Source: a virus
Direction: 5' to 3' (one strand)
Length of the DNA: 35,582 bases
Virus record (IMG/VR): IMGVR_UViG_3300009702_000010
Span: 1 to 35,582 of that record
The notes under the pieces were generated by a model. The model was not told the DNA's origin and searched no databases. It was given only the letters and a program-made list of their open reading frames with translations. Every line of letters starts with the position of its first letter. The first letter of the stretch is position 1. The translations under genes and the position numbers were made by a program. This document shows, piece by piece, positions 1 through 35,582 of this stretch.

Positions 1-123
1 AGCTACGTAACCAGCTGGCGCTGCTGGACACGATGCTTCAGGCTGCGCTGCGTGACGGCAAATATACTGACGCCCTGAAGATCCAGACGGAAGCGGCTAC
101 GATCCTAAGGCATCTAGTATCTG
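1..123. repeat. Terminal direct repeat copy 1 (identical to 35460..35582); circular-closure overlap
   Basis: Base-by-base comparison gives nt 1-123 = nt 35460-35582 (123/123). The repeat lies inside an open reading frame, so I read it as the overlap of a circular or circularly permuted genome. Unit length is 35,459 bp. Confidence 0.95.
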
Positions 124-143
124 CGCAGAAAGAGCACCCGTAG
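1..143 (+). CDS. 3' end of the junction-spanning GNAT-like CDS (continuation of 34835..35582; nt 1-123 duplicate the window end)
   Basis: The frame of 34835..35582 continues through the repeat and ends ...LVSAQKEHP with TAG at 141-143. It is absent from the ORF track because no window copy holds both start and stop. Confidence 0.7.
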   Translation, partial: LRNQLALLDTMLQAALRDGKYTDALKIQTEAATILRHLVSAQKEHP

Positions 144-468
144 GCCGATATAGTCCGAGTTTGCCCTTGACTGGGATGTGCTCCGCGATCTGCCGAGGAT
201 TCGCTAGTAGCCAGGCAAACCAACCGTCGGGAGGCTCGACGTTGGCGGCATCGGTGTCCTCCTGTGTCGCCGGACGCATATCCACTAGATCCACCACGCA
301 GACAGCTACTCCGAGCGGTCCTTCGGGGACCATTCTTGGCCATGGACGCGCGCCCGCCAAAATGATCACTGGGCCGCGATAGCGAGTCTGCCACGAGCGT
401 AGTTCGATCGTCTTTCGCGCTGTGGCGATCCGGGTCGCCCATGGTTGCCGCACTGATAGCGCTCTCAT
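97..468 (-). CDS. ASCH (PUA-like) domain protein, 123 aa
   Basis: Start placed at ATG 468 (MRALSVRQPWATRIATARKTIELRSWQTRYRGPVIIL...), which overlaps the upstream stop as ATGA (465-468). The RQPWA..I...KTIE.RSW..YRG block and C-terminal KGKLGLY fit the ASCH pattern by eye. Confidence 0.8.
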   Translation of the reverse strand: MRALSVRQPWATRIATARKTIELRSWQTRYRGPVIILAGARPWPRMVPEGPLGVAVCVVDLVDMRPATQEDTDAANVEPPDGWFAWLLANPRQIAEHIPVKGKLGLYRPTGALSAQILDALGS

Positions 469-764
469 AGCGCACCGCCTCCCCAAGCCTCGACCATGGC
501 CTGGGCGAGGCCATGCCATGACCCCGGACCAGGCATCTGGGCGCGCCATGCGGGACCTAGCCCAGCGCCGGGATGCTCGTAGCGATGAGCCATCATCTCT
601 ACCGCTGTGTCGTACAGCGGAGGATCCTCCGCCGGCTCATGTAGCGCCGCCACACCGCAAAACCCGCGAGCGAGCTCCGCTGCAACCCGAGGGAGCTCGC
701 ATCCCGAGGCCAGGAGCGCGTCTTCGACGCGCGCCACCCGATGCCGCAGCGCGTCCGTGCTCAT
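465..764 (-). CDS. hypothetical protein, 99 aa
   Basis: Start at ATG 764 (MSTDALRHRV...) overlaps the upstream stop as ATGA (761-764). No domain recognised. Confidence 0.6.
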   Translation of the reverse strand: MSTDALRHRVARVEDALLASGCELPRVAAELARGFCGVAALHEPAEDPPLYDTAVEMMAHRYEHPGAGLGPAWRAQMPGPGSWHGLAQAMVEAWGGGAL

Positions 765-997
765 CGTCTCGCCTCCGCAACGATGTGGCCGAGCTCGGGG
801 TCCGCGTCGATCCACCGCCGGATCGTCGACCAGCCGACGCCGAGGCGCCTTGCGGCGCCCCTAACATTGCCGTGCTCCGCCCGGATGGCTCGACCTACGC
901 GATTCCGCCGCTCGGGTGCCGTCGCGTAGGCCAGGCGCTGGGCCTCCTGTGATCCGCGCGCCACTAGCGGACCCTCATGACGCTGATGCGATACCAC
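761..997 (-). CDS. small DNA-binding protein with Fis-type HTH at the C-terminus
   Basis: The segment ...AIRAEHGNVRGAARRLGVGWSTIRRWI resembles the HTH_8/Fis pattern (GN..AA..LG.s..T..R). The start is uncertain: GTG 997 (first start after the upstream stop at 1005) or GTG 1054 (50-nt overlap). Confidence 0.55.
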   Translation of the reverse strand: MVSHQRHEGPLVARGSQEAQRLAYATAPERRNRVGRAIRAEHGNVRGAARRLGVGWSTIRRWIDADPELGHIVAEARR

Positions 998-1004
998 GCC
1001 CCCA

Positions 1005-1457
1005 TCAGGTGTGATCTCCGAGCACCGCGAGCGCTGCTGCGCGGAGATCTCCACTCAGGACCACACCGTTGTGTTCAGTCTCGACGATGTCGAGTCTAGT
1101 GGCGTCGCCGTATCCGTTGCCGCTGCCGTAGCCGGCTCCGTAGCCGTAGCCGTAGCCGGCTCCGAAGCCGTAGCCGTAGCCGTAGCCGTAGCCGTCGCCG
1201 CTGCCGTCGCCTTCGCCGAAGCCGTCGCCGCTGCCGTCGCCTTCGCCGGAGCCTTCGCCGCTGCCTTCGCCGGAGCCGCTGCCGCTGCCGCTGCCGCTGC
1301 CGAAGCCGCTGCTGCTGCCGGCAGCGGCATCTCGGAGCCAGCTCCGCCACTCTGCCATGGCGGCTGCGTAGGTGGAGTGATCCAGCGGGCGCCCGTGCGC
1401 CCACTGGATCGCATCGGTGCAGGCGCCGCACAGCGCCAGGAGCCATGTCAGCTCCAT
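1005..1457 (-). CDS. low-complexity protein with 34 consecutive Gly-X dipeptides, 150 aa
   Basis: ATG 1457 has GGGAGGA 6 nt upstream. Ordinary N-terminal (MELTWLLALCGACTDAIQWAHG...) and C-terminal sequences flank the repeat. Several other frames are open over the repeat (1055..1414 and 1096..1464 on minus, 1011..1835 on plus). This one is chosen for its start context and non-repeat ends. Confidence 0.7.
   Translation of the reverse strand: MELTWLLALCGACTDAIQWAHGRPLDHSTYAAAMAEWRSWLRDAAAGSSSGFGSGSGSGSGSGEGSGEGSGEGDGSGDGFGEGDGSGDGYGYGYGYGFGAGYGYGYGAGYGSGNGYGDATRLDIVETEHNGVVLSGDLRAAALAVLGDHT
1104..1307. repeat. In-frame tandem repeat tract (6-nt GTAGCC/GCTGCC-type units and a 30-nt unit) encoding (Gly-X)34
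   Basis: There are runs of gccgta and gccgct units. 1191-1218 equals 1221-1248 (28/28), giving the GEGDGSGDG(F/Y) duplication. Confidence 0.9.
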
Positions 1458-1726
1458 GGCTCATCCTCCCACGAGGCGGCGGCCTTGTCGGAGGCCTCGA
1501 ACACGCCTGTCACGTTGCGCAGGACTGCGCGCTCCACGGCAGGAGACACCCGTGATTGCGGGCCAATCGGACGCGCGGCAACGCCGAGCACACCGTGCGA
1601 TGATGCGTCCCAATATACGATCATCCGGCAATGCGTGAGGACGATGGGATCGGCTCCAGGATCCATCGTCTTGCCGACGAATACGCCACGATGGGCCGTT
1701 GTGACTACCACGTTGTGTGCCTCCAT
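1448..1726 (-). CDS. hypothetical protein, 92 aa
   Basis: ATG 1726 (MEAHNVVVTTAHRGVFVGKTMDPG...). Third codon positions are mostly G/C. The 3' end overlaps the next start by 10 nt. No domain recognised. Confidence 0.7.
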   Translation of the reverse strand: MEAHNVVVTTAHRGVFVGKTMDPGADPIVLTHCRMIVYWDASSHGVLGVAARPIGPQSRVSPAVERAVLRNVTGVFEASDKAAASWEDEPWS

Positions 1727-1736
1727 TTTGCGCTTC

Positions 1737-1804
1737 TTTCTCGCGATTTGGCTCGCGTCACTGCCTCGGAGCTCTCGCTCCGGGGCAGTAGCTCGACTCA
1801 GATC
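1737..1804 (-). repeat. Intergenic double stem-loop element, copy A
   Basis: The conserved block tttctcgcga-tttggctcgcgtcactgcc...ggcagtagctc is shared with 2044..2112. The large hairpin is 1761-1772 / 1777-1788 (12 bp, one T:G position, loop tctc). The small hairpin is cgcga(1742-1746)/tcgcg(1753-1757). Confidence 0.8.
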
Positions 1805-2033
1805 ACGCCGACACCTCCGCCTGCCGACGCTCTGAGCGCGTCGGTCCCCACGGGCCCAGCTCGACGTGTCTGCCATTGCGGTTTTCGCGACGCCGCGCGC
1901 CGCAAGCGTCGCACTCGACCTCGACGCACACACCGCCATGGGCGGCGGGGTCCTCATCGCTGTGCGGCCAGGCGACGCTGGACGTGAAACACCGGGTGGC
2001 AATATCGGTCGTAGATGTGTGTGTGCAGCTCAT
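1803..2033 (-). CDS. hypothetical small Cys-containing protein, 76 aa
   Basis: ATG 2033 is preceded by TAGGAGGCT. Third codon positions are G/C-rich. It contains a CDAC motif, also present in the next gene upstream. Confidence 0.55.
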   Translation of the reverse strand: MSCTHTSTTDIATRCFTSSVAWPHSDEDPAAHGGVCVEVECDACGARRRENRNGRHVELGPWGPTRSERRQAEVSA

Positions 2034-2043
2034 AGCCTCCTAC

Positions 2044-2112
2044 TTTCTCGCGAGATTTGGCTCGCGTCACTGCCCTGGAGCGAGAGCTCCAGGGCAGTAG
2101 CTCAAGTCAATC
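2044..2112 (-). repeat. Intergenic double stem-loop element, copy B
   Basis: The large hairpin is 2070-2081 / 2086-2097 (perfect 12 bp, loop gaga). The small hairpin is cgcgag(2049-2054)/ctcgcg(2061-2066). tctcgcgaga (2046-2055) is a perfect 10-bp palindrome. Confidence 0.8.
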
Positions 2113-2382
2113 TTCCTCGGTGGCATCGATCCATTGCTTGCGCGCTGCTCGATCTACCACGGTAAGCCGATAGCTCGACAACTCGTCAAGCCCCGCGTCG
2201 TCCACGGCGTAGTCGTGGTCCTGGAGCCACTCGCCCTCGCATGCGTCGCACATCCCGCGGTGGAGCCCGTGCTCCACCGGACCGAGATCGATCGCGAGTG
2301 TGTCGCTGTGCTCGCGGTGCCACCCGCAGAGCCTGACCCGTGCGTCCCTGTGTGCCTCTCGATATGTGATGATGCCTGCCAT
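2107..2382 (-). CDS. hypothetical protein, 91 aa
   Basis: Start placed at ATG 2382 (MAGIITYREAHR...) with GGAGG 8 nt upstream. The leader CAGGAGGCTAGAGAC is nearly identical to the one before ATG 11274. Confidence 0.65.
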   Translation of the reverse strand: MAGIITYREAHRDARVRLCGWHREHSDTLAIDLGPVEHGLHRGMCDACEGEWLQDHDYAVDDAGLDELSSYRLTVVDRAARKQWIDATEED

Positions 2383-2419
2383 GTCTCTAGCCTCCTGCCG
2401 AGCTCCCTGCCCGACACAC

Positions 2420-2448
2420 ACAGTATGCCCACCGATGGGCGTAAGCAA
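2420..2448 (-). promoter_or_regulatory. Candidate sigma70-like promoter for the 2382 gene block
   Basis: The minus strand reads TTGCTT (2448-2443), a 17-nt spacer, then TACTGT (2425-2420). It lies in the 162-bp gap after the VirE-like gene. Sequence match only. Confidence 0.3.
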
Positions 2449-2490
2449 GGGGTCAGGGGACTTTTTTTGCCCCCCGTGTCGCTTTTTCGC

Positions 2491-2508
2491 TAACTGCCCG
2501 GAATTACT
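2491..2508 (+). repeat. Fourth, more diverged copy of the 18-bp motif TAAsT-N3-CGGAAT-yAyT
   Basis: TAACTGCCCGGAATTACT matches the 11797 copy at 14/18 positions. It lies in the second-largest non-coding gap. Confidence 0.5.
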
Positions 2509-2544
2509 CGGGAACGCGCAGCGTCGCCCGCTCGATCGTCAGCA

Positions 2545-3870
2545 CTACGCCTCTGGCTCCCACAGCCTCGATCTACTGCCGCCGCTACTGCGCCGCCTAG
2601 GAGACCACCCGTTGCGCCGCAGGCACCGCGATATCCGCTGCGCGTCGCCCGGGGTCTGATGGCTGGGCTCTATCAGGAGCGCGTTGGTCGCGATCTCCGC
2701 GAGCCGTACACCCGACGGGTGGGCCTCTAGGTACTCCACGATGCGCTCGTCCCAGAGATCCCCATGCACGCGCGCCGACTGCTCAGCGACTAGCGCACCA
2801 CGCAGGGATGCGTCGGGATACCACAGGTTTCCGGCGCGGTAGAGCTCGACGGCTTCGCCCCACAGTTGGTCGCGATCGCGCCGCAGCTCATCGACGCGGA
2901 CTGTGCGCACCCGCACGGGCCACCATCGCCGGTTCTCCACGTCCAGCAGATATTCGACTTCGTTCGTCGTCGCGGCGAACACGCAGGAGCGCGGGCGTCG
3001 CACGAAATTCCTCGTGTACGGGGCGCGATAGACATCTTCGTTCCGCGTGAAAAAGGACTTGTTCCGCTCGATGTCGCTCCGCCGCGTCGCGCCGAGCTCG
3101 TCGTTCATGGCGCACCAGATCCCACCGAGTGCGTGCATCGCATCTTTGTCGCGCAGGTCCGGCAGCTCCGGCAGATACCAGGGCGAAAACAACGCCTCGA
3201 TGCCCTGGTTCTTGCCCGCGCCCTGCGCCCCCTCGAGCACAAGCACATGGTCGACCTTGCAACCGGGAGTGAGGGCGCGAGCCACTGCCGAAATGAGCCA
3301 CCACCGACCCACATTGGCCAGGTAGACACCCTGCACCGGCGTGCGCGATTCCGCGTCGAAATAGTGCTGTAGCCAGCCCTCGACGCGCGGCACTCCATCC
3401 CACTGTACCGAGCAGGCGTCGAGGTAGTCGCGTAGCGGGTGCACTGGGTTAGCGCGCGCCGCATAATCGAGGGCTGCGCGAACGGCTTCCGGTCCCCAGC
3501 TCTGCGACCATGCACGCCGCAGCCACAGGCCCGCGTAGACCAGATGCTTGTCGCAGAGCTCTCCGGCTGGCGGCGGCGGCAGCGTCGGCCAACCATCGGG
3601 CAGGCGTGGCAGCGGCGGGAACGATCGCGCCTGGATCTCGCCAGCGAACACATCGTGCTCCAGAGCACCGGACCACGCCTGGCTCTGCGTGAGGATGAGC
3701 GCCGCGTTGCCCGGATCTTTGGTTGGGATGCCATGCTCATTGCAGGCTAGCGCGCGCGACCACTCGGGCGGCGGAGCCTCGTCGTCCCGTACTACGCGCA
3801 CCGGGCCTGGGGGCGGCGCGTCGGGAGCGTCTGAATCGTCGGGCGTGTAGTCGTCGGTCGGACCGATCAC
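2545..3870 (-). CDS. VirE-like P-loop NTPase (putative replication initiator / primase-associated helicase), 441 aa
   Basis: GTG 3870 overlaps the upstream stop as GTGA. The blocks WDGVPRVEGWL, KVDHVLVLEGAQGAGKN (Walker A), WCAMNDELG (Walker B-like), RSCVFAATTN and NRRWWPVRV fit the VirE (PF05272-type) pattern by eye. Confidence 0.88.
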   Translation of the reverse strand: MIGPTDDYTPDDSDAPDAPPPGPVRVVRDDEAPPPEWSRALACNEHGIPTKDPGNAALILTQSQAWSGALEHDVFAGEIQARSFPPLPRLPDGWPTLPPPPAGELCDKHLVYAGLWLRRAWSQSWGPEAVRAALDYAARANPVHPLRDYLDACSVQWDGVPRVEGWLQHYFDAESRTPVQGVYLANVGRWWLISAVARALTPGCKVDHVLVLEGAQGAGKNQGIEALFSPWYLPELPDLRDKDAMHALGGIWCAMNDELGATRRSDIERNKSFFTRNEDVYRAPYTRNFVRRPRSCVFAATTNEVEYLLDVENRRWWPVRVRTVRVDELRRDRDQLWGEAVELYRAGNLWYPDASLRGALVAEQSARVHGDLWDERIVEYLEAHPSGVRLAEIATNALLIEPSHQTPGDAQRISRCLRRNGWSPRRRSSGGSRSRLWEPEA

Positions 3871-4151
3871 GCCTCGGCCTCGAACGCAGCGATGGGACTG
3901 TGACGTAGCGACTCGACCTGATAGCGGTCCGGCTGATACCGGAGCCCGCAGCGACGGCACTGGATCCCCCGCACCCTGTGCGGCAGGCCGGCGCACGCAG
4001 GGCACCGCGGGTCTCCTGGAGTGAGGGCGCGTGCCGCGTGGCATGCGTGGCAGACGCGACGCCGCCGGCCGTCCTGGCGCGTCAGTTGAAAATCATCTCG
4101 CGGGCCGTCATGGCCACACACCGGACAGCGGTAGGTCCTCGGGGTTTGCAT
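3867..4151 (-). CDS. zinc-ribbon protein with four CxxC pairs, 94 aa
   Basis: ATG 4151 has GGAG 6 nt upstream. The pairs are CPVC...CHAC...CPAC...CRRC. It is translationally coupled (GTGA) to the VirE-like gene. Confidence 0.65.
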   Translation of the reverse strand: MQTPRTYRCPVCGHDGPRDDFQLTRQDGRRRRVCHACHAARALTPGDPRCPACAGLPHRVRGIQCRRCGLRYQPDRYQVESLRHSPIAAFEAEA

Positions 4152-4210
4152 CGGACACTCCATTGATAGGGATCTATACGCACACACCCGCTGCGCGCGG
4201 GCGTCAACCG

Positions 4211-4489
4211 TCAGCGGGAGAGTCGCGCAAGTAGCGCAGATCGCAGGCGCGCCATGACCAGTCGCGGGAGCCCACGTCGATCCAGATCGGCAGCGGCGCC
4301 CGTCTCCAGGTCCAGCCATACCTCGGTAATCGCCTGGTCGAGTAGCTCATTGCGCACCCGGATGGGTACGCGGAGGGCGTCCAGCGCCTGGCAGATCCGG
4401 ATCCAATCAGCGGCGGGGTCGCGCACCTGTCGCCTGCCGACGCTGCGCCCTAGCCGATAGGCGGCCACGAGCTCGGGAGCAACGGTCAC
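4211..4489 (-). CDS. hypothetical protein, 92 aa
   Basis: GTG 4489 overlaps the VRR-NUC stop as GTGA (4486-4489). The remainder of track ORF 4211..4906 overlaps VRR-NUC out of frame and is discarded. Confidence 0.5.
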   Translation of the reverse strand: MTVAPELVAAYRLGRSVGRRQVRDPAADWIRICQALDALRVPIRVRNELLDQAITEVWLDLETGAAADLDRRGLPRLVMARLRSALLARLSR

Positions 4490-4845
4490 TGGCGCGCCCC
4501 CATGCGCGCTCGCGCTATGCCTGCGCGGGCGTCGTCGACGCTCCGCACGACAGCCGCGAAACCTCCGTGACTGCGCACCAGATCGAGGAACAGTTGCTGC
4601 GCAGCGCTGACGCGACCACGCGGCCGTTTGACCTCGATCGCGACGAAGCGGCCGAGCTCCCCGACCGTCAAGATGCCGATGAGATCCGAGGCTCCGGTGA
4701 CCAGCCCGTAGCGCGTCGCGGTCGTTCCACGCGGACCGGTCCGGCGCGCAACGCCCACGTTGTTCCGCCACAACACCAAGCCAGGCTCTCGGCCTAGCGC
4801 CCGGCGGATATCGGACTGGATGAGCGACTCGGACCGTGCTGTCAC
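4486..4845 (-). CDS. VRR-NUC domain nuclease, 119 aa
   Basis: GTG 4845 has GAGGGA 9 nt upstream. LWRNNVG...GASDLIGIL...FVAIEVKRPRGRVSAAQQLFLDLV..GGFAAVV fits the VRR-NUC PD-(D/E)XK pattern (D...E-V-K). Confidence 0.85.
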   Translation of the reverse strand: MTARSESLIQSDIRRALGREPGLVLWRNNVGVARRTGPRGTTATRYGLVTGASDLIGILTVGELGRFVAIEVKRPRGRVSAAQQLFLDLVRSHGGFAAVVRSVDDARAGIARARMGARQ

Positions 4846-4949
4846 GACTCGCTGTCCCTCGTCGAGCTCCGCCGCTGTTCCGCTTCGCGCTCGCGTTTAG
4901 CGGCACGGCGCAGAGCCCGCGTTGGATCGGTCAGCAGCGCGTCGGCGAT

Positions 4950-5009
4950 CTAGCAGATCCAGAACAGCACCAGCGCCGAGATGCACACGAGCATGTACAA
5001 CTCCATCAT
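4950..5009 (-). CDS. candidate 19-aa hydrophobic micro-protein (MMELYMLVCISALVLFWIC)
   Basis: ATG 5009 overlaps the helicase stop as ATGA (5006-5009). All 19 sense codons end in G or C (hand count). The product is a single transmembrane-length hydrophobic stretch. Confidence 0.35.
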   Translation of the reverse strand: MMELYMLVCISALVLFWIC

Positions 5010-6481
5010 CCACCAGCCTTTCGCAGCCATGCACGCGGCGGCCACCCGCCGAACATACCCTTGTATCTCACGCCGACAAACCCCGGCTTGAGCCCGCGCG
5101 CTTGCTGCACACCCACGAGCCGGCGGAGCTCGGCCAGGCGCTCCTGTTCGCTGCACCGGGCCATCAGCTCCAGGCCCGGCGCGACCCCGAACAGCGCGCG
5201 GTATTCTTTGATCGCAAACCAGAGCGCGAACCCTCGCTCTGCGCACACTCCGCGCAAGCGGTCCCACTCGTGAGCACGCCACTCGCCGCTTACCGCTGCC
5301 GGGTCTCCGCCGGCTGCGTCGATCGCCTCCGCTAGCTCGAGGTCCCAGATCCTTGGCCGATGCCGCTCGGGCGCGGGCCATACGTATCCGCACGCCTCGC
5401 ATGGGTTCTCTGCTCTGGGCACGCACGCGCCGCATTGCGGGCAATTTTTGAGCGACTCTCCGACGACCCGGATTGGCCTGCCGTCGAGAGCATACTCGCG
5501 ATCGGCTGTGGGTAGGCCATGGATCCACGACACGCCGGGCAGATCCACGAGCACCGCCGAGCTCTTGCCGGGAGCCGGGCGCAGCGCGCGGCCTACGATC
5601 TGGAGATACGTGCCGGCTGCCGAGCAGCCTCGCGCCAGTAGGATAGTGCTCGCCGCTGGCACGTCCACGCCTTCCGTCAGGACAAATACGTTCCACAACA
5701 CTCGCACGTTGCCGTCGCGGAATGCCGCTATCGCATCTTCGCGCCGCACATTGCCGCATTCGCCGGTGACAGCTCGACTCGGGATACCGGCCGCGGAAAA
5801 CGCTTTCGCCTGCGCCCTCGCCTCCTCGACGGATCGCGCAAACGCGAAGCAAGGCCCTGCGAGACCCGCCTCTTCGAGCTGGCGCCAGGCGTCGAGAGGT
5901 GCGCGCGCCAGGTCCGACCCTAGATACTCCGGCGGGCGAAACACTCGACATGGCACCAGGTGCCCGGCCTCGACGAGCTCGGGATAGCGTGCGCCCACGA
6001 CGAGCCGCTCAAACAGATCGCCCAGCGGACGCCCATCGCCACGCTGCGGAGTCGCAGTGAGGCCCAGCACGCGCGCGTCCGGGTAGTCCGCTAGCAGCGT
6101 GCGGTAGGTGTATGCCACGGCATGATGCGCCTCATCGTAGACGATGAGACTCGCAGCGGGTCGCTGGCCGCGGGACAGCAGTGTCTCGATCGACGCCACC
6201 TGGACCCTCGCCCAGGGGTCCGGCGCATGCTGCGGACTCACGATTGCCAGATCGGTTAGCCCCGCTTGCCGGAGCGCGCTGGCAGCCTGAGCGAGTAGCT
6301 CCCGACGATGCGCGAGCCACAGGACCCTGCCACCATTGACCAGCTCGGCGCGAGCAATGGCACAGGCCGTGCGCGTCTTACCGCCGCCGGTCGGCAGAAC
6401 TAGCAGCACGCGCCGCGACTCGCTCCATGCCGCTTGGACACTCGCGGCGGCGGCAGTCTGGTAGGGACGGAGCGGATTCAT
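5006..6481 (-). CDS. SF2 DEAD/DEAH-box helicase with C-terminal zinc ribbon, 491 aa
   Basis: Start at ATG 6481 (MNPLRPYQ...) overlaps the methyltransferase stop as ATGA. Motifs present: LPTGGGKT (I), VYDEAHH (II), LTATP (III), TEGVDVP (V), QIVGRALR (VI), and CPQCG...CEACG. Confidence 0.9.
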   Translation of the reverse strand: MNPLRPYQTAAAASVQAAWSESRRVLLVLPTGGGKTRTACAIARAELVNGGRVLWLAHRRELLAQAASALRQAGLTDLAIVSPQHAPDPWARVQVASIETLLSRGQRPAASLIVYDEAHHAVAYTYRTLLADYPDARVLGLTATPQRGDGRPLGDLFERLVVGARYPELVEAGHLVPCRVFRPPEYLGSDLARAPLDAWRQLEEAGLAGPCFAFARSVEEARAQAKAFSAAGIPSRAVTGECGNVRREDAIAAFRDGNVRVLWNVFVLTEGVDVPAASTILLARGCSAAGTYLQIVGRALRPAPGKSSAVLVDLPGVSWIHGLPTADREYALDGRPIRVVGESLKNCPQCGACVPRAENPCEACGYVWPAPERHRPRIWDLELAEAIDAAGGDPAAVSGEWRAHEWDRLRGVCAERGFALWFAIKEYRALFGVAPGLELMARCSEQERLAELRRLVGVQQARGLKPGFVGVRYKGMFGGWPPRAWLRKAGG

Positions 6482-7116
6482 CCGATTACCCTCCACTCCC
6501 GTTTGGGCTGCGCCAGATCCCACAGGAACCATGAGCACGGCCGCGTGCCTGTCCCGCGAGCGTTGAATTTCGGCCGCCGACGCAGCGGATAGAGACTCGC
6601 CGCGTGCCTGTCGTGCAGTGCGCCCCATGCGACGCCCGTCGCCCAGTCGTGCTGGAGTAGTGCGCAGACGATTCCGCGACTCGGCGCAGCGAGCTCCAGC
6701 GCGTGCTGGACGAACTCCAGAGCGATAGTCTTGCGAGGACGAGTGAATGGCGGATTCATGAGCACGCAGAGCGGGTGCTTGATGTCACCGAGGTCGAGAC
6801 GCGTGTCTGCGGCGCGTACATCGAGCGTGAGGAAATCCGTGCAGACGGTCCGCGCTACGCCCCAATCGCGAGCCAGATCGGCGTGGCGCTGCTGGTCGAG
6901 CTCTACTGCCGTGATATTCATTGGGTCCAGGGCTACCGCGAGATTCAGCAGGCCTCCGCGCCCGGCGGCGGGCTCGAGGACCTGGACGCGCCGCTCGCCC
7001 ACGGCTCTGGATAGATACGGCCGGATCGGCCAGTAGGCGGACGGTGGTGTCGCCCAGAAATCGAGGTCGCCACCGAACTCCGGAGCTGCGTCTGGCAGCA
7101 GCATCGACTCGCTCAT
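6478..7116 (-). CDS. SAM-dependent methyltransferase with NPPF motif (putative DNA N6-adenine or N4-cytosine MTase), 212 aa
   Basis: VLEPAAGRGGLL (motif I) is followed by VLMNPPFTRP (motif IV). The small size leaves little room for a target-recognition domain. Confidence 0.75.
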   Translation of the reverse strand: MSESMLLPDAAPEFGGDLDFWATPPSAYWPIRPYLSRAVGERRVQVLEPAAGRGGLLNLAVALDPMNITAVELDQQRHADLARDWGVARTVCTDFLTLDVRAADTRLDLGDIKHPLCVLMNPPFTRPRKTIALEFVQHALELAAPSRGIVCALLQHDWATGVAWGALHDRHAASLYPLRRRPKFNARGTGTRPCSWFLWDLAQPKREWRVIG

Positions 7117-7250
7117 CGCAACGCCTCTGCATCACGCTCTGCACTCGCGTTGAACCGGCGGACGACCCAGCGCATGACCGCGGGCGGTGCCCCGTGCTCT
7201 AGCAGCCAGGCGAGCAGGTGCGCCCAGCGACGAGTGCGGTCCGAGATCAT
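7113..7250 (-). CDS. hypothetical small protein, 45 aa
   Basis: ATG 7250 overlaps the ERF stop (ATGA), and its own stop overlaps the MTase start (ATGA at 7113-7116). Confidence 0.45.
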   Translation of the reverse strand: MISDRTRRWAHLLAWLLEHGAPPAVMRWVVRRFNASAERDAEALR

Positions 7251-7984
7251 CGGGCTCCCTGCTCGCCCTTCGACGCGCGGATCTGCTGCCGGACGACTTC
7301 TAGATCTGCGTGTGTCCACTCTCGTCGCGAGCGCCCGAGCTCCTGCTCGATCGCCTCGACATCCAGGCCCGCGCGGATGGCCGCCGCCTCGGCGTACAGG
7401 TTTTTTTTGCTGTCGACGGCATCCTCCGCCGTCTCTCCAGCCTCCAACATGTCCGCGGTTGCGATGCCCAGCAACGCCAGCGCCGTGTAGCGCTCCAGCA
7501 TCGTGACGGTGGACAGCACCGCCTGTGCGGAGTTCTTGTTGCCCGATGTGTCGGGCGGCGCGCTGAGGGTCTGCGTCTTCATGTGCCCTCCAACGTGCGT
7601 CAGCTCTGCCGTCACGCTCACTGTCCGGTCGTCGGATGCGGTGGTCCAGGTCAGCGCAAATCCGTGTCGCACCAGATGCGGAGTCACAGCCTCGAGCGCG
7701 CCCGATAGCGATGTGTGGGTGTACGTTGTCCGCACCCCAGCGCGGTTTTTGTAGTCCACGAGCGTATCGCGGCACAGCACCGCCGGCAGTTCGGCCTTGA
7801 GCGCGGTCAAAGCGCTGGTGAACGCACGGAGGCTCTCTGCCGCCTCGAACTCCCGTTGCAGCTCGAGGAAATCGCGCAGCTCGGCAGCGGTCGCTCCGCT
7901 CTTGATCGCCGCCTGGACGATCGGATGGATCACGGCCGCTGGCTCCGCCTGGACTATCTGGATCTTGTCATGCGCATCTGTCAT
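7247..7984 (-). CDS. erf: ERF-family single-strand annealing protein, 245 aa
   Basis: Start at ATG 7984 (MTDAHDKIQIV...) shares one nt with the upstream TGA. AFTSALTALKAELPAV...YKNRAGVRTTYTHTSLSGALEAVTPHLVRHGFALTW...HVGGH...RYTALALLGI fits the ERF pattern by eye. Confidence 0.85.
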   Translation of the reverse strand: MTDAHDKIQIVQAEPAAVIHPIVQAAIKSGATAAELRDFLELQREFEAAESLRAFTSALTALKAELPAVLCRDTLVDYKNRAGVRTTYTHTSLSGALEAVTPHLVRHGFALTWTTASDDRTVSVTAELTHVGGHMKTQTLSAPPDTSGNKNSAQAVLSTVTMLERYTALALLGIATADMLEAGETAEDAVDSKKNLYAEAAAIRAGLDVEAIEQELGRSRREWTHADLEVVRQQIRASKGEQGAR

Positions 7985-8784
7985 CAGAACTCTCCCTCCG
8001 GGTCTACGCTCTCTCCCATGCCCGCCGCCCACGGAGGCAGTTCCCACTCGACCAGATCCGGCGCCATGCCGGGCCAGCGTCCCACGGTCATGCAGTCGCG
8101 GTAGGTGCGGAATGCCCGGGTCCACAGCGCGCGCCCTGCTGCCAGCATCGCCTCGCTGACCGGGCCGGCTACCACGTCGTGCGCATCACCCGACTGCACG
8201 AATACGAGCATGGGCGCCTCCGTTACGGCGAGGCCCGCCGCTATCGCTCCGTCGTGATACCATGCGAGCTGTCCCGCATAGAGGTAGCTCGCCATGTCGC
8301 GCCGCATGCCATCGACATCACTCCGCCGCGTGGATTTGAGGTCGCCGATCCGGTCCGCCATGAGCAGGTCGAGCCGCGCCTTGCACGCGATGCCGTCGAT
8401 CTCCCACTGGATGGTCCGCTCCCTGTCTGCCGCCTCGATGAGCGGCCACACAACGTGCGCACAGAGGCTCTCCGCGCACTCGATCGCCGTCTGGTAGTCG
8501 GCTGCCGGAATGACCACGCGGTCCGCGTTGTCCGCGATCCACGCCGCTCGCGCCGCCTTGGCCGCCTTGGTTCGGCCGTCGCCGAAGTCCGGTTGCGGTC
8601 GCCATTCGGCGAACCTCTCCGGCTCCAGCGCCGCGCAATGGATCGCTGTACCGAGCGAGTACGCGGGTTTTGTAGGCTCGGGATGCTGGCGGCGATGCTG
8701 GAGCAGTCTCGGGCTGGTCAATATCCATTTGAGTGTGCTCCAGTTGAGCGCTGGGATCGCTACGTATTGCTCGAACGTCATCAT
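7984..8784 (-). CDS. PD-(D/E)XK exonuclease (DUF3799/RecE-like), 266 aa
   Basis: GTAIHCAALEP...KARLDLL...IGDLKSTRR...YLYAGQLAWY fits a D...D-x-K nuclease core. It lies directly upstream of ERF, forming a recombination pair. Confidence 0.8.
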   Translation of the reverse strand: MMTFEQYVAIPALNWSTLKWILTSPRLLQHRRQHPEPTKPAYSLGTAIHCAALEPERFAEWRPQPDFGDGRTKAAKAARAAWIADNADRVVIPAADYQTAIECAESLCAHVVWPLIEAADRERTIQWEIDGIACKARLDLLMADRIGDLKSTRRSDVDGMRRDMASYLYAGQLAWYHDGAIAAGLAVTEAPMLVFVQSGDAHDVVAGPVSEAMLAAGRALWTRAFRTYRDCMTVGRWPGMAPDLVEWELPPWAAGMGESVDPEGEF

Positions 8785-9503
8785 TTCTCCTCCGTCATCA
8801 GCGCGACCGCTCGCGCCTCGATCGTACTCTTGGCAATGGCTCCAACCCGGGCGGCATCGGGGATTGCGTCCAGGTCAATCCCGTTTGGCCCACAGACGTT
8901 GCCGCTGGCCGCCCAGACCATGGCGTCACTCGCTGTGACCGTTGTAAAGAATGCGGCGTGCAGAGCCGCGTATCTCGGCCGGGAAGCGGCGTTGGCAGAC
9001 CGCGCGACGGCTCGCGCAACCCTTGGGATGATGTCTATCGCGTCGGAATGGACACCAGCATTCTGGGCTATTCGGGCGGCCAGGAACACGGCACTCCGGG
9101 CGTCGCTCACGACGCTGCCCCACTCGCTGCGGTCCGCGTGCTCTGCGGCCCAGATCAAATGCTGCAGATCAAATCCCACACACCATGTAGCCAATGCCGC
9201 ACACTCACACGCGAGACGCACGACGCGACACAGATCCAGCGAGTAGCTAGCAACGATCGTACGGCTGCGCGCTACCAGTTGGTCGGAATGTTCCTCTTTG
9301 ATCCGTGCGAGACAAACCCGATGGATCCATGTCGAACGATTTGGCGCGTAACGCAGCGCCGCTATGAGCGTACGCGATGCGTGGAGCCCGCTCTTGCAGA
9401 TTGCGATCGGACCTTCGTGCACCAGGGTTTTGCCGATCGGTGGGATCGGTCTACCGTCTCGCAGCGTCGGTCCGGTTAGATGCCAGGCGAGTGTACCCAT
9501 CAT
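8781..9503 (-). CDS. hypothetical protein, paralog A (conserved ~130-aa N-domain, Ala-rich variable C-region), 240 aa
   Basis: Start MMGTLAWHLTGP... at 9503 overlaps the upstream stop. It is 86/131 identical (hand alignment) to 10092..10694 over the N-terminal domain, and the two share the C-terminal EARAVALMTEE. Confidence 0.75.
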   Translation of the reverse strand: MMGTLAWHLTGPTLRDGRPIPPIGKTLVHEGPIAICKSGLHASRTLIAALRYAPNRSTWIHRVCLARIKEEHSDQLVARSRTIVASYSLDLCRVVRLACECAALATWCVGFDLQHLIWAAEHADRSEWGSVVSDARSAVFLAARIAQNAGVHSDAIDIIPRVARAVARSANAASRPRYAALHAAFFTTVTASDAMVWAASGNVCGPNGIDLDAIPDAARVGAIAKSTIEARAVALMTEEK

Positions 9504-9757
9504 TTCTGCTTCCTCCAGGTGCTCGGTTCGCCTCCCAGTAGATCGCACAGCTCCAACCATGAGAATCCGCCACGCTCTGCAATACGCTCGGCTGACTGGA
9601 TGCGACCATAACGTCGCGCATACTCCTGCCAAGCACGTTCATGCTCTTCCAGGGATATCGTTCCGGGAGGTTTGCAGATCCGTCCCTGCAACGCAGGATG
9701 CCCTGGCGGCAGGCCCCAAGGGCCATCGCCCTGGACAACGATACGCCTCTTCGACAT
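9500..9757 (-). CDS. hypothetical protein, 85 aa
   Basis: Start at ATG 9757 (MSKRRIVVQG...) shares one nt with the upstream TGA. Contains the block QSAERIAERGGFSWLEL. No domain recognised. Confidence 0.6.
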   Translation of the reverse strand: MSKRRIVVQGDGPWGLPPGHPALQGRICKPPGTISLEEHERAWQEYARRYGRIQSAERIAERGGFSWLELCDLLGGEPSTWRKQK

Positions 9758-10095
9758 CACCGCTCCTTCCGTAGGCATGTCGCAACCCACGGACTAGGCC
9801 GACAGGCTACTGCATCTCGCAGGTCCTTCAACGTCGGCGTGGGAAACGCGCTCCGGAAGTAGTCAGGGTCGATGTGGGCGTTTCTTCGCTCATCACGCAT
9901 ACTGAGCGGCCCGAACACCTCGAGTGCGCGAGATAGACACCTCGCGTTGCCGAGATTCAATGCGAGCCAATACATCCACGAGATATTCGTGCAGGCACAC
10001 CAGGCCTCACCCACGGTGCGATACCGCCGCGCGTATGCAATTAACCGGTAGCAAGCATTCATCCGTTGCAGCCAGATCGTCCAGTGCTCCTTCAT
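9757..10095 (-). CDS. hypothetical protein, 112 aa
   Basis: ATG 10095 (MKEHWTIWLQRMNACYRL...) overlaps the paralog B stop as ATGA. The upstream 211 codons of track ORF 9757..10728 overlap paralog B out of frame and are discarded. Confidence 0.6.
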   Translation of the reverse strand: MKEHWTIWLQRMNACYRLIAYARRYRTVGEAWCACTNISWMYWLALNLGNARCLSRALEVFGPLSMRDERRNAHIDPDYFRSAFPTPTLKDLRDAVACRPSPWVATCLRKER

Positions 10096-10694
10096 GAGAT
10101 CTCCTCCGTCATCAGCGCAACAGCGCGGGCCTCGACTACTGGGGGCTTGTTGGCTGCCGCTGCGGATGCCCACAGCGCTGCCCGAGCGCTTGCCCGAGCA
10201 CCTGCCCGATCGGCGGAGTTGGCAGCGGCTTTGGCGTCCCGAGCAGCCGCCAACGCCGATGCGGAGACTGCAGCCTTGATGGCACCGCCAGCGGAGACGC
10301 TGACAGCGCCCCAGTCGCCACGGTCTGCCTGCTCGGACGCCTCGATGAGCTCGGGTAGGTACAGACCCGCACACCACGCGCCCAACGCCGCGCACTCGCA
10401 GGCCAGTCGCACTACTCGCCGTAGGTCTATCGGATAGCTCGCGAGGATCGTGCGACGGCGCGCCACCAGCTTGTCGCGGTGCTCCATCTCGACGCCCTCG
10501 ACCCCGACCCGATGGATCCACGCCGCGCTTTGCGGTGCGCAGCTCAGAGCGTCGATCAGTCGCCGCGAGGCATGGAGACCACGTTGGCCGATCGCGATCG
10601 GACCTTCGTGCACCAGCGTCACTCCGATTGACGGGATGGGCGCTCCGCCCCTGAGCCTCGGGCCAGTGAGATGCCAGACGAGCGTGCTCATCAC
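10092..10694 (-). CDS. hypothetical protein, paralog B, 200 aa
   Basis: MMSTLVWHLTGPRLRGG... has the same N-domain as 8781..9503. It has the same start/stop junction architecture (G-TGA-TG versus A-TGA-TG). Confidence 0.75.
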   Translation of the reverse strand: MMSTLVWHLTGPRLRGGAPIPSIGVTLVHEGPIAIGQRGLHASRRLIDALSCAPQSAAWIHRVGVEGVEMEHRDKLVARRRTILASYPIDLRRVVRLACECAALGAWCAGLYLPELIEASEQADRGDWGAVSVSAGGAIKAAVSASALAAARDAKAAANSADRAGARASARAALWASAAAANKPPVVEARAVALMTEEIS

Positions 10695-10966
10695 CGGTCA
10701 CCCCCGATCCCGCTGTGCCATCTCTCATACGGGTCTGGATCGGGCTCGTTCAAGGCCTCGACCAGCGCGGATGGTAGTTGCCCGAGACGTTCGACGTGCC
10801 CTTGCCTAGTGATCTGCGTACCCCCTATTTGAGCCAGCTCAAATGCCCAATCTATCCCGTCCGATCGACTGGTGACCCGCAGGTCCGCCCACACTGCCCC
10901 AGCCTGGCCCGCGAACCACTCCTCTAGCCAGGTCGCCCGCCAGTCGAGGTCGTCGCTAGGTATCAC
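10691..10966 (-). CDS. hypothetical protein, 91 aa
   Basis: GTG 10966 overlaps the upstream stop as GTGA (10963-10966). The upstream part of track ORF 10691..11182 overlaps the previous gene and is discarded. Confidence 0.5.
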   Translation of the reverse strand: MIPSDDLDWRATWLEEWFAGQAGAVWADLRVTSRSDGIDWAFELAQIGGTQITRQGHVERLGQLPSALVEALNEPDPDPYERWHSGIGGDR

Positions 10967-11274
10967 GGCACCACGTCCAGTCCAGCCGCTACGTCGCCGA
11001 GCTGCTCGATGCTCGTCGAGCTGAGCGCGTCGCGGAACGCTGCCAGCGCGCCCTCGGGCGTCCGGCCGGAGAAATGCTCCCCAAGCCGCGAGCTCCAGAT
11101 CGACCAGCTCACCTCGTCGACCCCGTTCCGGCGCCACACGTCCGCGTTGGTGCAAATCAGCTCGCCTGGCGCAAGCGCGCACGCTGCCAGGTGCAGCTCT
11201 GCGTGGGTCAGTGGTGCCTCGCCGACACTAGGCGCAGCGATGGTGTCCGGCTCTGCCGGTGTGGATGTGCTCAT
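10963..11274 (-). CDS. hypothetical protein, 103 aa
   Basis: ATG 11274 has AGGAGG 8 nt upstream. The leader CAGGAGGCTAGAGGC is shared with the gene at 2382. Confidence 0.65.
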   Translation of the reverse strand: MSTSTPAEPDTIAAPSVGEAPLTHAELHLAACALAPGELICTNADVWRRNGVDEVSWSIWSSRLGEHFSGRTPEGALAAFRDALSSTSIEQLGDVAAGLDVVP

Positions 11275-11295
11275 GCCTCTAGCCTCCTGTGTGGA

Positions 11296-11496
11296 CTACC
11301 AGTCCGACGCCGGGATGGCGCCAGACGTCACTCGTTCGATGGCGACTCGACTCGCCTGGCAGGGCCGCGCGGCGCCCGTCTCCCAGCGCGAGACGTAGTG
11401 CTGGTGACTGCGCAGTACCTCTGCCAGATATACCTGGCTCATGCTGCGCTGGCGCCGCCAGGCCCGGAGTCGCTCACCCGCTGTGCGTCGTACCAT
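11296..11496 (-). CDS. XRE/Cro-type HTH transcriptional regulator, 66 aa
   Basis: LRAWRRQRSMSQVYLAEVLRSHQHYVSRWETGAARP fits the HTH_3 pattern. It is the first gene of the minus-strand arm. Confidence 0.8.
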   Translation of the reverse strand: MVRRTAGERLRAWRRQRSMSQVYLAEVLRSHQHYVSRWETGAARPCQASRVAIERVTSGAIPASDW

Positions 11497-11502
11497 CCCC
11501 GA

Positions 11503-11530
11503 AGCATATACACAGCGGCAACGCTGTCAA
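11503..11530 (-). promoter_or_regulatory. Candidate early promoter with embedded operator palindrome; probably leaderless transcript
   Basis: The minus strand reads TTGACA (11530-11525), a 16-nt spacer, TATGCT (11508-11503), 6 nt, then ATG 11496. The inverted repeat ACAGCG-ttgc-CGCTGT (11527-11512) overlaps the -35 element and spacer. Confidence 0.4.
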
Positions 11531-11662
11531 GAAAATTGCGCCCGCTCCGACTCAATGCTGCTCCGGCCTATCTCCAGCGCCGCTGCTCCGCGCCGGCGGG
11601 TGTCGCCACCCGATTTGATCCGAGCCGACCCGAGCCGTCGCCGTCCAGTCGCTGGCCGAGCG

Positions 11663-11680
11663 TAAGTATGCGGAATCACT
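11663..11680 (+). repeat. 18-bp direct repeat R1 (TAAGTATGCGGAATCACT)
   Basis: One of three copies 66 and 68 bp apart in the divergent non-coding region. It matches R2 at 15/18. Confidence 0.75.
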
Positions 11681-11728
11681 AACGGCCCGCTCCGCTGGCC
11701 ACGTTGGCGCCCGCCGGTGTCCAGCGCC

Positions 11729-11746
11729 TAAGTCCGCGGAATCATT
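11729..11746 (+). repeat. 18-bp direct repeat R2 (TAAGTCCGCGGAATCATT)
   Basis: Matches R3 at 16/18. Confidence 0.75.
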
Positions 11747-11796
11747 GACTTCAGTGGACACCGCTTTTTCCTGCTGGCCGAACGCGCGGCCGGACG

Positions 11797-11814
11797 TAAC
11801 TACGCGGAATCATT
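11797..11814 (+). repeat. 18-bp direct repeat R3 (TAACTACGCGGAATCATT)
   Basis: Its 3' end plus flank reads TTGGCT. An AT-rich TATATAGTACTA follows 19-20 nt downstream. Confidence 0.75.
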
Positions 11815-12103
11815 GGCTGACCAGCGCCCATGGCCCCTATATAGTACTACGACGTGAAACAACTCTACTTATCTGGGCGTGGGCGCGCGTAGGCGTGAGA
11901 GGTCTTTTTTGGTTTCCGGTGGACGGCCCGCGGGCCGGTGACCCCATTTCTCCCGTCCTTTTGGAGCGAGATCGCGAATTGCTTAATGATCTTCACGCCG
12001 TCCATCATGTGCTTGATTTTGGGGCCTGTGGACCGCAATCTGGCCCCAGGTTGTGACAATTTGGCGTAAGGTGGGTCGTGAGTGACCCGCATACGGACCG
12101 AAA

Positions 12104-12487
12104 ATGGACTACACACGCGCGCGCGACATCAGAGACCTCCTGGACCTCAGCCAGATCGCCGACCTCGAGCCCGCCGAGCGCACCCAGCGGCTGCTCGAGA
12201 ATGTGGAGGACATCAAGCAGCGCGCTTTTGCTCGGAAAAACACCTACATCAACAAGCAAGGCGAACCGATCGAAATGGATCGCCCCGACTTCCGCGCGGC
12301 GCTCGGTGCGATCCGGCTGGCTGCCGAGCTCACCGGGGCGATTGTGAGCAAGCATGAAATTACGGCGAAGCTGGACTTCCAGGATTGGTCCGAACCCGAG
12401 CTCGAGGCCTACGCGATCGCTGGTACTCTCCCAGCCAGACTCCGCGAGCTGCCGCCGGCTCCGGATGAATCGCTCTCCGACCCATGA
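12104..12487 (+). CDS. putative terminase small subunit, 127 aa
   Basis: It is the first gene of the late arm and is coupled to the large terminase by an ATGA overlap (12484-12487). The assignment rests on position and size only. Confidence 0.55.
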   Translation: MDYTRARDIRDLLDLSQIADLEPAERTQRLLENVEDIKQRAFARKNTYINKQGEPIEMDRPDFRAALGAIRLAAELTGAIVSKHEITAKLDFQDWSEPELEAYAIAGTLPARLRELPPAPDESLSDP

Positions 12488-13890
12488 CGGAGCCCGCTGT
12501 CCGCGCCGAGCTAGTCCGCCGAGCGCTTGTCCGCCGGCAGCTCGAGCGACGGGTCTGGGTGCCGATCACTCCGTCGCCGAAGCAGCAGCGGTTCATCTCG
12601 CTGGATGTCAAGGAATGTCTCATCGGCGGGGCGACGCGATCCGGCAAGACCGACGCGCTGCTGGCCGCAGCTCTGCGGGACGTGCGATATCCCGGCTACA
12701 CGGCAGTGATATTCCGGTCGACGATCGCTGAGACGCGACTGCCGACCGGCCTACAGGAGCTCGCCCACAGATGGCTCGACGACACTGACGCAGTGTGGGA
12801 TGGCCAGGCCAGGACGTGGCGGTTTCCGTCAGGGGCAAAGCTGGTTTTCGCGTATCTCAAGGAGCGAGATTCTCACCTGATGTACAAGGGCAGCGAGTAC
12901 CAGTTCATCGGATTCGACGAGCTGACGCATTTCGGCCGCGTGCAGTACCAGTATCTGCTGTCGCGCTTGAACCGCCCGCGCGACTCGGAGATCCCGCTGC
13001 GCGCCCGCGCGACAACGAACCCTGACGGCCCCGGGTTCGATTGGGTTCTGGAGTATTTCGCGGCGACACATCTCGAGCAGGAGTCGTGGTCTGGGCCGGA
13101 CCGCTGCTACCTCCATGCATCACTCGCCGACAATCCTACGCTGGATGTCCAGGGCTACTCGACGACGCTAGACCTGCTGGACGTGATCACCCGGCGGCGC
13201 CTCCGCGACGGGGAGTGGGTCCGCGACGCCTCGGCGCTGGTCTACGGATTCGATCCGCGCCTCAATGTGTGTGCGGGTCTGCCCGAGCTCAGCCGCTCAG
13301 ACGGATGGCGGCATGTGCTCGGGATCGACTATGGATACCACGACGCTACGGCCCTGGTGATGCTGGCCTACTCGCGCTACCAGCCGGGGATCTACGCGGT
13401 CGACTGTCACGAGGAGTCGGGACTCACGCCATCGGATGTGGCAACTCTGGTCGACGACTGGTCGCTGCGCTATTCGCCGGAGTCGATCGTCGCGGACGTG
13501 GGTGGGCTGGGCAAGGGATACGCCACCGAGTCGACGCAGCGCTATGGCCATGCGATCCACGCGGCGGAAAAGCGCGACAAACTAGGCAATATCCGGCTGC
13601 TGAATGGCGATCTCCAGCATCATCGGCTCTGGGTGCTCGATGGGCCAGCACTGGAGCCACTACGCCGCGAGCTTGCGGAGCTGCCCTGGAAGGACGAGCA
13701 ACATTTGGCCGAGCATCCAGGTTTCCCAAACCATTGCACTGACGCATTGCTCTACGGCTACCGCGAGGCATATCATTGGGCGTCGACCGCCAAGCCGGCT
13801 GAGGATCAGATGAGCGTCGAGGAGATCCGCCTGGACCGCCTGGACCGGGATGCAGCGCGGCGTCAAGCCGCAGAATGGGAGGACTATTGA
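12484..13890 (+). CDS. terL: terminase large subunit, 468 aa
   Basis: Walker A-like GGATRSGKT, Walker B-like QFIGFDELTHF, and the RNaseH-type nuclease block VLGIDYGYHDATALV. Confidence 0.92.
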   Translation: MTEPAVRAELVRRALVRRQLERRVWVPITPSPKQQRFISLDVKECLIGGATRSGKTDALLAAALRDVRYPGYTAVIFRSTIAETRLPTGLQELAHRWLDDTDAVWDGQARTWRFPSGAKLVFAYLKERDSHLMYKGSEYQFIGFDELTHFGRVQYQYLLSRLNRPRDSEIPLRARATTNPDGPGFDWVLEYFAATHLEQESWSGPDRCYLHASLADNPTLDVQGYSTTLDLLDVITRRRLRDGEWVRDASALVYGFDPRLNVCAGLPELSRSDGWRHVLGIDYGYHDATALVMLAYSRYQPGIYAVDCHEESGLTPSDVATLVDDWSLRYSPESIVADVGGLGKGYATESTQRYGHAIHAAEKRDKLGNIRLLNGDLQHHRLWVLDGPALEPLRRELAELPWKDEQHLAEHPGFPNHCTDALLYGYREAYHWASTAKPAEDQMSVEEIRLDRLDRDAARRQAAEWEDY

Positions 13891-13898
13891 GCCGCAAC

Positions 13899-14159
13899 AT
13901 GACCAGCGTATCGAGTGCCCAATTCGTGGACCACGTCCAGCACGCATCGAGTACTGGGCAGGGAGGATTCCGCGATTTGGTCGCCGACTGGGACCGGCGG
14001 GTGCTGATGGCGACGGTCCCGAGGACCGGCCGGCGCGTGGCGATCCCATTTGAGAGAATCCGATTTCTCGAGGTCGAGCCGGAGCCTCTGGCGTCGGCGG
14101 CCCCGGAACCGGAGCCCCCGCCACGCGCCAAGCGCCACAAGGCGGTCCAGTATCGCTAG
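13899..14159 (+). CDS. hypothetical protein, 86 aa
   Basis: ATG 13899 is the first start after the terL stop (13888-13890). The alternative ATG 13875 would overlap terL by 16 nt. No domain recognised. Confidence 0.5.
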   Translation: MTSVSSAQFVDHVQHASSTGQGGFRDLVADWDRRVLMATVPRTGRRVAIPFERIRFLEVEPEPLASAAPEPEPPPRAKRHKAVQYR

Positions 14160-14227
14160 CCGGCCCGCCGCCCAGTCGCCCGGGTCAAACTTGACCCACC
14201 CCACCCGGTGGGTGCATCCTACAGCCC

Positions 14228-14443
14228 GTGTCCGAGCCCACACTGCGCCAGGTCCTCGATGAGCTGGACACTCGTGGCCTGCTGCAGCGCACGACGGCCA
14301 TCAGTGTCGGGGCCGTGGCGGTCCAGCTAGCGCCCGCCGTCGCTTCTGTCGGCCGAGAGCCCGTCGCTGTGGAGACCGCCGACGAGCGCAGGCGACGCCT
14401 GGCGGCGGAGGCCGATGCGCTGACGTTCCACTCGGTGAGCTGA
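14228..14443 (+). CDS. hypothetical protein, 71 aa
   Basis: GTG start. The stop lies 1 nt before the portal ATG, suggesting coupling. No clear RBS. Confidence 0.45.
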   Translation: MSEPTLRQVLDELDTRGLLQRTTAISVGAVAVQLAPAVASVGREPVAVETADERRRRLAAEADALTFHSVS

Positions 14444-14444
14444 T

Positions 14445-16328
14445 ATGACACTAGAGCGAGCCTGGTACGAGGAGCGGACGGCACCGCATCAGCGCATCGC
14501 CACGCTGGTCCAGCGACTGGTCGACGAGCAGCAGCAGCGCGCCACAAAGCTGGCGCAGAACTACCGGCTCTACGGGTCGCCGTCACAGTACGTCGTGGCA
14601 TCGGGAGGCGTCCCGAGCCTGGCGCAGACGTATCAGGACCTGACCACGACGGGCAGACTCCGACTCAACATCGTACGCAACATGATCGAGTCGATGGTCA
14701 GTAGGATCACGAAGAACCAGCCGACTGCCAGTTTCTTGACCGACGGCGCCGACTGGACGCTGCAGAACCAGGCCAAGATGCTGGAGCGCTGCGTCCGCGC
14801 GGTATTCTCCGACGGGCATGTCTACCGGCATGCAGCGCGCGCGTTTCGGCATGCTGCCATCTGTGGTACTGGTGCCGTCAAGGTCTACGCCCAGTCGACG
14901 CGGATCATCTTCGAGGCCGTCCGACCGACGGAGCTCTGGATCGATCCGATTGAAGCGCAATACGGCGATCCAAGAAGCATCTTCCAGATCAAGCATTACG
15001 ATCGCCAACTCCTGCGGAAGCGCTATCCGGCAAAGGCGAAGGCCATCACAGATGCGCCACGAGCGACCAACCTGTCTGTGTTCGGCTCGGGCGTCACCAG
15101 CGACATGATCCGCGTCTCCGAGGCATGGCATCTGCCCAGCGCGGACGATGCCGACGATGGGCGGCATCTAATCACGATCGAGACGGCTACGCTGCTAGAC
15201 GAGCAATGGACGCGCCCGAGGTTCCCGTTTGCGATCATGCAGTTTGAGGAGCCTGCGCTCGGATATTGGGGCACGGGGCTGGCCGATCAACTGCTCGGTG
15301 CGCAGCAGCACATCAATTACCTGTTGCGCGTCATCGAGGCGAACCTGAAGGCCGGCGCCAACCTCAAGGTGCTACTCGAGCGGGGCAGCAACGTCTACAA
15401 GTCCCAGTTGTCGCCGAACATGGACGTCGCGGCCATCGAGTACACCGGCAAGCCGCCGGAGTTCCTGGTCAATTCCAACGTTGATCCATTCATCGAGCAC
15501 TGGCTGCGGCAGATGATCCAGTACGCGCACAACGTGACTGGCGAGAGCGAGCTATCCGCTCAGGGCCAGAAGCCGGCCGGGCTCAATAGCGGCATCGCGC
15601 TCGAGACGTTCAACGACATCCAGTCCGTCCGATTCATGGCGCTCGGGCGGAACTGGGAGAATCTGTTTCTCGACCTGGCTCAGCTCGTGATCGATACGGC
15701 CCGCGGAGTGCTCGAGCGGGAGCATGAACTCATTGCGACCTACCGCGGCGCAGGGGCGACGCAGAAGATGAACTTCGCCGATGCGATCATGTCCGACGAC
15801 GACTACGCGATCGAAGTCGACGCCGTGAGCGACCTGCCCAACACCACGGCGGGCCGCAAGCAGGATGTGCAGGAGCTCGCTCAGGCCGGGCTGATCACGG
15901 ACCCAAAGCTCGGCCTAAAGCTGCTATACCGGCCCGACATCGACCGCTACCTGGATGAGCAGTTGGCGCCGCAGGAGCTCATCGACCAGAGGATCGAGCG
16001 TATCGTACGGGACGGCGAGCTGCTAGCCCCGCATCCCCGGATGGACCTCCAACTGGCCTACGATCGAGCCAATCTCGCCTACCAGCGTGCCGAGCTCGGG
16101 GGGGCGCCAGAGGAAGTGCTCGACCAGATCGGCCAGTTCGCTGATCTTTGCCAAGGCCTGCTACAGCAGAGTAGGATGCCGGCTGCACCGCCGGCCCCCG
16201 CGGGCGAGCCTCCCCCCCCACTGCAGGGGCCGGCTGGTGCAATTGCGCCTGACGCTACGATGCCGCTGGGGCCTGCAGGAGCGCACCCAGCGGGCGTAGC
16301 GCCTGGGTCCGTGGTGCCATTGAGCTAG
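14445..16328 (+). CDS. portal protein, 627 aa
   Basis: Its size and its position between the terminase and scaffold/capsid genes fit a portal. No motif can be verified by eye. Confidence 0.8.
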   Translation: MTLERAWYEERTAPHQRIATLVQRLVDEQQQRATKLAQNYRLYGSPSQYVVASGGVPSLAQTYQDLTTTGRLRLNIVRNMIESMVSRITKNQPTASFLTDGADWTLQNQAKMLERCVRAVFSDGHVYRHAARAFRHAAICGTGAVKVYAQSTRIIFEAVRPTELWIDPIEAQYGDPRSIFQIKHYDRQLLRKRYPAKAKAITDAPRATNLSVFGSGVTSDMIRVSEAWHLPSADDADDGRHLITIETATLLDEQWTRPRFPFAIMQFEEPALGYWGTGLADQLLGAQQHINYLLRVIEANLKAGANLKVLLERGSNVYKSQLSPNMDVAAIEYTGKPPEFLVNSNVDPFIEHWLRQMIQYAHNVTGESELSAQGQKPAGLNSGIALETFNDIQSVRFMALGRNWENLFLDLAQLVIDTARGVLEREHELIATYRGAGATQKMNFADAIMSDDDYAIEVDAVSDLPNTTAGRKQDVQELAQAGLITDPKLGLKLLYRPDIDRYLDEQLAPQELIDQRIERIVRDGELLAPHPRMDLQLAYDRANLAYQRAELGGAPEEVLDQIGQFADLCQGLLQQSRMPAAPPAPAGEPPPPLQGPAGAIAPDATMPLGPAGAHPAGVAPGSVVPLS

Positions 16329-16337
16329 GAGGACAGG

Positions 16338-17342
16338 ATGGCGGAGGAGCAGACGACCCAGGCGGAGGGGCAGCCCGCGGCAGCGGAAGAGCAAACCCCG
16401 GAGCAGGTGCGGGATGCGGCGCTGGCCGCACTAGGCGACGATACGCCGCCGCCGACAGAGCCAGAGCCACCGGCGGAGGCGGAGGCGGCAGAGCCCCCAG
16501 AGCAGGAGAAAACGGCCGACGACCTGGCGCGCGAGGTGTTTCGGGATCGGAAGATCGTCACCAAGCAGAAGCGAGCGCTGGCGAAGCGGCAGCGGGAAGC
16601 GGAGGCGCGCGAGGCCGAACTGACTCGCCGCGAGGGCGTCGTGCAGCAGCATGAGGAGCTGGACGCACTACTCAAGCAAGATCCTTACGCCTATCTCGAG
16701 CGGACCGGCGTGGACATGCGGACGCTGGCAGAGCGCATGCTCAGCGGCGAGCAGAATCCGCTCGAAGCCAAGGTGCTCGAGCTCGAAAAGCGCCTGGCGG
16801 AGCGCGATGAAACCGAGAAGAAGCAGCAGGAAAACGAGCGGATTCGCTCCGCACAGCGCTCCGCACAGGAGGCGCAGAAGACCATTTCCCAGCAGTTCGA
16901 GGCAACGGCGGAGCAGTATCCCGAGCTCGCCGAGTATGCCGGGATAGTGATTGACGCGACCGGCGAGAGCGCGAGCGAGGCGGAGTTCATCGCCCAATCG
17001 GCGTGGCAGCACCTGCTCCAGCACTACGAGCAGACCGGCGAGGAGCTGCCGCTTGACATGGTGTTCCGATCGATGGCAGGCTGGGCCGCAGAGAGACTCC
17101 CAGCAGTCCGCGCCCGGTTCGAGCGCGCCCCCGAGGCAAAGAGAACCACGGCCCCCAAGGCCGGCGCGCAGCAGGCAGCGCCACAACCAGCGCCCGCGGC
17201 TCCCAACGCGAATCAGCCACAATCGCAGACACCCGTCAGGACCCTGACGAACTCCGATGCGGCAACACGAATCAGCGACTCCGGTCCACCATTGACCCGT
17301 GAGGAGCTCCGCGCCGAAGCGCTGAAGGTCCTGAACTCCTAG
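16338..17342 (+). CDS. scaffolding protein, 334 aa
   Basis: GGAGGA RBS. The protein is Ala/Glu/Gln/Arg-rich and looks helical (...REAEAREAELTRREGVVQQHEELDALLK...). It lies between portal and capsid. Confidence 0.7.
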   Translation: MAEEQTTQAEGQPAAAEEQTPEQVRDAALAALGDDTPPPTEPEPPAEAEAAEPPEQEKTADDLAREVFRDRKIVTKQKRALAKRQREAEAREAELTRREGVVQQHEELDALLKQDPYAYLERTGVDMRTLAERMLSGEQNPLEAKVLELEKRLAERDETEKKQQENERIRSAQRSAQEAQKTISQQFEATAEQYPELAEYAGIVIDATGESASEAEFIAQSAWQHLLQHYEQTGEELPLDMVFRSMAGWAAERLPAVRARFERAPEAKRTTAPKAGAQQAAPQPAPAAPNANQPQSQTPVRTLTNSDAATRISDSGPPLTREELRAEALKVLNS

Positions 17343-17354
17343 GGAGTTCGCACC

Positions 17355-18542
17355 ATGTCTGTCGATATCAGCAAGCTCGATGCCGCACTCAAGATCCAGT
17401 ACGCGCCCGGCGCGATTGCCAATCTCGTGTACAAGAACCGACCGACCCTCGCGCTGATCAAGAAGCGCAGCGGCGTCGGCGGAAAGAAAGTCCAATACGA
17501 CGTAGCCTACGAGGAGGGCGTCGGCTCGGCGACGTTTGCCAACGCGCAGACCGCGAATGACGGCTCCAAGTTTGCGGACTTCCTGCTGGGCAAGGTCAAC
17601 AACTACCAGATCGTCGAGTTCACGCGCGGCGCACTGCTCGACACGAAGGGGGGCGGGGCGAACGCATTCTTCGACGCCAAGACGTTCGAGATCGACGCGA
17701 AGATCAACGCATGCTCGAACGACGCCGCGACGCAGTTGTTCCGGGATTCCGGCGGCAACCGCGGGCAGGTCGGCTCGATCGCATCGGCTGTGCTCACGCT
17801 CAAGAACCCCAGAGACGTGGTGAATTTCAGCGTGGGCATGTCGGTAGTGGGCAGCGCCGCCAAGGCCGGCACATCTCCGCACACCGCCGTCGCAATCACA
17901 GCCATCGATCGCACAGCGGGAACGTTGACGGCGGCAGCCTGGACCGGCTACAGCGCCAACGACTACCTGTTCCGCGCCGGCGACATCGGTGGGACGGCGA
18001 CGGGGCTCGACGACTGGCTGCCGACCACCACCGCAGCGGTGGGAACGCTCGGCGGCTTCGACCGATCGGTGGATCCAACCCGACTGGGCGGCGTGCGCTA
18101 CACCGCATCGGGCGAGCCCATCGACCAGGCCATGCGTGAGTTGCTGACCCTGATGGCGATCGAGGGCGCGGCGCCGGACTATTTCGTGCTGAATCCGTCC
18201 GACTTCAACGATCTGGTCACGGTCATGGACAACAAGGTCCAGTACGTGGACGTGAGCCCGGCGGACACCCCAAGCGTGGGATTCAAGGCCGTGCAGTTCG
18301 CCTGTCCGACCGGCATGACGCGGGTAATGACGGACAACAAGTGTCCCCAGGGACGCGGCTACGCGCTGACGCTGGACACTTGGGAAATCTTCACGAGCCA
18401 GTCGGCGCTCGTCGAGATCATCCAGGATGACGGCATGATGCTGAAGCGCCGCGACACCGCGGACTCGTTCGAGGTGCGCGTCAGCGCGTACTGGAACCTG
18501 GCGTGCCGAGCGCCGGTCAAGAACGGCGTGGTGGTCTTCTAG
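17355..18542 (+). CDS. major capsid protein, 395 aa
   Basis: It directly follows the scaffold gene, with GGGAG 8 nt upstream and very high third-position G/C. The assignment is positional. Confidence 0.8.
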   Translation: MSVDISKLDAALKIQYAPGAIANLVYKNRPTLALIKKRSGVGGKKVQYDVAYEEGVGSATFANAQTANDGSKFADFLLGKVNNYQIVEFTRGALLDTKGGGANAFFDAKTFEIDAKINACSNDAATQLFRDSGGNRGQVGSIASAVLTLKNPRDVVNFSVGMSVVGSAAKAGTSPHTAVAITAIDRTAGTLTAAAWTGYSANDYLFRAGDIGGTATGLDDWLPTTTAAVGTLGGFDRSVDPTRLGGVRYTASGEPIDQAMRELLTLMAIEGAAPDYFVLNPSDFNDLVTVMDNKVQYVDVSPADTPSVGFKAVQFACPTGMTRVMTDNKCPQGRGYALTLDTWEIFTSQSALVEIIQDDGMMLKRRDTADSFEVRVSAYWNLACRAPVKNGVVVF

Positions 18543-18904
18543 TGGCCAACGCGAAGCGCTACAAGGGCCTGTTCGCGGGCTCGCACACGGAGGTCATCTC
18601 CGGAGTCCTGCAGCTCAATTCCGGCGCGGACCCCACGGTTCTTGCCGGAGTGGGCTTCACAGCGACGAGCGACACCAGCGGACAGATCCAGGTCACTCCT
18701 GACGACACGTATCCCGCACAGACGGCAGTGGTTCTCTGCGGCCTCGAGGTCGCCGCCACGAACAGCACAGATGCGGTCTACGTGCTGTCGCAGGACGTGA
18801 GCAGTCCCTACGTGCGGTTCATCACGCAGAGCGCGGACGGCACCGAAGCCGACCTCGACGGCATCAACCTCCATTTCGCGATCATCGTGAAGAACGAAGG
18901 CTGA
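18542..18904 (+). CDS. virion-associated hypothetical protein, 120 aa
   Basis: GTG 18542 shares one nt with the capsid TAG (TAGTG). The product looks beta-rich. It could be a decoration or head-completion protein, judged from position only. Confidence 0.55.
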   Translation: MANAKRYKGLFAGSHTEVISGVLQLNSGADPTVLAGVGFTATSDTSGQIQVTPDDTYPAQTAVVLCGLEVAATNSTDAVYVLSQDVSSPYVRFITQSADGTEADLDGINLHFAIIVKNEG

Positions 18905-18906
18905 GC

Positions 18907-19137
18907 ATGCCTGCGATCATCATCGGCATGGGCAAGGGCAAAGGCGCGTCGGAGTATGGCGACGGCATGGACACCGACGCGAAGGCCGACAAGGCGAAGA
19001 AGGGTCAGGCGCAATCTATCCTCGATGCCGTCAAGGCCGACGACTCCGACGCGCTCAGCCGCGCCCTGTCGACCTACGTCGAGCTCTGCGCCGGAGAGTC
19101 CGAGCCCGAGACCGAGGGCGACACCAGCGACGAGTAA
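18907..19137 (+). CDS. small acidic hypothetical protein, 76 aa
   Basis: ATG lies 2 nt after the upstream stop. The product is Lys/Asp/Glu-rich. Confidence 0.55.
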   Translation: MPAIIIGMGKGKGASEYGDGMDTDAKADKAKKGQAQSILDAVKADDSDALSRALSTYVELCAGESEPETEGDTSDE

Positions 19138-19143
19138 CCCGAT

Positions 19144-19905
19144 ATGACCCGCACGCTCATCGAGCTACGCACGCTGGCACGCGAGCGTGCGGACATGACG
19201 GACTCGGTGTTTGTCTCCGACGCGGAGCTGAACGACTACATCAACGACGCCATAGCGGAGCTGCACGACCTGCTCTCTGCGGCCTACGGCAGCGGGTACA
19301 ATCAGATCACGATCGAGCTGACCGTGCCGGCACCGGGTGGGTTCGGCACCGACCCCGGCATCGCAGAGTTCCCGATCACGGTCACGACAGGCGGGATCGA
19401 TCGCGATGTCGCGGCCGGACTCGGGCGCCTGGTGCGCGTTGGAGCGATCTTTGGCAACGATAACATCGTCTGCCATCAGTTCGATGTGTCCACGAATCGG
19501 ATCGACGCGACTCCCAAGAGCTGGGATCGTGAAACAGATATCCGATACAACCTAATCTATCCGTATGCCGGGGCGACCAAGATCGGGACGGCAGCGCTGG
19601 AGTTTTTCCCGGTGCCGACCGTGGACCAGACCGTCCAGATCCGCTACATACTGGCGGCGCCCGTGCTGGCTGCGGACTCCGACGTGTTCGGCCTGGGTTT
19701 CGACACGTTCGTGGTGGTCGCGGCGGCCATCAAGTGTCTGGCCAAGCAACAGGACGACACCCGTACCCTCGAGCGCGAGCTCGGCCGGCAGCGTGAGCGC
19801 ATCGGCAACCTGGCGCCCCCCAAAGACATCGGGCAAACGTATACCCTGCTCCGCAACGGCTACCGCCGTGACGGCGCCGATTACGACTGGAACGGGGACT
19901 GGTAG
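19144..19905 (+). CDS. putative head-tail adaptor/connector protein, 253 aa
   Basis: The N-terminus LRTLARERADMTDSVFVSDAELNDYINDAIAELHDLL resembles the N-terminal helix pattern of head-tail connector proteins. The call is positional. Confidence 0.5.
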   Translation: MTRTLIELRTLARERADMTDSVFVSDAELNDYINDAIAELHDLLSAAYGSGYNQITIELTVPAPGGFGTDPGIAEFPITVTTGGIDRDVAAGLGRLVRVGAIFGNDNIVCHQFDVSTNRIDATPKSWDRETDIRYNLIYPYAGATKIGTAALEFFPVPTVDQTVQIRYILAAPVLAADSDVFGLGFDTFVVVAAAIKCLAKQQDDTRTLERELGRQRERIGNLAPPKDIGQTYTLLRNGYRRDGADYDWNGDW

Positions 19906-19907
19906 CT

Positions 19908-20330
19908 GTGGCAGCGGTGAAGGTTCCGGCGCCGCGGTTCAGGCAGATTGCCGGAACGGACTATCACCTGGACTCTGTGCAGCGGTCGGCGCGGTCAGCG
20001 ATCCAAGCCGTCAACGCCAAGGCAGCCGCGGACAAGGCCGCTACAGATGCGGCGGTTGCGGCTGCCACGACTAGCACCACGGCAGTGAAGTCTACCCTGG
20101 ACGCGCTTCCCGACAGTGCGGGCGAGACGCATACCGTGACGTTCAAGGCGGACGTGGAGCAGACCGTGGCACATGCGCTGGGCAGAGACTTCAGGGGCTG
20201 GCGCGTCACTCGCGACTACGGCGACAACCCATCCCAGCTCGTCGAGGTGACGACGTGGCCCGGGCACCGCAAGAAGGAGATCACCCTCAAGTCGGCAACG
20301 GATTGCACAGTCGATATCCTGGTGTACTGA
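19908..20330 (+). CDS. virion-associated hypothetical protein, 140 aa
   Basis: GTG 19908 lies 2 nt after the upstream TAG. The stop overlaps the next start. Confidence 0.55.
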   Translation: MAAVKVPAPRFRQIAGTDYHLDSVQRSARSAIQAVNAKAAADKAATDAAVAAATTSTTAVKSTLDALPDSAGETHTVTFKADVEQTVAHALGRDFRGWRVTRDYGDNPSQLVEVTTWPGHRKKEITLKSATDCTVDILVY

Positions 20331-23300
20331 TGCCTCTGCAGAAACAGATTGTCGACTACCCGTTCTTGACCGGCATCGTGGAGAGCACGGACGGCAAGAT
20401 GCTGGACCGCTCGGGTCTTGCGCGCGTCGTGAATGGACAGTTTTCCAAGACGGCCACCATCGACAAGCGGACGGGATTCGTCGATTTCTACGGCGACATC
20501 GGGGTCACGCCGCTGAAGCTCATTGGTCACGATGGCCAACTCGACGCTATCGTGAGCACTGCGCCCGCATACAGTGATGTCCGATGGTTCGGTGCGGTCA
20601 ACCCACAGGACAACAAATACGGCAGCGCTGGGAGCGTGGTACCGTCATCGATCTTGGAGCGCGCGCCGATCGCTCGTGAGTACGTCGAGACGCAGCGCGG
20701 AGATATGGGCTTCTGCCAAGGATACAATGTCTACGCATTCGAGTACAAGAGCCTTGGGAAGGTCTACGTCAAGATCCAGGACGCCAAGTCGCGCACTGTC
20801 GTCTACACGACAGACCAGATAGGGATCTCCCCGCTCGTGGCGGTATCGGGCAGTCATGTCATGGTCGCGTGGGCGAACAGTAGCAACATCAATGCGCTCA
20901 TCATTGCGGTGTCGGGCGGTGTGGTGACGGTGGGCTCGGTCCTGACACTCGTGACGGATCGCAGCGACTATTACTCCGACATGCACGCGCTTTGCCCCAT
21001 GGCGGCGAAGGCGCCAGCTACAGACAGCTGGTGTCTGCACTATATCCAGGCGGAGACGTACTACGGGATCTCGCGTGACATCCTGGATGACGGCAGCAGC
21101 ACGTCGCTTGCCTCTACGGGTGAGGGCGCAGTCCAGGTCGGGTGTTACGAGGAGCCACAAAGTTTAGATATATATCTAACCTACGTCTCCAAGATCGGGC
21201 ATGACCTCAAGTACGCGGCATACGGGTCAGGTACCCACACGCTTTACAAAGCGTGGACGGTGATAGCTAGCAATATCTGGACAGATTGGGCGAGCAACAA
21301 CTACGGGTGTCCAATTGGCATGGGTCCCTACACGGACCCGGCAACCGGCGTTCCGATGGTCACCGTCTCGTGGACCGATTTCTACCATGACAACCTACCT
21401 CCACCGGCGTGGATACCCGGAGCGCCGCCTGTGGGTTGGGAGGATACCGCCGACGACAACTACATGGACGGTGATTGGAGCGTCCACTATTCATCGACGG
21501 ACCAGCAGGCGACCCAGCGACCTCGCGCGCACACGCAGTGGGCGAAGGTAGACCTCACCGGGTCGACCACGCTCCCACACAATGCGTTTCGCCTCGGTGC
21601 GGTGTCTCATCCATTCGTATACCGCGGCGTGGTCTACCAGTGGTGTGTGGATGTCCACACATCGGCTTACGTGCTCTACTCGGTGACCAACGCCATCGCG
21701 GACTGCACCGCTGCATACCTGGCGGCCCCGTATCGCGATCCGACATGGTATACGTGGTCGCATCTCCAGCTAGCGCATGTCAGCGACGACGGAACGACCG
21801 GGTTCCACACAGCGCTGCAGGTCAAAACCGTCAACGACGAAGGCATCTTCAAATCTGCCTGGAGTCTGGACAGGCTGTCTCTCACGTTCGACGACCCGCA
21901 CGTCTGGCACACGGCCGAGCTGGGAGATAGCCTCTATCTGGCGAGCTCGGCACTCCTCGTCGGCAACGGCGAGGGCATGATCGAACACGGGGCGATGCAA
22001 GCGCCCTATATCCACGCCATCATGGATCAACCCACGTATCCAGTGGGGTCGCTATCCTTCCAGGGGGCAACTGGAGGAGACTTCTACTACGGGGACAATT
22101 TCGTCCTCGACGATGGCGTGAACCCGCCAGTGACGTTCGTCTTCGACCCGGCTGCATTAGGTAACCTGATCATGGGCGCCGGAAACGCTTATGCGGTCAA
22201 TAGCGCGGGCCTCTTCGAGCCCGTGTCGATCACTAGCCCGAAGGTAGCCAACAGTGGCGCAGCGTGGGACACTGCTACCTACTCTGCGGGTCTTGCATTC
22301 CAACAACGCCGCGACGCGCAGTTTACTCGCGCCATCAATGTGACTACGCATACGTCGGCGTTGCCAATGGCGACCTTCGTAAGCGAGCTGAATGCGTATA
22401 GCCAGGCGCATCAGATACGAGTCACTGCATCCTCGGTGCTGATCGACAATACCTATCGACTAAAACTAACGTCGCAATGGGGACAGCTCAAGGTATGGGC
22501 AGACAATGGGAACAGCCTCAATAACATGTTGGGGTGGACGACAATCGACCCCAATTATACCGGTTATGACAGCGGGATGGCAGATGTGGCAATCGGTGCG
22601 CCGCTGGATCCGGACGTCTATCGCGTCATTGGATATCGGGATGGCGTCAGCACAGTCAACTATTTGGCCTTTGACCCGGCGTCTACAGACGTGGAGATGC
22701 GCGACTTCATCATTGATGCCGTCAACGCAGCTCACGATGCTGGCGTGCTGAACATCAAGGCAACTGCGGGCACAGGCGCAGGCGCCAACTATACGGTGAC
22801 GCTAACCAACACCAAGACGGGCGCCGCTGGCGAAACAAGCATTACGAAAGACTTCTTCATGGACGGCATGGCTGGTGCGCCGGACATGATAGCCACCGCA
22901 TTTACCGGCAGCCATGCGCTCGCTGACAGCATCGGCGGTGGGACCTACAGTTACGTTGCCTGTTACGAGTACGTCGACACGCAAGGAGCACGATACCGGT
23001 CGCTATTGTCCGACCCGTTCACGATCGACCTCATTAGCTATGGCGACAGCGGTTGCCAGGTCTCGCTCAAACTCGCGCACAACAACACGACGCGACAGTC
23101 AGATAACATTGATGCAACGACGATGCAGATCGCCGTGTATCGCACGAAGAAGAACGGCTCCGTGTTCTATCGGCTGCCGTTCGCGGCGTCGCAGGTTCTG
23201 AACGACCCAAACGCGACAGACTTCTTGGCGGTGACGGATGTGTATGGGGACTCCCAGCTAGACGGCCAAGAGACGCTCTACACGCAGGTCGACACCGGAG

Positions 23301-24355
23301 AGATCGAAAACCACCACCTCTATGGCGGTGCCCAGTTCCTGGTAGCTCATGGCGACAGGTTGTTTGCAGCGGGCGGTGAGAACCGTACTGTCGTGAGCTA
23401 CACGAAAAAATTAGTGCCTGGTCAGGCCATCGCCTGGAACCCGGCACTTTTCATCGACGTTGGCAAGACGATTACCGGGCTTGCGTCGCTCGACGACATG
23501 CTGCTGGTCTTCACGGCCGATAGCATCATCGGTGTCTACGGAGAGGGGCCAGATAACGCCGGAGGCTCAGGCACATTCGAGTATGCGCCGATCGCTACGG
23601 ACAGCGGGTGCATCGACGCAAACTCGATCTTGCAGTTCTCCGCTGGCGTCGTCTATCTGTCGAGACGCGGCCTGTACCTCGTGGACAGATCACGGCAGAC
23701 AACATTCTTCGGTCAGCCTGTCGAGGATACGGTCAACGCAGCGACTCAGGTCATCTCTGCGGATGTGGTGCAGGACAGCAGCCAGCTCCGGTGGGTGCTG
23801 CGCACCGTCGATGGCGATCAGGTCCTGGTCTACGACTACGCAACGATGCAGTGGAGCACATGGACGTTGGCCATGTACTCGCCAACGAACGTCAAATCGA
23901 CAGTGACACTCGATGGCGTCTACCTGCTCTGCACCGAGGGCGGAGAGCGGATCTTCTCCCAGTTAGACAACCAGTATCTGGACAACGGCAACTGGTACGG
24001 CCTGACGGTCGAGACCGCTTGGATCAACTTCGCCGGGGTCCAGGGCTTCAAGCGCTTGCGGCGCTGGGAATTGTTGGGCGACCTAGGCGGCCCACATGGA
24101 CTGCTCGTGGACATCTACCGCGACTACACACTGACCAAGAATGAGCAGGTCTCGCTGCCCGAGTCTACGCTGGTCACCCTGGACCCCTACCAGATCCGCC
24201 GTCATGTGGCGCACCAGCAATCAGATGCATGGAAATTCGTCTTCACGGAACAGGCGCCAGCGTCTCCGGCCAACCTATCGCTGCGATCTTTGACGGCCTT
24301 GTCGTTCGAGGTCGGCGTGAAGGGTATACTCCAAGCCATTCCCCATACCGCGTAA
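20330..24355 (+). CDS. large tail protein, 1341 aa (putative tail hub/tubular protein)
   Basis: Start at ATG 20330 (MPLQKQIVDYPF...) shares one nt with the upstream TGA. The C-terminal third has repeated strand-like blocks (...ITGLASLDDMLLVFTADSIIGVYGEG...VVYLSRRGLYLVDRS...VLVYDYATMQWSTW...) suggestive of a beta-propeller. Confidence 0.75.
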   Translation: MPLQKQIVDYPFLTGIVESTDGKMLDRSGLARVVNGQFSKTATIDKRTGFVDFYGDIGVTPLKLIGHDGQLDAIVSTAPAYSDVRWFGAVNPQDNKYGSAGSVVPSSILERAPIAREYVETQRGDMGFCQGYNVYAFEYKSLGKVYVKIQDAKSRTVVYTTDQIGISPLVAVSGSHVMVAWANSSNINALIIAVSGGVVTVGSVLTLVTDRSDYYSDMHALCPMAAKAPATDSWCLHYIQAETYYGISRDILDDGSSTSLASTGEGAVQVGCYEEPQSLDIYLTYVSKIGHDLKYAAYGSGTHTLYKAWTVIASNIWTDWASNNYGCPIGMGPYTDPATGVPMVTVSWTDFYHDNLPPPAWIPGAPPVGWEDTADDNYMDGDWSVHYSSTDQQATQRPRAHTQWAKVDLTGSTTLPHNAFRLGAVSHPFVYRGVVYQWCVDVHTSAYVLYSVTNAIADCTAAYLAAPYRDPTWYTWSHLQLAHVSDDGTTGFHTALQVKTVNDEGIFKSAWSLDRLSLTFDDPHVWHTAELGDSLYLASSALLVGNGEGMIEHGAMQAPYIHAIMDQPTYPVGSLSFQGATGGDFYYGDNFVLDDGVNPPVTFVFDPAALGNLIMGAGNAYAVNSAGLFEPVSITSPKVANSGAAWDTATYSAGLAFQQRRDAQFTRAINVTTHTSALPMATFVSELNAYSQAHQIRVTASSVLIDNTYRLKLTSQWGQLKVWADNGNSLNNMLGWTTIDPNYTGYDSGMADVAIGAPLDPDVYRVIGYRDGVSTVNYLAFDPASTDVEMRDFIIDAVNAAHDAGVLNIKATAGTGAGANYTVTLTNTKTGAAGETSITKDFFMDGMAGAPDMIATAFTGSHALADSIGGGTYSYVACYEYVDTQGARYRSLLSDPFTIDLISYGDSGCQVSLKLAHNNTTRQSDNIDATTMQIAVYRTKKNGSVFYRLPFAASQVLNDPNATDFLAVTDVYGDSQLDGQETLYTQVDTGEIENHHLYGGAQFLVAHGDRLFAAGGENRTVVSYTKKLVPGQAIAWNPALFIDVGKTITGLASLDDMLLVFTADSIIGVYGEGPDNAGGSGTFEYAPIATDSGCIDANSILQFSAGVVYLSRRGLYLVDRSRQTTFFGQPVEDTVNAATQVISADVVQDSSQLRWVLRTVDGDQVLVYDYATMQWSTWTLAMYSPTNVKSTVTLDGVYLLCTEGGERIFSQLDNQYLDNGNWYGLTVETAWINFAGVQGFKRLRRWELLGDLGGPHGLLVDIYRDYTLTKNEQVSLPESTLVTLDPYQIRRHVAHQQSDAWKFVFTEQAPASPANLSLRSLTALSFEVGVKGILQAIPHTA

Positions 24356-24365
24356 GGACAGGGCC

Positions 24366-25378
24366 ATGTCATTTTGGGATAGTCTGACCGGGCAGAATCA
24401 CTACAACATCCAATCGCCGACATTGGCAAAGCCAAGCTCTGACATCGCCACCGCTGGCAATTCCAGAGCACAGCAGCAGTCGCTATCGGATGCTCTGCGC
24501 GCGGCATCACGTGGGCAGGGTCCTAGCGTTGCCGACGAGGAGCTCCGACGCGCGCAGCAGCAGGCCATGATGAACGCCAAGAGCATGGCAGCCGGCGCAT
24601 CGGGATCCACAGCAGGGTTGGCGCAGCGCAACGCCATGTTTGCCGGAGCCCAATCGGCACAGGCAGCAGGCTCCGCTGCCGCGTTGGCGCGCGCGCAGAA
24701 GCGCAGAAGGCACAGGCGCTGCTAGCACAGAATCTCCAGTCCCAGCGTGCGGGAGATATCCAGGGCCGGCAGATGACGGACCAAGAGAACCAGGCGTTGA
24801 TGAACGCACAACTCCAGACAGACAGACTCCGCTACCAGCAGAGCGCAGCTAACAGCGCCGGTACGCAGAACTTCTACGGCGGGCTCATGGCGGCAGGCGG
24901 AACCATGCTTACCATGAGCGACATCCGCAGCAAGGAGGACATCCAGTCATCGGATCGTGAGCTCAAGGACAAGCTCGACGCAGCCAGCCAGCGCACAATT
25001 GCTGGACTGCGATCCGAAGCTGCTCTGCCCAATGAGCCTGCGCACACTGCACGCTTCGACACCATGAGCCCGGATGAGAGCCGGAGAGCTCTGGATCCGC
25101 TAGATGCGTATACCTACCGCTATCGGGAGCCGGACGCGGCCCGGATGGCAGAGCGATTCCCGCCGGAGGGCCAGGTCGAGGCGTTTGCGGACTACCGCAG
25201 CCCGCGCACCGGCGTCATGGCGCAGGACCTCGAGCAATCCCCCGAGGGACGCCAGGTGGTCGTCGACACACCGCACGGCAAGGGCCTGGACCAGGAGCGG
25301 GCGCTATCGTTCGCGTTGGCCTCGAATGCAGCGCTGAACAAGCGGATCGAGGCGCTGGAGAACAAGCAGGGGCGCTGA
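24366..25378 (+). pseudogene. tail fibre/spike-like gene with C-terminal S74-type intramolecular chaperone domain, split by an 8-bp tandem duplication
   Basis: Track ORFs 24366..24725 (frame 0) and 24773..25378 (frame 2) are parts of one gene. GCGCAGAA is duplicated at 24693-24700 and 24701-24708. Removing one copy leaves 1005 nt, 335 codons, reading ...ALARAQKAQALLAQNLQ... The S74 signature is TMSDIRSKEDI ... GVMAQDLEQ ... NKRIEALENK. Confidence 0.7.
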
Positions 25379-27279
25379 TGGCATTTGATCCAGACATGCA
25401 GCGGCAGGCTGCGCAGATCGCGATCTCCACGATGGACCCCGAGGCCAAACGTGCGGCTTTGGCTGAGCTCACAAACCCCAATGCAGGTCCGGCCCCCCCC
25501 ACCGACGTGGACAGCGGAGCAGTGGCGGGCCCTGGCGGCGGAGAGCCAAGCCTTGGGCTAGTCGCTGCCATGAATCAGCAAGACACGGCCGCTGCCGCTC
25601 GACGATTCGCGGAGCAGGAAGGGGCATCGCTGACTCATGCTCCCGTCCATTCGGATGGTGCGCCTGGTGCGCCTGGCGTGCCGAACAAGTTCACGGTCCA
25701 ACCAGGGAGCCGCCAACCCGCGGCTGCCGGCGCCGATGGACGACCGCCTAACATCGATCCTTCGCTGCTCTTGGGGGCCGGCGGTAGTCAGGGTCCAGGT
25801 GCAGCGCACGCAGGACCACCGCCTATTTCGTTTGCGCCAGCGCGCTACGGGACAGTGGGCACCAACACGTTCCAGCCTGCGGCGCGTGCGACGACGGACG
25901 TCACCAAGCCTGGGCTGCAGGTGCAGCCCGAGGATCTAGAGAACCTGGACAATGCTCGTGACCAGCTCGACGCGGCGCGATCGGGGCTGACGCAGGCACA
26001 GACGACAGCTCGCAAAGGCGAGCAGCAAGCGCAAGCAGAGGCGGAAGCCAAGCAGGCGGACTACAGATACGACCTGGAGCGCGCGAAGCAGGAGCGGAGC
26101 TCCCGACTCGACGCGCAGCTCGCCAAGAGCCAGCAGGCGCTCACGGACTACCAGCACGCATCGGAGATCGATCCAGACCACTATTGGGCAAACAAGTCCA
26201 CTGGGGGGAAGATCGCCGCGCTCCTCGGCGTGGCTCTCTCGGGACTCGGCATGACGGCCGCCGGGCAGCCTGGGAAGAATCCGGCGATGGACCAGATCAA
26301 CGCCGAGATCCAACGCGACATCGCAGCACAACGCGCCAATCTCGCAAAGAAGGGCAAGGATCTGGAAGCCCAGAACTCGATGTTAGGGATCGCACGCGGC
26401 ATATCAGATCGCGCGGACGCTCAAGACGCATGGGCTACGCAGGCAGCCATCAAGAATGTGCAGCAAGAGCTCACGAGGCAGGTCGACCGCGCCAACAACC
26501 CGGTGGTCGCCGCCAAAGCGCAAGTGCTCCAGCAGCAGCTCGAGGAACAGCGCGCAGAGGCGCAGCTCAAGCTCGGTGCTGCGATGCAAGACGAGACGAC
26601 GACAAGCTCGACGACACAGGAGCGGTTCGATCGCAAGCGTACCGTTGCCAGTGGAGGCGGACTCTCGGATCCGTGGCTGCGAGTGTTCCACGGTGCCAAG
26701 CGTATGGGACTGAACAATGATCAAGCGCAGCAGTATGCAGACCGCTATGTGCCCAACCATGCGCTAGGCGGGGCCGCTGGCGCTGCCGGCGGAGTACTAT
26801 CGCCCCTGGAAAAGGAACTGGGCATTTCCAAGCCAGTGTCTTCGCGATCTGGCGTTGGCGCACAGATCCGAGACGCCAACAAGGACATGGCGAGCGGCGC
26901 AGCGTTGTACAACCTCAACGAGGAGTGGAAGCGGGCCGAGCATGATGCCAATGATCATTATTGGGACAGGTCCAAGGCAATAAAGGCAAAGCGCCTCAAG
27001 GAAGAGGCAGCGGCGCTCTATGCGCGCACAGTGATTGGCTCATCGGATCAGGAATCGCAGAAGGCCGCGGCTGAGCACTATCCGGATGCTGGATTCGGCA
27101 ACGCGACACTCGGGAGCACGATTGACAGTTCCGCAGAGGCGACAAATCAGCGCATCCTTGGTGTGATCAATGGCCATCGATCAACGCTGAAACTGAAGCC
27201 GTGGAACATGACCGATTTGAACAAACACGCCGCGCAGGTGCAGCTGTCGGCTAGCTTCGTAGAGGACAAGAAAGAATAG
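25378..27279 (+). CDS. internal virion / ejection-type protein, 633 aa
   Basis: The ATG shares one nt with the upstream TGA. The N-terminal third is Pro/Gly/Ala-rich. A long Gln/Ala/Glu helical region follows, with one hydrophobic segment (GGKIAALLGVALSGLGMTAAG). Confidence 0.7.
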   Translation: MAFDPDMQRQAAQIAISTMDPEAKRAALAELTNPNAGPAPPTDVDSGAVAGPGGGEPSLGLVAAMNQQDTAAAARRFAEQEGASLTHAPVHSDGAPGAPGVPNKFTVQPGSRQPAAAGADGRPPNIDPSLLLGAGGSQGPGAAHAGPPPISFAPARYGTVGTNTFQPAARATTDVTKPGLQVQPEDLENLDNARDQLDAARSGLTQAQTTARKGEQQAQAEAEAKQADYRYDLERAKQERSSRLDAQLAKSQQALTDYQHASEIDPDHYWANKSTGGKIAALLGVALSGLGMTAAGQPGKNPAMDQINAEIQRDIAAQRANLAKKGKDLEAQNSMLGIARGISDRADAQDAWATQAAIKNVQQELTRQVDRANNPVVAAKAQVLQQQLEEQRAEAQLKLGAAMQDETTTSSTTQERFDRKRTVASGGGLSDPWLRVFHGAKRMGLNNDQAQQYADRYVPNHALGGAAGAAGGVLSPLEKELGISKPVSSRSGVGAQIRDANKDMASGAALYNLNEEWKRAEHDANDHYWDRSKAIKAKRLKEEAAALYARTVIGSSDQESQKAAAEHYPDAGFGNATLGSTIDSSAEATNQRILGVINGHRSTLKLKPWNMTDLNKHAAQVQLSASFVEDKKE

Positions 27280-27280
27280 C

Positions 27281-29974
27281 GTGGTCTGGGTTTTCAATTC
27301 CAAGGGCGAGGCCGTCAGCGACGTTGCGCCCGAGCATCTTGCGGAAGCGATGCGCACTGGTCTACGTCCTCGGGCGGCAGACAGGATCGCTGTCAGTATC
27401 GGCGACCAGAAGGGCACGATCGCGGCTAGCGACCTGCCAGCGCTGGCATCCAGTGGAGGTCGCGTCCGCACTGCCCAGGAGTTGCAGCACGAGGCGAACG
27501 AGGCCCAGTTCGGCGGAATAGGGCAGACAGCGTTAGCAGGAGTCGAGGGAGCAGCACGAGGCGCCTCCATTGGGCTGTCGGACGTGCTGCTCGGACAAGC
27601 GCTCGGCAAACAGTATGCGCGGGAGGCTGCGCTACGCCGCGATATCAACCCGTATGCGGCTGGTGCGGGCGAGGTCATCGGGACGGTCGCACCGATGCTC
27701 ATCGGCGACGAGGCTGGCGCCGCCAACGTGGCCAAGGGCGCCGGAGAGCTCGGAGAGGCCGCCAGGGGCGCGAGCGCATTGTCTCGTGGGCTGAGGGGCG
27801 GCGAGACGGTCGCTCGCACTATCGGCGCACCTGTCCGAGCTACCAGTGCTCTGGGCCGCGGCGTCGAGGGCCTAGTGGGGTCCGGACTCGAGCGAGTCGG
27901 GCTGACGGGGGAGAGCATTGCCGGGCGGGCGGCAAAGCGTGGTCTGGAGCTTGCCGCGGGCCAGACGACGGAGGGCGCAGTCTACGGAGCCGGGCAGGCA
28001 CTGAGCGAGGCAGCGCTCGCGCCAGACGATGACTACCAAGGCCTCGGCGAGAAGCTCCTCGTCGGCATGAAGCAGGGAGCCATCACTGGGGCATTGGCCG
28101 GAGGCACCCTCGGCGCACTCGGGGGAGCATCGTCGGCAGCCGTTGACCGCGGAGTGCAACTCCTCTCGGGTGCAGACGGACTCAAGGCGACCCTACAGAA
28201 GTTCGCCGCTGGCCGCACCGCCAAGGCGATCGGATTTCGCGGCACCGACCTTCGCAAGCTCGGGCACAATGCCGGCAGCGCCGAGGCCAAGCTGCAGACA
28301 ATGGCCCGCGATGTACTCGACTACACGCTGGACGACGGAACCAAGCTGTTCCGCGCTCGAGACAAAGCCAGCGATATCGTCGATCGTGTCGAGCGCGCGC
28401 GATCCGAGGTCGGAGAAAAGCTAGGCGCATTCCGCGAGGAGGTCGGCAAATTCAACGCGGCACATCCGGAGTTTCACCCGGATAGCGAGGCGCTCTACAA
28501 GCAGATCGACTCCGAGGTGCTGGAACCGTTGCGCAGTAGCGATGTTGCTGACGTGCGGAAACTCGCGACAAAGGTGGCCCGTAACGTCGAAGACCTCAGA
28601 CCGAAGCTCAGATATGACGATGGCTCGTTGGTCCCCGCAGCGAAGATCGACAAGGCAATAGCGGACGGCTCGGGCCACATGACGCCGGAGTCGTTCGACC
28701 TGGATCGGCTGACCCAGATGCGTGTCGATCTGGATGCGATCATCCACCCCAAACAAGTCAACCCGGGGTTGCCGTCACAACCGAGCGCCAAGCTCGCAGA
28801 ACTGGAGAAGACGCGCGCTATCGTCGAGCATCAGATAGAGCAGACTACCGAGTCGACAACGGCGGCGATGGGTGACCCGACGCATACGTTAGACCGATAC
28901 CTCGAGCTCAAGCATCAATATGGCTCATTCAAGACGGCATCGCAGGTTAGCGGGAAGGCTAGCCTACAGGACCTCGGCAATAGGTATCTGTCGCCTAGCG
29001 ACTACGGCACAGGAGCAGTGGCGGCTCAGACCGGGATAATCGGTGCAGCGCTGCATGGAGGAGTTGCAGGAGCTGTGCATGCAGGACCGGTGGGACTCGC
29101 GATCGGCGTCGGAGCAGCTATCGCGCACAAGGTCGTGCGCGAGCGCGGAGCCTCGGTGCTGGCAGTGCTGGCAGATCGTGCTGCGCGCAGCGACATGCAG
29201 ATTTCGAGCGCGGTCCGCGAGTTCTTCAAGCCGGCCGGCGTGGCGCGTCGTTCGATCACCGCAGCCCGCAAGGCCGCGAATGCCGAGCTCGCTCGCAGCG
29301 CGGTACGATCGGAGACTGATATCGCCCTGCAGCGCAAGCAGAACGAGACCCGCCAGCAGGCATATTACGCGATGCTCGCCAAAATCTCGAAGGCCCGCAC
29401 GCTGGCGCAGCAAGGCGCGCTGCATAACGCCGCGGTGCCGCGATCTAGCGCTGCCGCAAATGGGACGCTTGCGCGCGCCACGCAATACCTGCTCGACGCT
29501 GCACCAGCGCAGCCGACGCACGATCCGACCGCTCTGCTGACGGGACGCGCCAAGCCGCACCCAGACCCGGTAGCGTTGGCGCGTTGGGCGCGCAAGGTCG
29601 CTGCCATCGATCACCCTATCGTGGAGCTCTCGCATGCGCTGCATGCTGGCACATTGACCAAGGATCAGGTCGACGCTGTGCGACAGACCTACCCGGCGAT
29701 CTATGACCAGTTCAGGGGGCAGGTCGCGCGTCAGATCGGCAAGCTCAAGCACCCGATGCCTTACGTCAAGCGCGTACAGCTCGGGCTATTGCTGCAATTG
29801 CCCACCGATCCGAGCCTCGAGCCCGCCGCAATCGCCATGGCGCAACAGGCCTATCAGCGCCCCGAACCCGGTGCCACGACTCCACCGCTGAGCGCCGGCA
29901 AACCCATCCCGATCAAACAGATCGGACAGCATGCTATGACAGCCACTAGCCGACTGCAGGCCGGCCGCATCTAG
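27281..29974 (+). CDS. internal virion / ejection-type protein, 897 aa
   Basis: GTG lies 2 nt after the upstream TAG. It has Gly/Ala-rich hydrophobic segments (e.g. GAVAAQTGIIGAALHGGVAGAVHAGPVGLAIGVGAAIAH). No catalytic motif recognised. Confidence 0.7.
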   Translation: MVWVFNSKGEAVSDVAPEHLAEAMRTGLRPRAADRIAVSIGDQKGTIAASDLPALASSGGRVRTAQELQHEANEAQFGGIGQTALAGVEGAARGASIGLSDVLLGQALGKQYAREAALRRDINPYAAGAGEVIGTVAPMLIGDEAGAANVAKGAGELGEAARGASALSRGLRGGETVARTIGAPVRATSALGRGVEGLVGSGLERVGLTGESIAGRAAKRGLELAAGQTTEGAVYGAGQALSEAALAPDDDYQGLGEKLLVGMKQGAITGALAGGTLGALGGASSAAVDRGVQLLSGADGLKATLQKFAAGRTAKAIGFRGTDLRKLGHNAGSAEAKLQTMARDVLDYTLDDGTKLFRARDKASDIVDRVERARSEVGEKLGAFREEVGKFNAAHPEFHPDSEALYKQIDSEVLEPLRSSDVADVRKLATKVARNVEDLRPKLRYDDGSLVPAAKIDKAIADGSGHMTPESFDLDRLTQMRVDLDAIIHPKQVNPGLPSQPSAKLAELEKTRAIVEHQIEQTTESTTAAMGDPTHTLDRYLELKHQYGSFKTASQVSGKASLQDLGNRYLSPSDYGTGAVAAQTGIIGAALHGGVAGAVHAGPVGLAIGVGAAIAHKVVRERGASVLAVLADRAARSDMQISSAVREFFKPAGVARRSITAARKAANAELARSAVRSETDIALQRKQNETRQQAYYAMLAKISKARTLAQQGALHNAAVPRSSAAANGTLARATQYLLDAAPAQPTHDPTALLTGRAKPHPDPVALARWARKVAAIDHPIVELSHALHAGTLTKDQVDAVRQTYPAIYDQFRGQVARQIGKLKHPMPYVKRVQLGLLLQLPTDPSLEPAAIAMAQQAYQRPEPGATTPPLSAGKPIPIKQIGQHAMTATSRLQAGRI

Positions 29975-29985
29975 GAGATACCACC

Positions 29986-30282
29986 ATGACGACGCCCGCC
30001 TCCACCGCACTCTATTCCTCGCCGCATTGGGACGTCATCGCCGACGCCAGTACAGCGGACTACGACATCGTGGCGAATGATCCGATGGTGTCGGTCGCCA
30101 TGCAGAAGGGCCGGCTGTGCCGCGAGATTACCGTACTGGGCAGCGGCGACCTCGAAGTGACGCGCGCCGACGGAACCAACAAGACGTTCTCCGGCTTGCA
30201 AGCGGGTGCGGTGCTGCCAATTGCTGCCGCTGCAATCGTGGCAACGGGGTCTACCGCCACGAACGTCATCGTTAGCTGGTGA
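29986..30282 (+). CDS. hypothetical virion protein, 98 aa
   Basis: AGGAGA lies 7 nt upstream of the ATG. Confidence 0.65.
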   Translation: MTTPASTALYSSPHWDVIADASTADYDIVANDPMVSVAMQKGRLCREITVLGSGDLEVTRADGTNKTFSGLQAGAVLPIAAAAIVATGSTATNVIVSW

Positions 30283-30286
30283 TCTG

Positions 30287-31051
30287 ATGCCCGGCATCTG
30301 GACAGGTATTCCTGGGTCCCGACGCGCTAGCGCTGCCGCGTTGGCGCGGCTGAACCTCCCGCATGTCGCGGCCCTGTTCATGCCGGGATTGGCGAGCGAG
30401 AGCACCGACGCTGGGCCGCCGGCGAAAATCAGCCAGCTTGTGAATCCCTATTACGTGGCAGCCGATCCGATCAAGGGATTGATCCAGACCATCGACCAGA
30501 GCACATTTTCAAACATGCCTGAGCAGGATCTCGTCGGCTGGGGCAGCGGCAAGGAAACGATGCTGGGTAGTCGCCCCGGCCACTACCACATGGACGGTAC
30601 GATGAGTGCTGCGCTCACTCCGCCGTTCGGTGTTGCGCTGGTCCTCAATGCTACTGCAGGCACCGGAACAACTCGTAGGATTGTCACATCTACAGTCACA
30701 TCGACCGGTCCGTATTTTAACGCTAGCGACAACTTCACTTATTATGATAGTGGCGGCAAGGTTGTATCTGATGCCCCCATGTCGGCAGGCCACCATATTC
30801 TTATGGTGCTGGTCGACGGGACGAATGCAAGCGCGTGGATCGATGGTGTTGCGCAAACGCCGAAGGCACTTGGATCGCCAGCGAATTTGGGGCCTGGTCT
30901 ACAGATATTGGCCAACGCCAGTGGCGTAGGCAGCTTCTACGACTCGCTCATCCAGAGCATCCTGCTCTACGACGGCGACTGGACGGTGGACGGTACGCGC
31001 GCGAGTATCGAGGCCAGCCTCGACGCTCTAGCCGGCGGAGGCATACTCTGA
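30287..31051 (+). CDS. LamG/ConA-like lectin-fold protein (candidate receptor-binding protein), 254 aa
   Basis: Start at ATG 30287 (MPGIWTGIPG...). HILMVLVDGTNASAWIDGV...GVGSFYDSLIQSILLYDGDWT resembles the Laminin_G_3 signature. GC looks lower by eye. Confidence 0.55.
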   Translation: MPGIWTGIPGSRRASAAALARLNLPHVAALFMPGLASESTDAGPPAKISQLVNPYYVAADPIKGLIQTIDQSTFSNMPEQDLVGWGSGKETMLGSRPGHYHMDGTMSAALTPPFGVALVLNATAGTGTTRRIVTSTVTSTGPYFNASDNFTYYDSGGKVVSDAPMSAGHHILMVLVDGTNASAWIDGVAQTPKALGSPANLGPGLQILANASGVGSFYDSLIQSILLYDGDWTVDGTRASIEASLDALAGGGIL

Positions 31052-31479
31052 TGGCACGCAAATTCCTGGTCGTCACGCGCAAGCAGGCGCCGGCACTTCA
31101 GCGCGTGCTCGCGGTGCTCTACGACCTTCCGCGCAAGGTCAGCCACCTTGGCGTTGGTGCGGTCGTTGATGCGAACCCAGGAGACGGCAGGCGCGGACGC
31201 TGCTGGATCACGCGCGCCCAACACTTCTACAGACATCCGGCGAACACCGGCGCCAAGACCGACCAGTTTGCGATCGAGGTAACCGACGAGCTGAAAGCGC
31301 TCTGGCGGGCCAAGAGGTCTGTCTTCAAACCGGTCGTGCTAAGGACGATCGAAGCACAGGTCACGAGCGCCAAAGCCCTGTCGACGGCATGGCATACGAC
31401 AGATCCGGAGACTGGCACCGCCTACCTCGACAGCTCCGAGGACGTCATTCCGGACGCTAAGAGGGGCGTGATAGCTTGA
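31051..31479 (+). CDS. hypothetical protein, 142 aa
   Basis: ATG 31051 (MARKFLVVTRKQ...) shares one nt with the upstream TGA. Confidence 0.6.
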   Translation: MARKFLVVTRKQAPALQRVLAVLYDLPRKVSHLGVGAVVDANPGDGRRGRCWITRAQHFYRHPANTGAKTDQFAIEVTDELKALWRAKRSVFKPVVLRTIEAQVTSAKALSTAWHTTDPETGTAYLDSSEDVIPDAKRGVIA

Positions 31480-31491
31480 ACCGAGGACACT

Positions 31492-32181
31492 ATGAGAGAA
31501 CTACTCAACACCGCCTATCTGTGGCTCGCTGGCATCCACCCGCTGTTGCCGTGGGCCTTGCTCGTCGGGGTCCCGTGCTTTGTGATCCCATGGGCGCTGC
31601 GGTCGTTCGCTCCGCACGCATGGGAGCGCATCCCGGCCCTCGTCGACAGGTCCGTGATGTTCGTGCACCTGCCGCTCAATGGCTTCGGCGCCGCCGCGCT
31701 CGCCAAGATCGCGCAGGGGATACCCTCCACTGTCATGGGCGCCGTTGCCGCCGCGCTCGCATTGGGGCTAGACCCTGGCGTAGCAGCGAAGGGAGCGTTC
31801 GCCGGAGCGATGGCGCCTCTGCTCCATGAGTTGCTCAAGGCCGTACCGTGGGTGCCGTACACCGGCGGTAGGTTCCCGGCGGCAGGTCGCGCGCTACCCG
31901 GAGGCCGCCCGAAGGTACCCATGGGTGGGTCTGGTACAGCACTGATGCTGCTGTGCGCCGGCATCGCGTGGTCGCATCTGGCCTGCTCACACCAGCAGCC
32001 CACCTGCACGCCGCGATCCCAGAGCGTGCGACTCCAGGCGCAATGTGATGCACAGCAGGCTGTGCTCATTGCACAGGGCGCGTGCGACGCCGCCCCCGAT
32101 GTGCAGCATTGCCCGGCGCTCCAAGGCCTTCGAGCCGCATGCGCGAAGGAGCAGAAGGCATGGGCGCACCAATGTCGCTAG
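31492..32181 (+). CDS. multi-pass membrane protein (holin candidate) with Cys-rich C-terminal part, 229 aa
   Basis: GAGGA lies 4 nt upstream. Hydrophobic segments are LLPWALLVGVPCFVIPWAL, GFGAAALAKIAQGIPSTVMGAVAAALALGL and TALMLLCAGIAWSHLA. It lies upstream of the endolysin. Confidence 0.6.
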   Translation: MRELLNTAYLWLAGIHPLLPWALLVGVPCFVIPWALRSFAPHAWERIPALVDRSVMFVHLPLNGFGAAALAKIAQGIPSTVMGAVAAALALGLDPGVAAKGAFAGAMAPLLHELLKAVPWVPYTGGRFPAAGRALPGGRPKVPMGGSGTALMLLCAGIAWSHLACSHQQPTCTPRSQSVRLQAQCDAQQAVLIAQGACDAAPDVQHCPALQGLRAACAKEQKAWAHQCR

Positions 32182-32378
32182 GAGCAGCCATCGCGAGCAT
32201 CGCCAAAGACGCGCTGCCGGCTGTCGTCGAGCTCGTGCGCGACATCGGCAACCATCCGCCGGCTGTGCAGGCCGCCATCGCAGAGCGCCTCGCCCTAGTC
32301 CTGGCCGAGGAGACGGCGAGTGACGTAGCGCTGAATCAGCTACTCGCTGCGCGAAAGGCGCGCCAGGCCGCCAAGTGA
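32160..32378 (+). CDS. hypothetical protein, 72 aa
   Basis: ATG 32160 has AGGAG 8 nt upstream. It overlaps the previous gene by 22 nt, and its stop overlaps the endolysin start (GTGA). Confidence 0.5.
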   Translation: MGAPMSLGAAIASIAKDALPAVVELVRDIGNHPPAVQAAIAERLALVLAEETASDVALNQLLAARKARQAAK

Positions 32379-33340
32379 CCCCGGACTGGTACCTCGCCAA
32401 GGCGCGCGCGTTTGCGCTCGCGTGGCAGCGTCGCTTCGGGCGATGGGCCACGGTCCATACCGTGACGCTCGGCTTGCTCTCTCCGCTGCTCGAGACGCGA
32501 TGCGGAGATTCCTGGCCAAACTCGAACAACTGGGGCGCCTGCACGCTGCGCAGACTCACGCAAGAGGAGCGCGCGGCCATCGCGGATGCTGGGCTCCGCG
32601 CTACCATCGGAGCAGACCACGCCACCGTCGCTGCACAGGCACAGGCGGCTATCGTAGCGGCTGGGCTACCGCTGCCGCAGGGTGTCATCCATTGCGACAG
32701 CACGACCGACTCGAATGGGACGCACGCCTATTTCGTCTGGTTCGCGACGTTCACGGCACCATGGCTTGGCGCTGACTACTGGCTCCGTATCGTCTGCGGC
32801 GCGCATGGCGCCCGCGGCGCCTGCCAGGTGCTCCGCGAGGCGCACTCGCAACCCGAGCAGCTCGCCGCCGCGATGTACCGCCAACGCTACTACTGGGGCA
32901 TGCACCCGCACGGCACCCCGGATGGAGACGCCGCCAACATCCGCGACTACGCCGCGGCCATGCGGCGGTTTCTGCCGGCCGTGACCCGCGCGTTGACAGG
33001 ATGGAGCCCGGACAAGCTCGCACCGTTGCCGCCGCCAGCGCCTCGCCTGCCTCTCTCGCGCGGAATGGTCGGCGATGACGTGCGCCACGTACAGCTCGTG
33101 GTCAGCGTCGATCCGGACGGAGCCTGGGGGCCGATGACTGACGCGGCGGTCTCTCGATGGCGCCGCGCTCATGCGCTGCCAGTTCCGCCGGTGCAATGGG
33201 ACGCGAATTGTGAGGCCGAGCTCGGCACTGTGCCTCCGGAGAGTGAGCCAGCGGCACCACGCCTCCGCCTGGTCGAGCTCCAGCCCGACTGGGCCGCCAT
33301 GCGCGCGGAGCGGGACGGCCAGCTACTGGAGACGCCATGA
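32375..33340 (+). CDS. putative endolysin: unassigned N-terminal domain plus C-terminal PG_binding_1 domain, 321 aa
   Basis: GDDVRHVQLVVSVDPDGAWGPMTDAAVSRWRRAHALP matches the peptidoglycan-binding repeat pattern (G..V..lQ..L...DG.fGp.T..AV..fq). The catalytic domain is not recognised. Confidence 0.7.
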   Translation: MTPDWYLAKARAFALAWQRRFGRWATVHTVTLGLLSPLLETRCGDSWPNSNNWGACTLRRLTQEERAAIADAGLRATIGADHATVAAQAQAAIVAAGLPLPQGVIHCDSTTDSNGTHAYFVWFATFTAPWLGADYWLRIVCGAHGARGACQVLREAHSQPEQLAAAMYRQRYYWGMHPHGTPDGDAANIRDYAAAMRRFLPAVTRALTGWSPDKLAPLPPPAPRLPLSRGMVGDDVRHVQLVVSVDPDGAWGPMTDAAVSRWRRAHALPVPPVQWDANCEAELGTVPPESEPAAPRLRLVELQPDWAAMRAERDGQLLETP

Positions 33341-33678
33341 TCGCAGACGATGAGCCCACAAATCCAGGCGGGCATGAGCCTCCCGAACCACCTACAGCAC
33401 GCGAGCGACTGCGCGACGAGCTCGCTGGATGGGCCCCGATCCCCGGCGCGCCCGCCTGGCAAAACGACAGCGACGAGCGGCAAGCCCGTCGATTCTCGCT
33501 GCTCGCCGAGGTGATCTCCGATCGTGACGCGGAGACCGAGCGTCACCTGCTCCAGGTAGAGGACGCAGTGGAGCAGATCGCCTGCCGCGTGGCCGACCTG
33601 GAGGCGCGCGTGGCCGACCTGGAGCACCCACATCCGCCGACCGACCCGGCCCCGGCGCCAACACACCACGATGGCTGA
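33337..33678 (+). CDS. hypothetical helical protein, 113 aa
   Basis: ATGA overlap with the endolysin stop. The N-terminus is acidic and Pro-rich, and there is a heptad-like VADLEARVADLE segment. Confidence 0.55.
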   Translation: MIADDEPTNPGGHEPPEPPTARERLRDELAGWAPIPGAPAWQNDSDERQARRFSLLAEVISDRDAETERHLLQVEDAVEQIACRVADLEARVADLEHPHPPTDPAPAPTHHDG

Positions 33679-34237
33679 CAGGCCTCCGCGGAAACCAAGC
33701 CGGCCCGGGTTCGGCGGGCTCGCGATCCCTGACACCCCGAGTCAGCGCGCTGGGCCAATGGATCCGGCGGAGGCCGCGCTCCAACTGCTACAGCGGCACG
33801 TCGATCGCTGGGACGCAGAGCGAGCCGAGAACGCGCGCCGCCATGACGGGCACGATGAGGAGATAGACAAGCTCGCCTACAAGGTGGCGAAAGTCGAGGC
33901 GCAGGTGACCGAACTCAAGGCGATCGGAGTCGAGCAACGGGCCACCACGACTGCTGTGGACGCGCTCACCACGCAGGTCGGTCAGCTTAATGGATCGGTG
34001 CTCCGCGTGCTGCGGGACGACGCCCGGGGTGCCCGCGACGACATGGCCACGCGCCAGCAGCTCCACGACCTCGAGCTGCGCGTCATCACGCGAGCCGAGG
34101 AGGACGGAGCGCGGGCAGGTCGGAGCGCCGGAGAGCGACGCGGCACACTGGCCGGCGGCGTGATCGCTCTGCTAACTGTGGTGCTCTACGCGCTCGCGGA
34201 CTGGGGATGGCATGCTATGCAGGCGACGGGACACTGA
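33671..34237 (+). CDS. tail-anchored coiled-coil membrane protein (lysis-accessory candidate), 188 aa
   Basis: A long helical region (...KLAYKVAKVEAQVTELKAIGVEQ...) is followed by a single C-terminal hydrophobic segment LAGGVIALLTVVLYALADWGW. It overlaps the upstream gene by 8 nt. Confidence 0.6.
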   Translation: MADRPPRKPSRPGFGGLAIPDTPSQRAGPMDPAEAALQLLQRHVDRWDAERAENARRHDGHDEEIDKLAYKVAKVEAQVTELKAIGVEQRATTTAVDALTTQVGQLNGSVLRVLRDDARGARDDMATRQQLHDLELRVITRAEEDGARAGRSAGERRGTLAGGVIALLTVVLYALADWGWHAMQATGH

Positions 34238-34491
34238 TGCCGCTCGCCCAGGCCGTTCTAGCCGTTCTCCTGGCGCTTCCCGCGCCGTACTGCCCGCCCC
34301 GCGCTACCTGCTCGACGGAGACGCAGCATCGCGCCCACCTCGAGGTCGTGGCCAGGGCGATAGCTGGCGCCGCTGACAGGGCTACCTGCTCGGGCACATG
34401 GAGCCAGGCCGCCGATGACGTGTGCCAGCCGCTCTGGCCTGGCTCCGCCCGCGAGCTCGCCGCGGTGCTCGTGGCAGTAGGTTGGTGGTAG
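34237..34491 (+). CDS. secreted/membrane Cys-containing protein, 84 aa as written (frame stays coding-like past its TAG)
   Basis: The ATG shares one nt with the upstream TGA. It has an N-terminal signal-like MPLAQAVLAVLLALPAP. About 81 percent of third positions are G/C (hand count). It ends ...AVGWW then TAG 34489-34491. Confidence 0.55.
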   Translation: MPLAQAVLAVLLALPAPYCPPRATCSTETQHRAHLEVVARAIAGAADRATCSGTWSQAADDVCQPLWPGSARELAAVLVAVGWW

Positions 34492-34834
34492 TCTCGGCTG
34501 TCATGGCGGGTCCAAGCGGGCCGGTGCCCCTGGTCGGGCTGCTCGCGCTGGAATCGCCGGGCTCACTCGATCTGGCAGGTAGAGCGCTCTCCAGCGGTCT
34601 CAGCGACGCTCTGGCGAGGGATCGTCGGCACCCGGCCTGTGCAGGTGCAGGAGGCCGCGTGGACCGCTGCGAGGCTCCTGGCGCTCGCACGGGGCCGGTG
34701 TGGGCACCGGCGGGCATGGCTGCCGGCTACGATATCCGGCTACGCGACCGGAGCCCGCTGCCACTGGGCAGGTGTCGGCGGCCGGGTCTGGATGGGCAGA
34801 CAGGTCGAAACACGCCTACTACTCTGGAGGACAC

Positions 34835-35582
34835 ATGGACGCCGCGAATGACATTAGCCTTGAGCGATTCGACTGCGTGGCTGGAGAGCTAGCACATTAC
34901 CAGCGGGTTCGTCGTGTGCTCCATTCCGCGCAGCACCCAGCATTTCTCGGCCCAGAGCAGATGGAGCGTTGCCTGCGCCATGATGGGCATGTGTGGCTAT
35001 ACATGCATGCTGGAGAGGACATAGCGACGCTATGGACGGAGCCGCAGAAGGGATTCCCAAACGATCAGCACGGGTTTGTGCTCTCGGTAATAAAGGCCTG
35101 GAAGGGCCGTGGAATAGCGCGACGCATCCTGGTGGAGGACGGTCCGCGCTTTGGGCGAGCGATCGACGGAGTGCTGGCCTGGTTTGCGGATTGCGGTTAC
35201 CAGATTTGCGGCGAGGGAGTCTGGAAGCACAAGCGCCACGTCGTCTATCCGGTATCCAGGGATCCTCGCGACTGGCCCGATCCAGCATCTGAAGCCGGAA
35301 AGCAGGCTGCCAAAGCGCTGGCTGCATCGCGCGAGAATTTCGCAGACGAGCGCAACGCGAAGGCCACGAAACAGCAAGCGCCGGACGCAGCTCCAGAGCC
35401 ATTCGACATGGGCGCAGCTAAACCCTTTGTGGCGCTCGAGGCCGATTCACGAGCTGCACAGCTACGTAACCAGCTGGCGCTGCTGGACACGATGCTTCAG
35501 GCTGCGCTGCGTGACGGCAAATATACTGACGCCCTGAAGATCCAGACGGAAGCGGCTACGATCCTAAGGCATCTAGTATCTG
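34835..35582 (+). CDS. GNAT-like acetyltransferase domain protein with helical C-terminal extension (5' part; continues across the circle junction to nt 143; 255 aa in total)
   Basis: ATG 34835 has GGAGG 4 nt upstream. I translated by hand to the last base of the window and found no stop. ...FVLSVIKAWKGRGIARRILVEDG...LAWFADCGYQICGEG carries the R/Q-x-x-G-x-G/A acetyl-CoA motif. Confidence 0.72.
   Translation, partial: MDAANDISLERFDCVAGELAHYQRVRRVLHSAQHPAFLGPEQMERCLRHDGHVWLYMHAGEDIATLWTEPQKGFPNDQHGFVLSVIKAWKGRGIARRILVEDGPRFGRAIDGVLAWFADCGYQICGEGVWKHKRHVVYPVSRDPRDWPDPASEAGKQAAKALAASRENFADERNAKATKQQAPDAAPEPFDMGAAKPFVALEADSRAAQLRNQLALLDTMLQAALRDGKYTDALKIQTEAATILRHLVS
35460..35582. repeat. Terminal direct repeat copy 2 (identical to 1..123)
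   Basis: See copy 1. Confidence 0.95.

Follow-up and report, generated by a model that had tools for sequence, protein, structure and literature searches.

A widespread two-gene phage cassette in which a DUF6948 protein, predicted to be Sm-like, is almost always followed by a glycine-dipeptide repeat protein

Introduction

Proteins of the Sm fold usually bind RNA, and some of them carry disordered, glycine-rich tails. In the bacterial Sm protein Hfq, the acidic C-terminal tail of the Escherichia coli protein mimics nucleic acid, competes for the Sm core and autoregulates the ring (PMC5606850), and in Acinetobacter baumannii the tail is composed of GGFGGQ repeats that are required for function and whose number matters (PMC11617691). 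The eukaryotic proteins SmD1, SmD3, SmB and LSm4 carry C-terminal Arg-Gly dipeptide repeats that serve as docking tails; a literature search on SmD1/SmD3 RG repeats and the Tudor domain returned PMC3848767. Glycine-rich repeats are also found outside the Sm family. The low-complexity domains of FUS, EWS and TAF15 contain multiple [G/S]Y[G/S] motifs, and tyrosine is a main driver of FUS-type phase separation (PMC10888811). The heavy chain of Bombyx mori fibroin, (GAGAGS/GAGAGY)n, places Gly at every second residue and packs into β-sheet crystallites, sulfur globule proteins (Pfam SGP, PF17228) are rich in Gly and Tyr, and the C9orf72 hexanucleotide repeat gives rise to poly-GA, -GP and -GR through repeat-associated translation.

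Here we examine a strictly alternating Gly-X tract encoded by a phage gene, first noticed from sequence alone in an earlier note on a 35,582-nucleotide stretch of viral DNA (IMG/VR record IMGVR_UViG_3300009702_000010, positions 1 to 35,582; hereafter the window). We find that the tract is the variable half of a two-gene cassette for which literature searches on DUF6948, on ‘fibroin heavy chain-like' and sulfur globule proteins in phages, and on the repeat strings returned no description.

Results

The Gly-X tract and its gene

The features of the locus are as follows.
1005..1457 (-): gene for the 150-aa Gly-X repeat protein, second gene of the cassette
1308..1457 (-): N-terminal small helical domain, residues 1-50, with the motif L-x3-G-A-C...W-x2-W-L
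1104..1307 (-): (Gly-X)34 low-complexity tract, residues 51-118, predicted disordered, acidic and aromatic, with no Lys or Arg
1190..1248 (strand not assigned): 30-nt tandem duplication inside the tract
1005..1103 (-): C-terminal 32 residues plus the stop codon, overlapping ORF 761..1054 by 50 nt
1448..1726 (-): partner gene, encoding a 92-aa DUF6948 (PF22253) protein with a predicted Sm/LSm-like small β-barrel
1448..1470 (-): translational-coupling junction between the two genes

The observation made in the earlier note is confirmed. Residues 51-118 of the product read GFGSGSGSGSGSGEGSGEGSGEGDGSGDGFGEGDGSGDGYGYGYGYGFGAGYGYGYGAGYGSGNGYGD, which is 34 uninterrupted Gly-X units, and the X residues are S10, Y9, D5, E4, F3, A2 and N1, matching the 9 Tyr and 3 Phe counted previously. 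The described order of Ser first, acidic residues in the middle and Tyr last is real in this protein, with a rank correlation with position of +0.38 for Y/F and -0.49 for S. Tandem Repeats Finder reports arrays of period 6, 12, 18, 24 and 30 over 1103..1308, and the duplication noted as 1191-1218 = 1221-1248 is exact, with identity extending to 29 nt (1190-1218 = 1220-1248), a footprint of unit duplication. Given that Gly makes up 8.6% of residues in this genome, 34 alternating Gly at a given site has a P of about 1e-36, and no other G-X run of 6 or more units exists in any frame of the window. GC3 is 0.82 in the Gly-X frame. An independent ENA contig, 99.87% identical to the window, carries the identical 453-nt ORF.

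The gene start overlaps the stop of the upstream gene by 10 nt (ATGGAGCTGA): GGGAGGA lies at 1470-1464, 6 nt upstream of the ATG at 1457-1455, and the TGA of the DUF6948 gene is at 1450-1448. A promoter and terminator scan found no such site nearby, so the gene does sit inside the operon, as the earlier note had proposed.

AlphaFold predicts the tract as disordered (pLDDT 25-30) and the N-terminal region as four short helices (pLDDT 65-80), with a further helix at residues 138-149 (pLDDT of about 50). The net charge per residue of the tract is -0.13, its aromatic fraction is 0.18 and it contains 12 [GS][YF][GS] motifs. The C-terminal residues (ATRLDIVETEHNGVVLSGDLRAAALAVLGDHT) are conserved in close homologues, aligning with those we labelled P0001, P0002, P0004, P0009 and L020. 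The N-terminal flank was described as ordinary in the earlier note, but it is a rare domain found only together with such tracts. L7, G11, A12, C13 and W40 are invariant in an alignment of 15 sequences, and an exhaustive phmmer search of 1.84 billion representative proteins gave 18 hits, of which 16 are true and all followed by a G/Y-rich tract, the remaining two (P0247 and P0249) being unrelated repetitive proteins. This ‘GAC' domain has no Pfam match. Homologues of the repeat protein recovered by protein search (our labels) were P0001-P0010, P0020, P0033, P0051 and P0082.

A DUF6948 gene lies upstream of the repeat gene

The earlier note did not consider the upstream neighbour. The gene at 1448..1726 matches PF22253 (E = 1.9e-16), and its AlphaFold model is confident (pLDDT 93.8, pTM 0.86), with five strands. 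All 50 best PDB matches found by Foldseek are Sm/LSm-type or Sm-derived chains (TM 0.43-0.59, the top hits about 0.55-0.59; E from about 5e-3), and the top BFVD hits are DUF6948 and Sm-like phage proteins. The resemblance to the Sm barrel rests on this prediction only: no LSM or Hfq Pfam hit was obtained, and the DUF6948 profile gave no PDB sequence hit even at E up to 10.

To ask whether the two genes are associated generally, we examined DUF6948 loci with at least 150 nt of downstream sequence. Of 102 such loci, 99 carry a tract of 8 or more units within 1200 nt on the same strand. Strict runs of 8 or more occur in 96 of 102 loci downstream, in 0 of 110 upstream and in 2 of 77 further downstream. 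All three apparent exceptions still carry repeat sequence: a 6-unit tract cut by the contig end, a 7-unit degenerate and frameshifted tract, and a tract displaced by an inserted HNH gene. In the reverse direction, of 93 (GGCKMY)x10 tracts in viral contigs with upstream sequence, 79 have DUF6948 upstream and 9 more have a divergent DUF6948-like gene, that is, about 88 of 93; hhalign between the two sets gives 70% probability and E = 4e-5. Six Gly-X proteins with unrelated flanks, taken from the protein search, all sit directly downstream of a DUF6948 or DUF6948-like gene. The Gly-X ORF can start within 20 nt of the DUF6948 stop in 114 of 124 related loci (-4 nt in 33, -10 in 32, -13 in 17 and -1 in 10), so that the spacing in the window is one of the two commonest.

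We define the cassette by a gene directly downstream of, and on the same strand as, a PF22253 gene, by a start codon that overlaps or lies within 20 nt of the DUF6948 stop, and by an uninterrupted run of at least 8 G-X units with X mainly Tyr, Ser or Asp and no Lys or Arg. The window locus has all of these features, although its tract is atypical for the family in having Glu and Phe and in coding Ser mainly by AGC.

The tract is the constant part of the second gene

Among 103 complete ORFs, 53 have a short N-flank and a long C-domain, 25 have a long N-domain and a short C-flank, 17 are tract only and 5 are of the window type. The domains flanking the tract differ or are absent, so the tract is the constant part. 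Cultured-phage examples that are almost only tract are Ralstonia NK-7, Pectobacterium Koroua and Iodobacter phiPLPE. Across the family X is Y 0.42, S 0.28 and D 0.25, together 95%, Ala is 1%, and K/R are 6 of 6985 residues.

The Gly-X frame is the translated one. Homologues keep the N- and C-terminal flanks in that frame, and in 53 of 103 related genes a conserved C-terminal domain of about 115 aa lies downstream of the tract in the same frame. The G-[Y/S/D] pattern also survives different codon choices (GGC or GGG; TAC or TAT; TCC, TCT or AGC).

Length polymorphism in related genomes had been put forward as a test of in-frame expansion and contraction, and it was found. Eight near-identical copies in one MAG differ only by in-frame 12- and 48-nt indels in the tract, family members carry 9 to 46 or more units, and overall the length varies from 5 to 80 units. 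By contrast, the graded Ser-acidic-Tyr order is peculiar to this phage: across 95 tracts the Tyr fraction is 0.435, 0.442 and 0.423 by thirds, and we rejected a conserved compositional gradient.

Searches beyond these loci were largely negative. Megablast of 8 kb of the window, and tblastn of the repeat protein and of the window's DUF6948, against 50,697 phage records gave no match, nor did a second DUF6948 query (P0141); only the gut-phage-type DUF6948 query found cultured phages. A first scan of genome contigs with a 3-sequence profile found nothing. Pfam and PHROGs hits to the repeat protein (CFAP143, TrAA12, keratin, SGP and phrog_18306) are low-complexity matches below their cut-offs and were discarded, and Pfam on the isolated flanking domains gave only a weak DUF7666 hint (E = 0.17). 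PADLOC gave no hit for either protein, Rfam and tRNA scans of the window found nothing, and a blastn search of E. coli genomes with the Koroua cassette gave no match.

Comparison with described repeat proteins

As in Hfq, an Sm-type barrel (here predicted) is combined with a disordered, repetitive, Gly-rich sequence carrying aromatic and acidic residues. Here, however, the repeat is on a separate, translationally coupled polypeptide and alternates strictly as G-X with Tyr, Ser and Asp, and DUF6948 has no detectable sequence similarity to Hfq or LSm. In the eukaryotic Sm and LSm4 tails X is Arg, which is basic and methylated, and the tail is in cis, whereas the phage tract is acidic and would act in trans; a Tudor-type reader is not known for it.

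The tract shares with FUS-type domains a composition rich in Gly, Ser and Tyr, many evenly spaced Tyr residues and predicted disorder. FUS-type domains are Gln-rich, almost uncharged and not strictly alternating, while the phage tracts are 12-13% acidic, contain no Gln and have perfect two-residue periodicity; the window tract has a single Asn. The tract does not have the composition of crystalline silk, in which X is mainly Ala or Ser: Ala fills 2 of 34 X positions here, Asp is 25% of X family-wide, and the tract, 10-160 residues long, sits in an intracellular phage protein with no homology to fibroin. Neither is it a sulfur globule protein by Pfam, as the window protein gives no PF17228 hit and relatives score 11-13 bits against a gathering threshold of 26.7, with no sulfur-oxidizer context. 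As in C9orf72, a 6-nt DNA repeat encodes strictly alternating Gly-X polypeptides, the other frames give Ala-X or Arg-X runs, and GGG-type tracts are G-quadruplex-prone; unlike those pathological products, the phage tract is a conserved part of an ordinary coding gene with mixed X residues.

Discussion

The interpretation offered in the earlier note is only partly supported. The tract, its coordinates, its composition, its reading frame and its capacity for in-frame length change all held. A silk-like β-sheet is not supported, the resemblance to phase-separating domains is real but one of sequence alone, and the tract is not unknown in phages, since such tracts follow DUF6948 (6247 protein clusters) almost without exception and one cultured phage, Ralstonia NK-7, already annotates its version as ‘fibroin heavy chain-like protein'.

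We favour, with moderate confidence, a model in which the tract is the conserved functional core of the second gene in a self-contained, translationally coupled two-gene phage accessory cassette. Our analysis establishes that the first gene encodes a small DUF6948 protein with a predicted Sm-like β-barrel; that the invariant feature of the second gene across phages is a (Gly-[Tyr/Ser/Asp])n run, usually about 30 units long and translated as such, with optional and interchangeable flanking domains, of which the window's ‘GAC' domain is one minority variant; that the run is kept at protein level, with essentially no basic or aliphatic residues; and that it evolves by duplication and loss of 6-nt units (concerted evolution), which explains the homogeneous codons, the 30-nt duplication and this phage's private Ser-acidic-Tyr blocks. 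In line with unit duplication, the tract uses GAA for all 4 Glu codons although GAA is 17% of Glu codons genome-wide, and we rejected codon optimization as the cause of codon homogeneity on this basis.

Beyond this we are inferring. The repeat would be an intrinsically disordered, polyanionic and aromatic chain made in fixed stoichiometry with the Sm-like protein and acting together with it. Most likely it binds or regulates a presumed Sm-like oligomer, either as a nucleic-acid-like competitor or as a multivalent Tyr-rich tether, which would make it an in-trans counterpart of the glycine-rich or acidic tails that tune Hfq and of the Gly-Arg tails of eukaryotic Sm proteins. The variable flanking domain would then supply the target or localization, and the scattered, moron-like positions of the cassette suggest host take-over or counter-defence rather than a core replication role. 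Ring formation and RNA binding by DUF6948, and contact between the two proteins, are likewise inferred; there is no direct evidence of physical contact, and no DUF6948-tract fusion was seen among the loci inspected, those in which the tract starts closest to DUF6948. DUF6948 is roughly neutral by a manual residue count, so simple electrostatic attraction to the acidic tract is not implied. Moreover, nucleotide-level regularity is stronger than protein-level selection alone predicts, as the unit is GGC-KMY even in phages of 39-46% GC and 99 of 104 tracts use a single Gly codon at 90% purity or more, which leaves room for an RNA or DNA role.

A bolder version of this model is not excluded, although we regard it as unlikely. 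In this view phages carry a two-component system with no described counterpart, in which an Sm-like ring protein is paired with a genetically hypervariable (Gly-[Tyr/Ser/Asp])n polypeptide acting as a protein mimic of single-stranded nucleic acid or as a Tyr-based multivalent scaffold. Loaded on the Sm-like protein and steered by interchangeable adaptor domains, it would hijack host RNA metabolism or blunt a host defence, a bacterial-virus analogue of eukaryotic Sm/LSm plus low-complexity-domain RNP assemblies, with repeat number tuned by slippage like a contingency locus.

Of the alternatives, the one that survives best, though it too is unlikely, is that the repeat protein acts by itself as a self-assembling material, which is the idea of the earlier note. 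The alternating run would form silk- or amyloid-like cross-β fibres or a Tyr-driven condensate that organizes phage replication, and DUF6948 would at most be a chaperone that keeps it soluble. Strict Gly alternation and the 12 [G/S][Y/F][G/S] motifs are consistent with this, the synthetic heptapeptide GYGYGYG is described as self-assembling into fibrillar, amyloid-type architectures (PMC8163036, PMC10510724), and the gene lies in the replication module next to a VapE primase/helicase. However, AlphaFold predicts no β structure, a quarter of X positions family-wide are Asp with no compensating positive charge, which opposes homotypic assembly, and Ala, which dominates the X positions of silk crystallites, is 1% of X. 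The cassette also sits in many different genomic neighbourhoods, not only replication modules, and this model does not explain the obligate Sm-like partner.

Somewhat more doubtful is the possibility that the functional entity is the nucleic acid, the (GGC-KMY)n hexamer array in mRNA or DNA being a binding array, for example for the Sm-like protein encoded just upstream, or a replication or recombination element, with the peptide a by-product or having a second role. The extreme codon homogeneity described above, together with Ser almost always coded by TCY and third positions that barely vary, favours this reading, as does the prediction of G-quadruplexes in GGG-type tracts. Against it, the domain that lies in frame downstream of the tract in 53 of 103 loci means that the tract must be translated as Gly-X, and the amino-acid pattern is kept across codon choices. 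The window tract RNA is no more structured than shuffles (z = +1.03), no G-quadruplex is predicted in it, only 18 of 104 tracts are GGG-type and no Rfam family matches. We rejected a G-quadruplex or structured-RNA role for the window and for GGC-type tracts.

It is very unlikely that the tract is a functionless product of replication slippage, tolerated as a flexible linker. Its 6-nt units, internal duplications, variable length and idiosyncratic block structure in this phage would fit, and Gly-rich linkers are common in phage proteins such as filamentous-phage g3p. Yet the tract is retained next to DUF6948 in about 100 distantly related phages whose DUF6948 proteins are only 35-45% identical, 17 proteins consist of little else, and composition is tightly restricted to G, Y, S and D, although aromatic residues are normally depleted in prokaryotic and phage low-complexity regions (PMC6821194).

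Equally improbable is an exported lipoprotein, for example a superinfection-exclusion factor with the repeat as periplasmic spacer. By inspection of the sequence alone, the N-terminus MELTWLLALCGAC has a hydrophobic stretch followed by a lipobox-like L-x-G-A-C, with L7, G11, A12 and C13 invariant, and several relatives have Lys or Arg before it (P0010, P0020, P0254 and P0257). The window protein and its closest relatives, however, start MEL.W, which is acidic and has no positive n-region, AlphaFold folds residues 1-48 as a four-helix unit, the same GAC motif occurs in non-hydrophobic contexts (in sequences we labelled L102 and L132), and most cassette partners have no N-terminal hydrophobic segment at all. 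Finally, an assembly artefact in the tract or its length can be all but dismissed: although 29 of 114 contigs end within 600 nt downstream of DUF6948, against 1 upstream, and the Logan contig of the same phage ends inside the tract at window position 1171, the identical ORF is present in the independent ENA assembly, the longest exact internal repeat (29 nt) is shorter than assembler k-mers, and homologous tracts occur in complete genomes of cultured phages and in multi-megabase MAG and isolate contigs.

The cassette is common. In addition to the 6247 DUF6948 clusters, the viral collection holds 342 relatives of DUF6948, there are prophage copies in Acidobacteriota, Planctomycetota, Myxococcota and Proteobacteria, and the cassette is present in cultured phages of Pectobacterium, Dickeya, Ralstonia, Vibrio and Iodobacter. 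It links a fold usually devoted to RNA handling, predicted in this case, to a Tyr-rich dipeptide repeat. If the two proteins work together as proposed, this would be a simple bacterial model for how low-complexity, Tyr-rich disordered chains cooperate with Sm-type proteins, and it could also be a new class of phage host-takeover or counter-defence factor. There is also a practical consequence, in that these tracts break short-read assemblies and are mis-annotated: a wrong frame was called in Chlorobiaceae phage CV-1-33, no gene was called in phiPLPE, and homologues carry misleading names such as ‘fibroin' and, in an nr record for one homologue (P0021), ‘Sulfur globule protein'.

A strictly alternating tract in a complete phage genome

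The run of Gly-X dipeptides described in the earlier note is confirmed. The product of the minus-strand gene is 150 aa long and its residues 51-118 are 34 uninterrupted Gly-X units, in which X is S10, Y9, D5, E4, F3, A2 and N1. With Gly accounting for 8.6% of residues in this genome, the chance of such a run at a given site is about 1e-36, and there is no second run of 6 or more units in the window. Tandem Repeats Finder reports periods of 6 to 30 nt over 1103..1308. The features of the window to which we refer are the following.

1005..1457, minus strand: gene for the repeat protein
1104..1307, minus strand: the Gly-X tract
1190-1218 and 1220-1248: 30-nt duplication within the tract, exact over 29 nt
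1448..1726, minus strand: DUF6948 gene, immediately upstream of the repeat gene
761-1054, minus strand: ORF with a helix-turn-helix match (HTH_Tnp_ISL3, E = 2.5e-6), overlapping the 3' end of the repeat gene by 50 nt
8781-9632, minus strand: gene for a 283-aa protein matching DUF7666 (E = 9.7e-7)
20255-24355: 1366-aa ORF without a Pfam match
1-123 and 35460-35582: identical ends of the window

Because the first 123 nt equal the last 123 nt, and because the related contig L016 (an independent ENA assembly) runs across the junction, the window is a circular or circularly permuted complete phage genome of about 35,459 bp (35.46 kb). A replication and recombination module lies on the minus strand (ASCH, VapE primase/helicase, VRR-NUC, a DEAD/SNF2 helicase, a methyltransferase and an exonuclease VIII-like protein), whereas P22/SU10-type structural genes lie on the plus strand. 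GC content drops to 0.57-0.61 over window 20000-24400, the region of the 1366-aa ORF, against about 0.65 elsewhere. L016 is 99.87% identical to the window and has the identical repeat ORF, although gene callers on this near-identical contig did not call the ORF at 761-1054.

The Gly-X frame is the conserved one

The earlier note had raised the possibility that an Ala-rich or an Arg-rich frame is the one translated, and we examined this by comparison with homologues. Protein searches found true homologues with a conserved N-terminal domain (invariant L7, G11, A12, C13 and W40), which also share a conserved short C-terminus in the same frame as a G-X tract of variable length. The closest viral relative with the same architecture (locus L020) has only 9 units, and others have 46 or more. 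Across loci the amino-acid pattern is kept while the codons differ (GGC or GGG, TAC or TAT, and TCC, TCT or AGC), and in 53 of 103 related genes a conserved C-terminal domain of about 115 aa lies downstream of the tract in the same frame. The Ala-rich and Arg-rich alternative frames are therefore not the conserved products. This common C-domain shows a weak DUF7666 hint (E = 0.17), and elsewhere DUF7666 is fused directly to a Gly-X tract (protein P0076).

A coupled DUF6948 gene

The gene just upstream of the repeat gene encodes a Pfam DUF6948 protein (E = 1.9e-16). Its TGA overlaps the ATG of the repeat gene by 10 nt, and GGGAGGA lies 6 nt upstream of that ATG. Every genomic context that we retrieved for Gly-X proteins, including proteins whose flanking domains are unrelated to those of the window, showed a DUF6948 gene directly upstream and overlapping; in one case the upstream gene is a divergent DUF6948-like gene.

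To examine this association systematically, we started from DUF6948 and obtained 80 viral and 34 genomic loci. Of the 102 loci with at least 150 nt of downstream sequence, 99 have a tract of 8 or more units within 1200 nt on the same strand. Counting only strict uninterrupted runs of 8 or more, the figure is 96 of 102 downstream, compared with 0 of 110 in the 1200 nt upstream and 2 of 77 further downstream. The three apparent exceptions still carry repeat sequence: one is a 6-unit tract cut off by the contig end, one is a degenerate, frameshifted copy with 7 units, and in the third (locus L085, about 2760-3300) an HNH/AP2-type endonuclease ORF is inserted between the two genes, with repeat sequence beginning at the contig end. 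The last looks like a homing-endonuclease insertion that splits the cassette.

Conversely, the DNA pattern (GGCKMY)x10 hit at least 120 viral loci. Of the 93 of these with upstream sequence, 79 have DUF6948 upstream and nine more have divergent DUF6948-like ORFs, which match the DUF6948 profile with an hhalign probability of 70% and E = 4e-5. The other 5 are mainly pure (GD)n, (GS)n or (GY)n runs in unrelated contexts. The DUF6948 family comprises 6247 protein clusters, none with a functional name. The repeat ORF can start within 20 nt of the DUF6948 stop in 114 of 124 loci, the commonest spacings being -4, -10, -13 and -1 nt.

The tract is the invariant part and its flanks vary

Among 103 complete downstream ORFs, 53 have a short N-flank and a long C-domain, 25 have a long N-domain and a short C-flank, 17 are almost only tract, and 5 resemble the window, so that the tract is the invariant part. 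The N-domain of the window is rare: an exhaustive phmmer search of 1.84 billion representatives gave 18 hits, 16 of them genuine, and all genuine hits are followed by a G/Y-rich tract, although some of these tracts are degenerate rather than strictly alternating. Tract length has a median of 33 units and ranges from 5 to 80. Over 95 tracts, X is Tyr in 42%, Ser in 28% and Asp in 25% of positions, everything else is 5% or less, and Lys/Arg are 6 of 6985 residues. There is no positional gradient, Tyr being 0.435, 0.442 and 0.423 by thirds. The Ser, acidic, then Tyr order to which the earlier note drew attention is therefore a private feature of this phage, best explained by local block duplications.

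We also looked for length polymorphism between related copies. Eight near-identical copies of a cassette-bearing element lie in one Acidobacteriota MAG (loci L102-L109; Ca. Marinacidobacterales, CBDFHB010000001/2), which suggests a multicopy mobile element or transposable prophage; two of the copies lie at contig ends. Their DUF6948 genes and N-domains are identical, but the tracts differ by 12- and 48-nt in-frame indels and one Asp/Tyr change. The interpretation in the earlier note is thus partly supported, in that the Gly-X frame and in-frame expansion and contraction hold while the graded order does not extend to the family.

Codon usage

Within a tract the Gly codon is nearly uniform, at 90% purity or more in 99 of 104 tracts. 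The dominant Gly codon is GGC in 84 tracts, GGG in 18, GGT in 2 and GGA in none, and GGC dominates even in loci of 39-46% GC. X codons are K-M-Y: TAC/TAT, TCC/TCT, GAC/GAT and GCC. This set (Tyr, Ser, Asp, Ala) is the same four-residue set used in minimalist synthetic antibody libraries; Cys and His, which are single-base neighbours of TAC, appear at X in some relatives, such as proteins P0001 and P0012. In the window the tract uses GGC 31 of 34 times, against 47% genome-wide, and GAA for all 4 Glu codons, although GAA is 17% of Glu codons genome-wide. This fits duplication and homogenisation of a few founder units, not codon optimisation. However, the universality of the GGC-KMY unit, for which we have no explanation, keeps a nucleic-acid-level role open. 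The window tract RNA is not unusually structured (z = +1.03) and no G-quadruplex is predicted; only the minority GGG-type tracts are G4-prone. In these (loci L004, L002, L011, L015 and others) the +1 frame also reads Gly-X (GTGPGP...) and the coding strand is a canonical G3N3 G-quadruplex array, with a predicted stability of -198 against -161 kcal/mol without the G4 option.

Predicted structures

AlphaFold modelling of DUF6948 with 52 sequences gives pLDDT 93.8 and pTM 0.86, with five strands and two helices. All top Foldseek hits in the PDB are Sm/LSm proteins or an Sm-like metagenomic protein (TM 0.55-0.59, E from 5e-3), and BFVD returns DUF6948 and Sm-like phage proteins. There is, however, no sequence-level link to Sm or Hfq, either in Pfam or in a PDB sequence search with the DUF6948 profile. 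In the model of the repeat protein, residues 1-48 form four short helices at pLDDT 65-80, the tract has pLDDT 25-30 and is thus predicted disordered, and there is a weak C-terminal helix.

A model for the cassette

Our analysis shows a conserved, coupled gene pair whose invariant element is the tract, which is selected at protein level, varies in length and is predicted disordered. That the two products act together is an inference. The nearest functional precedents are Sm-type proteins whose function is tuned by disordered Gly-rich or acidic tails. The acidic tip of E. coli Hfq mimics nucleic acid and competes for the Sm core (PMC5606850), and the (GGFGGQ)n repeats of Acinetobacter Hfq are needed for function (PMC11617691). 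Eukaryotic SmD1 and SmD3 carry Arg-Gly repeats; a literature search on these returned PMC3848767. We therefore favour a model in which the acidic-aromatic repeat would be an in-trans tail or ligand of the predicted Sm-like protein, with the variable flanking domains acting as adaptors. The alternatives, in decreasing order of plausibility, are self-assembly of the tract alone, a nucleic-acid-level role, a neutral linker, an exported lipoprotein and an assembly artefact.

Literature searches found no paper that mentions DUF6948 and none that describes these repeats in phages. A survey of low-complexity regions in prokaryotes and phages reports that aromatic residues are strongly depleted in them (PMC6821194), which makes a Tyr-rich repeat unusual. 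The gene in the window is one minority-architecture member of an uncharacterised cassette that matches no described system.

Occurrence in cultured phages and public assemblies

The cassette occurs in several isolates. In Ralstonia phage NK-7 the downstream CDS is annotated 'fibroin heavy chain-like protein' and is 137 aa of almost pure G-X. The cassette is also found in Pectobacterium phages Koroua, Taid, Ymer, Abuela, Amona and Pappous and in Dickeya phage Setonix; in Koroua it is inserted in the opposite orientation among tail genes, like a moron. In Iodobacter phage phiPLPE (NC_011142; locus L136, about 1190-1440) the Gly-X ORF between gp84 and gp83 is not annotated at all. In Chlorobiaceae phage CV-1-33 (MT192033; locus L137, 1774-2019) gene_25 is annotated in the wrong frame, as a (Met-Ala)n protein, while the Gly-X frame is open with 39 units. 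Vibrio phage IKEMa6-1 has the DUF6948 gene, to which our observation of this phage is limited. Prophage copies occur in isolates such as Dyella marensis CS5-B2 and Rhodopseudomonas infernalis HC1.

Among the 114 DUF6948 loci (L020-L133), public contigs end within 600 nt downstream of DUF6948 in 29, against 1 of 114 upstream, and the Logan contigs L017, L018 and L019 all stop inside the tract. These repeats systematically break short-read assemblies.

What the first reader, a model, noticed from the sequence alone, without database searches (positions are those of the whole stretch)
1737..2112. Duplicated ~68-bp intergenic element with a 12-bp GC hairpin, a compensatory base-pair change and a flipped loop
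Copies at 1737..1804 and 2044..2112 each follow a stop codon and precede the next RBS in the minus-strand operon. Both contain a small 5-6-bp hairpin and a 12-bp hairpin (A: ctgcctcggagc-tctc-gctccggggcag; B: ctgccctggagc-gaga-gctccagggcag). One stem pair changes from C:G to T:A between the copies, which is a compensatory change. The 4-nt loops are reverse complements of each other, so hairpin A is closer to the inverse of hairpin B while the flanks remain co-oriented. No U-tract follows on the transcribed strand. The options are a U-less terminator/attenuator, an RNase III-type processing site, or a palindromic protein-binding site. The element is better conserved than the coding sequences that flank it.
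Basis: seen in the sequence. Interest (0 to 1): 0.65.

Follow-up and report, generated by a model that had tools for sequence, protein, structure and literature searches.

The report
Duplicated intergenic hairpin in a phage operon
An uncultured phage has two copies of a ~65-base spacer that folds into a long hairpin, one after each of two small zinc-finger-like early genes. It is most likely an RNA-level expression-control signal, but the sequence alone cannot prove its function.

Summary
Two co-oriented copies (1736-1800 and 2043-2109, minus strand) each run from a stop codon to the next ribosome-binding site. Each carries a 12-bp GC hairpin with a 4-nt loop, a lower stem extending it to about 22-25 bp, and a small 3' hairpin. 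No third copy exists in the window, and no homolog was found in any collection or in Rfam.

Two results are new. First, element B separates genes g1 and g2. These genes overlap (GTGA) in the closest relative and are fused into one protein in another phage, so the element is probably a derived insertion. Second, the phage with the fused gene carries its own duplicated long hairpin of unrelated sequence but the same geometry, directly after that gene and the next one.

The compensatory pair and the flipped loop are real. With two copies they have no statistical power, and template switching at a DNA palindrome produces exactly these changes. Copy A also has a C.A mismatch on the mRNA strand.

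Best reading (about 0.4): an intercistronic RNA hairpin acting as attenuator, processing site or stability element after the promoter-proximal genes. A DNA dyad site for the g1/g2 proteins and a neutral duplicated linker remain open. Interest is modest.

The parts
2043..2109 (-). Element copy B. The repeat unit runs from the TGA stop of g1 (2107-2109) to GAGAAAG, just before the AGGAGG RBS of g2.
   Evidence: CM 85.6 bits
1736..1800 (-). Element copy A. The repeat unit starts 2 nt after the g2 stop (1803-1805) and ends at GAGAAAG, upstream of the g3 start (ATG 1726 or GTG 1711).
   Evidence: CM 86.1 bits
2070..2097 (.). Core hairpin B: perfect 12-bp stem with a 4-nt loop (UCUC on mRNA, GAGA on + strand). 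RNA dG is -25.4 (minus) and -26.3 (plus).
1761..1788 (.). Core hairpin A: 12-bp stem with a C.A mismatch on the mRNA strand (T.G on + strand). The loop is GAGA on mRNA. RNA dG is -20.9 (minus) and -23.9 (plus).
2058..2109 (-). Extended interrupted stem of copy B (about 22-24 bp in all). Its base includes the g1 stop codon, and it competes with the small 3' hairpin.
   Evidence: (I17, 25-nt arms, 80% complementary)
1749..1800 (-). Extended interrupted stem of copy A (about 22-25 bp in all).
2049..2066 (-). Small 3' hairpin of copy B: CGCGAG-CCAAAT-CTCGCG (6 bp).
1742..1757 (-). Small 3' hairpin of copy A: CGCGA-GCCAAA-TCGCG (5 bp). A 2-nt indel relative to B shifts the register but a hairpin remains.
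2107..2382 (-). g1, 91 aa. Its N-terminal 52 aa belong to a family of ~60-aa Cys/His proteins (motif LCxxH...LGPVxHGxHRGxCDACE). It is the promoter-proximal gene.
1803..2033 (-). g2, 76 aa Cys/His protein. It is 64% identical to the gene that overlaps the g1 homolog in L063, and 37% identical to the C-terminal domain of the g1-g2 fusion protein P0141.
1448..1726 (-). g3, a DUF6948 protein. It is the first gene downstream of copy A.
2420..2448 (-). Weak promoter-like site TTGCTT-17-TACTGT upstream of g1. Public contigs read TTGCGCTT here. A similar TTGCGCTT or TTGCGT lies 63-68 nt upstream of g1 homologs in L063 and L062. This is an inference; the site is below the consensus-scan threshold.

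Best explanation
The two copies form an intercistronic cis-acting hairpin module on the mRNA of a leftward early transcription unit that starts just upstream of g1.

Proposed mechanism: after g1 and again after g2, the transcript folds into a GC-rich interrupted hairpin of about 22-25 bp, whose base abuts the stop codon. A short second hairpin and the next ribosome-binding site follow. The long hairpin has no U-tract, and six or more downstream genes have no detectable promoter of their own. It is therefore more likely a partial attenuator, an RNase III-type processing site or a 3'-exonuclease barrier than a full terminator. Any of these would uncouple the expression of g1, g2 and the downstream genes and grade it (g1 > g2 > rest).

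The element was probably gained by insertion or duplication at gene junctions that are tightly coupled in relatives. The differences between the two copies (one compensated pair, one mismatch, an inverted loop) come from template switching at the DNA palindrome.

Shown: the anatomy, the position, the uniqueness, the derived state of the g1/g2 junction, and an analogous pair in a second phage. Inferred: that it acts as RNA, and which of the three RNA mechanisms applies.
For: 1. The repeat unit coincides exactly with the intergenic spacer, from stop codon to just before the RBS. Both copies have the same orientation relative to transcription.
2. Both copies form very stable hairpins (core -21 to -26 kcal/mol, extended -31 to -40), well beyond shuffles.
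3. Hairpins with at least 12 pairs are rare in this genome: there are three, all within 1379-2099, and 1 of 200 shuffles gives three or more.
4. The genome has no canonical intrinsic terminators above chance (11 found against 7.3 expected, and 10 against 7.8). No promoter lies inside the element, so downstream genes need read-through.
5. The closest g1/g2 relative has a GTGA overlap at this junction, and another phage has the two genes fused. Here the element uncouples the two cistrons, and g2 has its own AGGAGG RBS.
6. A second phage (L062) has a duplicated element of 92% identity, 293 nt apart. It has unrelated sequence but the same geometry: about 57 nt, a 4-nt loop, a base at the stop codon, and an RBS after it. 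It lies directly after the fused g1-g2 gene and after the next gene. There the one-sided stem change is a U.G on the mRNA strand.
7. g1-family genes are preceded by non-coding gaps with promoter-like sites, so the hairpins follow the first cistrons of a transcription unit.
8. A 2-nt indel between the copies leaves the small hairpin intact.
Against: 1. No transcript data exist, and the host is unknown.
2. Copy A has a C.A mismatch on the mRNA strand, and the antisense strand folds better (A: -40.3 against -31.4; B: -37.9 against -35.1). There is therefore no strand signal for mRNA-level selection.
3. Covariation has no power with two copies, and template switching explains it.
4. With no U-tract, it is not a canonical terminator.
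5. A palindrome is equally a dsDNA feature.
6. The closest relatives (L063, L064) have no such element, so the g1-g2 module does not require it.
7. The window and L062 elements show no demonstrable sequence homology, so the parallel could be convergence or coincidence.
Confidence: 0.4

Rival explanations
1. The palindromes are double-stranded DNA dyad sites (operators or roadblocks). A phage protein binds them, most plausibly the adjacent small Cys/His proteins g1/g2 or the HTH protein at 761-1054. Binding regulates transcription through the distal early region.
For: Copy B has a perfect 12+4+12 palindrome, and the arms remain imperfectly complementary out to 25 nt (I17). The features are strand-symmetric, with no mRNA-strand preference. 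The orientation of the central 4 nt does not matter for a dyad site, which fits the flipped loop. The copies are similar within each phage but unrelated between the window and L062, as expected if the sites co-evolve with a phage-specific binding protein. The elements sit next to zinc-finger-like proteins in both phages. From established knowledge, small zinc-finger phage regulators that bind dyad sites exist (P2 Ogr), and P4 Delta is a covalent double Ogr, which parallels the g1-g2 fusion.
Against: Complementarity runs uninterrupted through the centre over 28 bp, and the arms extend to about 25 nt, which is much more than typical operators. The 21-nt perfectly conserved flank is asymmetric. 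The unit matches the stop-to-RBS spacer exactly, and its base abuts the stop codon in all four copies from the two phages. There are only two sites and no site at the promoter. DNA binding by g1/g2 is undemonstrated: Pfam, NCBIfam and PDB searches all found nothing.
Confidence: 0.2
2. The element has no function of its own. It is a linker duplicated by recombination or replication slippage when the g1/g2/g3 junctions were rearranged. Intrastrand template switching keeps the palindrome perfect as a mutational by-product.
For: There are only two copies. The element is absent from the closest relatives. No homolog exists in any collection. Every difference in the hairpin is of the kind template switching produces. 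The covariation is not significant.
Against: An analogous duplicated hairpin occupies the same context in an independent phage. The copies differ in 16% of columns of the gap-free 56-nt core, and by a 2-nt indel just 3' of it, yet both hairpins persist in both copies. The phage genome is otherwise tightly packed, with mostly overlapping genes. Strong hairpins cluster non-randomly.
Confidence: 0.2
3. The hairpin RNA is the recognition site of the g1/g2 proteins encoded just upstream. The system would be N/nut-like processive antitermination or Mu Com-like translational activation.
For: There are two similar copies per phage, and they differ between phages. They lie directly downstream of promoter-proximal small Cys/His proteins in both phages. 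From established knowledge, lambda nutL/nutR and the Mu Com zinc finger binding the mom mRNA hairpin are precedents.
Against: The loop is reverse-complemented between the two copies (GAGA against UCUC on the mRNA), which would destroy loop-specific recognition. No boxA-like motif was seen. L063 and L064 carry g1-like genes without any hairpin. Nothing shows that g1/g2 bind RNA.
Confidence: 0.1
4. The element is a miniature mobile palindromic element (REP, MITE or attC-like cassette boundary) that inserted at the two junctions.
For: The element is a derived insertion at a formerly overlapping junction. The unit has sharp boundaries and brings a stop codon at its 5' end.
Against: No copies with shared flanks were found in 185,579 species genomes: the 42 hits were single, unrelated hairpins. 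IMG/VR gave none, and JGI metagenomes gave 4 chance hits. The sequence shows no target-site duplication, no terminal inverted repeats beyond the hairpin, and no GTTRRRY core. None of the roughly 30 window ORFs scanned against Pfam matched a transposase, RAYT or integrase, apart from one sub-threshold HTH_Tnp_ISL3-type helix-turn-helix hit on ORF 761-1054 (not exhaustive).
Confidence: 0.05

Closest known systems
ESAS/SAS (extended start-associated sequences) of Cluster K mycobacteriophages and Cluster EF Microbacterium phages (PMC3203893, PMC7302621)
   Same: These are phage-specific imperfect inverted repeats with a short spacer (4-13 bp). They lie in intergenic gaps immediately upstream of the RBS, all in one orientation relative to transcription. 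They occur in high-GC phages, are absent from host genomes, and have no known function. The L062 relative also has a conserved RBS motif, (A/G)AGGA(A/C)CCACC, three times, which resembles the EF SAS consensus GGGAAAGGACCCC.
   Different: ESAS arms are 17 bp, the elements are tied to a conserved 13-bp SAS, and there are 10-20 copies per genome. Here there are only two copies and the complementarity is much longer (12 perfect bp, about 25 in total). There is no SAS consensus: only AGGAGGCTA is shared by the g1 and g2 RBS regions. There is no sequence similarity to ESAS.
PeSL (promoter-early stem-loop) cassettes of T4-type phages (PMC2839356, PMC4122927)
   Same: PeSLs are repeated intergenic cassettes that run from the upstream stop codon to the downstream Shine-Dalgarno sequence and start codon. 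They contain a stable stem-loop that attenuates transcription, lie in plastic early regions beside small genes, and are found between the halves of a split gene (g43A/g43B). As direct repeats they can recombine.
   Different: A PeSL is defined by a strong sigma70 promoter, and none is present here. PeSLs are AT-rich and number about 50 per genome. Here the element is GC-rich and there are two copies.
RNase III processing sites of phage T7/T3 early and late mRNAs (established knowledge: Dunn and Studier)
   Same: These are intercistronic, mutually similar irregular hairpins of about two helical turns in polycistronic phage mRNA. They lack a terminator U-tract. After cleavage they leave a protective 3' hairpin on the upstream cistron.
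   Different: T7 sites have a characteristic internal loop at the cleavage site, and there are about ten per genome. Cleavage cannot be tested here, and the host and its RNase III are unknown.
REP/BIME intercistronic palindromes and other mRNA-stabilising hairpins (e.g. malE-malF; established knowledge)
   Same: These are GC-rich imperfect palindromes without a U-tract between co-transcribed genes. They act as 3'-exonuclease barriers and give discoordinate operon expression.
   Different: REPs are host-chromosomal families with hundreds of copies and an associated RAYT transposase. No host family was found here.
Lambda nutL/nutR (boxA-boxB) with the N protein; Mu Com with the mom mRNA hairpin (established knowledge)
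   Same: These are two-copy, phage-specific hairpin signals placed next to the first small gene of an early operon. In the Mu case, a ~60-aa zinc-finger protein acts on an RNA hairpin just downstream of its own gene.
   Different: boxB is a 5-bp stem with a specific loop. Here the stems are 12-25 bp and the loop is inverted between the copies. There is no boxA, and no evidence that g1/g2 bind RNA.

Membership tests
Intrinsic (Rho-independent) terminator | GC-rich hairpin | tested here: met
   12-bp stems with RNA dG of -21 to -26 kcal/mol.
Intrinsic (Rho-independent) terminator | U-tract directly 3' of the stem on the transcribed strand | tested here: not met
   The consensus scan found none in 900-2700. 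The 3' sequence is GUGACGCGAGCCAAAUC.
PeSL cassette | Sigma70-type promoter inside the element | tested here: not met
   No promoter-like site was found in 900-2700. The best manual candidate, GTGACG-17-GAAAGT, matches 7 of 12 positions in copy B only.
PeSL cassette | Stem-loop within a unit that spans the upstream stop codon to the downstream SD/start | tested here: met
   definition.
PeSL cassette | Many copies flanking ORFans in hyperplastic regions | tested here: not met
   There are two copies only. The flanked gene g2 has a homolog in L063.
ESAS/SAS | Imperfect inverted repeat with a short spacer immediately upstream of the RBS, in one orientation | tested here: met
   (I17); definition.
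ESAS/SAS | Linked conserved 13-bp start-associated sequence (GGGATAGGAGCCC or GGGAAAGGACCCC type) | tested here: not met
   The two copies share nothing after GAGAAAG. Only AGGAGGCTA is shared by the g1 and g2 RBS regions.
ESAS/SAS | Ten or more copies spread over the genome | tested here: not met
   There are two copies; the CM search with filters off found no other.
T7-type RNase III site | Intercistronic irregular hairpin of about 20 bp or more | tested here: met
   20 modelled pairs, and 22-25 pairs in MFE folds.
T7-type RNase III site | Cleavage by host RNase III | not testable with these tools
   This needs in vitro cleavage or end mapping, and the host is unknown.
REP/BIME or MITE | Multi-copy family in host or other genomes | tested here: not met
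   The genome-contig scan with the hairpin pattern gave 42 single, unrelated hairpins with no shared flanks. The viral and metagenome scans gave none or chance hits.
Integron attC | R''/R' core sites (RYYYAAC / GTTRRRY) flanking the imperfect palindrome | tested here: not met
   There is no GTT in either strand of either copy (read directly).
Lambda-type nut site | boxA motif plus a short boxB hairpin with a conserved loop | tested here: not met
   The loop is reverse-complemented between the copies, and the stem is 12 bp rather than 5. There is no Rfam match.
Any Rfam family | Covariance-model match | tested here: not met
   An E-value search of 1-6000 on both strands gave only a chance miRNA hit elsewhere.

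The most novel reading that the evidence does not exclude
The long hairpins would be the cognate targets, as RNA or as DNA, of the small Cys/His proteins g1/g2 encoded immediately upstream. This would be a phage-specific regulator/site pair that evolves in concert within a phage and diverges between phages. It would be comparable to N/nut or Com/mom, but would use an undescribed ~60-aa Cys/His protein family and hairpins of about 25 bp placed at the stop codons of the first cistrons of an early operon.
Probability: 0.1. Interest if true: 0.7.

Novelty: new variant of a known kind. Interest (0 to 1): 0.38.

Why it matters
If the hairpins work as proposed, they are one more example of how compact phage operons break translational and transcriptional coupling to set different expression levels for neighbouring early genes. 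The example would come from a high-GC, uncultured lineage in which canonical terminators are absent.

The link to a previously undescribed family of ~60-aa Cys/His proteins gives a concrete pair to test. In that family the genes are found split, overlapping or fused in different phages, and an analogous hairpin pair follows the family in a second phage.

The case is also a caution for method. A single compensatory pair plus a flipped tetraloop between two paralogous hairpins is not evidence of RNA-level selection, because template switching produces both.

Tried and rejected
1. Homologs of the element. I ran exact and degenerate DNA scans of IMG/VR, JGI metagenomes and GTDB genomes. I also ran BLAST against phages and plasmids, Rfam, and a covariance model over the window and 14 related loci. 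Only chance hits or unrelated single hairpins came back.
2. Conservation at the homologous position. Relatives found through VapE (64-49% aa identity) and through DUF6948 have no such element.
3. g1 and g2 as diverged tandem paralogs, which would have made the element 'more conserved than its genes'. This is rejected: BLASTP E = 0.08-0.25 and hhalign probability 2%.
4. g2 as an ORFan moron. The word-indexed search found only the query itself, but this is rejected after a 64%-identical homolog was found in L063.
5. A degenerate third copy inside g1 or upstream of it. Smith-Waterman scores are at the shuffle level.
6. A promoter or a canonical terminator in the element. None was found.
7. Stop-codon read-through or translational bypass fusing g1 to g2. 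The read-through frame has a non-coding GC pattern. The first nine residues of g2 are conserved in L063, so g2 uses its own start.
8. An origin-iteron reading. ACTGCCC/GGGCAGT occurs once more near the VapE stop, which is too few copies to support it.
9. An RNA switch that sequesters the RBS. The RBS regions are mostly unpaired in the ensemble.
10. GGAGC-N4-GCTCC as a third functional site at 2262-2275. It encodes the conserved protein motif PVEHGLH, so coding constraint plus chance probably explains it.

Full report
**What the window is**

The window is a complete phage genome of about 35.46 kb. It is terminally redundant or circular: bases 1-123 equal 35460-35582. GC content is 64.5%.

A leftward (minus-strand) early and replication operon runs from about 11.5 kb down to 1 and beyond. 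It encodes a DEAD/ResIII helicase, a VRR-NUC nuclease, a VapE-like helicase, DUF6948, an HTH protein and an ASCH protein. A rightward structural operon encodes the large terminase and a P22-like portal.

The same genome is in ENA (ERZ27249683, 35,464 nt), and part of it is in a Logan assembly of another sample. These differ from the window by a few substitutions and one 2-nt indel, and none of the differences lies in the element. There is no cultured relative: the best TerL match is about 35% aa identity. The host is unknown.

**Checking the observation**

On the transcribed minus strand the order is as follows:
- VapE-like gene (stop at 2545), then a 163-nt gap.
- g1 (2382..2107, 91 aa), then element B.
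- g2 (2033..1803, 76 aa), then element A.
- g3 (DUF6948, 1726..1448), then g4.

The repeat unit runs from TGA (the g1 stop in copy B) to GAGAAAG, just before the next RBS. Copy B is 2109..2043 and copy A is 1800..1736. The gap-free 56-nt core is identical in 47 of 56 columns.

Each copy has three structural parts:
- A 12-bp GC stem with a 4-nt loop.
- A lower interrupted stem that brings the hairpin to 22-25 bp and reaches the stop codon.
- A 5-6-bp hairpin just 3' of it, which competes with the lower stem.

These parts are seen (I17).

The copies are far beyond chance. The 21-mer flank occurs twice against 0.01 expected, and the hairpin pattern twice against 0.03 expected. Fold z-scores are -4 to -5. 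There is no U-tract and no promoter. A covariance model built from the two copies and run with filters off finds no further copy in the window.

**What the differences between the copies mean**

Of 20 modelled pairs, 17 are invariant. One changes on both sides (C-G to U-A), one changes on one side (C-G to U.G), and one is broken: C.A in copy A on the mRNA strand, which is T.G on the other strand. The loops are reverse complements.

With two sequences the test has no power: 256 of 500 shuffles reach the observed covariation. The antisense strand folds somewhat better than the mRNA strand (A: -40.3 against -31.4; B: -37.9 against -35.1). There is therefore no strand signal for selection on the mRNA.

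A compensatory change plus an inverted 4-nt loop is what intrastrand template switching at a DNA hairpin produces (PMC8794818; PMC8604942). These features show that the palindrome is real and mutationally self-maintaining. They do not show that an RNA structure is under selection.

**Search for homologs**

No homolog of the element exists in the following:
- IMG/VR (with the hits read).
- JGI metagenome contigs.
- 185,579 species genomes, where the hairpin-only pattern gave 42 single unrelated hairpins.
- Phage or plasmid records.
- Rfam.

The element is therefore neither a host REP-like family nor a known RNA family. Relatives found through VapE (64-49% identity) and through DUF6948 lack it.

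**Gene context, the most informative result**

g1's first 52 residues belong to a family of ~60-aa Cys/His proteins with the motif V(V/I)TYRxAY..LCxxH...LGPVxHGxHRGxCDACE.

The word-indexed protein search returned only g2 itself, so g2 first looked like an ORFan. It is not:
- In contig L063 the closest g1 homolog (69% identity) is followed by a 76-aa protein that is 64% identical to g2 (E = 1e-31). The two genes overlap by four bases (GTGA).
- In contig L062 a single 132-aa protein (P0141) has a g1-like N-terminal half and a g2-like C-terminal half (37% identity over 52 aa, E = 2e-8).

Element B therefore sits in a junction that is translationally coupled or fused elsewhere. It is most simply read as a derived insertion that uncoupled the two cistrons, with g2 now having its own AGGAGG RBS.

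The g1-like genes are preceded by non-coding gaps containing promoter-like sites, so they are promoter-proximal:
- Public contig of this phage: TTGCGCTT...TACTGT.
- L063: TTGCGCTT.
- L062: TTGCGT-18-TATACA.

**An analogous pair in a second phage**

In L062, the fused gene and the 67-aa gene after it are each followed by a copy of another duplicated element. The copies lie at 4402-4477 and 4695-4769, are 92% identical, and are 293 nt apart.

Its sequence is not demonstrably related to the window element, but its geometry is the same:
- It starts at the stop codon.
- It forms an interrupted hairpin of about 57 nt with a 4-nt loop (27-nt arms; -37 to -38 kcal/mol on the mRNA strand).
- A short tail containing a small palindrome follows, and then the RBS.

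The model built from the window copies gives its two best L062 hits exactly there, aligned over all 56 positions (13.7 and 12.4 bits). There, the one-sided stem difference is a U.G on the mRNA strand.

Two other g1 contexts (L063, L064) have no element. The element type is therefore recurrent but dispensable.

**Other internal context**

The window has only three hairpins with at least 12 pairs, all within 1379-2099, and 1 of 200 shuffles gives three or more. The genome shows no canonical terminators above chance. The only good sigma70-like promoters are in the divergent region near 11.5-11.85 kb. The six or more genes downstream of the elements therefore depend on read-through.

**Interpretation**

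The best-supported reading (about 0.4) is an intercistronic RNA hairpin module after the first cistrons of an early transcription unit. It would act as a partial attenuator, an RNase III-type processing site or a 3'-exonuclease barrier that grades expression. It would have been acquired by insertion or duplication at formerly coupled junctions.

The rivals are:
- A dsDNA dyad site for the adjacent Cys/His proteins (0.2).
- A neutral duplicated linker kept palindromic by template switching (0.2).
- An N/nut-like or Com-like RNA target of g1/g2 (0.1).
- A miniature mobile element (0.05).

The closest known systems are ESAS/SAS of actinobacteriophages (function unknown), PeSL cassettes of T4-type phages, and T7 RNase III sites. 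The element fails a defining feature of each family that could be tested:
- No SAS, and only two copies (ESAS/SAS).
- No promoter (PeSL).
- No U-tract (intrinsic terminator).
- No host copies (REP).
- No attC core (integron cassette).

It is therefore a new variant of the known kind 'phage intergenic regulatory hairpin repeat', not a member of a named family.

**Verdict**

The feature is real and non-random, and of modest interest (0.38). What is worth following up is the association with the g1/g2 Cys/His gene pair and the parallel pair in a second phage.

Noticed in passing
window 1379-1410: A third strong hairpin, unrelated in sequence: GATCCAGCGGGCGC-CCGT-GCGCCCACTGGATC. It has 14 pairs, one of them a G.U on the mRNA strand, and an RNA dG of -28.9. 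It lies inside the N-terminal coding region of g4. Together with the two elements it accounts for every hairpin of at least 12 bp in the genome.
   Followed up: partly
window 2258-2279: An 8-bp hairpin, GGTGGAGC-CCGT-GCTCCACC, lies inside g1. It shares the apical GGAGC-N4-GCTCC with the elements: this motif occurs only 3 times in the window against 0.16 expected. It also shares its loop with the 1379-1410 hairpin. It encodes the conserved g1-family motif PVEHGLH, so coding constraint plus chance probably explains it.
   Followed up: partly
window 1803-2382; L063 238-671; L062 4001-4399: g1 and g2 form a conserved pair of small Cys/His proteins. They are separate here, overlap by GTGA in L063, and are fused in P0141. 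The g1 family has about 20 representative clusters and no hit in Pfam, NCBIfam or PDB.
   Followed up: partly
window 1005-1457: g4 encodes a 150-aa protein with a long Gly-rich repeat (GSG/GEG/GDG, then GYG). At the DNA level this is a repeat of 12- and 18-nt period (D1, 13 copies).
   Followed up: no
window 11663-11818: Three 22-nt direct repeats (TAAGTNNGCGGAATCAYTRRCK) are spaced 66-68 nt apart in the divergent region between the two operons. They lie next to the best sigma70-like promoters: minus-strand TTGACA-16-TATGCT at 11530-11503 and plus-strand CTGACC-17-TATAGT at 11817-11845. They are probably operators or tandem promoters.
   Followed up: no
window 8778-8821 and 10092-10135: A 44-nt repeat of 84% identity lies at two minus-strand gene junctions. 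On the minus strand its 3' half reads ...CTGATGACGGAGGAGA..., which looks like RBS-type sequence (GGAGGAG) from the repeat alone. This is a second duplicated gene-junction sequence in the early operon.
   Followed up: no
window 761-1054 (minus): A 97-aa ORF has an HTH signature (HTH_Tnp_ISL3/HTH_23 type, and a weak match to the small-terminase phrog_4044) and a coding-like GC3 of 0.77. The public contig's gene calls do not include it and leave a 240-nt 'gap' there.
   Followed up: partly
L003 2897-3130; L006 1637-1910; L007 9332-9715: In the VapE relatives, the non-coding gap downstream of VapE holds phage-specific short repeats in both orientations (GTGCAC-type, GGGACACTG and GGGATC(CC) respectively). 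These repeats sit around a CT-rich tract (TCTCTCTCTAT-like). The arrangement looks like a replication origin with iterons. The window's equivalent gap lacks this pattern.
   Followed up: no
L062 3989, 4480, 4803: A conserved RBS-region motif, (A/G)A(A/G)GA(A/C)C(C/A)ACC(G)ATG, precedes three consecutive genes. It resembles the start-associated sequence of Microbacterium cluster EF phages (GGGAAAGGACCCC).
   Followed up: no
window 2444 and six other positions (5414, 4952, 3549, 2728, 2287, 1833) plus 35065: The window differs from both public assemblies by G/C-to-A/T substitutions only. It also has a 2-nt deletion that turns TTGCGCTT into TTGCTT in the putative -35 region upstream of g1.
   Followed up: no
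window 1-123 and 35460-35582: An exact 123-nt terminal direct repeat shows that the contig is a circularly closed or terminally redundant genome of 35,459 bp.
   Followed up: no
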